A DNA stretch of 53,095 bases from positions 1-53,095 of the forward strand of contig CDMY01000550.1 of the NCBI GenBank assembly GCA_001179505.1, in the 5' to 3' direction. This document shows positions 1-53,095 of this stretch, one piece after another; the first letter of the stretch is position 1, and every line of letters starts with the position of its first letter. The stretch comes from Vitrella brassicaformis CCMP3155 (lineage: Eukaryota > Protista > Chromerida). The position numbers and the translations under genes are program-made. The notes below the pieces were generated by a model. The model did no database searches and was not told the DNA's origin. It saw only the letters and a program-made list of their open reading frames with translations.

Positions 1-2359
1 TGAAGCCCTTCTCCACCCCCTGTAGGCCATACTTGGCCACCTCGTCCAGCCGGGCCTTGTGCACCACCTCACGCAGACCCAGCAGCCGATGCTGCCCGCC
101 ATCCTGCCCCGCATCGGTGGCGAAGCACTGCAGGGGCCGCTTGGACACCTTGGCGCGCTTCGCTCCCGGCTCCTCCTCATCCTCATCCCCCTGCTGCTGC
201 TGCTGCTGCTGCTCATGCCTCGTCCCGCCCACCACCTCCCTGTTGCTGCTGGCCTTGTACACCGCCGAATGGATGAAGTGCTCCGCCGCCGCCCACACAC
301 GCCGGGCCATGTCGCTGTGCCGCACACCGATGGCCTCCTCTGTGATGGCCTCCTTGGCGGTATCCATGTCGAAGAGGTATGACGCGATGCGCCATGGGAG
401 GGGGGAGAGGGGCAGCAGGTGGGCGAGGAGCGCGGCAAATGTGCGGTGGGGGCGGAGGGCCGCGCTGACGGCCGTCATGACGTCGTCCCGCAGCTCATTC
501 AGCACCGTCGCGTACTCGGCCAGCACCAGCTGTCGGCTGCCGCGGTCCTCCTCTGTGGCCGTGGGGATGCGATTGATGTCGGCACCCGCCCGCAGCAGCG
601 AACGGATGATCAACTTGTACTTGTCACACTCCGCCCGGCGCTCCTCCTTGGTCTGATCGGGCGTGTCCGGGTCCTGCTGTTGGCTGAGCCAATACAGCTC
701 CTGGGCAGCGAGGGCGAGGGGTGTCCGATTCAAGGCGTCCTGGGTGTCGATCTGGTCAGCGGGCAGCTTGCGGCAGAGGTACTTGGCGACATAGGGAGAG
801 CCGCATGCCACCGCCATGTCCAGCGGCGTCTGCCCACGGTCGTCGGCTGCCGTCATGTCGGCGCCGTTCGCGGTGATCAGGTTCAGGTAGCTGTCGATGA
901 AGGGCTGGGGATAGTGCCCCCGTGCGAAGATGGCTGCCACGTGCACCAGATTCAGGCCCTGTCCGTCGCAGTTGTTGCTTGTGTCTTGGTCTCCTTCGGT
1001 GGCGAGGGTGGGGTCTCGGTCGATGAGGCGCTCATACATCGACATGAGCAGCTGCAGATACGCGGGAGGAGGGTCGCGCAGCGTACGGGGCAGCTTCATC
1101 ACCATTGCTCCGCGCAGGTCGATGTCGTCCCGCTCCATCAGCAGGTAGGATGCCGCCTCATTGCCACATCGGATGGCCACACAGATGGGCCTGGCGTCCT
1201 CGTCGTCATGATCATTGCCCTTGGCGTTGATATCGGCGCCTCCGCTGATGAGTGCGGTCATGATGCCCTCCTGCAGCCCAGCAGACGACCACTGCGGCAG
1301 GACGACACGACGCTCAGCAAACCCCTCATCATCATCCTCATCATCACCAGGCACATGCGCCTCGATGGGCAGGATGCAGCTGTCGGACTTGTCCTGGATG
1401 GCGAGACTCAGCAGCGGGTAGGCATTGCCAGACGTCTCGCAGCCCTTCTCCCGCAGCTTCGGCGCGACACTCGGATCGGCGCCCTGTTCGGTGAGGTCGG
1501 CCGCTTGCTGTTGGCTTGTGATGGTGCGGCCGATGATGCGCCGGGTCAGCTCCTTGGTTTCGTCGGTGGTGTCGTAAGGAAATCGGGCCTCGATGTCAGT
1601 AGGGCCCAGACAGCCCTCAGGTACAGCAGCGGGGGTGCCCGCCACGACCTCAACACTGACCCCTGCCGCACACAGCCACCACACCACACGACGGGCAGAG
1701 TGAATGTGAGCGGGCATTGCGACCTCTTTCGTGTGAGTCTGTCTGTCTGTCTGTCTGTCTGCTGGCGTACCGTCCTCCTCATAGCCGTCGTCGGATATGT
1801 CGCTGTCTGAGTCACTGTCGGCCTCAGCCACGTCGTCGTCATCACCATCCCCACCCTCCTGCATACCATCCTGACACCACAAAGGGCAAAGGAAAGGAAT
1901 ACGTGACGGACATCGCACCGACTCGTGTTGGTGTTCATGAGTGCCTCACCGATTCGCTATCTTCCCCCTCGTCAGCCATCCCGCCGTCGCGCTCCTCCTC
2001 CTCCTCCTGCTGCTGCTGCTGCTGCTGCTCGTCTAAACGCACAGACACACATCGACACGTGTGCGACACAGACACAGACATGGTCACGGTGCTGGTGGTG
2101 TGTTGATTGGTTTGTGTGGCATGCTCTCACTCACCGCAGTCGATGCCATTGCGATTGTTTTCCTCTAATGGTCCGCCGCCGCCGCCTCCGCGCCCCTCGT
2201 CGTCTACGTCGCCTGCAAACACAAGGAAACGAACATACACACACACACAGACACAGAGTGCAGTGAGAGGCGATGCTGCATGTGTGTGTCTGTGTCATCT
2301 GCATTTGTTTGGAATGTACCTCCATCGCTATCGCCGTCGGCATCGTCACAGCCAGACAT
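1..2359 (-). CDS. Ankyrin-repeat protein of a lineage-expanded family, multi-exon, 3' end outside the window
   Basis: The minus-strand frame is open from about 1660 to position 1: ...GIMTALISGGADINAKG...LITANGADMTAADDRGQTPLDMAVACG...IIRSLLRAGADIN...QQQQQQQGDEDE...LREVVHKARLDEVAKYGLQGVEKGF. Acidic 5' exons start MSGCDDADGDSDG at 2359, by alignment to the paralog at 41271-43907. Confidence 0.85.
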
Positions 2360-2573
2360 GGCTCAAACGCACAGCAACAGCTGCATTCACCTCACAGACA
2401 GAGAGAGAAGGGACGGGCATGCTGCTGGTGCAGGTGCTGCATTGTGTGTGTTTGCCCACCCGCTATGAGCCGATAGATGGCTTCAAGTTGGCTGTACAGC
2501 AAACTCTCAATCACCCCACCCCGTCGGCAAGGCATAGGGGCGATGGGTCGAAAGGGAGATGGACAGCTGGAGG

Positions 2574-3264
2574 ATGGCGCCAAGAAAAGGTTAGGGCTCG
2601 AACCCTGTCGTTCCCGAAACCCTGGCGTCAAAGACTGTGGCGTGGAAGAGCTGATCAAATGGGGTTCAAGAAGGGCCACGGAGGACACTGGTCAGACAAG
2701 AACAAGAACGTGATGTGATCCGATTGTGATGTGTCATAGCTCGTGGGATTCTCTGTTGTATGCGCTGATCCATCCGTCAGGGATGCCCGGCGACGGAATG
2801 AGGCCAAGAGGAAGGCCTCAGAGGATATATGGCGTCCCTCAGGGAAAGCAGCGGCGCCCAAGAAGAGGACGCGCAGACAACAGGCGCACTCAGGTCGGTC
2901 AGAATCATCCGCCAGCACCGACTACTGTACGACCAACCACAACGGGTGTGCATTCATTGGGCTTGGTTCGTTGGTGCGCTCTTCTCACAGAGCCGGCGGC
3001 CAGCGTGGCTGAGTCAGACCAGGTCAAAGTCGAGCCTCAGTCGAGTGCGGCTGCGGGCGAGTCGAGCGGGCAGGGCCAGGCGCAGCGTTTGGGTGAGGTA
3101 GAGCGAGAGTTGGTGTGTTCGTACCGGCCTGATGAGCCCGAGAGTTTGGACATGCGGGCGGTGGACTTGTACTTGAAGCACGGCCTGGGGTCTGACCAGG
3201 TGCCCGCCCCCGACCAGCTCATCTACCCCTATCGCAACTTCATCTTGGCCGACGGTAGGTACAC

Positions 3265-3295
<31 letters not shown>

Positions 3296-3639
3296 TCGAC
3301 TGGCATAGATGTGTGTGTGTGTGTGTGTGTGTGATGATCATTGTTCTGTTCAGAGCAGTCTGGTGTGAGTGTGTGTGTGGAGGCGTCGGATGAGATGCGT
3401 GGCGTGACGGTGGCCGATGTGGCCTTGTCCCTCGTAGCCCAGAAATTACCGTGAGTGAGAAGGAGAGAGTCCCACAGACAGACACGCACATACGCTGCAA
3501 GCAACAGAGAGAGCGGAAACGATACTGCACCCACTCGCCGGCCTTGCCTGCGTCTTTCGATCGTCGTCACAGGTGTCTGGCGGGCGCGTGGCGCCAGAAT
3601 CGGGGCCGTTACTCCATCACCGACAAGTCGAATAGATGA
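2574..3639 (+). CDS. Hypothetical multi-exon protein with a basic N-terminal region; start uncertain
   Basis: Exons splice in frame: RDARRRNEAKRKASEDIWRPSGKAAAPKKRTRRQQAHS | EPAASVAESDQVKVEP...YPYRNFILADG | EQSGVSVCVEASDEMRGVTVADVALSLVAQKLP | CLAGAWRQNRGRYSITDKSNR*. The introns are GT-AG, e.g. 3255-3353. No family recognised. Confidence 0.5.
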
Positions 3640-4334
3640 GAAAACATCACTGTGAGCGCACGCAAGCATGATCACACGCATCACAGCTCTTGACCTGTAC
3701 ATCAACACGGTGACCACAGCTCTTGTGTTACCTTGATGTGCGGGTGTGTGGTGAGTGTTTGCAGTGCAGACCTCTCAACGGTCCCCCTTGTCGATAGCTA
3801 GCTGGTCAGTCATGTTGATGTGCTTGTGCGCTCCGTGTGTGTGTGACAATGATGCTGTATGCTGCTGCTAATGCGTGGTTGCATTTCGCTCCGTGATCAT
3901 GTGCGTGCAGTGTAATCAATCGGTGGCTGGCTGTCCATGTATGGCGCTCAATGCATTCAAGACGCTATGCTCCGCACGCATACGACATGTTTATATATAC
4001 AGACACATGAATGTCCATGTGTGTGTGTGTGTGATTGTCCAATTAGTCAATGCATTCGTCACAACCAATCACACGACAAGGCCCAAATCGCTGCGCCCTT
4101 GTCCATCGAGGAATGCACGGCACTCAGCAGAGCGGAACGCATCATAGAGCAGCCGCTCATACCGCCCGTTTGCCTCTTCGGGCAAGGGCGCGCCTGTGCC
4201 ATCGACAAAGAAGGTGCTGCGAAGCTCTGCACATCAATCATAGGCACAGCCATACACACACGCAAGACAGACACGGGCAGTACAGTGTCTGGAGTGATCT
4301 GATTTCATCTGATCTGGTTTGATCTGATTGTGAA

Positions 4335-5900
4335 TTACTTACTTGGTTTGTCGTAGCACAGCTGTGCAATCAGACCATCGAAGTGTGACAGCTCTTTGGA
4401 CGACGCACTCAGGGCCACTTCAGCGACTGAACACGCCGCGCCCATACAGACAGAGAACGGACGAGTGGCTGGTGCGGTGTGCGACACGGCGTGTTAAAAC
4501 TGACCTTGGAATCCCTTTCGCAGAGCCTCCTCCGTGATGACCTGTCCGCACACGGAGCCAAACACGAGTGCGCTAGTGTGACATACACTTGGCTGGCTGG
4601 GCGATATGTCCATTACCTCTCTCTCACCTCACCTCTTGTGTGGCGTGGAGCAGTGCCTGCGGCGATGAGAATGTGTCTGGGAAGGCCGTGCTGATGCCTG
4701 AATGGAGCAGGGACATGACAATGCCTGAATGAAATGAACCAGGATGGGATGAGTGAGTGTTATCCGACCGACCAGTGAGGAAGTCCGAGTGCGTCCGGTT
4801 AGCACGGTACCTTCCTTGCCACACACACACACACAGACACACACACAGACACACACAGACACACACACAGATAGACAAAGAGGAGCAGACAGACCGATAT
4901 CGTGTCATCACGGTGTCGTGGCTCACGCATTCACTTACTGCGGCTGGCGCTGCGGCAGTGTCAGATAGCGGCCCATGCGGCCATCTGACGTCACACACGC
5001 ACACAACACACCGAATCCGCGATCAAGCAGGTGAGCGACGCTGTGGTGTGCCGTGGTGCGCACCGTCCACTTTCCAGAGGAAGGACGTGTGGTGCACAAA
5101 CCGATCCTTCGTGAAGCTCTGACAATACAGAAAGATATCCGCAAGAGATGGGGGGGATGGGGGGGCACCAACTGACACACACATAGTAGTTCTTCACCTG
5201 TGCGTTGCCGGCCACCTTGCGCATCGACCCGTCGGCCATGCGCACCACATAGTCGTTCTCGGCCACGCCAAAGCCAGACGGCGCGCCAAAGACACCCTCA
5301 TACAGCCGCCTGGCCACAGACACGCAAGGCAAGCACAGCGCAGGTAAGCTCGTATCGGTGTGTCCGTCCGTGTCTGTGTTCTGACCCGGTCCATCGCATG
5401 ACGGGTCGTGGGAAGGGCTCCACGCCAGTGAAGGACTTGGGCAGGATCATGCTGCACAGCAGCACGTTCTCGTCAACCAACACAGTGCCGCCGCCCTGTA
5501 GACACACACACACAGACACACAACGCATGACACACCCACACACGCGGCGTTCTGAGGGGGTGTCACTCTCTGTCCTTGACCCACGCTATATCGCCGGACC
5601 AGAGGGATGCCTGCATCAACAAAATGCACAGATGCGCGCAAGTGAACCACTGCCTTTGGTCTTCGCCTCGCATACCATACCATCCTCCGTCGCATTGTCG
5701 ACATGTACGAGCTGCTGCGGCTTGCCCGATATTCCCAGCACCACAGTCGGCTTGGCGGCCCATCCCGCCCCCCAGTTGAGCAGCACCCACGCCGCTTGTG
5801 GTGGTGTGGTGCGGTACAGGGCCTCCTCCAGCAACAGCTGCTGGAAAATGGGCAGCGAAGGAAGCCGCAAGAACGTCAGCACAGACGCAGACGACGTCAT
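4335..5900 (-). CDS. lplA: Lipoate-protein ligase (BPL/LplA/LipB catalytic domain, plant LplA / LipL2-like)
   Basis: Spliced product: MTSSASVLTFLRLPSLPIFQQLLLEEALYR...PTVVLGISGKPQQLV...GIPLVRRYSGGGTVLVDEN...FPRPVMRWTG...ENDYV...RKVAGNAQSFTKDRFVHHTSFLW...LTLPQRQPQYRANRTHSDFLT. It contains the RRxSGGGTV, K-x-x-GNAQ and HHTSFLW motifs. The last exon and stop are less certain. Confidence 0.88.
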
Positions 5901-6125
5901 TCATCAGATTGGCAGATCACCATGTTCTTTGCGTAGATGAGGGCTTTGCTGAGGGTGCAGAGCCTCGGATCTGCGCGAAGTCCCTCCGCCATCTGCGAGC
6001 CGAAGTGCGGCTCGAGCTCGCTGAGCGCGAAGGGCAGGGAAGTGTGGAGGACGTGGCCGGGCACGTGAGTCGTCGTGAGATCCCCGGTGGTTTCGCAAAT
6101 GACAGCGCGAGAGGCGGCAGCATCG

Positions 6126-7638
6126 ATGGCGGACGGGCCGACGCCAGGGGATACGACGCCGACGCTGGTTGTTATTGAGAAGGTCCTCAACTGGACCACA
6201 TTTGCCCGGTTCGGCGGCTCATTCTTCGCCGGGATCTGCGAGGTCAGCACGGAAAACCAGGACAGCGAAAAGCACAGAGGATACTCAATGACATGCTCAT
6301 GTGTGTGTGTGTGTGTGTGTGATTGGGCCTTCTTGCAGATGGTGACGTTCTATCCCTTGGACACCGTTGGCAAGCGGTTGATGTTCGACAGCACCAAACG
6401 GGCGTTTCGAATCGACGAGAAAATGCGGCAGATGCGAGAGGCCATCTTCCTCCACGGCAGGGCAGCGGTGCAGTGGAGCGAGCCAGTCAGCGTCATTCGC
6501 TCTTTCTATGCCGGGTTCCTATGGGCGGGAGTGTACAAGGTCTCACAACGGACCTGGCAATTCGGGTGAGGCAATTGCCAGACCGATATTACGGACAGAT
6601 GGACATCGTGCCGTGCTCACTGTGTGTCTGCCTGGTGATTGCTGCAGTTCTCAGCCGATATTCCGCGAGCTGATTGACCATTCGTGGCCTGATGTGTTCC
6701 ATGCGAGGTTCGGCCACAGGCTGGGCGACGTGTTGCTGTCGGCGACCGCAGGGGCGCTGATGGGCGTTGGCGAGATCATCTTCGTCCCATTCAACATGCT
6801 CAAGATCAAAAGTCAGATGTACAACCAAGACGGGTGGGACAACACCCAATACAAACAATACAAAGGACGCCTTGGCTTGCTTGGCATCAATCAGTGTCAT
6901 ATGCGGATTCTGATGTCATGTCATGTCAGGCCAGTGCTGTCGTTGCTGTCGAGCGGGAGGATCCGCATGCCTGACCTGTGGACAGGATGGACATGGACCA
7001 TGGCGCGGAATGTCCCCGGCAGCTTCGCCCTCTTCGGAGGGCAGGAGGTCGCCCGACACTGGCTCTTCAAACAGCACGATACCTCCGTCGTGCAGGTAGT
7101 CCACACCACACCACACCACACCACACCACACGGCACATGAACACGCGGGCGGATAGGGTGAACAAACCGTCATGTGGTCGTCTGTCTGTTTTCTCAGCAC
7201 TTTGCGGCCTCCATGTTTGGGGCCACGTGTAGCATCCTTGTCGCCTCGCCTTTCGACGTCATCAAGGTCAGTCAGTCAGCAGGGTGCAAACATCACGTCA
7301 CCCCCATCGTTAGTGTGTCCATAATGGAATCGACTGTGTGTGTGCTTGTGTGTCGGGTCGGCAGACCAGGGTCCAGGGGGAGCACTTCGGTCAATCCAAG
7401 AGCGGCTTCGTCGTGGCAAGGTGAGCACACATCCCAGACACACGCGGATGGCCGGCCGCCCACTCTCCTGTCTGACCGTGTGTGCGCTGTCAGGGAATTG
7501 GTCCGCAATGAAGGCTTCCTGGCGTTGCTGAAAGGCGTCACGCCAAAAATGCTGGTGATTGGTCCCAAGCTGGCCTACGGGATGGGCCTTGCGCAGCTGC
7601 TGTCGGCGAAGCTGCTGGGGAGGGAGGGCAACAGATGA
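6126..7638 (+). CDS. GGC1: Mitochondrial carrier family protein, GTP/GDP carrier (Ggc1/Yhm1-like)
   Basis: Three carrier repeats: YPLDTVGKRLM, VPFNMLKIKSQ, SPFDVIKTRVQ. It also has Ggc1-like stretches AGICE, YKVSQRTWQFG, AGALMGVGEI, GWTWTMARNVPGSFALFGG and KGVTPKMLVIGPKLAYGMGLAQ. The start may instead be ATG 6099. Confidence 0.85.
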
Positions 7639-8152
7639 CTGACCCGCGGGTGGCTGTGATGTGTTGTAGGGGTGAGACAGGCGCTGGGTTGGCCAACAGT
7701 TTTGCTGGTTTGTGAGGTGAGTGTGTATAGCATGGATGGCACTGTAGACCTAGACGTGTGCACTAGACCGACGCTGGTGTGTGTGTGTGTGTTGCGAACA
7801 ATGCGCACATTCGTGTTTCATTTGTAGACAAAAGAAAGACATCGAGGAAAGGAAGCATTGCATATAAGACCCCCTGGTGTCTCTCCCCTGCGTGTCTGCA
7901 TCCGTCAACTCAACTCACGATCATGTTGCCTTCATTTGACAGACAGACTGACCAATCAGCTCAGCGCGTGGCCTCTTACCAGCGCCTTTGAACAAATAAA
8001 CGCGTGACAAACTCCCTACTTGTGACGAGCAATCAGCCATCCCATCCCCTCCCCTCCTCTCTCTGTACACACGACACCCCTGTACACCCGCCCGCCAACT
8101 CGCGTACTGACTCAGTACGTGAAGGCATGTGTCTGTCTGTCAGTCTGTCTGT

Positions 8153-8723
8153 TTATTTGGCTGTGTTGTCCCTCGAGAATCTGCGTTCCTCCCTGCGGAC
8201 GAAGAGGGCGTCCTTGGAGATCAGCTCCTGCTTGCCGTACTGTGGCGGCTGCACGTCCATGTTCTTGGGGGCAATGTATTCATTCTTGTATGCCGTCTGG
8301 TACATCGAAGGATCGAACTTGCCGTAATTGAGCCAGTTGCCCGACTGATACATATCGGCCTGGTAGCGCCCGCCGCGGTATTCTTTCTGCGTCTTGCCCA
8401 ACTCGCTGTGAAGAGGGAAACCAAGAAAGAACCGATGAAACGGCCCGCCCCCAAATGTCGGTGTGTTGTCTTGGCTCACTTGCTGCTTGTCTCGTAGCTG
8501 CCCCTCGGCCCGGCGACGAATCCTTGTGCCGGCATGGTGAGGGGGCGGTCCTTGTCCAGCTGCTCCTGGTACTCTCTCTCAAGGCGGGCCCTGAACACGT
8601 CGGCGCACACAGCGACAGACACAGAGCCCCGAGCTCACAGGTGGGAAGGGGAAAGGCGCTTGTCTTTCTTGCTTACTCATGCCAGTTGCCCACGAGCACC
8701 TTCGGGTTATAGGATCTCGACAT
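8153..8723 (-). CDS. Small ciliary microtubule-inner-protein-like gene (NWE/GNW motif; CFAP95/CFAP107/CFAP68-like)
   Basis: Three exons splice to MSRSYNPKVLVGNWHE|ARLEREYQEQLDKDRPLTMPAQGFVAGPRGSYETSSN|ELGKTQKEYRGGRYQADMYQSGNWLNYGKFDPSMYQTAYKNEYIAPK...NTAK*. The N-terminal YxPxVLVGNWxE and the YQTAYKNEY-type motif are typical of doublet MIPs. Confidence 0.7.
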
Positions 8724-8918
8724 ACTCCTGAGCACACACCCCGCAGACAGCGACAGTAGCCTCTCCAGAGGACGAAGAGATGAAGAGGGGCCCGACTCGC
8801 TTGTTGTCTCGCGTACCTTTCAGAGTTCCGAAGTGAGGGCCTCAACAAAAGTGGAACGTTTCCAGAAAGGGGAATACAACGCGCTTCGGTGAACGACGAG
8901 AAGACAAAGACGACCACG

Positions 8919-8926
8919 AGCTCGCA
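8919..8926. promoter_or_regulatory. AGCTCGCA (reverse complement TGCGAGCT) in the MIP/CDPK divergent spacer
   Basis: Exact motif about 30 bp upstream of the CDPK ATG. Confidence 0.35.
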
Positions 8927-8956
8927 TTTGAGCGCCCACGGTGTGGCTTCCGTCTC

Positions 8957-12323
<3,367 letters not shown>

Positions 12324-12879
12324 CAGGGAGGAAGAGAAGATAAATATCCGTAGACAGTAGAGCGTAGAGTAGCTTCATGTTTATTGGGGATTTTATCAAT
12401 ATCATCGAGCAGTGCCTTGTTTTACATGTTTAAAGTGTTTCCCGTGAGAGAGCAGAACTGCACTTTCTCTGTGTGCTGCCCTGTTCGTGTTGCAGTCATT
12501 TTGTGGGGAGAGGGCAGGCGGCCTTGTGCCTCGCCTGATCGTTTGTGCCTCTTGCCGCTTTGGCAAGTAGCAGTTTGTTTGGTAGTCATGCATCCGTAGC
12601 GCTCATGCGTGTATGCAGTCTGGGTTTTGGTGGCCAAAAGATGCCTGTTTGTCTGTATGTCGAGGGCAGAGAGACATGCACATAGAAGTATTGACACGAA
12701 AAGGGGGTTCAGACGAGTCGACGACGAGACACGACAATGCACAAGCACGGACCTACGGTTTTCTCAACAAATGGGATGACGTGGCAGCACAGGCAAGAAT
12801 ACACGAATTGGTCGATGCCGATCCTGTATCAGGAAGACACTGACCTCATGGCCATGGAAAAACCTGCCCACTGGTGGTG

Positions 12880-15800
12880 TCATCTCTCGGGGCTACTCAG
12901 ACTCTCTCGCCGAATGTTCTCCTGCACAACGAGACAAACAGCTGTGTTAAATGTCTCCAACACCCAGCGGTGAATGCTTACGATAATCTGGGCAATCTCT
13001 TGCGAGTGGGCAACTTGATACGCTGTGCTCTCGTCCGGCAAAGGAAGTGGACTCATTCGATGGCCGGTCCTGCTTGTTGGCGCTTCAGCGCTTTGCGATT
13101 GCTCGACATCTGTAGCTGGCGCCTCTACTATAGGGGCGGCAGCTGATGTCTCCTCTTCCGTCGGAACGCTGCCAGCATCCGACTCTCGCCGATGTGCGGC
13201 GTGACAGGTGCTGTGAATCAGAGTGGGGATCGACTGCTGAGCGGCCGCATAAGTCGCCAAGTCAGATGCATCCTTGAACGGAGTTGTTGTCGTCAGCAGC
13301 CGCGACTGCTGCGCCTGGGACGCTGCTGCGGCGGCCGCCGACGGATGGCCTCTCCTCTCGGGCACAGGTGGCAGCAGGCCAGGCTGCCCTGCATGGCCCC
13401 GTGCTGCGTCATCGTCGTGCGCCACGTCCTCGGAGATGGACCACTCATCTTGAATGACGCACTCCTCTCGCCTCTTTCTCCTTCTCGCCCCTCGTGTGCC
13501 GGGTGGGGCCAGCGACTGGCTGGGGGTAATGCTTTTCGTTCCTGATATACTCTTCGATAGACTCTTGGATAGGCTCTTGCTGCCTTGGCGAAACGAGCGC
13601 ATGACGGGATGGTCGATGATGACCTGTGTACGCGAGACGGAGCGTGAGACATCCCCCTCCTCTTTCGGCTTCGATCGGCTGCCTTGCCGTGAGGCGAGAG
13701 GGTGGTCGCGTGCAGTTGAGGCATGGGAATGCGCGCTGCGCTTGCGATTCTGATATACAACACATGCAGCACAAACGCTTAATCGATGTGTTGAGACACA
13801 TGCTTTCACACATCGTTACCAGAACATATGGAAGAATTGGCTCGTCATATTCGTCCGGGTCTCTGCATACACACGCACTCATGTCATGCGGTTGCCGACT
13901 GCTCCCCCCGGCATGAATGGCTTACTCTGCTGCCAGCCTCCGTTGCCTCTCAAGCTCAAGGTCCTTCAGCCGGCCCCACAAATCGACCATCATAGCACTG
14001 AGAAGACATGAGACCGCAAAAAACCGTCGTGCGTCTACGGGGTCTTTCGGCAGATCTCTTACATGAAGAGATTGACCATGGCCAGCGCCAGCATAATCAT
14101 CGCCAGCACAAACAAGGCAGGGCCCATGAACTGATTTGAATCGTGCAACGGATCGTAGTCAAAATCGCCTGAAGGGAAAGTGCATGCTCAAACGTATTCT
14201 GCCTCCTCTCTTTGCCTCTCTTTGCAGATTGTCCCCACCAAAGGTGAGCCTGACAAGCGATACAAGTGAGCGCCCAAGTGAGCGGAACCCCTCGACGTTG
14301 GCCCCGAATGCCGTGTGAAACAGCATGGCGAATAGCAGAAGAACCTGCGATAGAAAGAGAAACATCGTATGACTGTGGCAGTGTACCAGCGCGATATTGC
14401 TGACCATGATCCCGAAGAGAATGAATGTGACCATCGTGGGAACCATGGCGAAGACTGTCTCACTGAGGGTAGCCATCTCGTAGTTCCAACCTTGGACATA
14501 CCTGGGAGAGGACATGAGGCACGGGCATGCCAGGACTTTGGGTGAGTTGCTTTGTTGTGCATATGTCTCTTTCCACCTGAGTGCCCGCAGGACTCTGAAA
14601 CACTGTAGCAGAGGCACACAGAGGCAATAGTTGGCCGTGATCATGCAGTAAGTAGGAGTCCTTAGGTTATAATATTTGCTCGAAGGGCCGATCTGACCGA
14701 GCAGGAGGCAATGGGTTGGCTATGGCATCGCATGAAAGGATGGACTAACCTCCACGTGCTTTTGCCTGAAGACGTTTTCCGCGTATGTCCGCATACAGAA
14801 GAAGGCGATGAGGGACACGAAGGAGAGAAGGTCAACAACGAACCTGTCACTCACGCAACAGGGATGATGAAGAGCAGCTATAGAATGCAAGCTCGTGTCG
14901 CTCTAACCAGGGGTCACAGCGACATGTGCATACTGTCCGCAGGCCCTTCGTCAGCCCCATCTGAAAGTACGCAAAACAAAGATGCGTCCTTCGCCAGCCC
15001 ATTCGCCGTCCCCTGTGTCGTGAGTACTTTCTGTTTGTTCAGTTTGTGGTGTTTGAAAGGATGGTCAGCATCCACCTCACTGGTCGAGTTGCCGCGATGG
15101 ATCTCAAGCATCACGCTGACCAACAAAAAGCACAAACAAGGACACACATGAGACTGCAGGCGGCCTATCTCCGTGTGTGTCCTTACTGTGTCTACCTTTG
15201 TTTACCTGTACCTTCTGTAGGCGCCCTCCTTGCTGGTGAGGATCTGTATGGAGCAGTAGTTGAATATATAGTGGAGCATGTGGAGGGCGAGGATGATCAG
15301 AATGACGAGCTGCCCGATGAACACAGCCATGTCGAGGCCGCTGCCCGTTATGCTGCGCGTGAACCGGTGCACCTCCATATGCGAATCGAACTCAAACCCT
15401 GAAGGACAACAGAGGCGCTCACTGAGTGTGACACATGAATGGGATGAGCACTGTTGACCTCCATATCCAGAAATCTCCCACGTATATCGATTGATAGCGA
15501 AGAGATTGCTATTGGGATTATAGAGTGTCACGTCGTAAGTCACCTGGGCGGGACATGAGGCAGAGACAAGGGATGGATAGAGTGGCGGTGTCGACTTCGT
15601 GCTTTTTTTACCAATCTTGTGGTGTTAAGGCGGATCCAATTGGCTTCTTGAAGTATCTCAACGGTCTCGAAGCACTTCTGGACAGCAAAGCAAGCACACA
15701 GGGTGACAGCTTAACGATGCAAGTGTACTTCTCTCTGTCCGTACCTGCACATCTGAGAGGTCAAAATCGACGATGAGTCCGCTCGCTGCGCAGAAAAAGA

Positions 15801-16994
15801 AACACAGACACCAGTCGGTATTGAAGTCGCTTTTCCACTGGGGGGCCCTTACATGGATATCGGATGTCGAACAGTCCGAAGTAGCCCTGGACTTCATTTG
15901 AGTTCCTCTCGACCCACCGCTCGTTGACGGCCTCACCGACAACCAAAGCTGCATTTCATATTGTTGCGAGGAGAGGAGGAGGCAAAGTTTGAGAGACAGA
16001 AGATGCCGCCATATGACAAGCAAGAATGAGAGGCACAACAAGGTGTCTCTGTCTTGTATTCCATATCCCTTCGTACAGCTGTTGTATCTTGCGTCTCTCG
16101 CCTCTGTCTTGGGATAACATTGCCGTATTAGTTTCTCGCGGCCCTCATACTTACTAAACATAGGGAAATGGGTCTCTTATTGATGCAAGCAGTAGTTCCT
16201 GGGTTTTACTCACGTGAAAACGAGCCCGTAGTCGTCGAGGTCGCAGTCCTTCACCTGCACACGAAGCTGTCTCAGCCGAAAAGCACCCACAGGGAACAGC
16301 ACACCTGTACGTAAAGCAAATGGATGTCAGTCGAGCAGTCAGTGAAGCCTTTTGTTTGGTGCCTGTTGTGACCTCTGTATCTCCTTAGTTCGACAAAGCT
16401 TCGGTTGAACCACTCCCAGAAATGATCCTCATTCTCTGTGATCTTGAAAGCCATCCGCTCGAGGCCTTCCTCTCCGTAAGAAGGAAATATGTTTTCCAAG
16501 GCATAGCGGATGAAGAATGCGTTGCTGCCGGCCCTGCCCCTCCCCAGCGAGTAGAAGATGGTGAGTGGCACCAAGATGGCAGAAAAGATGATAAGACAGA
16601 AGTTGATGTGCTTGTTATTGATGAAGTTGATGCCTGACGCGCATCTGATCAGCATCATCTGAGCAGTGGTTTGACGGTACAGGACCGGCTGAGATGTAAT
16701 CGACACTGCTGATACGGATCCCCTCGGCTTCGAAGAACCCGACGACCGGCGCCTTCCGAGTTGATCGGAGAGCAGCTTTCCCAGGCCCGTTGAGTAGCCC
16801 CTGCTCCCCCTTCTTGGTCTCGTGACGTCGTCGTCTGCGAACTGGATCTCATGGTGGTCTTCGGGCTGGAATGTGAAGATGCTGTCCCTTTTGTCGCTGC
16901 TTGCGACGTGAGTGCTGAGCAGTGACGGCCGCCCTCGGCTATGATCAGGGTGGTCGACGTCGTCCACCTCCTTGCTTACGCTGTTGTCTGCCAT
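12880..16994 (-). CDS. Polycystin-2/TRPP-like cation channel
   Basis: S1 (INFCLIIFSAILVPLTIFY) is followed by a TOP-like loop containing EDHFWEWFNRSFVEL, GLIVDFDLSD, LQEANWIRLNTTRL and VTLYNPNSNLF. The pore region is FRSLGRSLVSLVRLTFGDFDYDPL, followed by S6 GPALFVLAMIMLALAMVNLF and a low-complexity C-tail. Confidence 0.8.
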
Positions 16995-17126
16995 GAAGTC
17001 GTACCCCAGAAGGAGAGTTCCGAAGGGCAAGTATTTTTCGTGGCCCCCCGCTCCGCCCCCACAGACGGTCTGAGCTAGCAGATCGCACGGCAAATTGTTA
17101 CCGCGGAGAGTAGGGGGCGCCTGGCC

Positions 17127-20100
17127 ATGTCCCTTATCGTCGTCTTTGCAGTGTTATGTAAGGAAAGGAAATATGAGCATTGTCATCTCACCTGCAATGA
17201 GTTGGCCTTCTCCCTCACAGGTCTCCCGCCGTGGCGCTGCGCTGCTCTTCCAAGGTCCAGCGTGACGAAGGATGCAACGTTCCTGCCTCAGAGCTCGGGC
17301 GCCCTCGGCGGCCAATCGCCCAACTCGTCTCTGTCACAGCCGCAGCAGCTGCTTTGCAATGACGACCAAGGACACTGCAGCGTGTTGCAAACCGCACAGC
17401 GCAGCACTTGGGCCACAGAGGCACCACCCCCACACAGCGAGAGGGAATGGGCACGTTCCGGCGTGCATGCAGAGGAGCCTCCTTCAGAAGATGAGGGAGA
17501 ACGGCAGGAACACAAGCCAGAACACAACCCGAGACACGGGCGGCAACACGTCAAGGATGCGGCCAAAAAGATCTTGGGGCCTTATAAGCAAGAGAAACCT
17601 TCAGAGGCTTTGCACGAAGGTCCGGCCCTGAAAGTGACCGAGAAGGAGCACGACAAAAAGCACGAGGCCCATACGGAGCAGGAAGTCACACACATTGAAG
17701 ACCACGAGGCCCACGAGCACGGGAGACCAGCGACAGTCGATGCATGCTTCCTGGTATTCCTGCACCTCTTCTCGGCCGTCATTGAGTGGGCAAACTCCAA
17801 GGTGCCCTTCATCCAGCTGCCGGTGTCGGTCGTACTCTTCCTTATCGGTAAGACGCCACGGCACATCACACCTGCCTGTCTCTTGTTTGGATTCCTGTCT
17901 GACTGCTTACTTATCTACATCGTTCAGGCCTGCTCTTCGCAGCGTGGTGCCACGCTGGCGGTGAGGCACCCAAGTACGATCCCGGCTGGTGGCTGGGTGC
18001 GGAGGCCCTCTACACCGTTCGGCGGACGCTTCACTACTCGACACATATCTCACCACACCTCATCTTCTACGTTTTCCTGCCCCTAATCCTATACGAGAGC
18101 GCTTCATGCGCACAATGGTGAGACAGCCATTGGTCCCGATACAGGCTAATAGACGATACCTCTGTGTCTCATCAGGTTCATATTTCGCAAGCAGCTGGCC
18201 ACTTCGTGTCTCCTCGCCTTCCCCGGGGTGATCCTCAACATCCTCATCTGTGGGCTCTTCCTCGTTTTCTGCATCGGCGGTCCCTATCGGGAGAATGTCT
18301 TCGGTACATACGGACCCACAGTCACCGGATCCATTCATCCATGACAGAAACTTTTCTTCTCTTCTCGTCTCAGGTGCGTTTCAACTGTCTTCAGTGGCCT
18401 CTGCCACTGACCCAGTTGCGGTTGTTGCCATGCTGGGATCGCTCGGAGCACCCAAAGTGAGCCGAGATCACAGAGGGCTGGGACGGTGATACAGTGTTTG
18501 CGAATGAGTGCAGAAACTGTCTTCGCTCATCGAGGGGGAGTCGCTTCTCAATGATGGATCGGCAGCAGGTAGCGCTAACAAAGGAGGGAAATGTCAGATG
18601 AACTGAGATGCAGCAGTATGTCCTCATATATCCAGTATTCTTCCTCCTGCTCAAGGACTTCGCCTCTGGTGGAAAACCCCCTACACCGTTGAACATCATC
18701 ATAACGACCCTCCAGCTGGCGGTATCCGGCGATTTCGATGAAGGCCATCGTCACAAGGCAGCAGTGACTGAACAGTGATCGGGTCAACATGTGTGTGTGT
18801 CAGATCGGGGGACCTCTCTTCGGTGTCGTATGGGCGGCCTTCATCTCCTTCTGGCTCGACAAGATATGGAACTGGTGAGCAGTTCACCTGCACTGCACAC
18901 AAGCACATCGCATCACATGTTTATGTATTCCATTGCCTTGCCCCAGGCCCAACCTGGAGATCACAGTGACTCTCTTCGGCATCTATGGTGGCTACTTCAT
19001 TGGAGAGGCGATCCTTGGCACGTCGGGCATTCTCACCACGGTCTGCTTCGGGTTGTTCTTTGCTGTCGCTGGGAAGTATTCGATGTCTCACGAGACGCAT
19101 GAGGCGCACCACCACGTCATTTCAGCTGTTGCACACGTGGCTGACAGATCGCTCTTCCTGGTCGCTGGTACGTGAAGACAAACCACACATACTTCTTCCA
19201 TGTCGGTGTCTTAGCCACTGTCTGGACCTCCTGTCTGTCTGTCTGTCTGTCTGTCGGTGCATGGATGCACACAGGGATGATATGTCAGCGGATCATGCAG
19301 GAAGAGGAGCTCGCGGAGTGGGCCATCATGGGGGGACTGTACCTCTTCCTTCACTTCGCCAGGTGTGGATTTGATCCTTGAGTAGTTACGCATAGAGACA
19401 CAGAAGCACATGACATGCCCAGTCATTCCTTTCACCCGCAGAGCGCTGGTCATCCTGCTCTTCTGGCGTTTCTTGAGCACCTGGGGATATGGCCTCAACT
19501 GGAAGGAGGCGGTCGTGCTCTGGTGAGAAACCGACACACAGGCAGTGAGTGCATTAGCAGACAAGTCTCGGTGTACGTGTGTATGTGTGTATATTTGTTT
19601 GTACGTATATACGGATGTGTGTGTGTACATTGTGACTGACACGTATACGCAGGTGGGGTGGCCTGCGTGGAGCCGTCGGCCTATCCCTGGCCCTCGAAAT
19701 GGAACACAACCCTCTGTTGTCCAATGGACTCAGAGACGTAAGACACACGCACAAAAGAGCCCTCGCCTCTCATGGGTGGAACACGATACTTGTCTATCAC
19801 ATGGCAGCCTTCCACGTCGCCGGTGTGGTGCTGCTGACGACATTCATCAATGGTGTGACGGCTGAGTATGTGTACAAGGCCCTGGACATCTACCAAATTA
19901 ACGCATTCAAGGTAGACAGAGTTGGATGGATGAACCGGACAGACACACATGGGAAGCAATTGTATGTGATCATGAATCCATCAATTAGGGCGCCTACCTG
20001 CATAATCAATACGAGATACTGGACCGACTTATCCTGGACCATGCGAGAGGTTTCCAGAAGAACTGGTTGTACAGCGGAGTGCGGTTCGTGCGCTTGCTGA

Positions 20101-20977
20101 AGGTGCTGCCTCAGTTTTCGAGCGTCATGTTCTCCGCCAGCCTGGTGCCCCACTTCACCAACCCATCGCCGCTCGAGGCCATGCAATCGTGCCCTCTGCA
20201 ATTCGTCTTGTTGCGGTCGACACATGCATGGCAGACAGGGGGATTCGTCTCTCTCTGCTGCATATATTCCTTTCTTGTTTGCAGCCGTCGCACGAAAGAT
20301 CACCGTCTGTCGACTGATTCGCAGCTGTTGGAGGATCTCAAGAAGAAGCGGGCTACCGTCCGCGTGTCTATGGTCGGCCTGCAGGCCAGCGACATGACGC
20401 AAACCAAAAAGGAACAACAGGTGAAGGCAGCAGAGACCCAACAGCATCATAGACACATAGTTGTGTCTCGTTTCTGATCAGTTGTGTTACCAGATGTTGT
20501 TGCTGATGAAGGCTGAGTACGACGAGATGTACGAGCACCACCTCATGTCAGAGAGCGCATATATCATCGCTCTCGAGGGCGTGAACGAGGGACTCGACGT
20601 GGCCAACGGCGAGAGACAGCACCAATATGCTGCCAAGGTATTGATTGGGTGGATGAGCAGGCGGGACACAGGAGAAGCAACCAAATCAGTCAGCACTCAT
20701 TTCGGTACTTCATGTGGCCAGACTGGAGTCAAGAATGTGCGCTTCAAGGCTGTTCAGGCGTTTGAGGAAGAGTGGAAGGTATGTATGCATGTCGTGCGCT
20801 CTCTTGCCGGTCGAATGACCCTATTCATTTTGTCCACTGGATAGGTGATATCTGGCTTCGTCAAGGGCCGCGAGAGCGTTAGCGGCGAGGGCAACTTCAC
20901 CGGCATGGTCGCATGGAGTGAGCGGGTCATCGGGGAGCGCGTTGCCATGCATACGGCGCATTTGCACGGCCTGCGTC

Positions 20978-21009
<32 letters not shown>

Positions 21010-21678
21010 CTGTGTGTGTGTGTTGGTGTGTGTGTTGGTGTGTTGGTGTGTGCAGGTATGATTCATTTTGGCGACCCCCAGGGCATGAGCTCCCTGTATC
21101 AGAAGACCATATGCAACGTCCAACTGCTATACGCGTAGGACGTAGACGTCAGCAAACATGTATACGTGTGTGTACAGCTATCTCCCTCGTCCATTTGTAC
21201 AGGTACGTCCAGACTCGTGAGCACGTGATTCACAGTTTTGAGTTGCTGTCCCCCGTCACGCGCGACGTTGCTCGTGACGTGCTGGACCACCTCACCCAGA
21301 CTGTACGACGTTCCGACACATTAATCGATTCTTGGACGGACACAAATCGCTGCATGTGGCTCTGCCTACGCGGTGGGATATCATCAGGTGGAGAAGGCCA
21401 AGAAGCTGCTTGAGACAGAGGTCATGTTCAAGAACCCCATCGTCTTCTCCCTCGTCTGCAACGTCACGGCGGGTAAGCAACACCTGCATGGACCCGCGAG
21501 CGCGTGTGCTGCATATGGATTATGTGCCTTCTTTGTTGCTGTCCATCGCTGCAGCTGAGACGTTGTTGGCGATGGGTTTGGAGGAGGCCAGGGGCCTGGT
21601 CAAAGGCGGCTGGCTCCTCCAGGAGGAAGTCGAACCTATCGAAGAGGTTCCTCACAAATGTTCATTCATGTCTCCATT

Positions 21679-21713
<35 letters not shown>

Positions 21714-22110
21714 TAGATTTTGTACGCCCACACGTTTGCAGTGCAGCGCCTCCGACCCCACAAGCTGCTCAAGGGACGGTAGGGCACACCTCAACACACG
21801 ATATGCTCTCGGTCGTTTGCTCTTCGTGTCCGTCAGTTCTGTATTCCACACGAGCATGTCGCGTGCCGTGCCAAACTTGGTCAAGACGCTGTCGGGGGCC
21901 GACGTAAGCACCGACCTCACTGACGAATACATGCAGACCGCAGCCAAAATGGTGAGCAAGAGAGTGAGGCCAGGGGGTGGCTTCCCCACTCTGTGTGCAT
22001 GTGCTGTGTTGACCTCTGTGTGTGTCGATCAGATCAGGAACATGTTTGTAGTCAAGTCAAGGAAGCTGCACGAAGATCTCAAGGCCAAGTACAAGTGGCT
22101 GCTTCAGTGA
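17127..22110 (+). CDS. CPA1-family Na+/H+ antiporter, SOS1/NhaP-like
   Basis: Motifs LLAFPGVILN, ASATDPVAVVAMLGSLGAPK, LIEGESLLNDGS, GTSGILTTV, WGGLRGAVGLSLALE and LTTFINGVTA. The cytosolic tail AEYDEMYEHHLMSESAYIIALEGVNEGLD resembles SOS1. About 20 introns. Start codon tentative. Confidence 0.9.
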
Positions 22111-22310
22111 TGATTCCACTGCAGCAGGCACCATCATGAGTCAGAGAAATCGCTGCGTCGAGTTTTGATTGCGTGATGAGAGGAGAGCGGATGCGAGTTT
22201 GGACTGCTATGAGGAGGACCCATGACGCGACAAATATTCAAGCATATCAGTAGCCAAGACAGAGAAATCTGTACCCCCACATAGTCACTCTACACCTGTG
22301 CTACTCAACT

Positions 22311-23252
22311 TTAGCGGCGCTTCCTGACGCCCTCTCCCTCGTGCTGCCCGTCAGCGGCCTCTGATTTCTTCTCCTGCTCGCCTTCTTTGACTTCAGCAGC
22401 ATCGGTCACTTTCTTCCTCTGTACTTGCCGAGGCACCACCCGCTTGGCGATGAATCGCACACCGCCCCGCACCATCTTGGCGCTTTTCTGCAGCATCAGC
22501 ACTTGCTTATACAGCAGCAGCAGCGCCACGAACGACAGCTTGAAGATGGCCAGCAGCATCAGCAGCACAGAGCCCTTGTGCACCGTCGACGCCACGAACA
22601 ACACGCAGATCCACGACGTGTTGAGCGCGCTCATGGCCGCCAGAGGGGCCAGGCGGGCGAGGGCACCGACGTCGCCACCCAGCATGGCGCTGGTGGCGTC
22701 CATGAACACCGGCTCGACTGAAAGGAGGTTCGTCAGGTCGGTCCATATCGACCCCAGCACTCCCCATAGCTTCATCAGCTTGGCGCCGAATATATCTGGA
22801 AACTCGATGAGAAAGACCACAGCCACCACAATCTGCAAAAGTGAGCGAAGCGAGAAGAGAGGCCGCGACGGCAGCTCCTCCACAGTCAGCGACAGAGTCT
22901 CGCGGAGGTGGGCGACGAGTGAGCCGACTTGAGCTGACGGCGGACACGTCATGATGGCGATAAAGCTGCCTCTGACCTCCACGCCTGCCGAGAGAGTCCC
23001 GTTGTCGCACTCGAGCTTCACCACTGTCGCATAGGTCTTGTCATACTTGAGATCTAGGCCCCGCACGGCTGCCAGATGGATGCGCAGCAGGGTATCCTGC
23101 GACTGAGCTGACACCGAGAGCACTCCGTCGCCATTCAGCTGGCACTGAAGAGGTCCGCGAACAAACCGGCCGAGGGGAACTGACTCGAAGGGTGTGACAA
23201 TCGTGGCCGACGTGACAGGCAGGGTGCAAGAGAACGCATTGTCCGCCGCCAT
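22311..23252 (-). CDS. Intronless hypothetical membrane protein
   Basis: Single ORF starting MAADNAFSC. It has a beta-rich N-terminal half, hydrophobic segments (LLQIVVAVVFLIEF, SWICVLFVA, VLLMLLAIFKLSFVALLLLY) and a charged tail. No family recognised. Confidence 0.7.
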   Translation of the reverse strand: MAADNAFSCTLPVTSATIVTPFESVPLGRFVRGPLQCQLNGDGVLSVSAQSQDTLLRIHLAAVRGLDLKYDKTYATVVKLECDNGTLSAGVEVRGSFIAIMTCPPSAQVGSLVAHLRETLSLTVEELPSRPLFSLRSLLQIVVAVVFLIEFPDIFGAKLMKLWGVLGSIWTDLTNLLSVEPVFMDATSAMLGGDVGALARLAPLAAMSALNTSWICVLFVASTVHKGSVLLMLLAIFKLSFVALLLLYKQVLMLQKSAKMVRGGVRFIAKRVVPRQVQRKKVTDAAEVKEGEQEKKSEAADGQHEGEGVRKRR

Positions 23253-23410
23253 TGAGTAAGCTCCGGGATGATTTCCTGAACCTGCAACACGTAATATGTA
23301 GATGTGATGCGGAGAGATCATTCAGTGGGCGTTCCGTCGTCGTTTCGCTCACCTCACAAGGAGATGAGATTCCAGAATTGGGAAGGAAGGAGCACCACAG
23401 AAGAATCCTC

Positions 23411-23427
23411 GCGAGCTGAAGCTCGCA
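23411..23427. promoter_or_regulatory. Inverted pair of the recurring promoter motif (GCGAGCT-GA-AGCTCGCA)
   Basis: The palindrome is seen directly, about 160 bp upstream of the minus-strand ATG at 23252. The same core recurs in other promoters in this window. Confidence 0.4.
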
Positions 23428-24229
23428 TCCTGGCCAAGCTTTGGCCGAATAACTGTATCTGTGATGAGAAACTCGCACATGGATAGCGGTCCACGTGTAG
23501 CTATAGCTATGTCCATGAAACAGTGCAAGGACATGACGGCCATCAGCATCATCATGGTCAGTGTCGCGGTCAACAGTGAGCATTGCTAATGAGAAGAAGG
23601 CCAAAACCTCACAACAATCAGTCGTGCCTTCCTCCCCTGCCTGCCTGCCTGCCTGCCTGTCATCACCGACACAGACCCTACTGCCTCCGCAATGATCACT
23701 CATCAGCGCGGGCACAGAAATCATGCAAAGGGGAACGCATGAGCATACAATGGCAAGGTCTGCTTGTCGCCACGTGTGCCCTCTACCCGGAACATGTTCT
23801 TCTGCAGTAGGCAGCCATACACACATCTGCGTGTCATGTGGTAAGCACGGCAAGGTGAGGCGACGGCATGCACGCGCGTGAAAGTCAACAAAACCGAGCG
23901 ATATCTATCTACTCAGCAAGAGAGGCGCGGATGTATCATAACGGATGTGTGGATGCAGCCCCGTTATTGAGGAGAGTACTCGGCACGTGCAGCGCCAGGG
24001 GAGCACACACACACACACACACACACACACCCCACGATTCTAGAAAGCGGACCTCCTCGTATGTATCGAGAAAACAGTATGCATCACATGCACATCAGCA
24101 TGAGGCCATTAACGGCCTCCGTGAGGTGAGGTGTATCGTCAGCCTGCATCCTATGCTCCTCTACTTGAAGCCTGCAAGCAAACCGACACCAACCAGACAT
24201 GTGCTGACAGCCACACAGCCTGCGTGTGC

Positions 24230-25614
24230 TCATCTATTTGAGTCACCTGCCATCCTGTTGTTGACCGGTCGGGCCATGAACCGTGACGACTTCATGTAAG
24301 ACGATATCGCAGGCTGACACACAACACATGAAGTCACACACACACAGGACATACACTTACACACACTCCTGCCTCCATTGTGTGCCCTGTGTGTGTAGCT
24401 TGGCTTACGAGTGCTTCGAATCTGTCGCAGTATGCCTTGAGGTTGCCGTATTCGTCGAGGGCATCCTTCTTCATCAAGCGGGTCTGGTCGAGCAGCTCTG
24501 ATCGACCCACATACACAGACAGGTGCCAGAGAAGAAAGAACCACACACGAGCACATGTCGTCTGTCTGTCTGTCTGTCTGTCTGACCGTAAAGATGGAAG
24601 TCAGGGAAGGTGATCTGCTTGCCAACGAGCCACTCCCTGAAGGGGCCGCACAGCACAAAACGATAGACACAAGAAAGAAAGGCCTCTGACTCTTCCTCTC
24701 TCCTCACTTGTCGGCGAGATGATCACTGAAGCACTTGAGGAACTTTGACATCGTTGTCTCAACCCACGCCTCTGAAGGAAGTGACACATGCTTGTGTGTC
24801 CGCAGCGATGACGTGACGTGACACATCGGTGGGTGGACATCCGTCCTTGATCAATGATTGCCTTACTGAAGTTGGTGTCGAAGTCGGGGCCATAAGCCAC
24901 CTTCACAATGGTGTTCCGGTAGTCCATGACCACGTCTGCACACATGTCCACACGGGCCTGCACACACACACACACACACAAGCCCACACACAGAGGATAT
25001 GCCCGTAAGCCGCTAACACCACACCACATCACACAATGTGTGTGTCTGCGTACCATTTCATGGGGGCCCTCGCCCAGCAGCTTGGGGTTGTAGTTGCGGC
25101 AGATGTGACGCATGACTGAACGCACCCGCAATGGACACATCAGTGGCTGCGTCTAATCCGCGCGTATCATACTGGCATTTGTCTGGGAGATCTTGACGTC
25201 GCCATCGATCATGTACGGCAGGTTTGAGAACTCCACGCCCAGCGTGTGTTTGACGTCCAGCCAGCTCTTGGCGCTCCAGCCGCCCTCCGGCGTGGCCTCC
25301 AATGCATACCTGAGACAGACCACATGTTTAACAACACGGGCGTACGCTTCCATTCCTTGTAGAGCGGTGTTTGCTTCCTCTTCCTTCTTCTCACTTTTTG
25401 TCCTCAAATGGCACGTTCGAATACTCCAACAGAAGCCGACACGGCTGCACAGCACAGGCACACACGTGTGGTGTGCAACGGAGAGAGTGATGAGATGAGT
25501 CGCTCAAGCGTGGTTGGTCCTTGGTTTTGATCACCTCACCTGTGCGAGGCCTCTGATGTCCCAGTAGCCGAGCACCACCTTGGGCGCGCCATTCTGCACA
25601 CCGTTCTGAGCCAT
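24230..25614 (-). CDS. GST: Glutathione S-transferase, mu class
   Basis: Spliced product: VVLGYWDIRGLAQ|PCRLLLEYSNVPFEDK|...SWLDVKHTLGVEFSNLPYMIDGDVKISQTNA...ARVDMCADVVMDYRN...WLVGKQITFPDFHLYELLDQ...NLKAYCDRFEAL|PAISSYMKSSRFMARPVNNRMA. It includes the mu loop. Confidence 0.93.
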
Positions 25615-25725
25615 GATCTGGTATCGCTCACAGCAGGCGGGCGATGCGAGATCTGTCGTCCGGTGGTGTCGATCAACCGAAACGGGGGATGAAGACACAG
25701 GCAGGGAGTCAGATCTGGACAAAGG

Positions 25726-25748
25726 TGCGAGCTTTGAAAAAGCTCGCA
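25726..25748. promoter_or_regulatory. Perfect palindrome TGCGAGCTTT-GAA-AAAGCTCGCA in the GST/RING divergent spacer
   Basis: 10-bp perfect inverted arms with a 3-nt loop. The left arm is identical to TGCGAGCTTT at 33845-33854 in another divergent spacer. Confidence 0.45.
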
Positions 25749-25792
25749 ACGGGAAAAGAGGCGAAAGAGAAGGAGCTGCAAAAGAGCCCGCC

Positions 25793-28700
25793 ATGGCGTC
25801 TGATTGGGGAGAGAATAGTTTGTTGCGTTTGTTCAGTCAGGATTTCGAAACGACTCCTCCTGCATCCCACGCTGCGCCCCGTTGGATTTTGCCCCATCCA
25901 GGTGACGTGAACTGGGAGTTAAGCTGGAAGAACGCAGGCACAGACATCCTTCGATGTCCGGCGATTCCCACGGTACGCAAAAACGAGAAGCCTCACTGCA
26001 GAGCTCGACGCTGCTTGTTCTCAGTTTGTTTCGAGTTGGTTGGCATTTGCCCTGTTGGCGTGGCCCCTGCGCACCCCAATCTATCGGCTCTCGCGGTGGA
26101 TCTATCGTCACCTATCTGCTGCTGCACCACCGGCGCGCCCCGCGGCAGAGTCAACATGGGTCTCTTACCTTCTGGCGGCCATCAGCTGCTTATGGACCTG
26201 CGCCACGTGTTTCGGGTTCATCGTCTTCACGTGAGCGTGCTGGAAGATGTTGGCAGGCGAGTCTGAAAGTGGCCCTTTCAGTGCTGGGCGAGTGCCGGAT
26301 TTCCTGCTCCCCTCGGCTGTGTTCCGTGCCGCCCTGGCGCATGCTGAAGGATGGCGGGCAATGCTGTGCGCCTTTGTGTACGAGGCGGTGCTGATCGGCT
26401 GTGTGTGGGCCATGGACGTGGAGCTGCCGCCATGTGTGCCGTCCGAGTGGGTCGTTTTCCGAGTGGTGGTTTACTGGGAGGTTAGTGCGAGTTTCACATA
26501 TCTCGTTGCGGGGCTTTTCTGGATGCCTTTTCGATGGGCGGCGCAGTGTGTGGGCCTCGTGGCGGCTCCACCTGCATGTGAACAGGTGACGGCTGGTCGA
26601 CTGAAGCGGGTGTGGGTAACAGGGGCGTGCGCGTGGTCCTTGGTCGTGCTTTGCGTGGTCATCGGGGTCGTCCTGGGGCAATACCTGTGGACCATCGCAA
26701 CCGTCTGTTTCCTTCTCTACGGCCTGCAAGCTGAGCTGGGAACAACGCAGCTCGGTGCGGTCCTTTGGGGGTTTCTGCAGGCGTGTTTCGCAGGCGCCAC
26801 CCGGCTTTTATCCCGTCTGCATATGTGCCTGGCGGCCCTGACAACGTGGCGACGGCAATATGTGGAGCACAGTACGGCGGGAGTGTCCCAGCAGCGCCAG
26901 GATACCGTCTTCCAGGATCAGTGTGACATGAGTATCGTCCATGGGCTGATAGTGCCCTGCCTTGTGGTCTATGGGTACGATGCCATCTTCCTGGCTTTTG
27001 GGGGATTCTACGTTGTCGCGTTGTATGGGTCGGAGGATATTTTCCTAGTTTGGGACCTGCTGGCGTTCATCGCCTTTGGACTCACCGTTGGCAACAAGAA
27101 TCGTCCACCGCAGCCCCATGTCCCGTTCCCATTCGATGGGGCAGGCCTCCGATCGACGGTCATCAACTTTCTGGCCTGCGCCTACCTGGTGTGGTTTGTA
27201 CTGCGGGTATGTGGGAGTCTCTACTCGCTGACGGACAGCACGCTGTTTTACCTTGACACAACCCGGGGCCCCGCCCACCACCTTCTGGGTCTGGCTATGC
27301 GGCAATTTCTGACAATGGAGGGCGGGAACAGCCTGGGGAACGGCGAGCTGGGAGGCGCGACGCGGCTCCGCGTGACGCCATTCATTCTCGTCTACTTCCC
27401 CCTCGTGTGGTCAGTTCACGTTGCTTGTGGAGTGTGGTGCCTCCTGCAAACGGCGTCACTCTTCTTCGGCACCAGCGACGTGATAGTGAACATTTGTGCA
27501 TTTGGGACAGCCGCCGCCTATGTTTGGGCCACCATGAGCAGCCACGTCCTACCGGGAGGTGGATTCCACCAAAACTGTTCTTTGGGCCTGACTTACCTCT
27601 TTTCCTGTCCGCACGAGGCGCATGAGGGCTACAGGGTGTTTGTATCGTTGTTGGCGGCCGGCTACCTGTGGTGGTTTGTTCTCGACCAGGGCTGGGCTCT
27701 TTATCTTCACTGTGCACAAGCGACGGATGTCGAGGGAGAGAACGAGCAACAGCAGCAACAAGGCAGCAGTGAAGAGACGGCACCGGTTTCAGAGCCGACG
27801 CCAGCTACCCAACCCGATTCCGTGTCTTTGTCTTGCCAGCAGTCATCAGCAGCTGTCGGCGTCGCCACCAAGAGCCAGAAGCGGCGGGAAAGGAAGGCGA
27901 GGAGAAGGGCTGGAGTGGCGACCCAGGAGAGCAATGAGAGCCGCCAGATAGGCTCGGCTGCCTTGTCGGCGATCGACGAGTCTCTGGCTGTGGTGGAGGA
28001 GGGCGAATTCAGTCTAGAGGGTACTACCGTGACGACAGACAACACGACTCCCGAACCGTGCCACCCAGCACGGCCCGAAGAGACAGCAGGCCTTCCCCCA
28101 CCTCCCCTGCTCCCTTCGCCGGCCCATGACGACACTCCATCGGATCACGCAGTGCCTACCACAGCTAGCATGACCCCAGAGGAGGCATTCCCACCGTCAC
28201 CACGAGAGACGCGTCACAGCCATTCATTGAATGAGGCCCTTCTGCTTCCCGGTTCGGCTGCTGCTGACGAGACGGCAAAACCGTTATGCGCCGTCTCCTG
28301 CGCTCCGTCGGCCCTTACGCCGCCATGGCCAGAGCGGATGGCCGAGAGCATGAGCGATGGGGGCCGTCAGATGGGCTCGGCTGTTTCGCCAGTGATCGAT
28401 GAGTTTGTGGCTTCGGCGGAGGATGGGAACGGCCAAGAGGACCCCATGGTGACGGCAGACAGCACGACCCGCGAGCCCTGCCAGCCACCTCCGCTAGGCA
28501 CGAGCTGTCAGTCTTCGTTCGAAGATACAGCGGACCTCGCCACTCCTTCTCTGCTCACCTCTGACCAGGGAGACTTCACCACAGGCAGCGCGACTCCCGA
28601 GGAATCACAGCCCGCGACATACTGGAATGAGAGGACGGGCCTCTTCCCGTCATTCTTCCTTCCCAATTCAGCTGCCGCTGATGACTTCCCTCCGGTGGCG

Positions 28701-30004
28701 GCACCCATGTCTTCCTTCCCCTGCGCTGCCGTCACGCCCCCTCAGCTGGCGACTGACGACGAGACGGCAAATGGCGACATCAACACGGCATCTCCCCCAC
28801 CATCGCATCAGCGTTCAGGAAGGAGGCGAGGACGGAGGCGATCAGGCAAGCAACCCACGAAGGGAGACGCAGCGACACAGACGTGGCGACGGACCTGGGT
28901 GCCGCGAGGCGACTCTGCGTCATCCAGCGATCCGCAGACAGATGCGATGGAGCGAGGATGGGCATGCTTCAGCGCTTGGGCTGGGGAGGAGCAATTGACG
29001 GAAGGTGCCGAGGGGCAGGGGGATGCCACTGGTGACGAGGTAGCTGCGCCCTCGTCGAGCAGTGTTGATCTGGGCGGCGGCGCTGTCGATATAGATGGTG
29101 GCGTGTACGATGCGGCGAGAGGCGAGGGCGGGGTGCTGGCTGCGGAGGCGTCCTCGTCTGTGTCTGAGCGTCCTCCCTCTGCGGGCCCACCGGCAGTTGT
29201 GGAGCCAACGGTGGAGCCCGCCATGGCGTCTGATGATGAGGGCAATGCCATGGTGGCAGGAGACATATACGACGGCCAAGTGCACTTCGCCGTTTCTGTC
29301 TGGGACCATATAGCTGCCCCTGCTGCCGTCAGACAGCCACAGCAAGTGGGGGAGATTGTATTACCGTCGGCCGACTTCCCCGCTCTGCCTTCCCAGCAGC
29401 CATCGGCAAGTGTCGCCATGCAGCCATCACAGCCGCCATTGGACAGCGGGATGGCCGGAGGCTCGCCAGCTGCTGCGCCACAGCACCATGAGAGCCAGGA
29501 TGTGAATGAGCCAGCAGAGGAACCGGGTATGCAAACGGAAGGGCGAATGAGTGGATGGATGGATGGATGGCATCATGGGCTTTGTCGTGTGGTGTTCTCT
29601 GTGTGTCGGTCGGTCAGAGCCTGCTGCTGAGGATAACAAGGCCGCCAAGTGTGTGGTGTGCCTGTCCAACACACCCACCGAGCTGTGCTTCCCATGGTTG
29701 GTCGGTGGGCACACACTCGAACACAAACAGTGGTTCAGGGGGCAGACGTGTTTTTCATGCTCTCGTGCGTTGTCTTGTTACGTGTGTATTGTATTGTGTG
29801 TCAGCGGCCACACCTCCCTGTGTGAGGGCTGCCGCAAGGTCAGGCACTTGACACACATCCACACCAGCTACCCTGCCGTACACTCATCCTGTGTGTGATT
29901 CGTGTGCGGCTGTTCAGGTGCACGAGTCGTATTACCTCTCCCATGGGTGCCCCTACTGTGACAGCGACGTCCAGATGCTCGTCCACGTCCAGACGCCATG
30001 CTGA
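25793..30004 (+). CDS. Multipass membrane protein with a long disordered region and C-terminal C3HC4 RING finger (putative E3 ligase)
   Basis: Large exon 26247-about 29530 has many hydrophobic segments. The terminal exons splice to KCVVCLSNTPTELCFP|CGHTSLCEGCRK|VHESYYLSHGCPYC...TPC*. The 5' exons from ATG 25793 are tentative. Confidence 0.8.
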
Positions 30005-30675
30005 TCCATCTGTTGACCTCGTGAATCGGCGGCAAACTGGCGGATTCATGGGTTTTGCAGACAGGCTGGTGTAGGCGGTGCTGGGTGTTGGAAAGAGTAG
30101 TTTGATGTGTCTTGGTTGACCGTGGCCGTTTCTCTGCAACAGCAGATGAGAAAGGCCTGACCGTTCATTCCATGGCTTGACGCGGTTGCTGACAGCCAGC
30201 CAGCTGTCTCTCTCTCCTCCTCTTTCGCTCTCTCTCTCCTGCCTTTTGCTGGTCAAGGTTCGTGTGTGTGTGTGTATCTCATTTGTGTGTAATGTATGTA
30301 AGTAGGCAGGTTTGTCTAGCTAGCTGCACAGGTCTCCCTCTTCGATCGCCCTCGGTGGTCGTTGTCTGTCTCTCTGTCCGTGTGTGTGAGATAGGTAGAG
30401 TATTTGTCACTGGTGTGTGACGTCTACAAGCATCCATCCATCGATGTATGTCTGCTGTCACCTGTACAGGCGGATCATTTGCGTGTGCGTACGTGTGTCC
30501 ATCTAATGCAATGCAATGCAGTGACCTATGCCTTCCCTTCGTTCGTTCGTTCGTTCCCATTGGGACGACCAAGGAGCTCACTGACCTCTCACACACAGAT
30601 AAAGCACCCAGGCCGCTTCATTCACAAGACACGATCATCCATCCATATGCCACCCCAGCCCACCCCCTCCGGCAC

Positions 30676-33600
30676 TCATTTGACCACCAGGTTGACAATC
30701 TTCTTTGGCACATAAATCTCCTTGACCACCCGCTGCCCCTGCTCCTCAACCCTCGCCAACACACCAGCCACCCTCGCGTCATCCCGCAGCAGTCGCAACA
30801 CGGCCTCCCTATCTCCCGCAATAGCCGCAGGCACCTCCAGCTGCCCCCTCAGCTTCCCGTTGACCTGCACCGGCACGGTGATCGAGTCCTCCACAAGCAG
30901 GTCTTCCCTGTAGGTCGGCCACTTGGCTGCAGTGCTGATGGAGTGCTGTGGGAGGGAGGGGTGGAGGACGGCCCACAGCTCTTCGCATACGTGGGGGGCG
31001 AAGGGGCTGAGCAGCAGCACCAGGGGGGTGGCGACTTCTCTCGGGAGGTCGGGCCACTTGTAGACGGCGTTGAGGAACTCCATCGAGGCCGAGATGGCGT
31101 TGTTGAACTTGAGTCCCTCGATGTCCTCCGTCACGCGCTTGATCAGCTTGTGCAGCGCCTTGAGCTCATCTCGTGTCGCCTCCCTCTCCGAGCAGCCACA
31201 CCCACCATCAGGAGAGACGATCTTCCGCCACAGCCGGTTGAGGAAGCGGTGGACGCCCTCCACGCCCTTGGTGCTCCATGGCTTGACGCTCTCCAGCGGG
31301 CCCATGAACATCAGATACAGCCGCAACGAGTCCGCCCCGGTGGCGGCGATGATGTCGTCAGGGTTGACGACATTGCCCCTGCTCTTGCTCATCTTCTCGC
31401 AGCGGGAGACCACCTCGATGGTCGGGTCGGCCTTGAGCACGAAGGCGTCACCCTTCTTGACCAGCTGCTCGTCGCCCACCCGCTCTGGCGTCAGCTCTTC
31501 TCCCGTTGAGGCGTCGGCTGGGGTGAGGCCGGACATGTCGACGTCTCTGGCAGTCGCATGTGCGCCGTCTTGCCTCCGGAAGACCGTGTGCTCCATCGGG
31601 CCGAGAATGAGCCCCTGGTTGACCAGCCGCTGGAAGGGCTCAGGTGTCGACACGACGCCCAGGTCGTAGAGGACCTTGTGCCAGAACCGGGAGTACAGCA
31701 GGTGCAGGACGGCGTGCTCCGTGCCGCCCACATACATGTCCACCGGCAGCCAGTACTTCTCCAGCTCGCCATCGATCGGCGCCTCCACGTTGCTCGGGTC
31801 CACAAAACGAAGATAGTACCAGCACGACCCCGCCCACTGCGGCATCGTGTTGGTCTCCCGCCGCACTGTCTGCCCGTCCACGGTCGTCGTGACCCAGTCG
31901 GTTGCCAGCGAGAGGGGGCCCTCGATTGACCCGCTCGGCTTGAAGGAGTCCATTTGCGGTAGAGTGATGGGCAGGTCAGTCTCCGGCACCGGCATGGCCT
32001 CGCCGGCGTCGTTGAATACGACAGGGAAGGGCTCGCCCCAGTACCGCTGACGGCTGAACAGCCAGTCCCTCAACGCGTAGTTGGTCTTCTTGCGGCCCCT
32101 GCCATTATCCTCCAGCCAGGCCGTGATCTTCTCTTTTGCGTCGGGGGCTGACATGCCGTTGAGTGAGACGAGGTCGCTCTCAGAGTTGACCACGACGGTG
32201 TCTGCCGTCTCGGTGAAGGCCTCTTGCTGGATGTCCCATGAGTCGTCTCCAGCAGCGGCGATCACCTGGACGATGGGCAGGTGGTACTTGAGGGCGAACT
32301 CATGGTCCCTGACGTCATGGCCCGGCACAGCCATGATGGCCCCGGTCCCATAGCCGCCCAGCACATAGTCCGCCACCCATATGGGCACCCGCTCCCCGCT
32401 AACAGGGTTGACGGCCAAGGCACCAGTGGGCACGCCAGTCTTGGACTTGGTCTCGGTGCGCTCCAGGTCGCTCTTGGACGCAGCGGCCTCGACGTATGCC
32501 GTGACGGCGGCTTCTTGGTCGGGTGTGGTGAGGCTGGCCACGAGTGGGTGCTCCGGTGCCAGTACGACATAGGTGCAGCCGAAGAGAGTGTCGGGGCGGG
32601 TGGTATACACACGAATGGCGGCGTCGGGCATGTCAGCCACCTGAACCACACACACACAGGGAGAGAGAGGGAGAATAGGACATTGCGTGAGCATCTCAGT
32701 GTAGGTCTGGGGGTCTGTGTGTGGGGCTGTGTGTGTGTGTGTGACCTGGAAGTCCACTTCCGCGCCTTCTGATTTGCCGATCCAGTTCCTCTGCATTTCC
32801 TTGACGTTGTCGGGCCAGTCGAGCATATCCAGGTCCTCCAGCAGGCGGTCCGCATAGGCAGTGATCTTGAGCATCCACTGCTTCATGGGCCGCCGGTAGA
32901 CGGGGAAGCCGCCCCTCTCCGACTTGCCGTCTATGACCTCCTCGTTGGCCAGCACGGTGCCCAGCTCGGGACACCAGTTGACGGGCACTTCCGCCTGGTA
33001 GGCCAGTCCTCTCTCGAAGAGCTTGAGGAAGATCCACTGCGTCCACTTGTAGTAGGCCGGATCGGTGGTCGACAGCTCCCTCTGCCAGTCGTAGGCGAAG
33101 CCCAGGCTCTTGAGCTGCTCCCTGAACCGGTCGACGTTCCGCTGCGTCGTGATGGCAGGGTGCGTCCCCGTCTGCACGGCGTACTGCTCCGCCGGCAGCC
33201 CAAAGGCGTCCCACCCCATCGGATGCAGCACGTTGAAGCCCCGCAGCCGCTTGTACCTCGCCAGGATGTCAGTGGCTGTGTATCCCTCAGGGTGTCCCAC
33301 GTGCAGGCCCGAGCCAGAGGGGTAGGGAAACATGTCAAGCACGTAGTACTTGGGGCGGCTGGTGTCGATGTCGGGCGGCGTGCGGAACGTCTGGTTAGCC
33401 TCCCAGAACTGCTGCCACTTCCTCTCTATCTCGGCATGAGGGTAAGCGGCCACGGCCGATGCGATAGAAGAAGAAGACGGCGACGATACTGCCTCGTCAT
33501 CGACTGATGCAGACGTAGCAGCTGCGGGCCGCTCTGCTTCGGCAACAGAAGCAGAAGAGCTCATCTGCAGCCTCAAGTGCCGCGTTGCTGGTGGCCGCCT

Positions 33601-33726
33601 GCTGTTGCTGGTGAGATCTGCTGCATGCGGGGCGAGGAAAGCCGCTTGCCGCCTGCGGATGTGGCCAGAAGTGCCTTGGACGATGGGCCACAGCAGCGAG
33701 AGGAAAGGTACCAACCTCATGATCAT
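30676..33726 (-). CDS. leuS: Bacterial-type (organellar) leucyl-tRNA synthetase with a bipartite plastid-like leader; one intron, 32641-32745
   Basis: [18 protein letters not shown] (HIGH motif), CP1 region TTRPDTLFG and [40 protein letters not shown] and [13 protein letters not shown]. The leader is [18 protein letters not shown] followed by an R/S/A-rich segment containing AAFLAP. Confidence 0.97.
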
Positions 33727-33844
33727 GCTGACGAATTCAAGAAGATCGTTGACCCGATAGCGTCTGTCCAAGGCAGCGGCAGCAGAAAGTCGCTCAAACG
33801 TCGCGGCGGCGGAGAGAGTGGTTCAGTGACAGCGGTTTCACGGC

Positions 33845-33854
33845 TGCGAGCTTT
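33845..33854. promoter_or_regulatory. TGCGAGCTTT motif in the LeuRS/MLO divergent spacer
   Basis: Exact motif lying between the divergent start codons at 33726 and 33972. Confidence 0.4.
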
Positions 33855-33971
33855 AGAACTGGTCTGAAGTGCGTGTTCTCCAAGATCTGCAGCTGCTGAG
33901 GACCAGCTGAGTCTGTGGATGGTGTTGGTGAAGAGTTGGTCCATTGAGATGCGTCCGTTGTGGTCTGAGCA

Positions 33972-36900
33972 ATGAGGAGACTTCGCCCACGGTCATGGGT
34001 GGCCGGCGGGGCTATCGCAGTTGCCCTGCTGGTGCAGATCTCGCTATCCTACCGCCTTGGCGACACCCACCTTCACCACGACGACCTGTGGCACGATGCA
34101 CACGAGGCAGCGGCCGGCGGACCTTCGCGGACCCTCCAGCCATCCGCAGACGGCCTGGAGGGCTCCCCAGTTGTCAGCGGTGCGCGAGATGCAGAGGGGG
34201 ATTGCGGCGGTGACTCCCCTGATGATGAGTGGGACAAGTGTCAGATGACCCGGCCCAGGAGGCCACGGAAGGTGTCGCTCAAGGGCATCTGGAACAGGGT
34301 GCTGAGCAAGGACAGCAAGGAGGAACAACAGCAGCAGAAGACGCGCAAGAAGGAGTGTGCAAGGGGCGCATCGGCGGCATGGAAGAAGTGCAAGGAGAGG
34401 AATGGGCAGCAAGGCGGCCTGCTATCCCGAATCAAGCGGTGGTTCAGCAACAGGTTCGGGGGCGCCTTTCCGTGGGTACGTGGCAAGGGTGAGGTGATAT
34501 CTATCAAGAGGAACGAGACGGAGAGGGCGGCTGCGGCTCCCCGCAGCGAGGCCGACATGGAGGCCTTCCGTCGGTACCGCAGCTGGATCTGGCTGGGGCT
34601 GGTCAGTGTGGTCATCCTCATCAGCCTGGCATTCGAACAGCTCAGGGAAATGATCCTACACACCCTCACGGAGAAGGGAGAAGAGGTGAGTGAGCACACA
34701 GACCACAGAGAGAGATAGGGGATAGAAGAAGGCAACGCACGTGTGTTGGGAGGGATTAATCTTGTCTGCCCGTCCTTTTGTCTGTCGGCTGCAGGACTAC
34801 AAGCGCGTCATCTCGCGTCTGTTCGAGGTGAGCATCGGCCGGCCACACACCCATCCCATGTGCAGGGCGCCGCGTCTCTTGGAATCGACCAATGCATGTG
34901 TGGTGTCTGCTTGTATGTGTTGCCCTTGCTTGCTCCGGTCCATCATACATATCAGGAGCTAACGACTTTGGGATTCATCGCCCTGTGTGTCTTCGCGCTG
35001 ATGCGGACGGGAACCTTCCACAGCCTCTCGCACTTTGTCTTCAGGTGCGAATCAGACAGACATCCCCCATCCCCCATCCACCACACACACGGTCGAACGA
35101 ACGCGTCACTGATTCTTGCAGGGACCACTTGGCGAGCATTGAGGGCGACGAGCACGGCGGTGAGGGTCATCCGCTGCTGGCTGAGATGTTTGAGGAGGTC
35201 CACATGCTGCTCTTCATCGCCATGGGGCTGCTCATTCTCATCGCCCTCTACTGCGTCACAATCGCTCACCACACCGCAGCCAAGTTCGCACACCAACACA
35301 CACACACACACACACAAGACAGCCGCACACACCCACCCCACATATCTGTGTGTGTGAAAAGGTGGCGAGAGGCGGAGCGCATGTCGCACGAGACTCTCCT
35401 GGAGATCCACGCCCACTACGCCACGAGGGGCGACCGGTTCTTCTGGTGGTGGCAGCTGCGCCGCGCCTTCGCACGACTGACCCACCAGCCTTTGCGTGCC
35501 GAGGGGCCGGTGGTGAGCCGCGACACTCTGCTGCGGTGGCTGGACTACCGCGCCATCCGCAGCGAGTTCGTCAAGCCGAGCGTGAGCAGCGTGCCGGGTG
35601 TGGACGCTGACCCGCTGTCCTTCCCTTTCTACAGCTACCTCAAGGCATGTATGGTGAGCGATATATATGGGTGGCGGAGAGAGGGAAGGAAGGGGGGGAG
35701 GGGTGCATTCGTGTGTTGCTTGGATGGATGTTAATGCAGGTTGATTTCGTAGTTGAGTTGCTGCACATCCCCAGCTGGATGTACTTTGTGATCCTCGTGG
35801 CCACACTGCCATTCAGATCGGCACTCTTCTGCCTGGTACGCGACGCCACAGCAAGACACTCCCACACAGACACAGACAAACACACAGCACGGTATACAGC
35901 CGTTTCCTGCTCTGTGTGTGTGTGTGCGTGTGTGCAGGAGGCGCGCCTGTTTGTGTTGGGCACTGTGGGTGTGCTGATCCCCACCGGCCTGGTGCTGCTG
36001 GCCTGCTACCTCAGATGGCTCAAACGAATGCTCACACCACCCGCCGAACGAATCCTCGTCTTCCAGGTCAGAGAAAAGACCACAAAGCAAAGCCCCCAAC
36101 CACACACAACCACCCCTCTCTCCCTCTCTCCATCTCTCCCTCCCTCTCCCTCTCTGCCTGTGTCTCTCCTCAGCAAACAGAGCTCGACCGCAAGAACCAC
36201 CGCCGCGGCGACTTCGGCGGCCGCAAGTCGGTGACCTCTCTTGCCGGCATCCCGCCCTTCATGCTGCAGTGGGCCACAAACTCGACCCACTCCGAGGGCG
36301 GCACACCATCGGACCACTCACAGAGAAACGGCGACGGCGGGGTCTTCCCATCCACCCCCACCTCCAGCGGCGACCGGGGCGCGGGCACCACCACACACGG
36401 CAGCGCACGAGGGGCGGCCTCCTCTCTCTCCCGAGGCATCACGCAGGACTGGGCCGTCGGGTCGTCCGAGTGCTTCCTGGCGCCGTTCCACACGCTTGAC
36501 CCGGTGCACGCGACGTCGCCTCTGCTGATAGCGTTCGGGGGGACGGCGACGCCCAACCGGCACCAGCAGCTGTTCATCGGATGGAAGAACGGCCCCAAGA
36601 TCTTGAAGAGCTGCATACAGCTGCTGGTGATTGCGCTGGCCGTCTACACGGCCATTATGATGGGGCAGGTCACCGACAATGCGGGCGTCTTCACTGGCTC
36701 CTGGTACGTTTGTGTTGGCACGGTCGATGCGCGCCGCAACACGCCCGCCCCCATGCTGTGTGTGGGGTGTGGGGTGTTGGGTTTGCTGACCAGGCTTGTG
36801 TTCTGGGTGGTGGTGCTGAGCACCATAGTGAGTCTGCTGTTCCTGATCCCGGGCATCATCGCCGACGTGACGGTGGTGTGCAGCATCGAGCTCATGAAGA

Positions 36901-38628
36901 ACCAGCACCACGTCATCCGCACGTGCGAGCTCGTCAGGCACGCGCAGTACCTCAAGAGGTTCAAACTCCTCTCACAGCTCAAGAAATTCTCGAAGCTGCA
37001 ACGGTGCGTGAGAGGAAATTGTGCCACCGGCTGGTGCATTCGTGTGTGTGTGTGTGTGTGTGTGTGTGTCCAGGTACACCCACCTGGCCGACAAGCATCG
37101 TGACGTCCTGCGGAAGGAGGTCAGTGAATAAAGAGACAGACGGGGAGACGCGCATTCGAATGAGCGTGTGGGGTGTGTGTGTGTTGGTGTGTGTGTGTGT
37201 GGTCGTGTCAGATGGCGTCCCGTTGGCGCGCTTTGAAGGACGTTGAGAAGCGGATGATCACTGCCAGCTTCATTGCCGCCGACAGGGGCTGCAAAATGTA
37301 GACGTCAAGAACCAACAAGAGCGCATATCTATGCTAATGGTTCGTTGGCTCACAAGTTGTTGGAACTGATTTGATTGCAGGCATCTGACGGCCAGCGAGG
37401 CGGAGCGTGCTCTGCAGATGAGCGGCATCGACATGACAGACCAGGAAGTCAAGAAATGGTCGGTCTCCGCTCACAGACATGGGGAGCTGCTCGTGGGTGT
37501 AAATGTGCCTCTGCGTCTGTCCTTTGCGTTGTGTGCAGGTTTGAAGTGTTTGATTTCCACAACCGGGGTCACCTCGACATGGACAGCTTCAGAATGATGA
37601 TGCTCGCTATCAACGCCACTCTGGTAAGCAACGCCCCACCACACCCCACATCAATGCGCCGTCTCCGTTCCACTGCCCCTTTGGTGTGCACACGTGCATC
37701 TGTCTGTCGATCAGTTCGGCAGCCGTTTGACCGAGGACGAGTTGGTGGAGCTCATCAGCATCATCGCCGGCGAGGAGACCCCCCAGTCGCCCCTCGACGC
37801 CCCGCCACCCCTCGCACACAGCACCAGCCAGCCCGTCTCCACCCACCAACCCCACCCTCTCACTCGCTCCCTCTCGCGCGAGTCGGCCCCCTCCCAGATG
37901 CACCTATGGCTCAACCACCAGCAGAAGATCGGACAGCTGAACCGCTCCGAGTCGCCCAACCCCGCACAGACCTCCACCCGAGCCCCCAGCTACACTGGCA
38001 GTGGTGACGGGGGCGGCACATCCCCAGCCCTCTCCTCCCAGACGGTCCCTGCGCGCCAGCCGCCACCCCTGGCCACCGGACACATCGGCGGCCACAGCTT
38101 CACCATCAGGCCGACCCTCTCGCTCAGCCGCTCACGCACAGAGAAGAACATCGCTGCCCAGCAACAGCAGCAGCAGCAGCAGCATGGGCCGACGGTCAAC
38201 GGTGGTCATGGTCACGGTGCGCCGGTGCCGATGCCCTCTCCCCGTCGGTCGAGCAGCCCCGGGGGACAGACGCCGAGGCATGGCGGGGCGGACGTGAGGA
38301 GGGGTTCGGCGCCACATGCGCTGACCCACAGTGGGGTGCAGCTGGTGACGCCCGATGATTTGCAGAAGCTGCTGTCCAACACTGTCTCCAGGTGCGACCG
38401 ACAGAGGGGCGGAGAGAGAGAACGCAGGACGGGAAAATTGTTTGCCTTGTGCCTCTCTCCCCCTCCCCCTCCCCCTCCCCCTCCCTCTGCCTGCCTCCGT
38501 GTGTGTGTAGGAGCGAATGTGTGAGCCTGATATCGACGATGAACTCGGGTGCGCCTCGGTCTTACGCCACAGCGGAGGAGTTCTCCAAGTGGGTCAGGAG
38601 GGTGGAGGCCGACGTGGACCTGCTGTAA
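33972..38628 (+). CDS. MLO-like multipass membrane protein with a C-terminal calmodulin-like (degenerate EF-hand) region
   Basis: MLO-like segments: LVSVVILISLAFEQL...ISRLFEELTTLGFIALCVF, FEEVHMLLFIAM...AAKWREAE, SFPFYSYLKACMVDFVVELLHIPSWMYF and LFIGWKNGPKIL. The tail has SFIAADRGCKMHLTASEAERAL, MSGIDMTDQEVKKWFEVFDFHNRGHLDMDSF and FGSRLTEDELVELIS. Confidence 0.72.
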
Positions 38629-39688
38629 AGCATGAGGATCGAAGGCAGACGGTCTGCCCTCACTGCAAGGAAGGGAGGAAGGCGTGTTGCTTATATATGG
38701 CGCTCGTAAAGATTTTTGCAATGACGAGCTTTATAATTTTTCGCCACCACCCATCCATACACACCCACTCACTCACTCACTGACTCAGCGATGCACATGA
38801 ATGACTAAGGCAGGCATCAACACGCGCCGGTACTGATAGAGGGAGGGAGAAGGGTCCCACATGCAATGCATAATGTGTGTGTGTGCGTGTGTGTTGTGGC
38901 TGGGCTGAGACGATGGATGGATGGATGGATCCACACACCACTGACCTCCCTCCTACACGAGAGTGCCCGTAGTGAGTGAATGTGGATGAGTGATGGACTG
39001 GATGGTGGCGACCGCAGCATTTTTCCCTGCCTGCCTGCCTGGATGCCTGGATGCCTGGATGCTTGCGCGAGGGAATGGCAACCTGCGCTGACTGACAGGG
39101 ACATACAGACATATACACACCGACACCCATACATACGAACGTACAAGAGTTTTATGTGCGTGGCATGGTTGGGAAGCGATATGATTGGTTTGGGAGAGAG
39201 GAAGGGAGGGAGAGAGGGAGGGGGAGCTGAGCCGATGGATCGAGGGGGTCTTTCAAGGCATCAAGACACTCTGGGCGGGTGGTTGGGTGAGGTGGTAAGG
39301 TGAGTGCTACGTACCTGCATGTACTGTAAGCTGAGCTGTCGTGTGCCTGCCTGCCTGCCTGCGTAGACCATCTATATTTATGTTGCTGCTGGGGCGGATA
39401 GGATGTATGCGTCCATGTACCTCATTACCTTACCTTACCTTACACGCGCGCTTTATCTAGTGAGTGAGTGAGTGGTGAGTCCATGTGGGTGGGATGCATT
39501 CATTCATGTGACCGACCGTGAGTGGGCCAGAGAGAGCCGCCACAGGCTCATCCTTGCCTGCCTGCCTGCCTGCCTGCCTCCTCCTTCGCGTCAAGACATT
39601 GCCTTCCATGAGGCCTAAAGAATAAAGGAAGACATTACAGCAGTGTACATTCTCACACGCAAGTAAACCAGTGCAGGAAAGGTCGCTC

Positions 39689-40875
39689 TCAAACTCTCCG
39701 CGTCCTATTGCTCACATGCACACGCACCGGCTCACGCAGCCCGCACACCCACCCCCTCACTAGCGGCACACGCCCACCCGTCTCATACACCCACTCTCTG
39801 CACTCAGCCGGCTTCGCCGGCTCCCTGTACACGTTGTCTTCGTCAAGGCACACCGTCCTGTTGTTCCACCTCTGCCGCACGCAGTTGAAAAAGCCATACA
39901 GAGCACCGCACCGGACGGCTCGCGCGGTGACGACACTCTCTGCGCCGTCATCTAGGTGTTCGTGTGAGACGTTGACGGCCCGGCAGGACTCGCAGATGGG
40001 GGGGCAGGGGAAGCAGCTCAGCGGGTGAAGGTGCAGCATCAAGCCGACCACATCAAGGGTGTACGCGGCAGCCAATCCGCCCTGACGCATCGCGTGGCGC
40101 GACAGCTGCAGCACACAAAGCATCAAGAGAATCAACACGACCCAGTTGTCTTTCTTCTGTCGCTGTGGCCGACGCACCTTTCCGAGCCAATGGGAGTGGT
40201 TGGCGTGTCTCGGTCCTTGGTGCACCCATTCCGGCGGGGTGAATGGGTGGTGCCGCACAGCGAAGAACCTCCTCTTGCACTGGAAACACACAGCCGCCCC
40301 GTCCATCCCAACATCCTCACACCGGTGGCAACCTGACCAACCACACACACACACGTGTATACCATTGACCAGCACATTACCGCTCCCTCCCTCCCTCCCT
40401 CACCAGTCGGACATCGGTCCCACTGCTCTGCGGTGAAGTTGAAGAACTGCCCAGCCCGAGGGCCGGGACACGGCGGCACGTGGCGCATCCTCCTCGACCG
40501 GCGAAGGGAAGGCCCCGGGGAAGGATGAGCAGACACGTCAGAGTCAGAGGCATGATCTTCTCTCTCGGTCTCGTTCGAACACAGCGGGGCCTCCGCTGTT
40601 TCAATCGCCTCCTCAGTCAGACCCATTGCGGCAGGCGCCTCGTCGGGAAACAGTGATCCATCCCTGAGCTCCTCAGCATCAGTCCACTCGTCCCCCGATT
40701 CAACGCCAGCTGCATTGTCGTCGTCATCGGCAGCTGCATTCTCAGGCATCCCAACGTGGTCGTCGCCGTCATGCTCATGGTCATGGGCATCTTCATTTCC
40801 GACAGGGATTCGCGCTGCTGACGACATCAAAGCGAAGAAGATGAGGCCGATGAACCAAAGGCGCCGCAGATCCAT
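39689..40875 (-). CDS. Secreted Cys-rich protein with furin-like/growth-factor-receptor-type CxxC repeats
   Basis: Signal-like MDLRRLWFIGLIFFALMSSAA, then a His/Asp-rich segment. Splicing intron 40333-40403 gives DRCPTGCHRCEDVGMDGAAVCFQCKRRFF, and a second unit reads SCFPCPPICESC. Confidence 0.6.
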
Positions 40876-40972
40876 CAGCAACCACGACCCTAAAGCAACC
40901 ACTAGACAGACGGCCATAATCGAGATGTCTGGGGATTCATCGGGTGCAGCACCACCGCGATCTCGGATCAGT

Positions 40973-40980
40973 TGCGAGCT
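40973..40980. promoter_or_regulatory. TGCGAGCT motif upstream of the Cys-rich gene
   Basis: Exact 8-mer about 100 bp upstream of the minus-strand ATG at 40875. Confidence 0.35.
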
Positions 40981-41139
40981 CAGATGGATTTTTGAGGATT
41001 TTTCCCTTTGTGAGCTGCCCGACGAGCCCGGGACGCATCGTGTTGGTCTGCCCGGCATCACCCGGCAGCCCCCTTCGACCCATCGCCTCTCCCCCTTGCC
41101 GACGGGTCGGAGTGATTGAGCGTCAGACGCCATCCAATA

Positions 41140-43554
41140 GAAGCCATCTATCGGCTCATAGCGGGTGGGCAAACACACACACAATGCAGCACCTAGCTGC
41201 ACCAGCAGCATGCCCATCTCTTCTCTCTCTGTCTGTGAGGTGAATGCAGCTGTTGCTGTGTTTCTGAGTCATGTCTGAGTCTTACGGCATCGGCATGGCC
41301 TCTGCTGCCTCGGCGGACGATGCCGACGGCGATGCAGGTACACACACACGGCATCCCGCCACATGCGTTCATGTGGTTGTCGTTGTGCGTTTCATTGTGT
41401 CTGCAGGCGACGTAGACCAGGAGGGGCGTGGCGGCGGCGGACCAGCAGAGGACGACAATCGCAATGGAATCGACGGCGGTGAGTGAGAAGCATGCCACAC
41501 AGACCAGCCAACACACCACCAGCACCGTGACCATGTAGCAATGCACGTGTGTTTGCTCAGACCACCACCACCACCACCAGCAGCAGCAGGAGGAGCACGA
41601 CGGCGGGATGGCCATTGAGGAGGGAGGTTCGCATGCTGGAGCTGGTGGCGAATCGGTGAGGCACTCATTCACCCAAACAGAGCGAGTCTATCCGATGCGA
41701 GTCGTTGTGATGTCCGTAACCTTTTCCTTTCCTTTGCCCTTTGTGGTGTCAGGATGGTATCATGCAGGAGGCTGGGGATGGTGAGGGCGACGACATGGAT
41801 GAGGCCGACATTTACGCGTCAGATGCCAACAGGGACATATCCGACGACGGCTATGAGGAGGACGGTACGCCAGCAGACAGACAGACAGACAGGCAGACAG
41901 ACAGACAGACAAAGAGAGGGCAATGCCCGCTCACATTCACTCTGCCTGTCGTGTGGTGTGGTGGCTGTGTGCTGCAGGGGTGAGTGTCGAGGTCGTGGCG
42001 GGCACCCCCGCTGCTGTACCTGAGGGCTGTCTGCGCGCGACTGACATCGAGGCCCGATTCCCTTACAACACCACCGACGCAACCAAGGAGCTGACCCGGT
42101 GCATCATCGGCCGCACCATCACAAGCCAGCAGCAAGCCGCCGACCTCATCGAACAGGGCGCCGATCTCCGAAGCTGCGGGAGAAGGGCGACAAGATGTCT
42201 GGCATCACCTACCCGCTGCTGAGTCTCGCCATCCAGGACAAGACCGACTGTTGCGTCCTGCCCATCGAGGTGATGAGCGATGATGGCTGCCGTTCCGTCA
42301 TCCTGCCGCAGTGGTCCTCTGAGGGCATCATTGCCGCACTCATCGACGGAGGCGCTGACATCAACGCGACAGGCAGCGACCTCTATGACCTCGACAATTA
42401 TCGTGACGACGAGGACGCCAGTCCCATCCGAGTGGCCATCGCATCCGGCAACGAGACGGCATTCAACTTGCTGGTGGACGACATCGACCTTCGCGGAGCA
42501 ATGGTGATGTAGCTGCCCCGTCCGCTGCGTGACCCTCCTCCCGCGTATGTGCAGCTGCTCATGTCCATGTATGAGCGCCTCATCGACCGAGACCCCACCC
42601 TCGCCGCCGAACGGGCCCCCGGTTGCAAGCTGGTGCACAACGCAGCCCGCAACGCGCAGGACCACTATCCCCAGCCCTTCATCGACAGCTACCTGGACCT
42701 CATCACAGCGAACGGCGCCGACATGACGGCAGCCTACAGCATTAAATGGACGCCAGCGCACTACGCGGCAGCGTATGGCTCTCCCCAGGTGGCCGACTAC
42801 CTTTGCCGCAAGCTGCCCGCTGGCCAGATCGACGGACAGGACGGTCTCGGCGACATGCCCCTCGCCATAGCTGCCGAGGAGCGCCTCGGGGCCCAGGATG
42901 AGGACGACGCCAGGGTTGACAACCTCAAGCGGATCATCCGTTCGCTGCTTCGGGCGGGGGCCGACATCAATCTTATCGCCACAGACACAGAGGAGCGTCG
43001 CCGTCGCCGCCAGCTGGTGCTGGAGGAGTACGTGACGGTGCTGAATAAGCTGCGGGACAACGTCATGGCGGCCGTCAACGCGGCCCTCACCCACCACCGC
43101 TCCCTCGCGGCCCTCCTGACCCCCCGGCTGGCCGTCGGCCCGCAGGAGGCCGCCATCTTCGGCTGGCGCATCGCATCATACCTCTTCGACATGGATGCCG
43201 CCCAGGAGGCCATCAGTGAGGCCATTGGCGTGCGGCACAGCGACATGGCCCGGCGTGTGTGTGCGGCAGCGAAGCACTTGGTCCTTTCGGCGGTGTACCA
43301 GGCCAGCAGCAACAGGGAGGTGGTCGGCGGGACGGTGCATCAGCAGCAGCAGCAGCAGCAGCAGGGCGATGAGGATGAGAATGAGCCGGGAGCGAAACGC
43401 GCCAAGGTGTCCGTGCCGCCCCTGCAGTGCTTCGCCACCGATGCGGGTCAGGATGGCGGGCAGCATCGGCTGCTGGGTCTGCGTGAGGTGGTGCACAAGG
43501 CCCGGCTGGACGAGGTGGCCAAGTATGGCCTACAGGGGGTGGAGAAGGGCTTCA
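41140..43554 (+). repeat. Inverted paralogous segment matching 1-2484
   Basis: The reverse complement of 1-2484 aligns by eye across exons, introns and 5' flank. Similarity ends sharply at gatggcttc (2484 versus 41140). Confidence 0.9.
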
Positions 43555-43907
43555 ACGACCACATAGTTAACGACTGCGACTTCGAGTGGGGCCGGCTCGG
43601 TCACATCGACAGCAGCGGGGCCATTGTGTCCCTCGCTGAGTCATTCCAGCCGCACGCAGCACCGGTGGCGGGGGCGGGGGCCGATGGTGGTGGGAGTGAG
43701 GCGTCTCAGGAGGGCGATGACGGCCGCAATGGTGGCGAGGCGTCAGAGGGACAGATCGGCGGCGGCGGCGACATGCAGGATGGCGACGGCCAGGCACCGG
43801 AGGAGTACGACAATGACGGCGACCAGGACACCCGCAGACGCACGGGACCCCAGCCAGGAGACCCGGACGACCCGTTTGCACGTCCGTATTGGTGGCTGAC
43901 TGAGTGA
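41271..43907 (+). pseudogene. Disabled ankyrin-family paralog (frameshift plus nonsense codon)
   Basis: Relative to the copy at 1-2359, GAT-CCGAGTGTCGCG-CCGAAG becomes GAT-CT-CCGAAG, a net -10 nt at about 42166. AAG becomes TAG at 42510-42512. The downstream 42549-43907 frame is still open. Confidence 0.8.
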
Positions 43908-44034
43908 GAGAGGGAGGGGCCAGCCTGTGTGTTGGTGCCTTAGGTAGGTAGGCAGCTTGCCTGCTGGTGGAAGGGGACGGGCTCATCTGACGAGTCTGTC
44001 TGGACGATGACTGACGAGCGACAATGTGCACGGC

Positions 44035-44067
<33 letters not shown>

Positions 44068-44397
44068 TTTGTTTGGATGCGTGGTGACTTCCTTCTCATC
44101 GACTCAACCCTTCACGAGTTTCTTCATTGGCGTACTGTGGTTTGCACAAACGTCAACGAGTCGAACCTAGATATTTCACATCACAAATGACCGCCACAGT
44201 GTCGCGTCGAGGGACAAATAGCCACGGACATGCACACAAATGCACACCAGCCACCACACACGAGCGGTCCATCTCTCACATACGATTAAGGCGGCACCGA
44301 CCTCGGTCGCAACTAAGAACACGCAAACACATCGATAAAGCGTCAGATGGCTGGATAAGTCACAACCAACCACACCATTTTCAGACCCATCCCACAC

Positions 44398-47262
44398 TCA
44401 GCCACCCATTCGATCACCGATAGGGCCCCCCTCGCCATCCGCTGTCCCCGCACCCCCCTGCCGCTCCTCCTCGTATATCAGCCGGGCCCCCAGCAACGCC
44501 TCCAGAGGCCACCCGTCCTGCATCCGCAGCCGCCGGGCAAGCGACGGCACACTGGGGGCCTCCCCCGTCTGAGTGCGCGTTGATGGAGCCGAGTCTTCCA
44601 GCGGCCGGCTGCCGGCAGGTGATTCCACGCTGAGGGCCTCCTGCTGCTCTGTGCCGGGAGGCTTGTCTTGTCCCCCCTTGGCTGTCGGCCGCTTCTTCTT
44701 TCTCCGACGTGTCTTGGCCTTGGTAATGTTGGTCGCCTCTTCGTCAGGCATAATCCGGCCAGCAGGGCCTTCATCGTGGGCAGAGAGCGATGGCTGGATC
44801 TCAGAGGGGGCCGTCAGACCCACAGCAGCAGCTTGAGCGAGGCCTCTGCGGTAGGGCTGCCGTAATGCAGGGCCACCACCAGCGGCGACATCGGCCGGTG
44901 AGGGCAACGGACAGACAGTCTGCTCCTGGCCCCTCTGGCCGGCCACCGCCGCTGTCCTGGACTTCTTGTCTTTTCTTATCTGCTGTTTCTCCGGGATGTC
45001 GGCTGCACTGCTGCTCTCCTGTGGCTGCTGCTGACTCGACTGGCCTGCTGTTGCCGACTCGGCTGGCAAGATGCCGCTCAAGAGACCGACAGCCCTTTGT
45101 TGAATCTCGGAACGGTTCGCCCACATCCGGATGGAGAGAAGCTTCAGGTAGTCGCCGGCAAGCCAGGTGGCCGTGCTTCTGAGCAGCCACATGCCGTTGG
45201 GCGGTGAGATGAACAGAAGGGAGCATGGGTATCCCAGGTTGAGAGAGTGGATGGTGGGGCCTTGAGCAACGGTCATCACGATGTCGCAGCAGACGGTGAC
45301 CAGGAGGGCCGGCCGCAGCAGTCCGCACCATAGCAGAGGGAAGCCGACAGCGAGGTCAATGACACGGACGATGGCATGCCCCAACATGAGTGTTAAAACT
45401 CCAACCCACTTCGGCAGAGACCTGCCGTCGCCAAGCTTCCTCTGCTCCCTTGTCCGACGCACAGCATAGTTGTAGAACTCTGCCCACATCGTCCACAGCC
45501 CATAAGCAGAGCTCGCCACCGTCAGCGCACCGAGCGCCGTCACCAACAGCTTCACCAGATAGCAGCAGCCACCCACCATGCCGGCAAGACGGTGACAAAG
45601 GTATTGCGGCATCAGTCGCAGCAGCGCCGCCTTGCGCACGGAAGGCTCACCAACAACGGCACAACAAGAAAAGGCCCAACAGCACAAACCGTGAGGCTCA
45701 GTGAGGAAAACGAGCAGCAGATGCAGGCCAAGCGAAATCCCCAGGCACACTCGGACAAAGTCAATGCCGAACTGAGTGGAGAGGATGCTCACGAGGCTCA
45801 TCAGAGCAGTGAAGAGCATGACAGCGAAGACCATCCTCGGATCCCGCCACAAACTGTGCCGTCGCTTACCATCCGCGTCGCCTTTTTCCGTCCCTTGCTC
45901 ATAGCGCAGCCAAAGTCGCCATAGCACCAAGTCCACATCGAAGTGGAAGAAGAGGGAGACAATAACGAGGACAATCAGCCCCGACAAAGCCCAAACAATC
46001 AGCCGATAGGTCGACCTGTAGCAGGCGTCGGCGATAAGGGTCGAGCAGAGGAATGCCAGCAGGACAATATACTGCAGCATCCTCAGCACGACAAGACCAT
46101 AGGCCATCCCCGCCTTCAGCACGTATGTGCGCCCCCAGGGCACCTTGACAGCTTCTGGCACCTTGATAGCCTCCTCTCCCATGTAGGTGCTGCCAACGAG
46201 AGAGAAGCCAGCCAAAAGGGCGGCGCCGAGAGCCAGAGTGAGTAGAAGGAGCCACAGAATGCCCAACCACCACATAAGCTGCCCCATCCAGCCCCTCGCG
46301 CCTCCCTCAACCTTAGCCGACCCCTGCCCCGCCGTCACCACTGGCACTTTGACCCAAGCTGGGGTCCGATCCCTCGGCCGCGTCTGCCAAAACACATGAA
46401 CGAACGCATTAGCACGTTCACCGTCAGATCGATGCATGTGTGTGCGTGTGTGTGGATGATTCTCACCTGTGAGATCGCCGGTCGTTGAGGCGCTCGGGAA
46501 GGTCACATATTGTGTGCTCGGCCACCGTAGCCACGGCCGTGTGTGGGGCTGGTCAGGGAAGGGAGACTCCCGACGCCGACATGTGGCCGCCGCGAGAAAA
46601 TGCTTGACGCCTGTGTCGGTGTCATTCAGCCACGAGGCCATTTGGATGGGTGTGAGGGCCAACTGGAGATAGCAAGAGCGGCACACGGCCAGCAGGTGGG
46701 CCAGAGTCTCGACGCTGTCCTCATCATCCTCATCACAGCCATCTGCTGCCCCCGACCCGATGCCGTCAGCAGTGAAGACGGTCCCGTTGAACATGACGCT
46801 GCCCGAGGTCGGCTGCAGGTAGAGATGGAAGCAGTGGCCAAACGACCCAGCCCTCTCGTCCAACACACACAGGATAACCGCCTCATAGCCGTCGGGCACG
46901 GCGGGCCGCCTCTCCAGCTTGTCCTTGGCCGTCGTCTGCTGCCGAGAGAGCCGACATGCCTTCCTCACGTCGACACGCAGAGTGAATGGGTCGTATCTCT
47001 CGTCGCGAGAGGCCGTCCCGGTGGCATTCAGGTCGACAGATCTGCCCGACTGGCGGCCGAGGAAGGGAATCAACGATGCGATGCTCCACCAGCCGCCCTC
47101 TGCTGTACCGCCATCAGTGGCAATGAGTCGTGAGTCGTCGAATTGCACCTGCTTGCAGGGCTCGAGAGGGCCGAGGTAGTCGTCCCAGCTGCTGATGACG
47201 GACCAGCAGACCACCGCAGCGGCAAGCAGAGGGACGCACGAGAAGAAATGCGCCTCCTTCAT
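44398..47262 (-). CDS. Large hypothetical multipass membrane protein with signal peptide
   Basis: 954-aa ORF with an N-terminal hydrophobic leader (FFSCVPLLAAAVVCWSV), many TM-like segments and a low-complexity basic tail (KAKTRRRKKKR). It contains an intron-like stretch at 46384-46466. No family recognised. Confidence 0.65.
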   Translation of the reverse strand: MKEAHFFSCVPLLAAAVVCWSVISSWDDYLGPLEPCKQVQFDDSRLIATDGGTAEGGWWSIASLIPFLGRQSGRSVDLNATGTASRDERYDPFTLRVDVRKACRLSRQQTTAKDKLERRPAVPDGYEAVILCVLDERAGSFGHCFHLYLQPTSGSVMFNGTVFTADGIGSGAADGCDEDDEDSVETLAHLLAVCRSCYLQLALTPIQMASWLNDTDTGVKHFLAAATCRRRESPFPDQPHTRPWLRWPSTQYVTFPSASTTGDLTGENHPHTRTHMHRSDGERANAFVHVFWQTRPRDRTPAWVKVPVVTAGQGSAKVEGGARGWMGQLMWWLGILWLLLLTLALGAALLAGFSLVGSTYMGEEAIKVPEAVKVPWGRTYVLKAGMAYGLVVLRMLQYIVLLAFLCSTLIADACYRSTYRLIVWALSGLIVLVIVSLFFHFDVDLVLWRLWLRYEQGTEKGDADGKRRHSLWRDPRMVFAVMLFTALMSLVSILSTQFGIDFVRVCLGISLGLHLLLVFLTEPHGLCCWAFSCCAVVGEPSVRKAALLRLMPQYLCHRLAGMVGGCCYLVKLLVTALGALTVASSAYGLWTMWAEFYNYAVRRTREQRKLGDGRSLPKWVGVLTLMLGHAIVRVIDLAVGFPLLWCGLLRPALLVTVCCDIVMTVAQGPTIHSLNLGYPCSLLFISPPNGMWLLRSTATWLAGDYLKLLSIRMWANRSEIQQRAVGLLSGILPAESATAGQSSQQQPQESSSAADIPEKQQIRKDKKSRTAAVAGQRGQEQTVCPLPSPADVAAGGGPALRQPYRRGLAQAAAVGLTAPSEIQPSLSAHDEGPAGRIMPDEEATNITKAKTRRRKKKRPTAKGGQDKPPGTEQQEALSVESPAGSRPLEDSAPSTRTQTGEAPSVPSLARRLRMQDGWPLEALLGARLIYEEERQGGAGTADGEGGPIGDRMGG

Positions 47263-47386
47263 CTCCCTTGAAGTTCATCGAAACGAGTCCTGCGAGGCAA
47301 TGGAATGTGAAAGAGATATCGAGATCTTTGTGACGAATGAGGCGTCCTGTCCATACCTGCTCTTCGCCTTCCTCCCTCCCGGCTCG

Positions 47387-47395
47387 TGCGAGCTT
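47387..47395. promoter_or_regulatory. TGCGAGCTT motif in the spacer between 47262 (-) and 47454 (+)
   Basis: Exact motif in a head-to-head spacer. Confidence 0.35.
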
Positions 47396-47453
47396 AAGCA
47401 GTGTGAGGTGAGGCGAAGAGCCTTTCCCCATTCACCAAACGACTGACCTTTGC

Positions 47454-50009
47454 ATGGGCGGTTCTTCGTTGTTTGGCGGCCTATCCGCACCACTACCATT
47501 ACAGGTGGGCATCCTCAACACATACACAGGACACCATCTGGCCACCAAACCTGCCGCTGCTATGTCTCGCAATGGTTGGCTCTTCCTGCCTATGTGTGTG
47601 TCGCTTTCAAGAGTTATGGAGGTTCTGGCGCACCCGTATCTGGAGCCGCTCCTGCTGCTGCTGGTGGTGCTGCTGCTCCCTATCAACCCCCCACAGTACG
47701 CACACACATTGCCCCATACACGGTTGTGTTGACGGTCATCCATGTGTCTGTGTCTGGTGGCTGCACGGACCTGTGGTTGCTTGGTTGTGTGTCGATGTGC
47801 TGCAGGAGCAGACAGGAGTGTTCCAGCGGGCCGACACTGACATGCAGGTGTGGTACTGCACAGCACTCGGCACACGAAAACGATCCAGGCAGACCCATGT
47901 CATTGGCCGTGTTCTTGTTTGCTGTCTTGGTGTGTGCGCATATTCGAGGAAGTAGTAGTTCAGGCGATGCCTCCCGCAAACCTCCGCCCTACCCGCCCCA
48001 GGTGAACATCATCACATACGCTCTCCTCTCCCCCCTCCCCACCTCATCTCCATTCAATGGCGGACAAACCTCATTCACGTCGTTCTGGTGCGATGGATGT
48101 CTGCAGGGACAGGCGGGCGGTGGGGCTTCGGGCGGTTCTTCGTTGTTTGGCGGCCTATCCGCACCACTACCACAACAGGTGGGCATCCTCACACACATAC
48201 ACAGGACACCATCTGGCCACCAAACCTGCCGCTGCTATGTCTCGCAATGGTTGGCTCTTCCTGCCTATGTGGGTGTCGCTTTCAAGAGTTATGGAGGTTC
48301 TGGCGCACCCGCATCTGGAGCCGCTCCTGCTGCTGCTGGTGGTGCTGCTGCTCCCTATCTACCCCCCCAAGTACGCGCACACATTGACCCATACACGGCT
48401 GTGTGTGACGGTCATCCATGTGTCTGTGTCTGGTGGCTGCACGGACCTGTGGTTGCTTGGTTGTGTGTCGATGTGCTGCAGGAGCAGACGGGAGTGTTCC
48501 AGGGGGCCGACACTGACATGCAGGTGTGGTACTGCACAGCACTCGGCACACGAAAACGATCCAGGCAGACCCATGTCATTGGCCGTGTTCTTGTTGGCTG
48601 TCTTGGTGTGAGCAATTGGCCATACCCACGTAGGCGATTAGTTTAGAACCCCTTTTTTCCTTCCTGACGGTGTAGGCGCACACACAGGCGGATGCCATCC
48701 TAGACACTTTGCGTCAGCAGGTAAGGGAAGGGAAAGCTGTCTCGTGCATGATGTGTTTGCTGTCCGGCGTCCCAGTTGTTGCAGAGGGGAGATACCCTAC
48801 CGTTGGCGGCTTGTGAGATCAACCTCGCAGCAGGCTCTCGTCTCCCCGCCGCTGCACAACAGGATACGGGGGAAGACATTTTGCGTCAGGTGGTGACGAA
48901 AACTACCCACTGTTTTACCCTCATATGTTTGCCTACCGTGTGTTACCACTAGGGCTTGTCTGAGGTGCCCAGCGGAAGCAGGCACAGTGGTGAAGTAGAT
49001 TGCGTTGAAGAGGTGGCGTCAGCACCTGCGCCAGACAGATCTCCTCAGGTACGTACAGAAGAAGGTTTGCTGCCATGCAAATGCGTATGCTTGCGCAACC
49101 TATTCACCAGGGGCCGCCCGATGTTGCCATGGCGCCGGCTTCAGCGTCCTACGGTACCCCCATGGAAGCTGACGAGGGCGGCGGTACCGTCGTGAAGGAG
49201 GTGATGAAAAGAAGCTCACTAAGTTTATCACGGTGGTATCACTAGGTGCTCTCTTCATGCACGCGCTGAAAACAGGCTACGACCGATGCACCCGGGGCGA
49301 GGGACGACGGAGCAACCACCGGAGGGGTACATCGCAAGCAATCATGCACGCACACTCATGTCTCCTAAATGTGTCGTTTCTTAAGGCTGTGGCGTCGCAT
49401 CAGGCTGACTGTCGCACGCACAAGGACGCAGAGAAGGCCATGCAGATCGTCCGCATTGGCGACAAGACATGCGGCGTGCTCTTGGCCATCCATCCGTGCG
49501 GGCGGGTTGCTGATTTCGCCCTCCTCACTCGTCCAGAAAGCCCCACCCAGGTGTCCATGATGGTCGCCCGTTTTCGCAAGAGGCTGCTGGACCGCGGCAT
49601 TGCGGATCGGATGACCATCATCTATGACGACGCCTGCCACCTGGACGAGTGGGTGCAGCGACGGGCACGCGATGGCGAGGCCACGGAGACGGTGATGGCC
49701 TTGGCCAAGGACCTCTTCGTCATCGACCGTATGCACCTCGTCGGGCACCGCCGGGAGAAGTGCAAGACCTACCACAACATGGACAACTACCCGCACCTGG
49801 AGGGTGTCAACTCAGAGGTGCACACACAAGGCAGACTTTGCATGCAGCCCATTACAGTGTATCGCGGTCTTCAGGTGTGCGAGCAGTTTCACCCATGGTT
49901 CAATGGCTATGCGCCGCAGATGAGGTACAGCTCGGTGTCCTACTTCAGGTTTTTCATGTATCATGCCCTGCGCCATCGGAACTGGATGAAAGACATGGGC
50001 TACTGGTGA
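47454..50009 (+). CDS. Multi-exon protein: Gly/Ala/Pro-rich N-terminus plus a C-terminal KDZ-transposase-like domain
   Basis: From about 48110 the exons join through phase-0 GT-AG introns into the domain exon at 49386. The join across 47935-48110 and the start codon are uncertain. Confidence 0.6.
47456..48610 (+). repeat. Direct duplication of about 480 bp (47456-47934 and 48130-48610) separated by about 195 bp of unique sequence
   Basis: Two near-identical copies, each containing exons GGSSLFGGLSAPLP(L/Q)Q, SYGGSGAP(V/A)SGAAPAAAGGAAAPY and EQTGVFQ(R/G)ADTDMQ with their introns. Confidence 0.95.
49386..50009 (+). mobile_element. KDZ (Kyakuja-Dileera-Zisupton) transposase domain; element ends not found
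   Basis: Motif order: KTCGVLLAIHPCG ... PESPTQV ... IIYDDACHL ... FVIDRMHLVGH-x3-C ... GVNSE|VCEQFHPWFN. The last motif forms only after removing intron 49818-49874. Confidence 0.75.
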
Positions 50010-50234
50010 ACCAGAGCCGCATGTTTGTCTCGCGTGATTGAGATTGGTGGGCAAGAATGTCTCCCCTCAGACTTATCAATGGATATGTGGGCGGCCGAGT
50101 GCATGAGTAGGTGGGTGGTTGATTGAGTTGGGTGCAGACGGTCTGCCTGCACGCTTGCATTCAAGTGGTGAGTGAGACATTCTTCCTGCTTTGCCATTCA
50201 ATTCGGCCCAGGTGTCGCTGATTGCACATGCACA

Positions 50235-52400
50235 CTACAACAACCTATTCGAGGTGGGATAGAATGCGCAAGGGATGGGGTGGTGCCGGCAGGGATAATT
50301 GACAAAGCACCACACGTGCCTCAAGACAGTGTCGTATACTGGCATGTAACACACACACACACACATACACACACATGGCGCATCGCCGCATACACTGACA
50401 TGGCTCAATCCGGCGCATATACAAGTCTATCCCCGTCATATTGATAGAAACACAACACACTAGAGTCCACACACGTGCATGTGTGTGTGTGGAGATGGAC
50501 AAAAATGGGAGAAGGAGGGGGTCAATACCGCTCGGCGGCTGTGCGTGTCGGGCCAGACATCTGATGGCCACAAATCTCCCGCGCACGCACTCGTGGCATG
50601 AGCTGCACATGGGTAACACAACCCCACACGCAGAACCGTCTGACTGAACCCAGACGGCCCGCGAGAACAAGCAAATCGGCACTCTGTAAGAAAGCTCACC
50701 TCATGTTTCAATCCTCTCACTTCCAAGTAAGCCTCACCAAAGCCAACCGTCCACACACACTGGGCGGCCATAAGCTGCTCAGCCACACACAATTACGGCA
50801 AAAGCAACACACAATGCGAAGGTCAATGCCCACTATTTTCGCGTGTATTGTTACCCTGGCGCGATGAGGATGATGGTATTGTTGTCAGTAGTGCGGCACT
50901 AGCTCCCAGGCACTCCCCTTGGCGCAGCACGGCCATCTCTGACACAGACAGACACAAAGGCCAATCAACTCTGTCGGTCTGTGGGTGGGCGGCAAGGGTC
51001 ACCCACTGCCAGAAAAGTGAAAATTGTGGCTGCGTCGGTGGTGTGTGTGTGCAGGTGCTGCTCACCTCTGCTTTTGGCACTCGTGTGGCCCATGAGCTGA
51101 TGCACTTGACCCATGTAATGGATGTACCGCACGACACCCACAGAGCCAAACAGACCGTCCATGTCGGTGTCAATCGGACGCAGCAACACCTGATAGAAAG
51201 GAAAACAAAAGACATGGTGTGGTGGCGGGGAGGAGGTCCCAGTGTGGCTCTCTTTGTGGTTGGTTGGTTGGCCTTTTCGAGGATGAACTTGCCTTTATTG
51301 TACATTTGCGATTCCTCAAAAGCCTCCTCGTACCGCCAACCTGACATGGCACCCATAACATCAACACACACAGGGTGTGCCAAAAAAGATCCAAAGCTGT
51401 GGCGCCTTGGTGTCTGCTCACCTGCCGCTGTAGCCTCTCAGCGTGCCACTCGTGCCACCCGTGCTGGCACATGCCGGCTGTGCCGTCCCAGCAATGCCCT
51501 CATGCCCCAGCATGCCCACCTGGGCGGCAGAGAGAGAGAAGGGAGGCACCAACACACCTGCACAACAGCACACACGGCACATAGGGAAATGAGTGGACGG
51601 ACGGATGGATGGATGGATGGAGAGGGCGTGACACCAGCCCACCTGGGGGGCAGAGAGAGAGGAGGGAGGCACCAACACACCTGCACAACAGGACACACGG
51701 CACATGGGGGAATGAGTTGATGAACGAATGAATGGATGGTTGGATGGATGGATGGAGAGGGCGGGGAGAGAGGGCCTAATGATGTGTAGATTGCCACACA
51801 ATTGATGTGCAGATTGACACAGCGCCCTGGCACACACACGGCACACACAATGCACAGGGCCGTTTCGTTATACGTGTCTGAGCCTGTCTGCACAGCCACC
51901 CACCCACCCACCCACCCACATTAACTGAGCGCGGCGGCAACGCACTGTGGTGATGGAAACCACAGCCATATGTGCCTACCCGTACACATGCATTTGTCTG
52001 TGTTGGGGTAGGCGGCGGTAAGGGTGCGTGCCTGGGAGAAGTCATGGGTCGCTTGATCTACACACGCACACACACGTGAGTGGATGTGTGCAATTCTGCA
52101 TGGTTGCCGTCCCGCAGTTTCTTGCGCAGTCCGTTCGACGTGGTGGGGCCGTATATCACCTTTCCTGCAAGCATCCGTGTGCACATCCGGGCCATTTCTC
52201 TCTCTTTGGATGCGTACCCTTGCTTTGGCTCACCTCCTGGCCGTGGGCGTCACGCACCACGATGGATGGCTTTGTGCGTAGTCTGATGACCCAACCAACA
52301 CACACACACAGTTTTATTCTCCTTCCGCTCTCTCCCTCTCGACCTCTTCCGAACCTCATGAGGACGACCGTCGACCTGTCGAGGATCAAGGGCTGGCGGG
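50235..52400 (-). CDS. Probable multi-exon hypothetical gene; model incomplete
   Basis: Exon-like pieces bounded by splice signals: WRYEEAFEESQMYNK, VLLRPIDTDMDGLFGSVGVVRYIHYMGQVHQLMGHTSAKSR, DLYMRRIEPCQ and YDTVLRHVWCFVNYPCRHHPIPCAFYPTSNRLL*. I could not close the full chain of frames. Confidence 0.35.
51514..51763. repeat. Tandem duplication, unit about 123 bp, two copies
   Basis: gcccacctggg...cagagagaga...gaggcaccaacacacctgcacaaca...atgagt...(tgga)n-gagggcg occurs at 51514 and 51637. Confidence 0.9.
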
Positions 52401-53095
52401 GACGTCTCTCTCTCTCTCTCTCTCTCTCTCGCGCGCACGCGCGCGGTGCTTGTGTGCCAGGTTATCGACGCTGGCCCTTAAGGCCTTCTTTTCGCGCTTC
52501 GCGCGGCACCACCTCTCTCTTTCTGTTACGACCGAGGTCGCCTCGATACACCCACCCAGTCCTCCACCTGTATGCAGGCAGGGAGTCAGCCAGACAGACA
52601 TACAGACAGACAGACAGACAAACATACGATGGATGAATGAATGAATGTGTGTAAGTGTGTGTGTGTTGCTTTTGGTATCGCCTGAAAGGAGGTGAAATCA
52701 ACACGTATGAAGGTCGTTCAGGGGTCGAATCGTGCCTTCTCTGCTAGTCATGAATCGCTCTGCTACGAGGGACCTTGGCCATGCGTGGCTGCAGAGATAG
52801 ATCACCTGCAAGACCACTCACAGACAGACAGACTGACAGACTGACAGGCAGGCAGGCAGGTAGGCAGGAATGCATGGGTGCGTGCCTGATACCTGCTGCC
52901 TGTTGCTTCATGCGCACGGTGGACATCAACAGGTGGGCTGCGTGGGAGAGATCGACACACAGGGAGGGTTTGATTGATTGCTGTGTTTCCCGTGCTTTCC
53001 TTCCCGACCATTTCCGTGGATTTCCTGTCATTCCCGGAGCAATGTGACCTTATGGAGTCGAAGCCCATTTTCTTTCCTTCTCCAAAATTCCGAGC

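Follow-up and report, generated by a model that had tools for sequence, protein, structure and literature searches.

An MLO-like membrane core with a built-in, non-canonical calmodulin-like tail encoded by a single gene of Vitrella brassicaformis

The DNA stretch analysed here (the window) comprises 53,095 nucleotides of the forward strand of contig CDMY01000550.1 from the alga Vitrella brassicaformis CCMP3155, a chromerid alveolate. Positions 33972-38628 on the + strand were revealed to contain one gene with 15 exons and a product of 1114 aa, whose start codon ATG lies at 33972 and whose stop codon ends at 38628. In the exon model, which was derived from the sequence, all 14 introns are of the GT-AG type and the reading frame is unbroken throughout. 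The product is the public protein CEM22082.1 / A0A0G4G1Z4 of the same strain (1114 aa; designated as P0012 hereafter), and each of the 15 exons matches it at the residues expected. A JGI-derived open reading frame of 861 aa, P0001, also equals the exon model and begins at exon 3. The sole public name of CEM22082.1 / A0A0G4G1Z4 is "EF-hand domain-containing protein".

Spliced transcript-like contigs from two public runs, X1 and X7, were compared with the gene. The X7 contig (4375 nt) is spliced from 33900 to beyond 38700, and the X1 contig (1965 nt) joins the sixth transmembrane helix (TM6) to the stop codon. Eight splice junctions were directly confirmed by these contigs, and one in-frame intron was added to the exons of the preliminary description. 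The membrane part and the EF-hand part are one expressed gene, as had been proposed for this alveolate; the contigs carry both parts together.

P0012 is composed of a signal-peptide-like segment, about 180 aa preceding TM1, seven TM helices, a long helix continuing TM7, and a calmodulin-like EF-hand domain of four units. All sequence strings quoted in the preliminary description were recovered at exact coordinates. Exon 1 (33972..34685, residues 1-238; all exons are on the + strand) includes the start codon, the signal-peptide-like segment (8-26), a basic luminal/extracellular region (27-204) with a His cluster (33-45), and TM1 (206-224) with VILISLAFE, as indicated by hydropathy and the Mlo HMM; the X7 contig covers 33900-34683 and then joins 34793. 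The N-terminal region had been described as a His-rich ectodomain, and this holds only for the cluster of five His at 33-45; there are no other His residues in 27-204, which is Arg/Lys-rich with a net charge of +9. Exon 2 (34795..34827, residues 239-249, DYKRVISRLFE) encodes cytosolic loop 1 and is defined by the spliced joints 34683>34793 and 34825>34954 of X7 and by its mapping to P0012. Exon 3 (34956..35044, residues 250-279) encodes TM2 (ELTTLGFIALCVFAL), based on the contigs and P0012, and the motif EELTTLGFIAL (residues 249-260) straddles the joint of exons 2 and 3. Exon 4 (35122..35283, residues 279-333) encodes the acidic, His-containing extracellular loop 1 without cysteines, followed by TM3 (VHMLLFIAMG...). 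Exon 5 (35362..35653, residues 333-430), covered by contigs of X1 and X7, encodes KWREAE, cytosolic loop 2, and FPFYSYL (420-426); the composite motif VHMLLF...KWREAE occupies residues 305-338. TM4 is in exon 6 (35740..35835, residues 431-462; joint 35652>35739 in X1 and X7), and TM5 is in exon 7 with the family motif MLTPP (35938..36066, residues 463-505; contigs and P0012).

Exon 8 (36174..36703, residues 506-682), in which homologs match, encodes cytosolic loop 3 (about 506-640), which is disordered and rich in Gly, Ser, and Thr, together with the motif GTATPNRHQQLFIGWKNGP and TM6. It is followed by the added 90-nt GT-AG intron (36704..36793, + strand), which the contigs of X1 and X7 skip and which is missing from P0001 and P0012. 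Because the intron is open in frame, it is invisible to the reading of open reading frames. Exon 9 (36794..37003, residues 682-752) encodes TM7, the motif IELMK, and the basic juxtamembrane helix (residues 734-753; 36948-37003 and part of exon 10), which includes YLKRFKLLSQLKKFSKL (734-750) and is modelled as a helix with pLDDT 67-95. This stretch had been regarded as basic and amphipathic. Its charge of +6 to +7 supports the former; it is not amphipathic, because its helical hydrophobic moment (0.05-0.18) is no higher than that of 76-97% of shuffles. Besides this helix, the proximal tail includes a conserved aromatic residue, W772, in SRWRAL, and shows no alignment to the plant calmodulin-binding domain. 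In a test of the complex, docking of the tail on the basic helix gained no support.

The remaining exons encode the tail. Exon 10 (37074..37119, residues 752-767) is consistent with the X7 length between the flanking pieces. Exon 11 (37212..37297, residues 768-796; joint 37297>37381) encodes MASRWRAL (768-775), the E-helix of EF1, and the first half of its loop, and exon 12 (37381..37458, residues 796-822) encodes the remainder of the loop (DRGCKMHLTASE, 791-802) and the F-helix. EF2 is in exon 13 (37539..37623, residues 822-850) with the loop DFHNRGHLDMDS (827-838) at 37552-37587. Exon 14 (37715..38391, residues 851-1076) encodes the E-helix of EF3 with EDELVELISII (857-867), a disordered insert (about 190 aa; 37766-38341, + strand; defined by the alignment with relatives and by model pLDDT), and the F-helix of EF3 (LVTPDDLQKLL, 1060-1070). 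Exon 15 (38511..38628, residues 1076-1114 and stop) encodes EF4 with the loop NSGAPRSYATAE at 38542-38577, ATAEEFSKWV (1095-1104), and the F-helix EFSKWVRRVE.

The calmodulin-like nature of this tail, which the preliminary description had recognized, is supported. By sequence, the four EF units match PDB chains of calmodulin and troponin C (E-value 3e-4). Pfam EF-hand_7 scores 22.9-23.5 bits (cut-off 30; E-value 7e-5 to 1e-4) and EF-hand_6 16-16.9 bits (cut-off 25; 16.2 bits with E-value 0.0087 at EF2), so that neither Pfam EF-hand model reaches its gathering cut-off on P0012; relatives have Pfam-positive EF-hands in the columns aligned with this tail. The modelled N-lobe (residues 763-853, model residues 39-129) shows pLDDT >90, a paired helix-loop-helix, and a short beta bridge, and it superposes on calmodulin, troponin C, and centrin (Z 10-12.2, rmsd 1.2-2.4 A, 16-20% identity), including the calmodulin N-lobe 3uct_B (72/72 residues) and the centrin N-domain 5z1q_A (75/75 residues). 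The Ser/Pro/Gln-rich insert that had been noted to divide the tail lies between about 868 and 1059, within the third EF loop in the alignment with relatives. Residues 864-1060 consist of 13.7% S, 13.2% P, 10.7% G, and 10.2% Q, and are modelled as disordered (pLDDT <50 for all but brief parts of model residues 147-348). P0002, a relative with 41% identity, has about 1,050 aa at the same site. The structured parts of the two tails remain conserved on both sides of the insert (36% identity, E-value 4e-27; 50% identity, E-value 9e-18), and the last 48 residues of P0012 are conserved with the C-terminus of P0002 (50% identity).

The canonical 12-residue Ca2+-binding loop (PROSITE PS00018) has oxygen ligands at positions 1, 3, 5, and 12, and Gly at position 6. 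This pattern has no match in P0012 or P0002. In P0012, the loops of EF1 (DRGCKMHLTASE), EF2 (DFHNRGHLDMDS), and EF4 (NSGAPRSYATAE) and the split loop of EF3 are all non-canonical, in agreement with the earlier observation that canonical ligands are missing, and a relaxed EF pattern is also unmatched by every loop. Relatives pass the relaxed pattern; those other than P0002 have one or two canonical loops, and canonical loops are also found downstream at the Vitrella paralog loci. Because these relatives and paralog loci keep canonical loops, there is comparative support for the suggestion, made from sequence, that the tail may be a Ca2+-insensitive structural lock. The relatives with canonical loops are probably self-sensing channels.

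Non-canonical EF loops may still bind Ca2+ or Mg2+. The tail of P0012 might be a working Ca2+ or Mg2+ sensor that uses non-canonical ligands, namely D791 and E802 in EF1, N1087 and E1098 in EF4, and D1065 at loop position 12 in the EF3 remnant. In that case P0012 would be a channel that senses for itself. EF1 and EF4 retain the bidentate Glu at position 12 and Asp or Asn at position 1, the modelled N-lobe has the normal geometry of an EF pair with its beta bridge and superposes equally well on Ca2+-bound and apo lobes, and the tail is conserved with P0002. Positions 3 and 5, however, are G/K in EF1, H/R in EF2, and G/P in EF4, position 12 of EF2 is Ser, EF3 is broken by about 190 aa, and the relaxed pattern separates P0012 from its relatives. 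A sensor of this kind is considered rather doubtful.

The core of P0012 has seven TM helices, based on hydropathy and the AlphaFold2 (AF2) model. A signal peptide, basic cytosolic loops, and an acidic loop 1 make an MLO-type topology likely, with the N-terminus outside and the C-terminus inside. The preliminary description had assigned this core to the MLO family. The Pfam Mlo model (PF03094), with which the assignment was to be checked, did not reach its gathering cut-off of 24 bits. Scores are 9.4 bits for the whole protein (E-value 0.4), 12.1 bits for residues 180-760, and 17.3 bits (E-value 0.0017) for residues 196-270 (TM1-TM2), where Mlo is the top Pfam family. Neither the single exon pieces of the gene in a Pfam Mlo search nor the locus 33972-38628 in an Mlo profile search of the Vitrella genome gave a match. 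P0012 lacks Cys in extracellular loop 1 (266-304) and loop 3 (669-682), the conserved-cysteine sites of plant MLO, and WxxWE of plant MLO is WxxAE in P0012.

Distant kinship is supported through other links. Mlo HMM positions 10-67 align in register with residues 205-262 of P0012, and relatives match the HMM at positions 9-69 in P0013 (20.3 bits) and over other segments, 127-186 in P0002 (19.6 bits) and 340-399 in P0014 (12 bits), all colinear with the family alignment. An exon of a Vitrella paralog on C404 scores 27.3 bits with Pfam Mlo, over the cut-off, and shows 43% identity to TM1-TM2 of P0012 (E-value 8e-10). In a protein-language-feature search, the Mlo family was found in 66 of the 100 nearest clusters (best score 0.91, 197 of 256 features in common). 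The AF2 core model (pLDDT 71.8, pTM 0.68; pLDDT <50 for loop 3 at model residues 329-410), whose underlying alignment, like that of the tail model, is shallow with 7-10 sequences, shows a TM score of 0.61/0.63 over 408 residues with one oomycete Mlo-bearing cluster, a comparison of prediction with prediction in which only 29% of the cluster members have Pfam Mlo; the next row scores 0.23. In the PDB, neither a solved MLO structure nor another fold was retrieved.

Taken together, these data support the placement of the P0012 core in a small family with a TM core and an EF-hand tail, remotely related to plant MLO by fold and transitive sequence links. Because the HMM scores are below the cut-off and the cysteines are absent, P0012 is "MLO-like" as Kusch et al. 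(2016) use the term, and not a canonical MLO. The seven-helix core could instead belong to an independent protist membrane family whose motifs resemble those of MLO by chance or convergence, as the sub-cut-off scores of P0012 and most relatives, the missing cysteines, and the 71% of members without Pfam Mlo in the sole matching structural cluster would allow. The colinear sub-threshold matches of several relatives to three HMM segments, the paralog exon over the cut-off, and the feature and shape searches, which pick Mlo-bearing clusters alone with no other fold from the PDB, make this improbable.

With an MLO-like core, the degenerate tail could also be a decaying relic without a regulatory role, leaving a bare MLO-like core as the functional protein. 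The loss of ligands in all four loops and the large low-complexity inserts in the tail and loop 3 point in this direction. Between P0012 and P0002, nevertheless, conservation extends to the loop-flanking helices and the final 48 residues despite very different insert lengths, the entire tail is included in the spliced transcript, and the N-lobe is modelled with high confidence; decay is quite improbable. A false merge of two adjacent genes, for which nothing was found beyond the a priori hazard of fused gene models in a genome with many introns, is scarcely credible and separate TM and EF genes are rejected, because single spliced contigs from both X1 and X7 span the two parts, the independent P0001 spans them as well, and relatives have both in unbroken open reading frames on contigs of 2.2-2.4 kb.

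The preferred reading, a single expressed gene for an MLO-like core with a built-in, non-canonical calmodulin-like tail, is given a probability of roughly 0.7 together with the following function. The core would mediate or organise Ca2+ flux across the membrane, like MLO proteins, and the tethered calmodulin-like module would take the place of the calmodulin bound in trans by the tails of plant MLOs. In the chromerid lineage, canonical Ca2+ sensing by this module has probably been lost. The module may thus resemble apo-calmodulin or a myosin light chain, as a subunit for structure or gating that is constitutive and independent of Ca2+. Flexible regulatory regions may be provided by the Ser/Thr/Pro-rich inserts. 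A more specific version is proposed tentatively, as a possibility: a chromerid MLO-like channel with a "pseudo-calmodulin" that has abandoned Ca2+ binding to be a permanent gating or assembly subunit, controlled through modification of the Ser/Thr/Pro-rich insert, while sister paralogs would still sense Ca2+. The third loop would then be the entry point for the large disordered insert, which measures about 190 aa in Vitrella and about 1,050 aa in P0002.

The arrangement of an effector, a long helix, and a tethered domain of four EF-hands resembles plant and alveolate calcium-dependent protein kinases (CDPKs), in which a calmodulin-like domain sits in cis downstream of the helix under its control. 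The EF loops of CDPKs bind Ca2+. In P0012, the effector is a membrane core instead of a kinase, and the EF loops are degenerate. The first Foldseek row for the tail model is Cryptosporidium CDPK3 (3l19, calcium-binding domain), and because the match is weak (E-value 1.6e-3, rmsd 10.6 A), it shows topology only. P0012 shares with calmodulin, troponin C, and centrin the N-lobe superposition and the four EF units, and differs from them in having no canonical 12-residue Ca2+ site and a split EF3.

Plant MLOs, such as barley Mlo and Arabidopsis MLO2, have been described to mediate Ca2+ influx and to bind calmodulin at the proximal C-tail. P0012 resembles them in the seven TM helices, the likely N-out/C-in orientation, the large cytosolic loops 2 and 3, the TM1-TM2/TM3 motifs LISxxxE, ELxxLGFIxL, and HxLxF...W..xE, the helix continuing TM7, and the functional link to calmodulin-type proteins. 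It differs in its Pfam score below the cut-off and in the absence of an alignable calmodulin-binding domain and of the conserved extracellular cysteines (C83, C96, C129/139, and C386 of plant MLO, in extracellular loops 1 and 3; PMC4824068). Its calmodulin-like module lies in the same chain and is not a separate protein, and a signal peptide is present.

Also among the closest known systems are the fusions of MLO-like proteins with C-terminal EF-hands that Kusch et al. (2016, PMC4824068) reported from eukaryotes other than land plants, including Alveolata, Stramenopiles, Chlorophyta, and Apusozoa. As described there, similarity to plant MLO is greatest in TM1-TM3, the tail is unalignable with plant MLO tails, and the cysteines are mostly missing. 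Vitrella is not named in the main text of that paper. Like those fusions, which combine an MLO-like polytopic core with a C-terminal EF-hand-rich domain in one open reading frame, P0012 shows one open reading frame, TM1-TM2 similarity, and a C-terminal EF domain. It departs from the fusions as described in that source in its four non-canonical loops, the long insert in the third loop, and the signal peptide and roughly 180-aa region at its N-terminus. This fusion type was already published in 2016, and the Vitrella gene, less new than the preliminary description implied, adds a further example.

A single polypeptide that carries both an MLO-like core and a calmodulin-like module without canonical sites is encoded by the GC-rich region 33972-38628 on the forward strand. 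The fusion in cis proposed in the preliminary description is borne out. The region contains a string of open pieces with alternating frames, from which an exon model was built by hand. The first version had 14 exons with 3435 nt in total, and all exon boundaries are GT..AG with compatible phases. Contigs of public runs were compared with window positions 33900-38700; as assembled contigs, not reads, those of X1 and X7 document the existence of a spliced form, not its abundance. Run X7 includes one 4375-nt contig starting 5' of the ATG and extending beyond 38700, with eight junctions directly listed as spliced and the other exons accounted for by length. Run X1 includes a spliced contig of 1965 nt, from 36590 to past the stop codon, and run X6 an unspliced DNA form of the gene region. 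The X7 and X1 contigs support the gene model and revealed an extra in-frame intron of 90 nt at 36704-36793. With this intron included, the gene model comprises 15 exons and 1114 codons.

Searches were performed with single exons, and full-length analyses rest on database entries. Exon 8, used as a query against 1.84 billion representative proteins, returned 11 matches (E <= 0.001), the first being the 100% identical P0001. This entry, an ORF of 861 aa derived from JGI data, starts in exon 3 and ends at the stop codon of the exon model. Its cluster includes the full product, P0012 (1114 aa, CEM22082.1 / UniRef100_A0A0G4G1Z4), from the alveolate Vitrella brassicaformis CCMP3155, which is named 'unnamed protein product' or 'EF-hand domain-containing protein' in the databases. 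Each of the 15 exon translations occurs in P0012 at precisely the residue number predicted by the model. A word-index protein search with exon 8, P0001 residues 1-520, or the family alignment A2 as queries found nothing or only the query itself. That the TM and EF parts are two merged genes can be rejected, as single spliced contigs, the P0001 ORF, and the ORFs of relatives all span both.

The intron 36704-36793 contains no stop codon; being 90 nt long and in frame, it stays open on read-through, and its retention would insert 30 residues (YVCVGTVDARRNTPAPMLCVGCGVLGLLTR) between TM6 and TM7. The spliced form alone is present in the contigs of two runs. In most introns of the gene there are runs of CA/GT dinucleotides or runs rich in CT/CCCT (35285-35325, 35905-35940, 36118-36167, 37040-37070, 37165-37205, and 38455-38510), several of which were passed over as repeats in the contig comparison. 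The X7 contig continues for about 880 nt further 3' of 38700 (window 38629 onward), which represents either a 3' UTR near 1 kb or the contig entering an adjacent transcript. A leucyl-tRNA synthetase gene (30676-33771 on the reverse strand) lies head to head with the MLO-like gene, their starts being about 200 bp apart. The long ORF of this synthetase apparently runs across an in-frame intron, a His/Thr/Pro/Cys-rich stretch near CVCVVQ. The ORF begins with a hydrophobic leader, which could be an organelle-targeting signal.

The membrane core had been assigned to the MLO family. Converging indirect evidence indicates an MLO-like core, but direct scores (9.4-17.3 bits) miss the Pfam Mlo (PF03094) cut-off of 24 bits. 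The score was 9.4 bits for the whole P0012, 12.1 bits for residues 180-760, and 17.3 bits for residues 196-270, where Mlo was the top family with HMM 10-67 placed on TM1-TM2. Pfam searches with raw ORF pieces and exact exons gave no Mlo match and only weak EF-hand_6, and when the entire Vitrella assembly was searched for Mlo in six frames, there was no signal at this gene. The extracellular loops of P0012 have no cysteine, and the WxxWE motif appears as WREAE.

The whole layout is common to P0012 and its relatives in the family alignment A1. Sub-threshold Mlo matches of relatives fall on different HMM segments, whose order follows that of the family alignment: P0013 on HMM 9-69 (20.3 bits), P0009 on 7-70 (12.9 bits), P0002 on 127-186 (19.6 bits), and P0014 on 340-399 (12 bits). 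A paralog, C404:13371-13969, is the sole locus in the Vitrella genome above the Mlo cut-off (26.5-27.3 bits), and its exon is 43% identical to TM1-TM2 of P0012 (E 8e-10). In a protein-language-feature search with P0001 residues 1-498, 66 of the 100 nearest clusters were Mlo-bearing (best score 0.91, 197/256 features shared); exon 5 alone gave uninformative scores of 0.82 or lower in the ESM Atlas feature search. The AlphaFold2 model of P0012 residues 195-767 (mean pLDDT 71.8, pTM 0.68, input alignment of 10 rows) matched one oomycete cluster in the ESM Atlas (TM 0.61/0.63, 408 aligned residues; others <= 0.23), and 29% of the proteins in that cluster have Pfam Mlo. Against PDB (Foldseek, VIA-wide), the TM-core model matched nothing but generic helical bundles (Z <= 9.2), which is consistent with a family without an experimental structure. 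From the relatives, the C404 paralog, the feature search, and the core model, it is concluded that the core of P0012 is MLO-like as Kusch et al. 2016 use the term, and should not be classed as a canonical MLO. In that paper, non-plant relatives are described as aligning chiefly in TM1-TM3 with cysteines mostly absent, and their tails as different from the plant calmodulin-binding domain (PMC4824068).

Hydropathy analysis of P0012 revealed an N-terminal hydrophobic segment at residues 8-26, preceded by a basic start, and TM1 at residues 206-224 with later TM helices downstream. The N-terminal segment is also present in the relatives P0006 and P0008. The intervening residues 27-204 had been described as a His-rich ectodomain; a cluster of five histidines does exist, all within residues 33-45, but the region as a whole is Arg/Lys-rich with a net charge of +9. 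The Gly/Ser/Thr-rich loop 3 (about 506-640) is disordered in the AlphaFold2 model.

At residues ~763-853, the sequence of the tail resembles calmodulin and troponin C weakly but consistently (best PDB E 3e-4), and Pfam EF-hand_7 matches the tail with E 7e-5 to 1e-4, under the cut-off. In the model of residues 725-1114, the first EF pair has pLDDT > 90, and this lobe superposes on the N-lobes of calmodulin, troponin C, and centrin (Z 10-12.2, rmsd 1.2-2.4 A). The Foldseek list for the tail model consists exclusively of EF-hand proteins. All family members have four EF units in the tail alignment A5, and unit 1 and/or 3 is canonical and Pfam-positive in P0009, P0013, P0014, and P0008. The loops of P0012 are DRGCKMHLTASE in EF1, DFHNRGHLDMDS in EF2, and NSGAPRSYATAE in EF4. 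None of its loops fits even a relaxed EF pattern, in agreement with the reported lack of canonical ligands; P0002 likewise has none, and other relatives have 1-2. The long insert noticed in the tail is present in A5 as ~190 disordered residues. Since the E-helix (EDELVELISII) and the F-helix (LVTPDDLQKLL) of EF3 flank it, the insert interrupts the third loop itself and does not separate two units.

The closest relative, P0002, a protein of 2017 aa listed only under a UniParc id and perhaps from the other chromerid, is 41% identical to P0012 and has the same EF arrangement with an insert of ~1,050 aa (residues about 890-1940). This insert interrupts the third EF loop where the one in P0012 does; cytosolic loops 2 and 3 are also much longer, and the inserts are low-complexity and Ser/Pro/Gly/Ala-rich. 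The two proteins are 36% identical before the insert (E 4e-27) and 50% after it (E 9e-18). This conservation of the tail helices and the final 48 residues speaks against simple decay of the tail.

A core profile search of the Vitrella genome found, besides the C404 locus, loci at C468:17279-17473, C405:376738-380277, C384:18696-19100, C384:67519-67907, and C176:170088-171226. C404 and C468 carry almost identical copies over the stretches compared. The tail profile A5 recovered only the 33972-38628 locus in this genome and no paralog tails. A loop-pattern search, applied afterwards to the six fetched loci (L014-L019), found canonical EF loops at a distance of 2-4 kb downstream, on the strand of the core, in five of the six; these are candidate exons of the same transcripts.

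Plant MLOs are known to mediate Ca2+ influx and to bind calmodulin at the proximal tail. In the Vitrella protein, the tethered calmodulin-like module may take the place of calmodulin acting in trans, and in the chromerid lineage it would operate without canonical Ca2+ binding. The juxtamembrane helix proposed as the docking site is basic, as described, but not amphipathic. Complex prediction for the EF N-lobe (768-872) with this helix (720-767) scored 0.00 without controls and counts neither way.

With Pfam silent on the core and a database name referring only to EF-hand, the MLO-like link improves the annotation of Vitrella, both for this gene and for its paralogs at five to six loci or more. 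The contrast within one genome, between one copy with a degenerate, insert-split tail and others with candidate canonical EF loops, could be used to probe whether MLO-type function depends on Ca2+ sensing by the tethered module. Chromerids live freely and are related to the apicomplexan parasites, whose Ca2+ entry routes are poorly defined. A tractable MLO-like family in chromerids is of some interest; transfection of Chromera is now reported (PMC12407925).

For the partnership between MLO and calmodulin, the fusion offers a natural 'Rosetta stone'. MLO-like proteins with C-terminal EF-hands were reported in 2016 from Alveolata, Stramenopiles, Chlorophyta, and Apusozoa, and the authors discussed them as a Rosetta stone giving 'proof of concept' (PMC4824068). 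The fusion concept is not new, and the Vitrella gene is a further member, unlabelled as MLO-like in databases. With a tail that is fully degenerate and split by an insert, it departs modestly from the known MLO/EF-hand fusion.

What the first reader, a model, noticed from the sequence alone, without database searches (positions are those of the whole stretch)
49386..50009. Spliced KDZ (Kyakuja-Dileera-Zisupton) transposase domain in an alveolate-type genome
Seen: the order G-x4-HPCG, ES..QV, YDDAC, IDRMH-x3-H-x4-C, GVNSEVCEQ matches the KDZ core as I recall it for the Dileera/HMGXB3-like type. The acidic NSEVCEQ motif is restored only by removing a 57-nt GT-AG intron (49818-49874), which suggests a spliced, maintained gene. 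No upstream CxC zinc cluster, TIR or TSD is visible. Instead the domain is fused to a Gly/Ala/Pro-rich N-terminus built from short phase-0 exons. Established: KDZ elements are best known from fungi, where they are often linked to TET/JBP genes, and from fish, and HMGXB3 is a domesticated member. Inference: this is either a domesticated KDZ gene or part of an element family that I do not know to be described in chromerids.
Basis: partly seen in the sequence, partly recalled or inferred. Interest (0 to 1): 0.78.

Follow-up and report, generated by a model that had tools for sequence, protein, structure and literature searches.

The report
Truncated KDZ transposase-derived gene, Vitrella
This is a transcribed, spliced gene of the alga Vitrella brassicaformis that keeps only the rear three quarters of a KDZ-type "cut-and-paste" transposase domain, so it is a kept remnant rather than a jumping element: a modest addition to a known kind.

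Summary
A database protein from an MMETSP transcript (P0001, 229 aa) lacks those 19 codons. It passes Pfam KDZ (PF18758, 32.5 bits against a cut-off of 26.6), whereas exon 1 alone scores 16.6 and the unspliced ORF scores nothing.

The genome (Vitrella brassicaformis CCMP3155) holds one paralog, on C312. It is 63% identical, is also transcribed, and has a 56-nt intron at the same codon. dN/dS between the two is 0.21.

No TIRs, no shared termini and no TET/JBP neighbour were found.

Full-length relatives carry an upstream zinc-cluster module, the strand with the first catalytic Asp ("DGxxK"), and often a chromodomain. Both Vitrella copies lack all of these. Structure models place the missing strand as beta-1 of the RNase H-like fold.

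The gene is therefore most likely an immobile, N-terminally truncated, selected KDZ derivative, not an active element.

The Gly/Ala/Pro-rich "fusion" rests only on the ab initio gene model. The transcript-derived ORF starts at 49129.

Vitrella also has a full-length single-copy KDZ gene (C449). The scan had already noted KDZ genes on other DNA of this genome. KDZ-derived host genes are already published for vertebrates. Interest is moderate.

The parts
49129..49200 (+). First coding exon of the transcript-supported ORF (start codon ATG at 49129; 'MAPASASYGTPMEADEGGGTVVKE'). It is low-complexity and predicted disordered.
   Evidence: Exact mapping of P0001 (MMETSP Transcript_17707 ORF) onto the window; pLDDT below 50 in the model.
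49201..49275 (+). Intron, 75 nt, GT-AG.
   Evidence: Gap between mapped P0001 blocks; boundaries read.
49276..49326 (+). Short coding exon ('ATTDAPGARDDGATTGG'), a disordered linker.
49327..49385 (+). Intron, 59 nt, GT-AG.
49386..49817 (+). Main exon, carrying the KDZ core from the conserved 'C.T.K' motif through beta-2, beta-3, alpha-1, beta-4 (YD-D122-AC) and beta-5 (D155) to H158/H162/C167 and N183-S-E. Homology to the family begins at this exon's 5' end.
   Evidence: Pfam KDZ 16.6 bits for this exon alone; family profile positions 149-282 at E 3.5e-44; conserved columns; secondary structure.
49818..49874 (+). Intron, 57 nt, GT-AG, phase 0. It is in frame and stop-free if retained. It lies between 'NSE' and 'VCEQ'.
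   Evidence: Absent from P0001 and P0151. The paralog has a 56-nt intron at the same codon.
49875..50009 (+). Last exon, running from 'VCEQFHPW...' to the stop codon at 50007-50009. It carries the near-invariant Glu (E188 of P0001, the third residue of the D-D-E triad) in the long helix, plus the C-terminal helices.
   Evidence: Family profile positions 281-321 at E 1.1e-7; E conserved in 63 of 65 relatives; helix 186-201.
47456..48613 (+). Upstream block of two tandem units (period about 675 nt, 96-98% identical) containing short G/A/P-rich open exons. It is 82% identical in nucleotides to C312:4540-5164(-), upstream of the paralog. Whether it belongs to this gene is uncertain. The annotated model CEM22088.1 draws exons from it; the transcript ORF does not reach it.

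Best explanation
The locus is an expressed four-exon host gene of Vitrella brassicaformis. The annotated, longer model is CEM22088.1. Its last two exons encode the C-terminal three quarters of a KDZ-type DDE transposase catalytic domain.

What is kept (shown): strands beta-2 to beta-5 and the helices of the RNase H-like fold, the second Asp (YD-D-AC), the Glu of 'CEQ', and the invariant E92, D155, H158, H162, C125 and C167 cluster.

What is missing (shown by absence in profile searches; the role is inferred from models): the zinc-cluster region found in relatives (H.C..C, C..P..C..H, CxC5), the central strand beta-1 that carries the first catalytic Asp ('vvDGxxKxxRxxC'), and the chromodomain inserted after it.

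The truncation, the NSE|VCEQ intron and an upstream sequence block are all shared with the single paralog on C312. The truncated form therefore most likely predates the duplication (inference by parsimony). Since then the two copies have diverged to saturation at silent sites while staying under purifying selection.

Most likely mechanism (inferred): the protein cannot cut and paste DNA on its own. It survives as an exapted module. It could be a nucleic-acid- or zinc-binding partner or regulator, possibly working with or against a full-length KDZ protein such as the one encoded on C449. It is not part of a mobile element.
For: Family membership:
- Pfam KDZ above the cut-off for the spliced database proteins.
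- 215 phmmer relatives. Of 66 proteins scanned (64 relatives plus the two Vitrella proteins), 45 hit KDZ, 16 Chromo and 8 CxC5.
- ESM Atlas neighbours are KDZ.

Transcription and splicing:
- P0001 and P0002 both come from MMETSP transcripts.

Copy number and mobility:
- Only two loci share this sequence.
- No TIRs. Nothing is shared downstream of the stop codon.
- No TET/JBP hit (weak test).

Selection:
- pN 0.265 against pS 0.659, dN/dS 0.21, dS about 1.6. Fisher p = 4e-14.
- All invariant and near-invariant family columns are kept in both copies.

Missing N-terminal module:
- The Asp column is D in 43 of the 45 relatives that cover it.
- An HMM of that module finds nothing in any frame of the window, in 10 kb of C312, or in the four Vitrella protein models.
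- The family profile hits only positions 149-322 in both loci.
- The N-termini have no similarity to any relative.

Structure:
- P0001 model, pLDDT 82, has four strands and no beta-1.
- Its 30 best structural matches are all integrase or DDE transposase cores, Z 5.4-7.2. The alignments to retroviral integrases among them start at chain residues 69-72, after beta-1.
- In the full-length relative P0043, strand 77-83 with D81 extends the same alignments back to chain residues 52-59. That covers beta-1 with its Asp. Z rises to 8.2-8.7 and the aligned length to 133-145.
Against: - No ortholog in another species was found or could be sought in synteny, so long-term retention rests on one paralog pair.
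- dS is saturated. dN/dS is therefore approximate, and it cannot show that both copies are constrained today.
- A domain that lacks the central strand of its sheet may not fold. The AlphaFold model is driven by an alignment of full-length relatives and cannot settle this.
- The beta-1 assignment rests on alignment ranges, not on a residue-level superposition.
- A very short or very divergent upstream exon supplying a strand would escape the profile searches.
- One conserved Glu in beta-3 (E in 54 of 66) is L/V in the two copies. This fits loss of the ancestral activity but says nothing about a new one.
Confidence: 0.68

Rival explanations
1. It is a decaying relic. A fragment of an old KDZ transposon happens to be transcribed and spliced inside host transcription units and has no function of its own.
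For: - The first catalytic strand and the DNA-binding zinc modules are missing.
- A conserved Glu in beta-3 is lost in both copies.
- The N-terminal regions are low-complexity and unrelated between the paralogs.
- No ortholog closer than 41% identity exists among 1.84 billion representatives.
- Vitrella also holds bare C-terminal KDZ fragments on C941 and C659.
Against: - Both ORFs are intact despite silent-site saturation (dS about 1.6), with dN/dS 0.21.
- Every other invariant or near-invariant family residue is kept in both copies.
- The intron position is kept and both copies are transcribed.
Confidence: 0.15
2. The gene model is incomplete. A full-length KDZ transposase is encoded here, with its N-terminal zinc cluster and 'DGxxK' strand in upstream exons that are too short or too divergent to detect, or supplied in trans by another gene.
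For: - Vitrella genes are split into many tiny exons. The full-length KDZ gene on C449 gave only 6-10-bit hits for its N-terminal exons, which shows how weak such signals are.
- The annotated model CEM22088.1 extends 1.5 kb further upstream.
- All second-half catalytic residues are retained.
Against: - In C449 the weak N-terminal hits were collinear and recognisable. Nothing comparable appears in any frame of the window or of C312.
- The plus-strand space upstream is bounded by a 954-aa minus-strand ORF ending at 47262.
- The transcript ORFs start with Met at 49129. For the paralog, the source labels the ORF type:complete, and its N-terminus is unrelated.
- No stand-alone N-terminal module was found genome-wide with the family profile.
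Confidence: 0.09
3. It is part of an active or recently active KDZ element family in chromerids.
For: - The KDZ domain is present.
- An upstream block is shared with the paralog at 82% nucleotide identity.
- Other KDZ loci exist in the genome.
Against: - There are only two copies, 63% identical.
- There are no TIRs and no shared sequence beyond the stop codon.
- The transposase lacks a third of its catalytic domain.
- The Vitrella genome holds only about 1.5 Mb of transposable elements (PMC4501334).
Confidence: 0.03

Closest known systems
KDZ (Kyakuja-Dileera-Zisupton) DDE transposases, Pfam PF18758 (Iyer et al. 2014; Zisupton of Bohne et al. 2012; reviewed in PMC12730594)
   Same: The sequence matches above the Pfam cut-off. 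The motif order is the same: PCG, ES..QV, YDDAC, DxxH-x3-H-x4-C, N..CEQ. The predicted fold is RNase H-like. The second Asp and the Glu are kept.
   Different: It has no CxC zinc cluster, no 'DGxxK' beta-1 strand with the first Asp, no chromodomain, no TIRs or TSDs, no TET/JBP neighbour, and only two diverged copies. It is about 190 residues of domain, against 550-720-residue full-length relatives.
KDZ/Zisupton-derived host genes of vertebrates (PMC3424704 citing Bohne et al. 2012; F-box::CxC7 genes of fishes, PMC12062965)
   Same: Pieces of a KDZ transposase are kept as expressed host genes without element structure.
   Different: The fish F-box genes kept the zinc-chelating CxC7 domain. Here the opposite part, the catalytic core without zinc cluster, is kept. 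The lineage is also different (an alveolate), and no function is known.
Vitrella's own full-length KDZ gene, G000:C449:61565-63490(-), protein P0050 (721 aa)
   Same: It is in the same genome and the same family (PF18758, 35 bits). It is multi-exon, single-copy, and has the same core motifs.
   Different: P0050 keeps the CxC-like cluster (residues ~88-135), 'IIDGGRK' (D356), YDNGC and the Glu, which is a complete D-D-E triad. It is not the closest relative of the window gene: P0001 ranks 29th among hits to its main exon. Its introns lie at other positions.
Catalytic cores of retroviral integrases and DDE transposases (ASV and HIV integrase, ISCth4, IstA, Mu, TnsB, Mos1, Hermes)
   Same: These are the best structural matches to the model, Z 5.4-7.2 over 108-145 residues. 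D122 and E188 sit where the second Asp and the Glu of those enzymes sit: after beta-4 and in the long helix.
   Different: Sequence identity is only 5-17%. The matched region starts after beta-1. The Z values are middling, so this shows a shared fold, not shared activity.

Membership tests
KDZ transposase domain (Pfam PF18758) | Sequence match above the curated gathering score (26.6 bits) | tested here: met
   P0001 scores 32.5 bits at E 8.8e-8, covering profile positions 51-217 of 217. P0151 scores 30.5 bits. Exon 1 alone scores 16.6 bits and the unspliced ORF none. The paralog P0002 scores 23.9 bits, just below the cut-off.
KDZ transposase domain (Pfam PF18758) | RNase H-like (DDE) fold | tested here: met
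   The AlphaFold model has pLDDT 82. All 30 best VIA matches are integrase or DDE transposase cores, Z 5.4-7.2. Foldseek alone gave nothing below E 0.38. The Z values are middling.
KDZ transposase domain (Pfam PF18758) | Complete catalytic triad D-D-E | tested here: not met
   The second Asp (D122) and the Glu (E188) are present. The 'DGxxK' Asp, which is D in 43 of 45 relatives and lies on beta-1 in the P0043 model, is absent from both Vitrella copies.
KDZ transposase domain (Pfam PF18758) | Associated N-terminal CxC zinc-chelating cluster | tested here: not met
   There is no hit to the N-terminal module HMM in any frame of the window or of C312. The family profile hits only positions 149-322. 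PF18718 gave no hit in the genome, though that search has weak power.
Mobile KDZ element (Zisupton/Kyakuja/Dileera transposon) | Terminal inverted repeats or defined termini, with 7-8-bp target-site duplications | tested here: not met
   Only low-complexity CA/TG inverted matches surround the gene. The two loci share nothing beyond the stop codon.
Mobile KDZ element (Zisupton/Kyakuja/Dileera transposon) | Several similar dispersed copies | tested here: not met
   There are two loci at 63% amino-acid and 68.6% nucleotide identity. The other KDZ loci are far more distant.
Mobile KDZ element (Zisupton/Kyakuja/Dileera transposon) | Linked TET/JBP dioxygenase gene (a fungal feature, not universal) | tested here: inconclusive
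   PF12851 gave no hit in the whole genome, but the control genomes did not ring either.
Domesticated (exapted) transposase gene | Intact ORF that is transcribed and correctly spliced | tested here: met
   MMETSP transcript-derived ORFs exist for both paralogs and map exactly onto the exons.
Domesticated (exapted) transposase gene | Purifying selection after loss of mobility | tested here: met
   dN/dS is 0.21 with dS about 1.6 between two copies that share the truncation, the intron and the upstream block. This is a single comparison and the silent sites are saturated.
Domesticated (exapted) transposase gene | Syntenic orthologs in related species | not testable with these tools
   No chromerid or other eukaryotic genome collection was on hand. 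The exhaustive protein search found no relative above 41% identity outside Vitrella.
Dileera / HMGXB3-like subtype | Clustering with reference Dileera or HMGXB3 sequences | not tested
   No reference sequences were available through the tools and Iyer et al. 2014 is not held. The relatives found carry CxC5 and chromo domains. The nearest named ones are from a chytrid and from amphioxus.

The most novel reading that the evidence does not exclude
The truncated domain may not be dead. It may have been rebuilt into a minimal nuclease or strand-transfer module. In both Vitrella copies the segment just before beta-2 reads 'VRIGDKT.G', where relatives have 'RFY.RT.G'. That segment could pair with beta-2 as a canonical beta-1/beta-2 hairpin and supply a new first Asp. 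Alternatively, the missing strand could be donated in trans, for example by the full-length C449 protein. Either way, this would be a KDZ core that works without its zinc cluster, and a rare case of a DDE fold that survives the loss of its central strand.
Probability: 0.1. Interest if true: 0.7.

Novelty: new member of a known kind. Interest (0 to 1): 0.36.

Why it matters
KDZ transposases are documented in fungi, animals, and green and brown algae. In the held literature I found no description of them in chromerids or other alveolates.

This locus shows that a transposon-poor alveolate genome keeps transcribed, intron-bearing KDZ derivatives. At least one pair has been under purifying selection while lacking the strand that carries the first catalytic Asp. 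That makes it a small natural test of what a transposase core is kept for once it cannot transpose.

The value is limited for four reasons:
- Public databases already hold the protein.
- Pfam's own threshold already places it in KDZ.
- Domesticated KDZ pieces are already known from vertebrates.
- The scan has flagged other KDZ genes in this genome.

Tried and rejected
1. Pfam on the unspliced ORF gave no family at E<=10. The KDZ call needs the spliced product.
2. PF18758, PF18718 and PF12851 searched directly against the six-frame genome found nothing. The controls did not ring either, so these are weak negatives.
3. Foldseek against the PDB gave no match better than E 0.38. Only the exhaustive VIA search showed the fold.
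4. A profile search of PDB sequences hit only chromodomains, from the insertion that the Vitrella proteins lack. No KDZ catalytic domain has been solved.
5. I suspected a chromodomain-like start in the paralog's N-terminus ('YYRYH...SHWAPVEEL'). Neither Pfam at E<=1 nor phmmer --max against all relatives supports it, so I dropped the idea.
6. 'VVLVNGDTD' in the paralog could be a degenerate 'DGxxK' strand. The module HMM did not find it and it lies in an internal repeat. It remains unsupported.
7. The conserved upstream 'introns' could host intron-encoded RNAs. Rfam gave no hit at E<=1 and folding z-scores ran from -1.3 to +0.4. Not supported.
8. UniRef labels the protein 'ISXO2-like transposase'. 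Pfam does not reproduce this.
9. The word-indexed protein search found only the paralog and one chytrid protein.
11. Iyer et al. 2014 is not held.
12. One literature search was wasted on 'CxC', which matched chemokine papers.
Full report
**What the window is.** The 53,095-base window is a complete scaffold of Vitrella brassicaformis CCMP3155. The annotated protein CEM22088.1 (P0151, 426 aa) sits on a contig of exactly that length. The assembly has 72.7 Mb in 1064 contigs, as published for Vitrella (PMC4501334).

**The observation.** The proposed intron 49818-49874 begins with GT and ends with AG. Because it is 57 nt and stop-free, the unspliced frame also stays open, so splicing had to be shown some other way. 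Three results show it.
- The exhaustive phmmer search returned P0001. This 229-aa ORF comes from MMETSP Transcript_17707, is 100% identical to the two exons and lacks the 19 intron codons. It maps exactly to 49129-49200 | 49276-49326 | 49386-49817 | 49875-50006, and all its introns are GT-AG.
- The genome holds exactly one paralog, at C312:1772-2373 on the minus strand. It has an intron at the same codon (NSE|VCEQ). That intron has an unrelated sequence and is 56 nt long, so there it must be removed to keep the frame.
- The family-wide spacing 'NTxxCEQ' is obtained only after splicing.

The spliced product was studied only through the database proteins.

**Is it KDZ?** Exon 1 alone reaches 16.6 bits on Pfam PF18758, below the 26.6-bit cut-off. 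The unspliced ORF matches nothing. The spliced proteins pass: P0001 at 32.5 bits with E 8.8e-8, and P0151 at 30.5 bits. phmmer against 1.84 billion representatives gave 215 hits at E<=1e-3, of which only the two Vitrella proteins score below 1e-30. Of the 66 proteins scanned (64 relatives plus the two Vitrella proteins), 45 hit KDZ, 16 Chromo and 8 CxC5. In the ESM Atlas, 21 of the 30 nearest clusters are KDZ. The family assignment is therefore sound. The nearest named relatives are a chytrid protein (Obelidium) and an amphioxus protein. The rest are unnamed metagenome proteins. The Dileera/HMGXB3 subtype could not be tested.

**What is missing.** In the alignment of relatives the conserved architecture has three parts:
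- a zinc-type module 'H.C....C......DG..K..R..C ... C...P......C..H';
- often a chromodomain;
- the core 'C.T.K ... RT.G.L....PCG ... ES..QV ... YDDACHL ... DRFH..NH....C ... NT..CEQ'.

The Asp of 'DG' is D in 43 of the 45 sequences that cover it. Both Vitrella proteins begin their homology at 'C.T.K', which is the 5' end of exon 49386.

Several searches looked for the upstream module and failed.
- An HMM of the module found nothing in any of the six frames of the whole window, in 10 kb of C312, or in the four protein models.
- The full family profile hit only positions 149-322 at both loci.
- The N-termini of the two proteins resemble no relative.
- On the plus strand, the upstream space is closed by a 954-aa minus-strand ORF that ends at 47262.

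**Structure.** The AlphaFold model of P0001 (pLDDT 82) has four strands (71-76, 82-88, 118-121, 151-154) and the helices of an RNase H-like domain. D122 follows a strand directly, and E188 lies in the long helix 186-201.

Foldseek found nothing convincing. In the exhaustive VIA search, however, the 30 best chains are all retroviral integrase or DDE transposase cores, with Z 5.4-7.2. The alignments to retroviral integrases among them begin at chain residues 69-72, which is after beta-1.

I then modelled a relative that keeps the upstream module, P0043 (pLDDT 86). Its strand 77-83, with D81 of 'DG', is confident. A chromodomain fold follows it (Z 9.7 to a solved chromodomain). The alignments to the same integrases now start at chain residues 52-59, which includes beta-1 and its catalytic Asp. 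They also have more aligned residues and a higher Z of 8.2-8.7.

The inference is that the 'DGxxK' strand is beta-1 and carries the first Asp of the triad, and that the Vitrella pair lacks it. This rests on alignment ranges, not on a residue-level superposition. In addition, a Glu in beta-3 that is conserved in 54 of 66 sequences is L or V in the two copies.

**Element or gene?**
- There are only two copies, 62.8% identical in protein and 68.6% in DNA.
- There are no TIRs around the gene, only CA/TG low-complexity matches.
- Nothing is shared downstream of the stop codon.
- No TET/JBP match was found, though that test is weak.
- Both copies are transcribed.
- Between them pS is 0.66 (dS about 1.6, near saturation) and pN is 0.27, so dN/dS is 0.21. 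The excess of silent change is highly significant (Fisher p = 4e-14).

The copies share the truncation point, the intron and an upstream block. The truncated form therefore most likely existed before the duplication, and the constraint acted on it. This is the main argument for a kept, immobile derivative rather than a relic. It rests on one pair, and no ortholog elsewhere could be sought.

**The N-terminal 'fusion'.** The G/A/P-rich exons lie in a tandemly duplicated block (47456-48613, period about 675 nt, 96-98% identical). This block recurs at 82% nucleotide identity upstream of the paralog.

In the paralog the block lies about 790 nt upstream of the start of a transcript ORF that its source labels type:complete, and that ORF has an unrelated N-terminus. 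In the window, the transcript ORF starts at Met 49129.

The fusion is therefore unproven.

**Context in the genome.** The family profile also found three further loci.
- A collinear multi-exon gene at C449:61565-63490(-). Its database model P0050 (721 aa) has a CxC-like cluster, 'IIDGGRK' (D356), YDNGC and the Glu, and it passes Pfam KDZ at 35 bits. It is single-copy.
- Two bare C-terminal fragments, on C941 and C659.

The scan's own notes list five other KDZ findings on other DNA of this genome, two of them followed up as kept, intron-rich, single-copy genes. I did not test those notes, apart from finding C449 independently.

**Literature.** KDZ and Zisupton elements are reported from fungi, fish, nematodes, oysters, Chlamydomonas and Ectocarpus. 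Zisupton-derived host genes are reported from vertebrates (PMC3424704), and F-box::CxC7 fusions from fishes (PMC12062965). I found nothing on chromerids.

**Verdict.** The gene is a new member of a known kind. Its one notable twist is a selected KDZ core that lacks its first catalytic strand. Interest is moderate.

Noticed in passing
window 47456-48613 and L003 (G000:C312) 4540-5164, minus strand: This upstream block is shared by both KDZ loci at 82% nucleotide identity, although silent sites in the KDZ exons are saturated. Within the block, the putative introns (48179-48286 and 48371-48440) are 91-92% identical. The short G/A/P-rich exons are about 80% identical and differ by in-frame indels of 3 and 18 nt. 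Possible causes are later gene conversion, slippage-prone exons, or constrained non-coding DNA. Rfam and folding z-scores gave nothing.
   Followed up: partly
L007 (G000:C33:116698-116810), matching window 48018-48130: A 113-nt stretch is 98% identical at a third, otherwise unrelated locus. It comprises the 3' part of an intron plus the first 24 nt of the following exon. There too it sits between a GT donor and downstream exon sequence. Its origin is unexplained; it could be a small duplicated intron/exon junction or an introner-like piece.
   Followed up: partly
L019 (G000:C449:56000-65999), 5566-7491 and about 8765-9133, minus strand: This is a full-length, multi-exon, single-copy KDZ gene (database model P0050, 721 aa). 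It has a CxC-like cluster, 'IIDGGRK', YDNGC, DRLHVYNH..C and 'VCE', and scores 35 bits on Pfam KDZ. It is not the closest relative of the window gene.
   Followed up: partly
L020 (G000:C941) 3749-3937, plus strand, and L021 (G000:C659) 965-1108, minus strand: These are two open frames that resemble each other. They match only the C-terminal part of the KDZ family profile (positions 255-320, containing 'DSEVCEQFFRWLNGF'). No upstream core was detected.
   Followed up: no
window 47616-48176: The public gene model CEM22088.1 reads its first three exons ('MEVLAHPYLEPLLLLL...', 'SRQECSSGPTLTCR', 'DRRAVGLRAV...') in frames other than the Gly/Ala-rich one. UniRef also labels the protein 'ISXO2-like transposase', which Pfam does not reproduce. 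The 5' part of the model looks unreliable.
   Followed up: partly
window 44398-47262, minus strand: A 954-aa uninterrupted ORF with many hydrophobic stretches (a membrane-protein look) lies on the opposite strand and bounds the space upstream of the KDZ gene. It was not analysed.
   Followed up: no
window 51514-51744: Two direct copies of about 108 nt lie 123 nt apart (90% identical) in a region of GGAT/GACA-type simple repeats (also at 52575-52874). This is probably ordinary low-complexity DNA.
   Followed up: no
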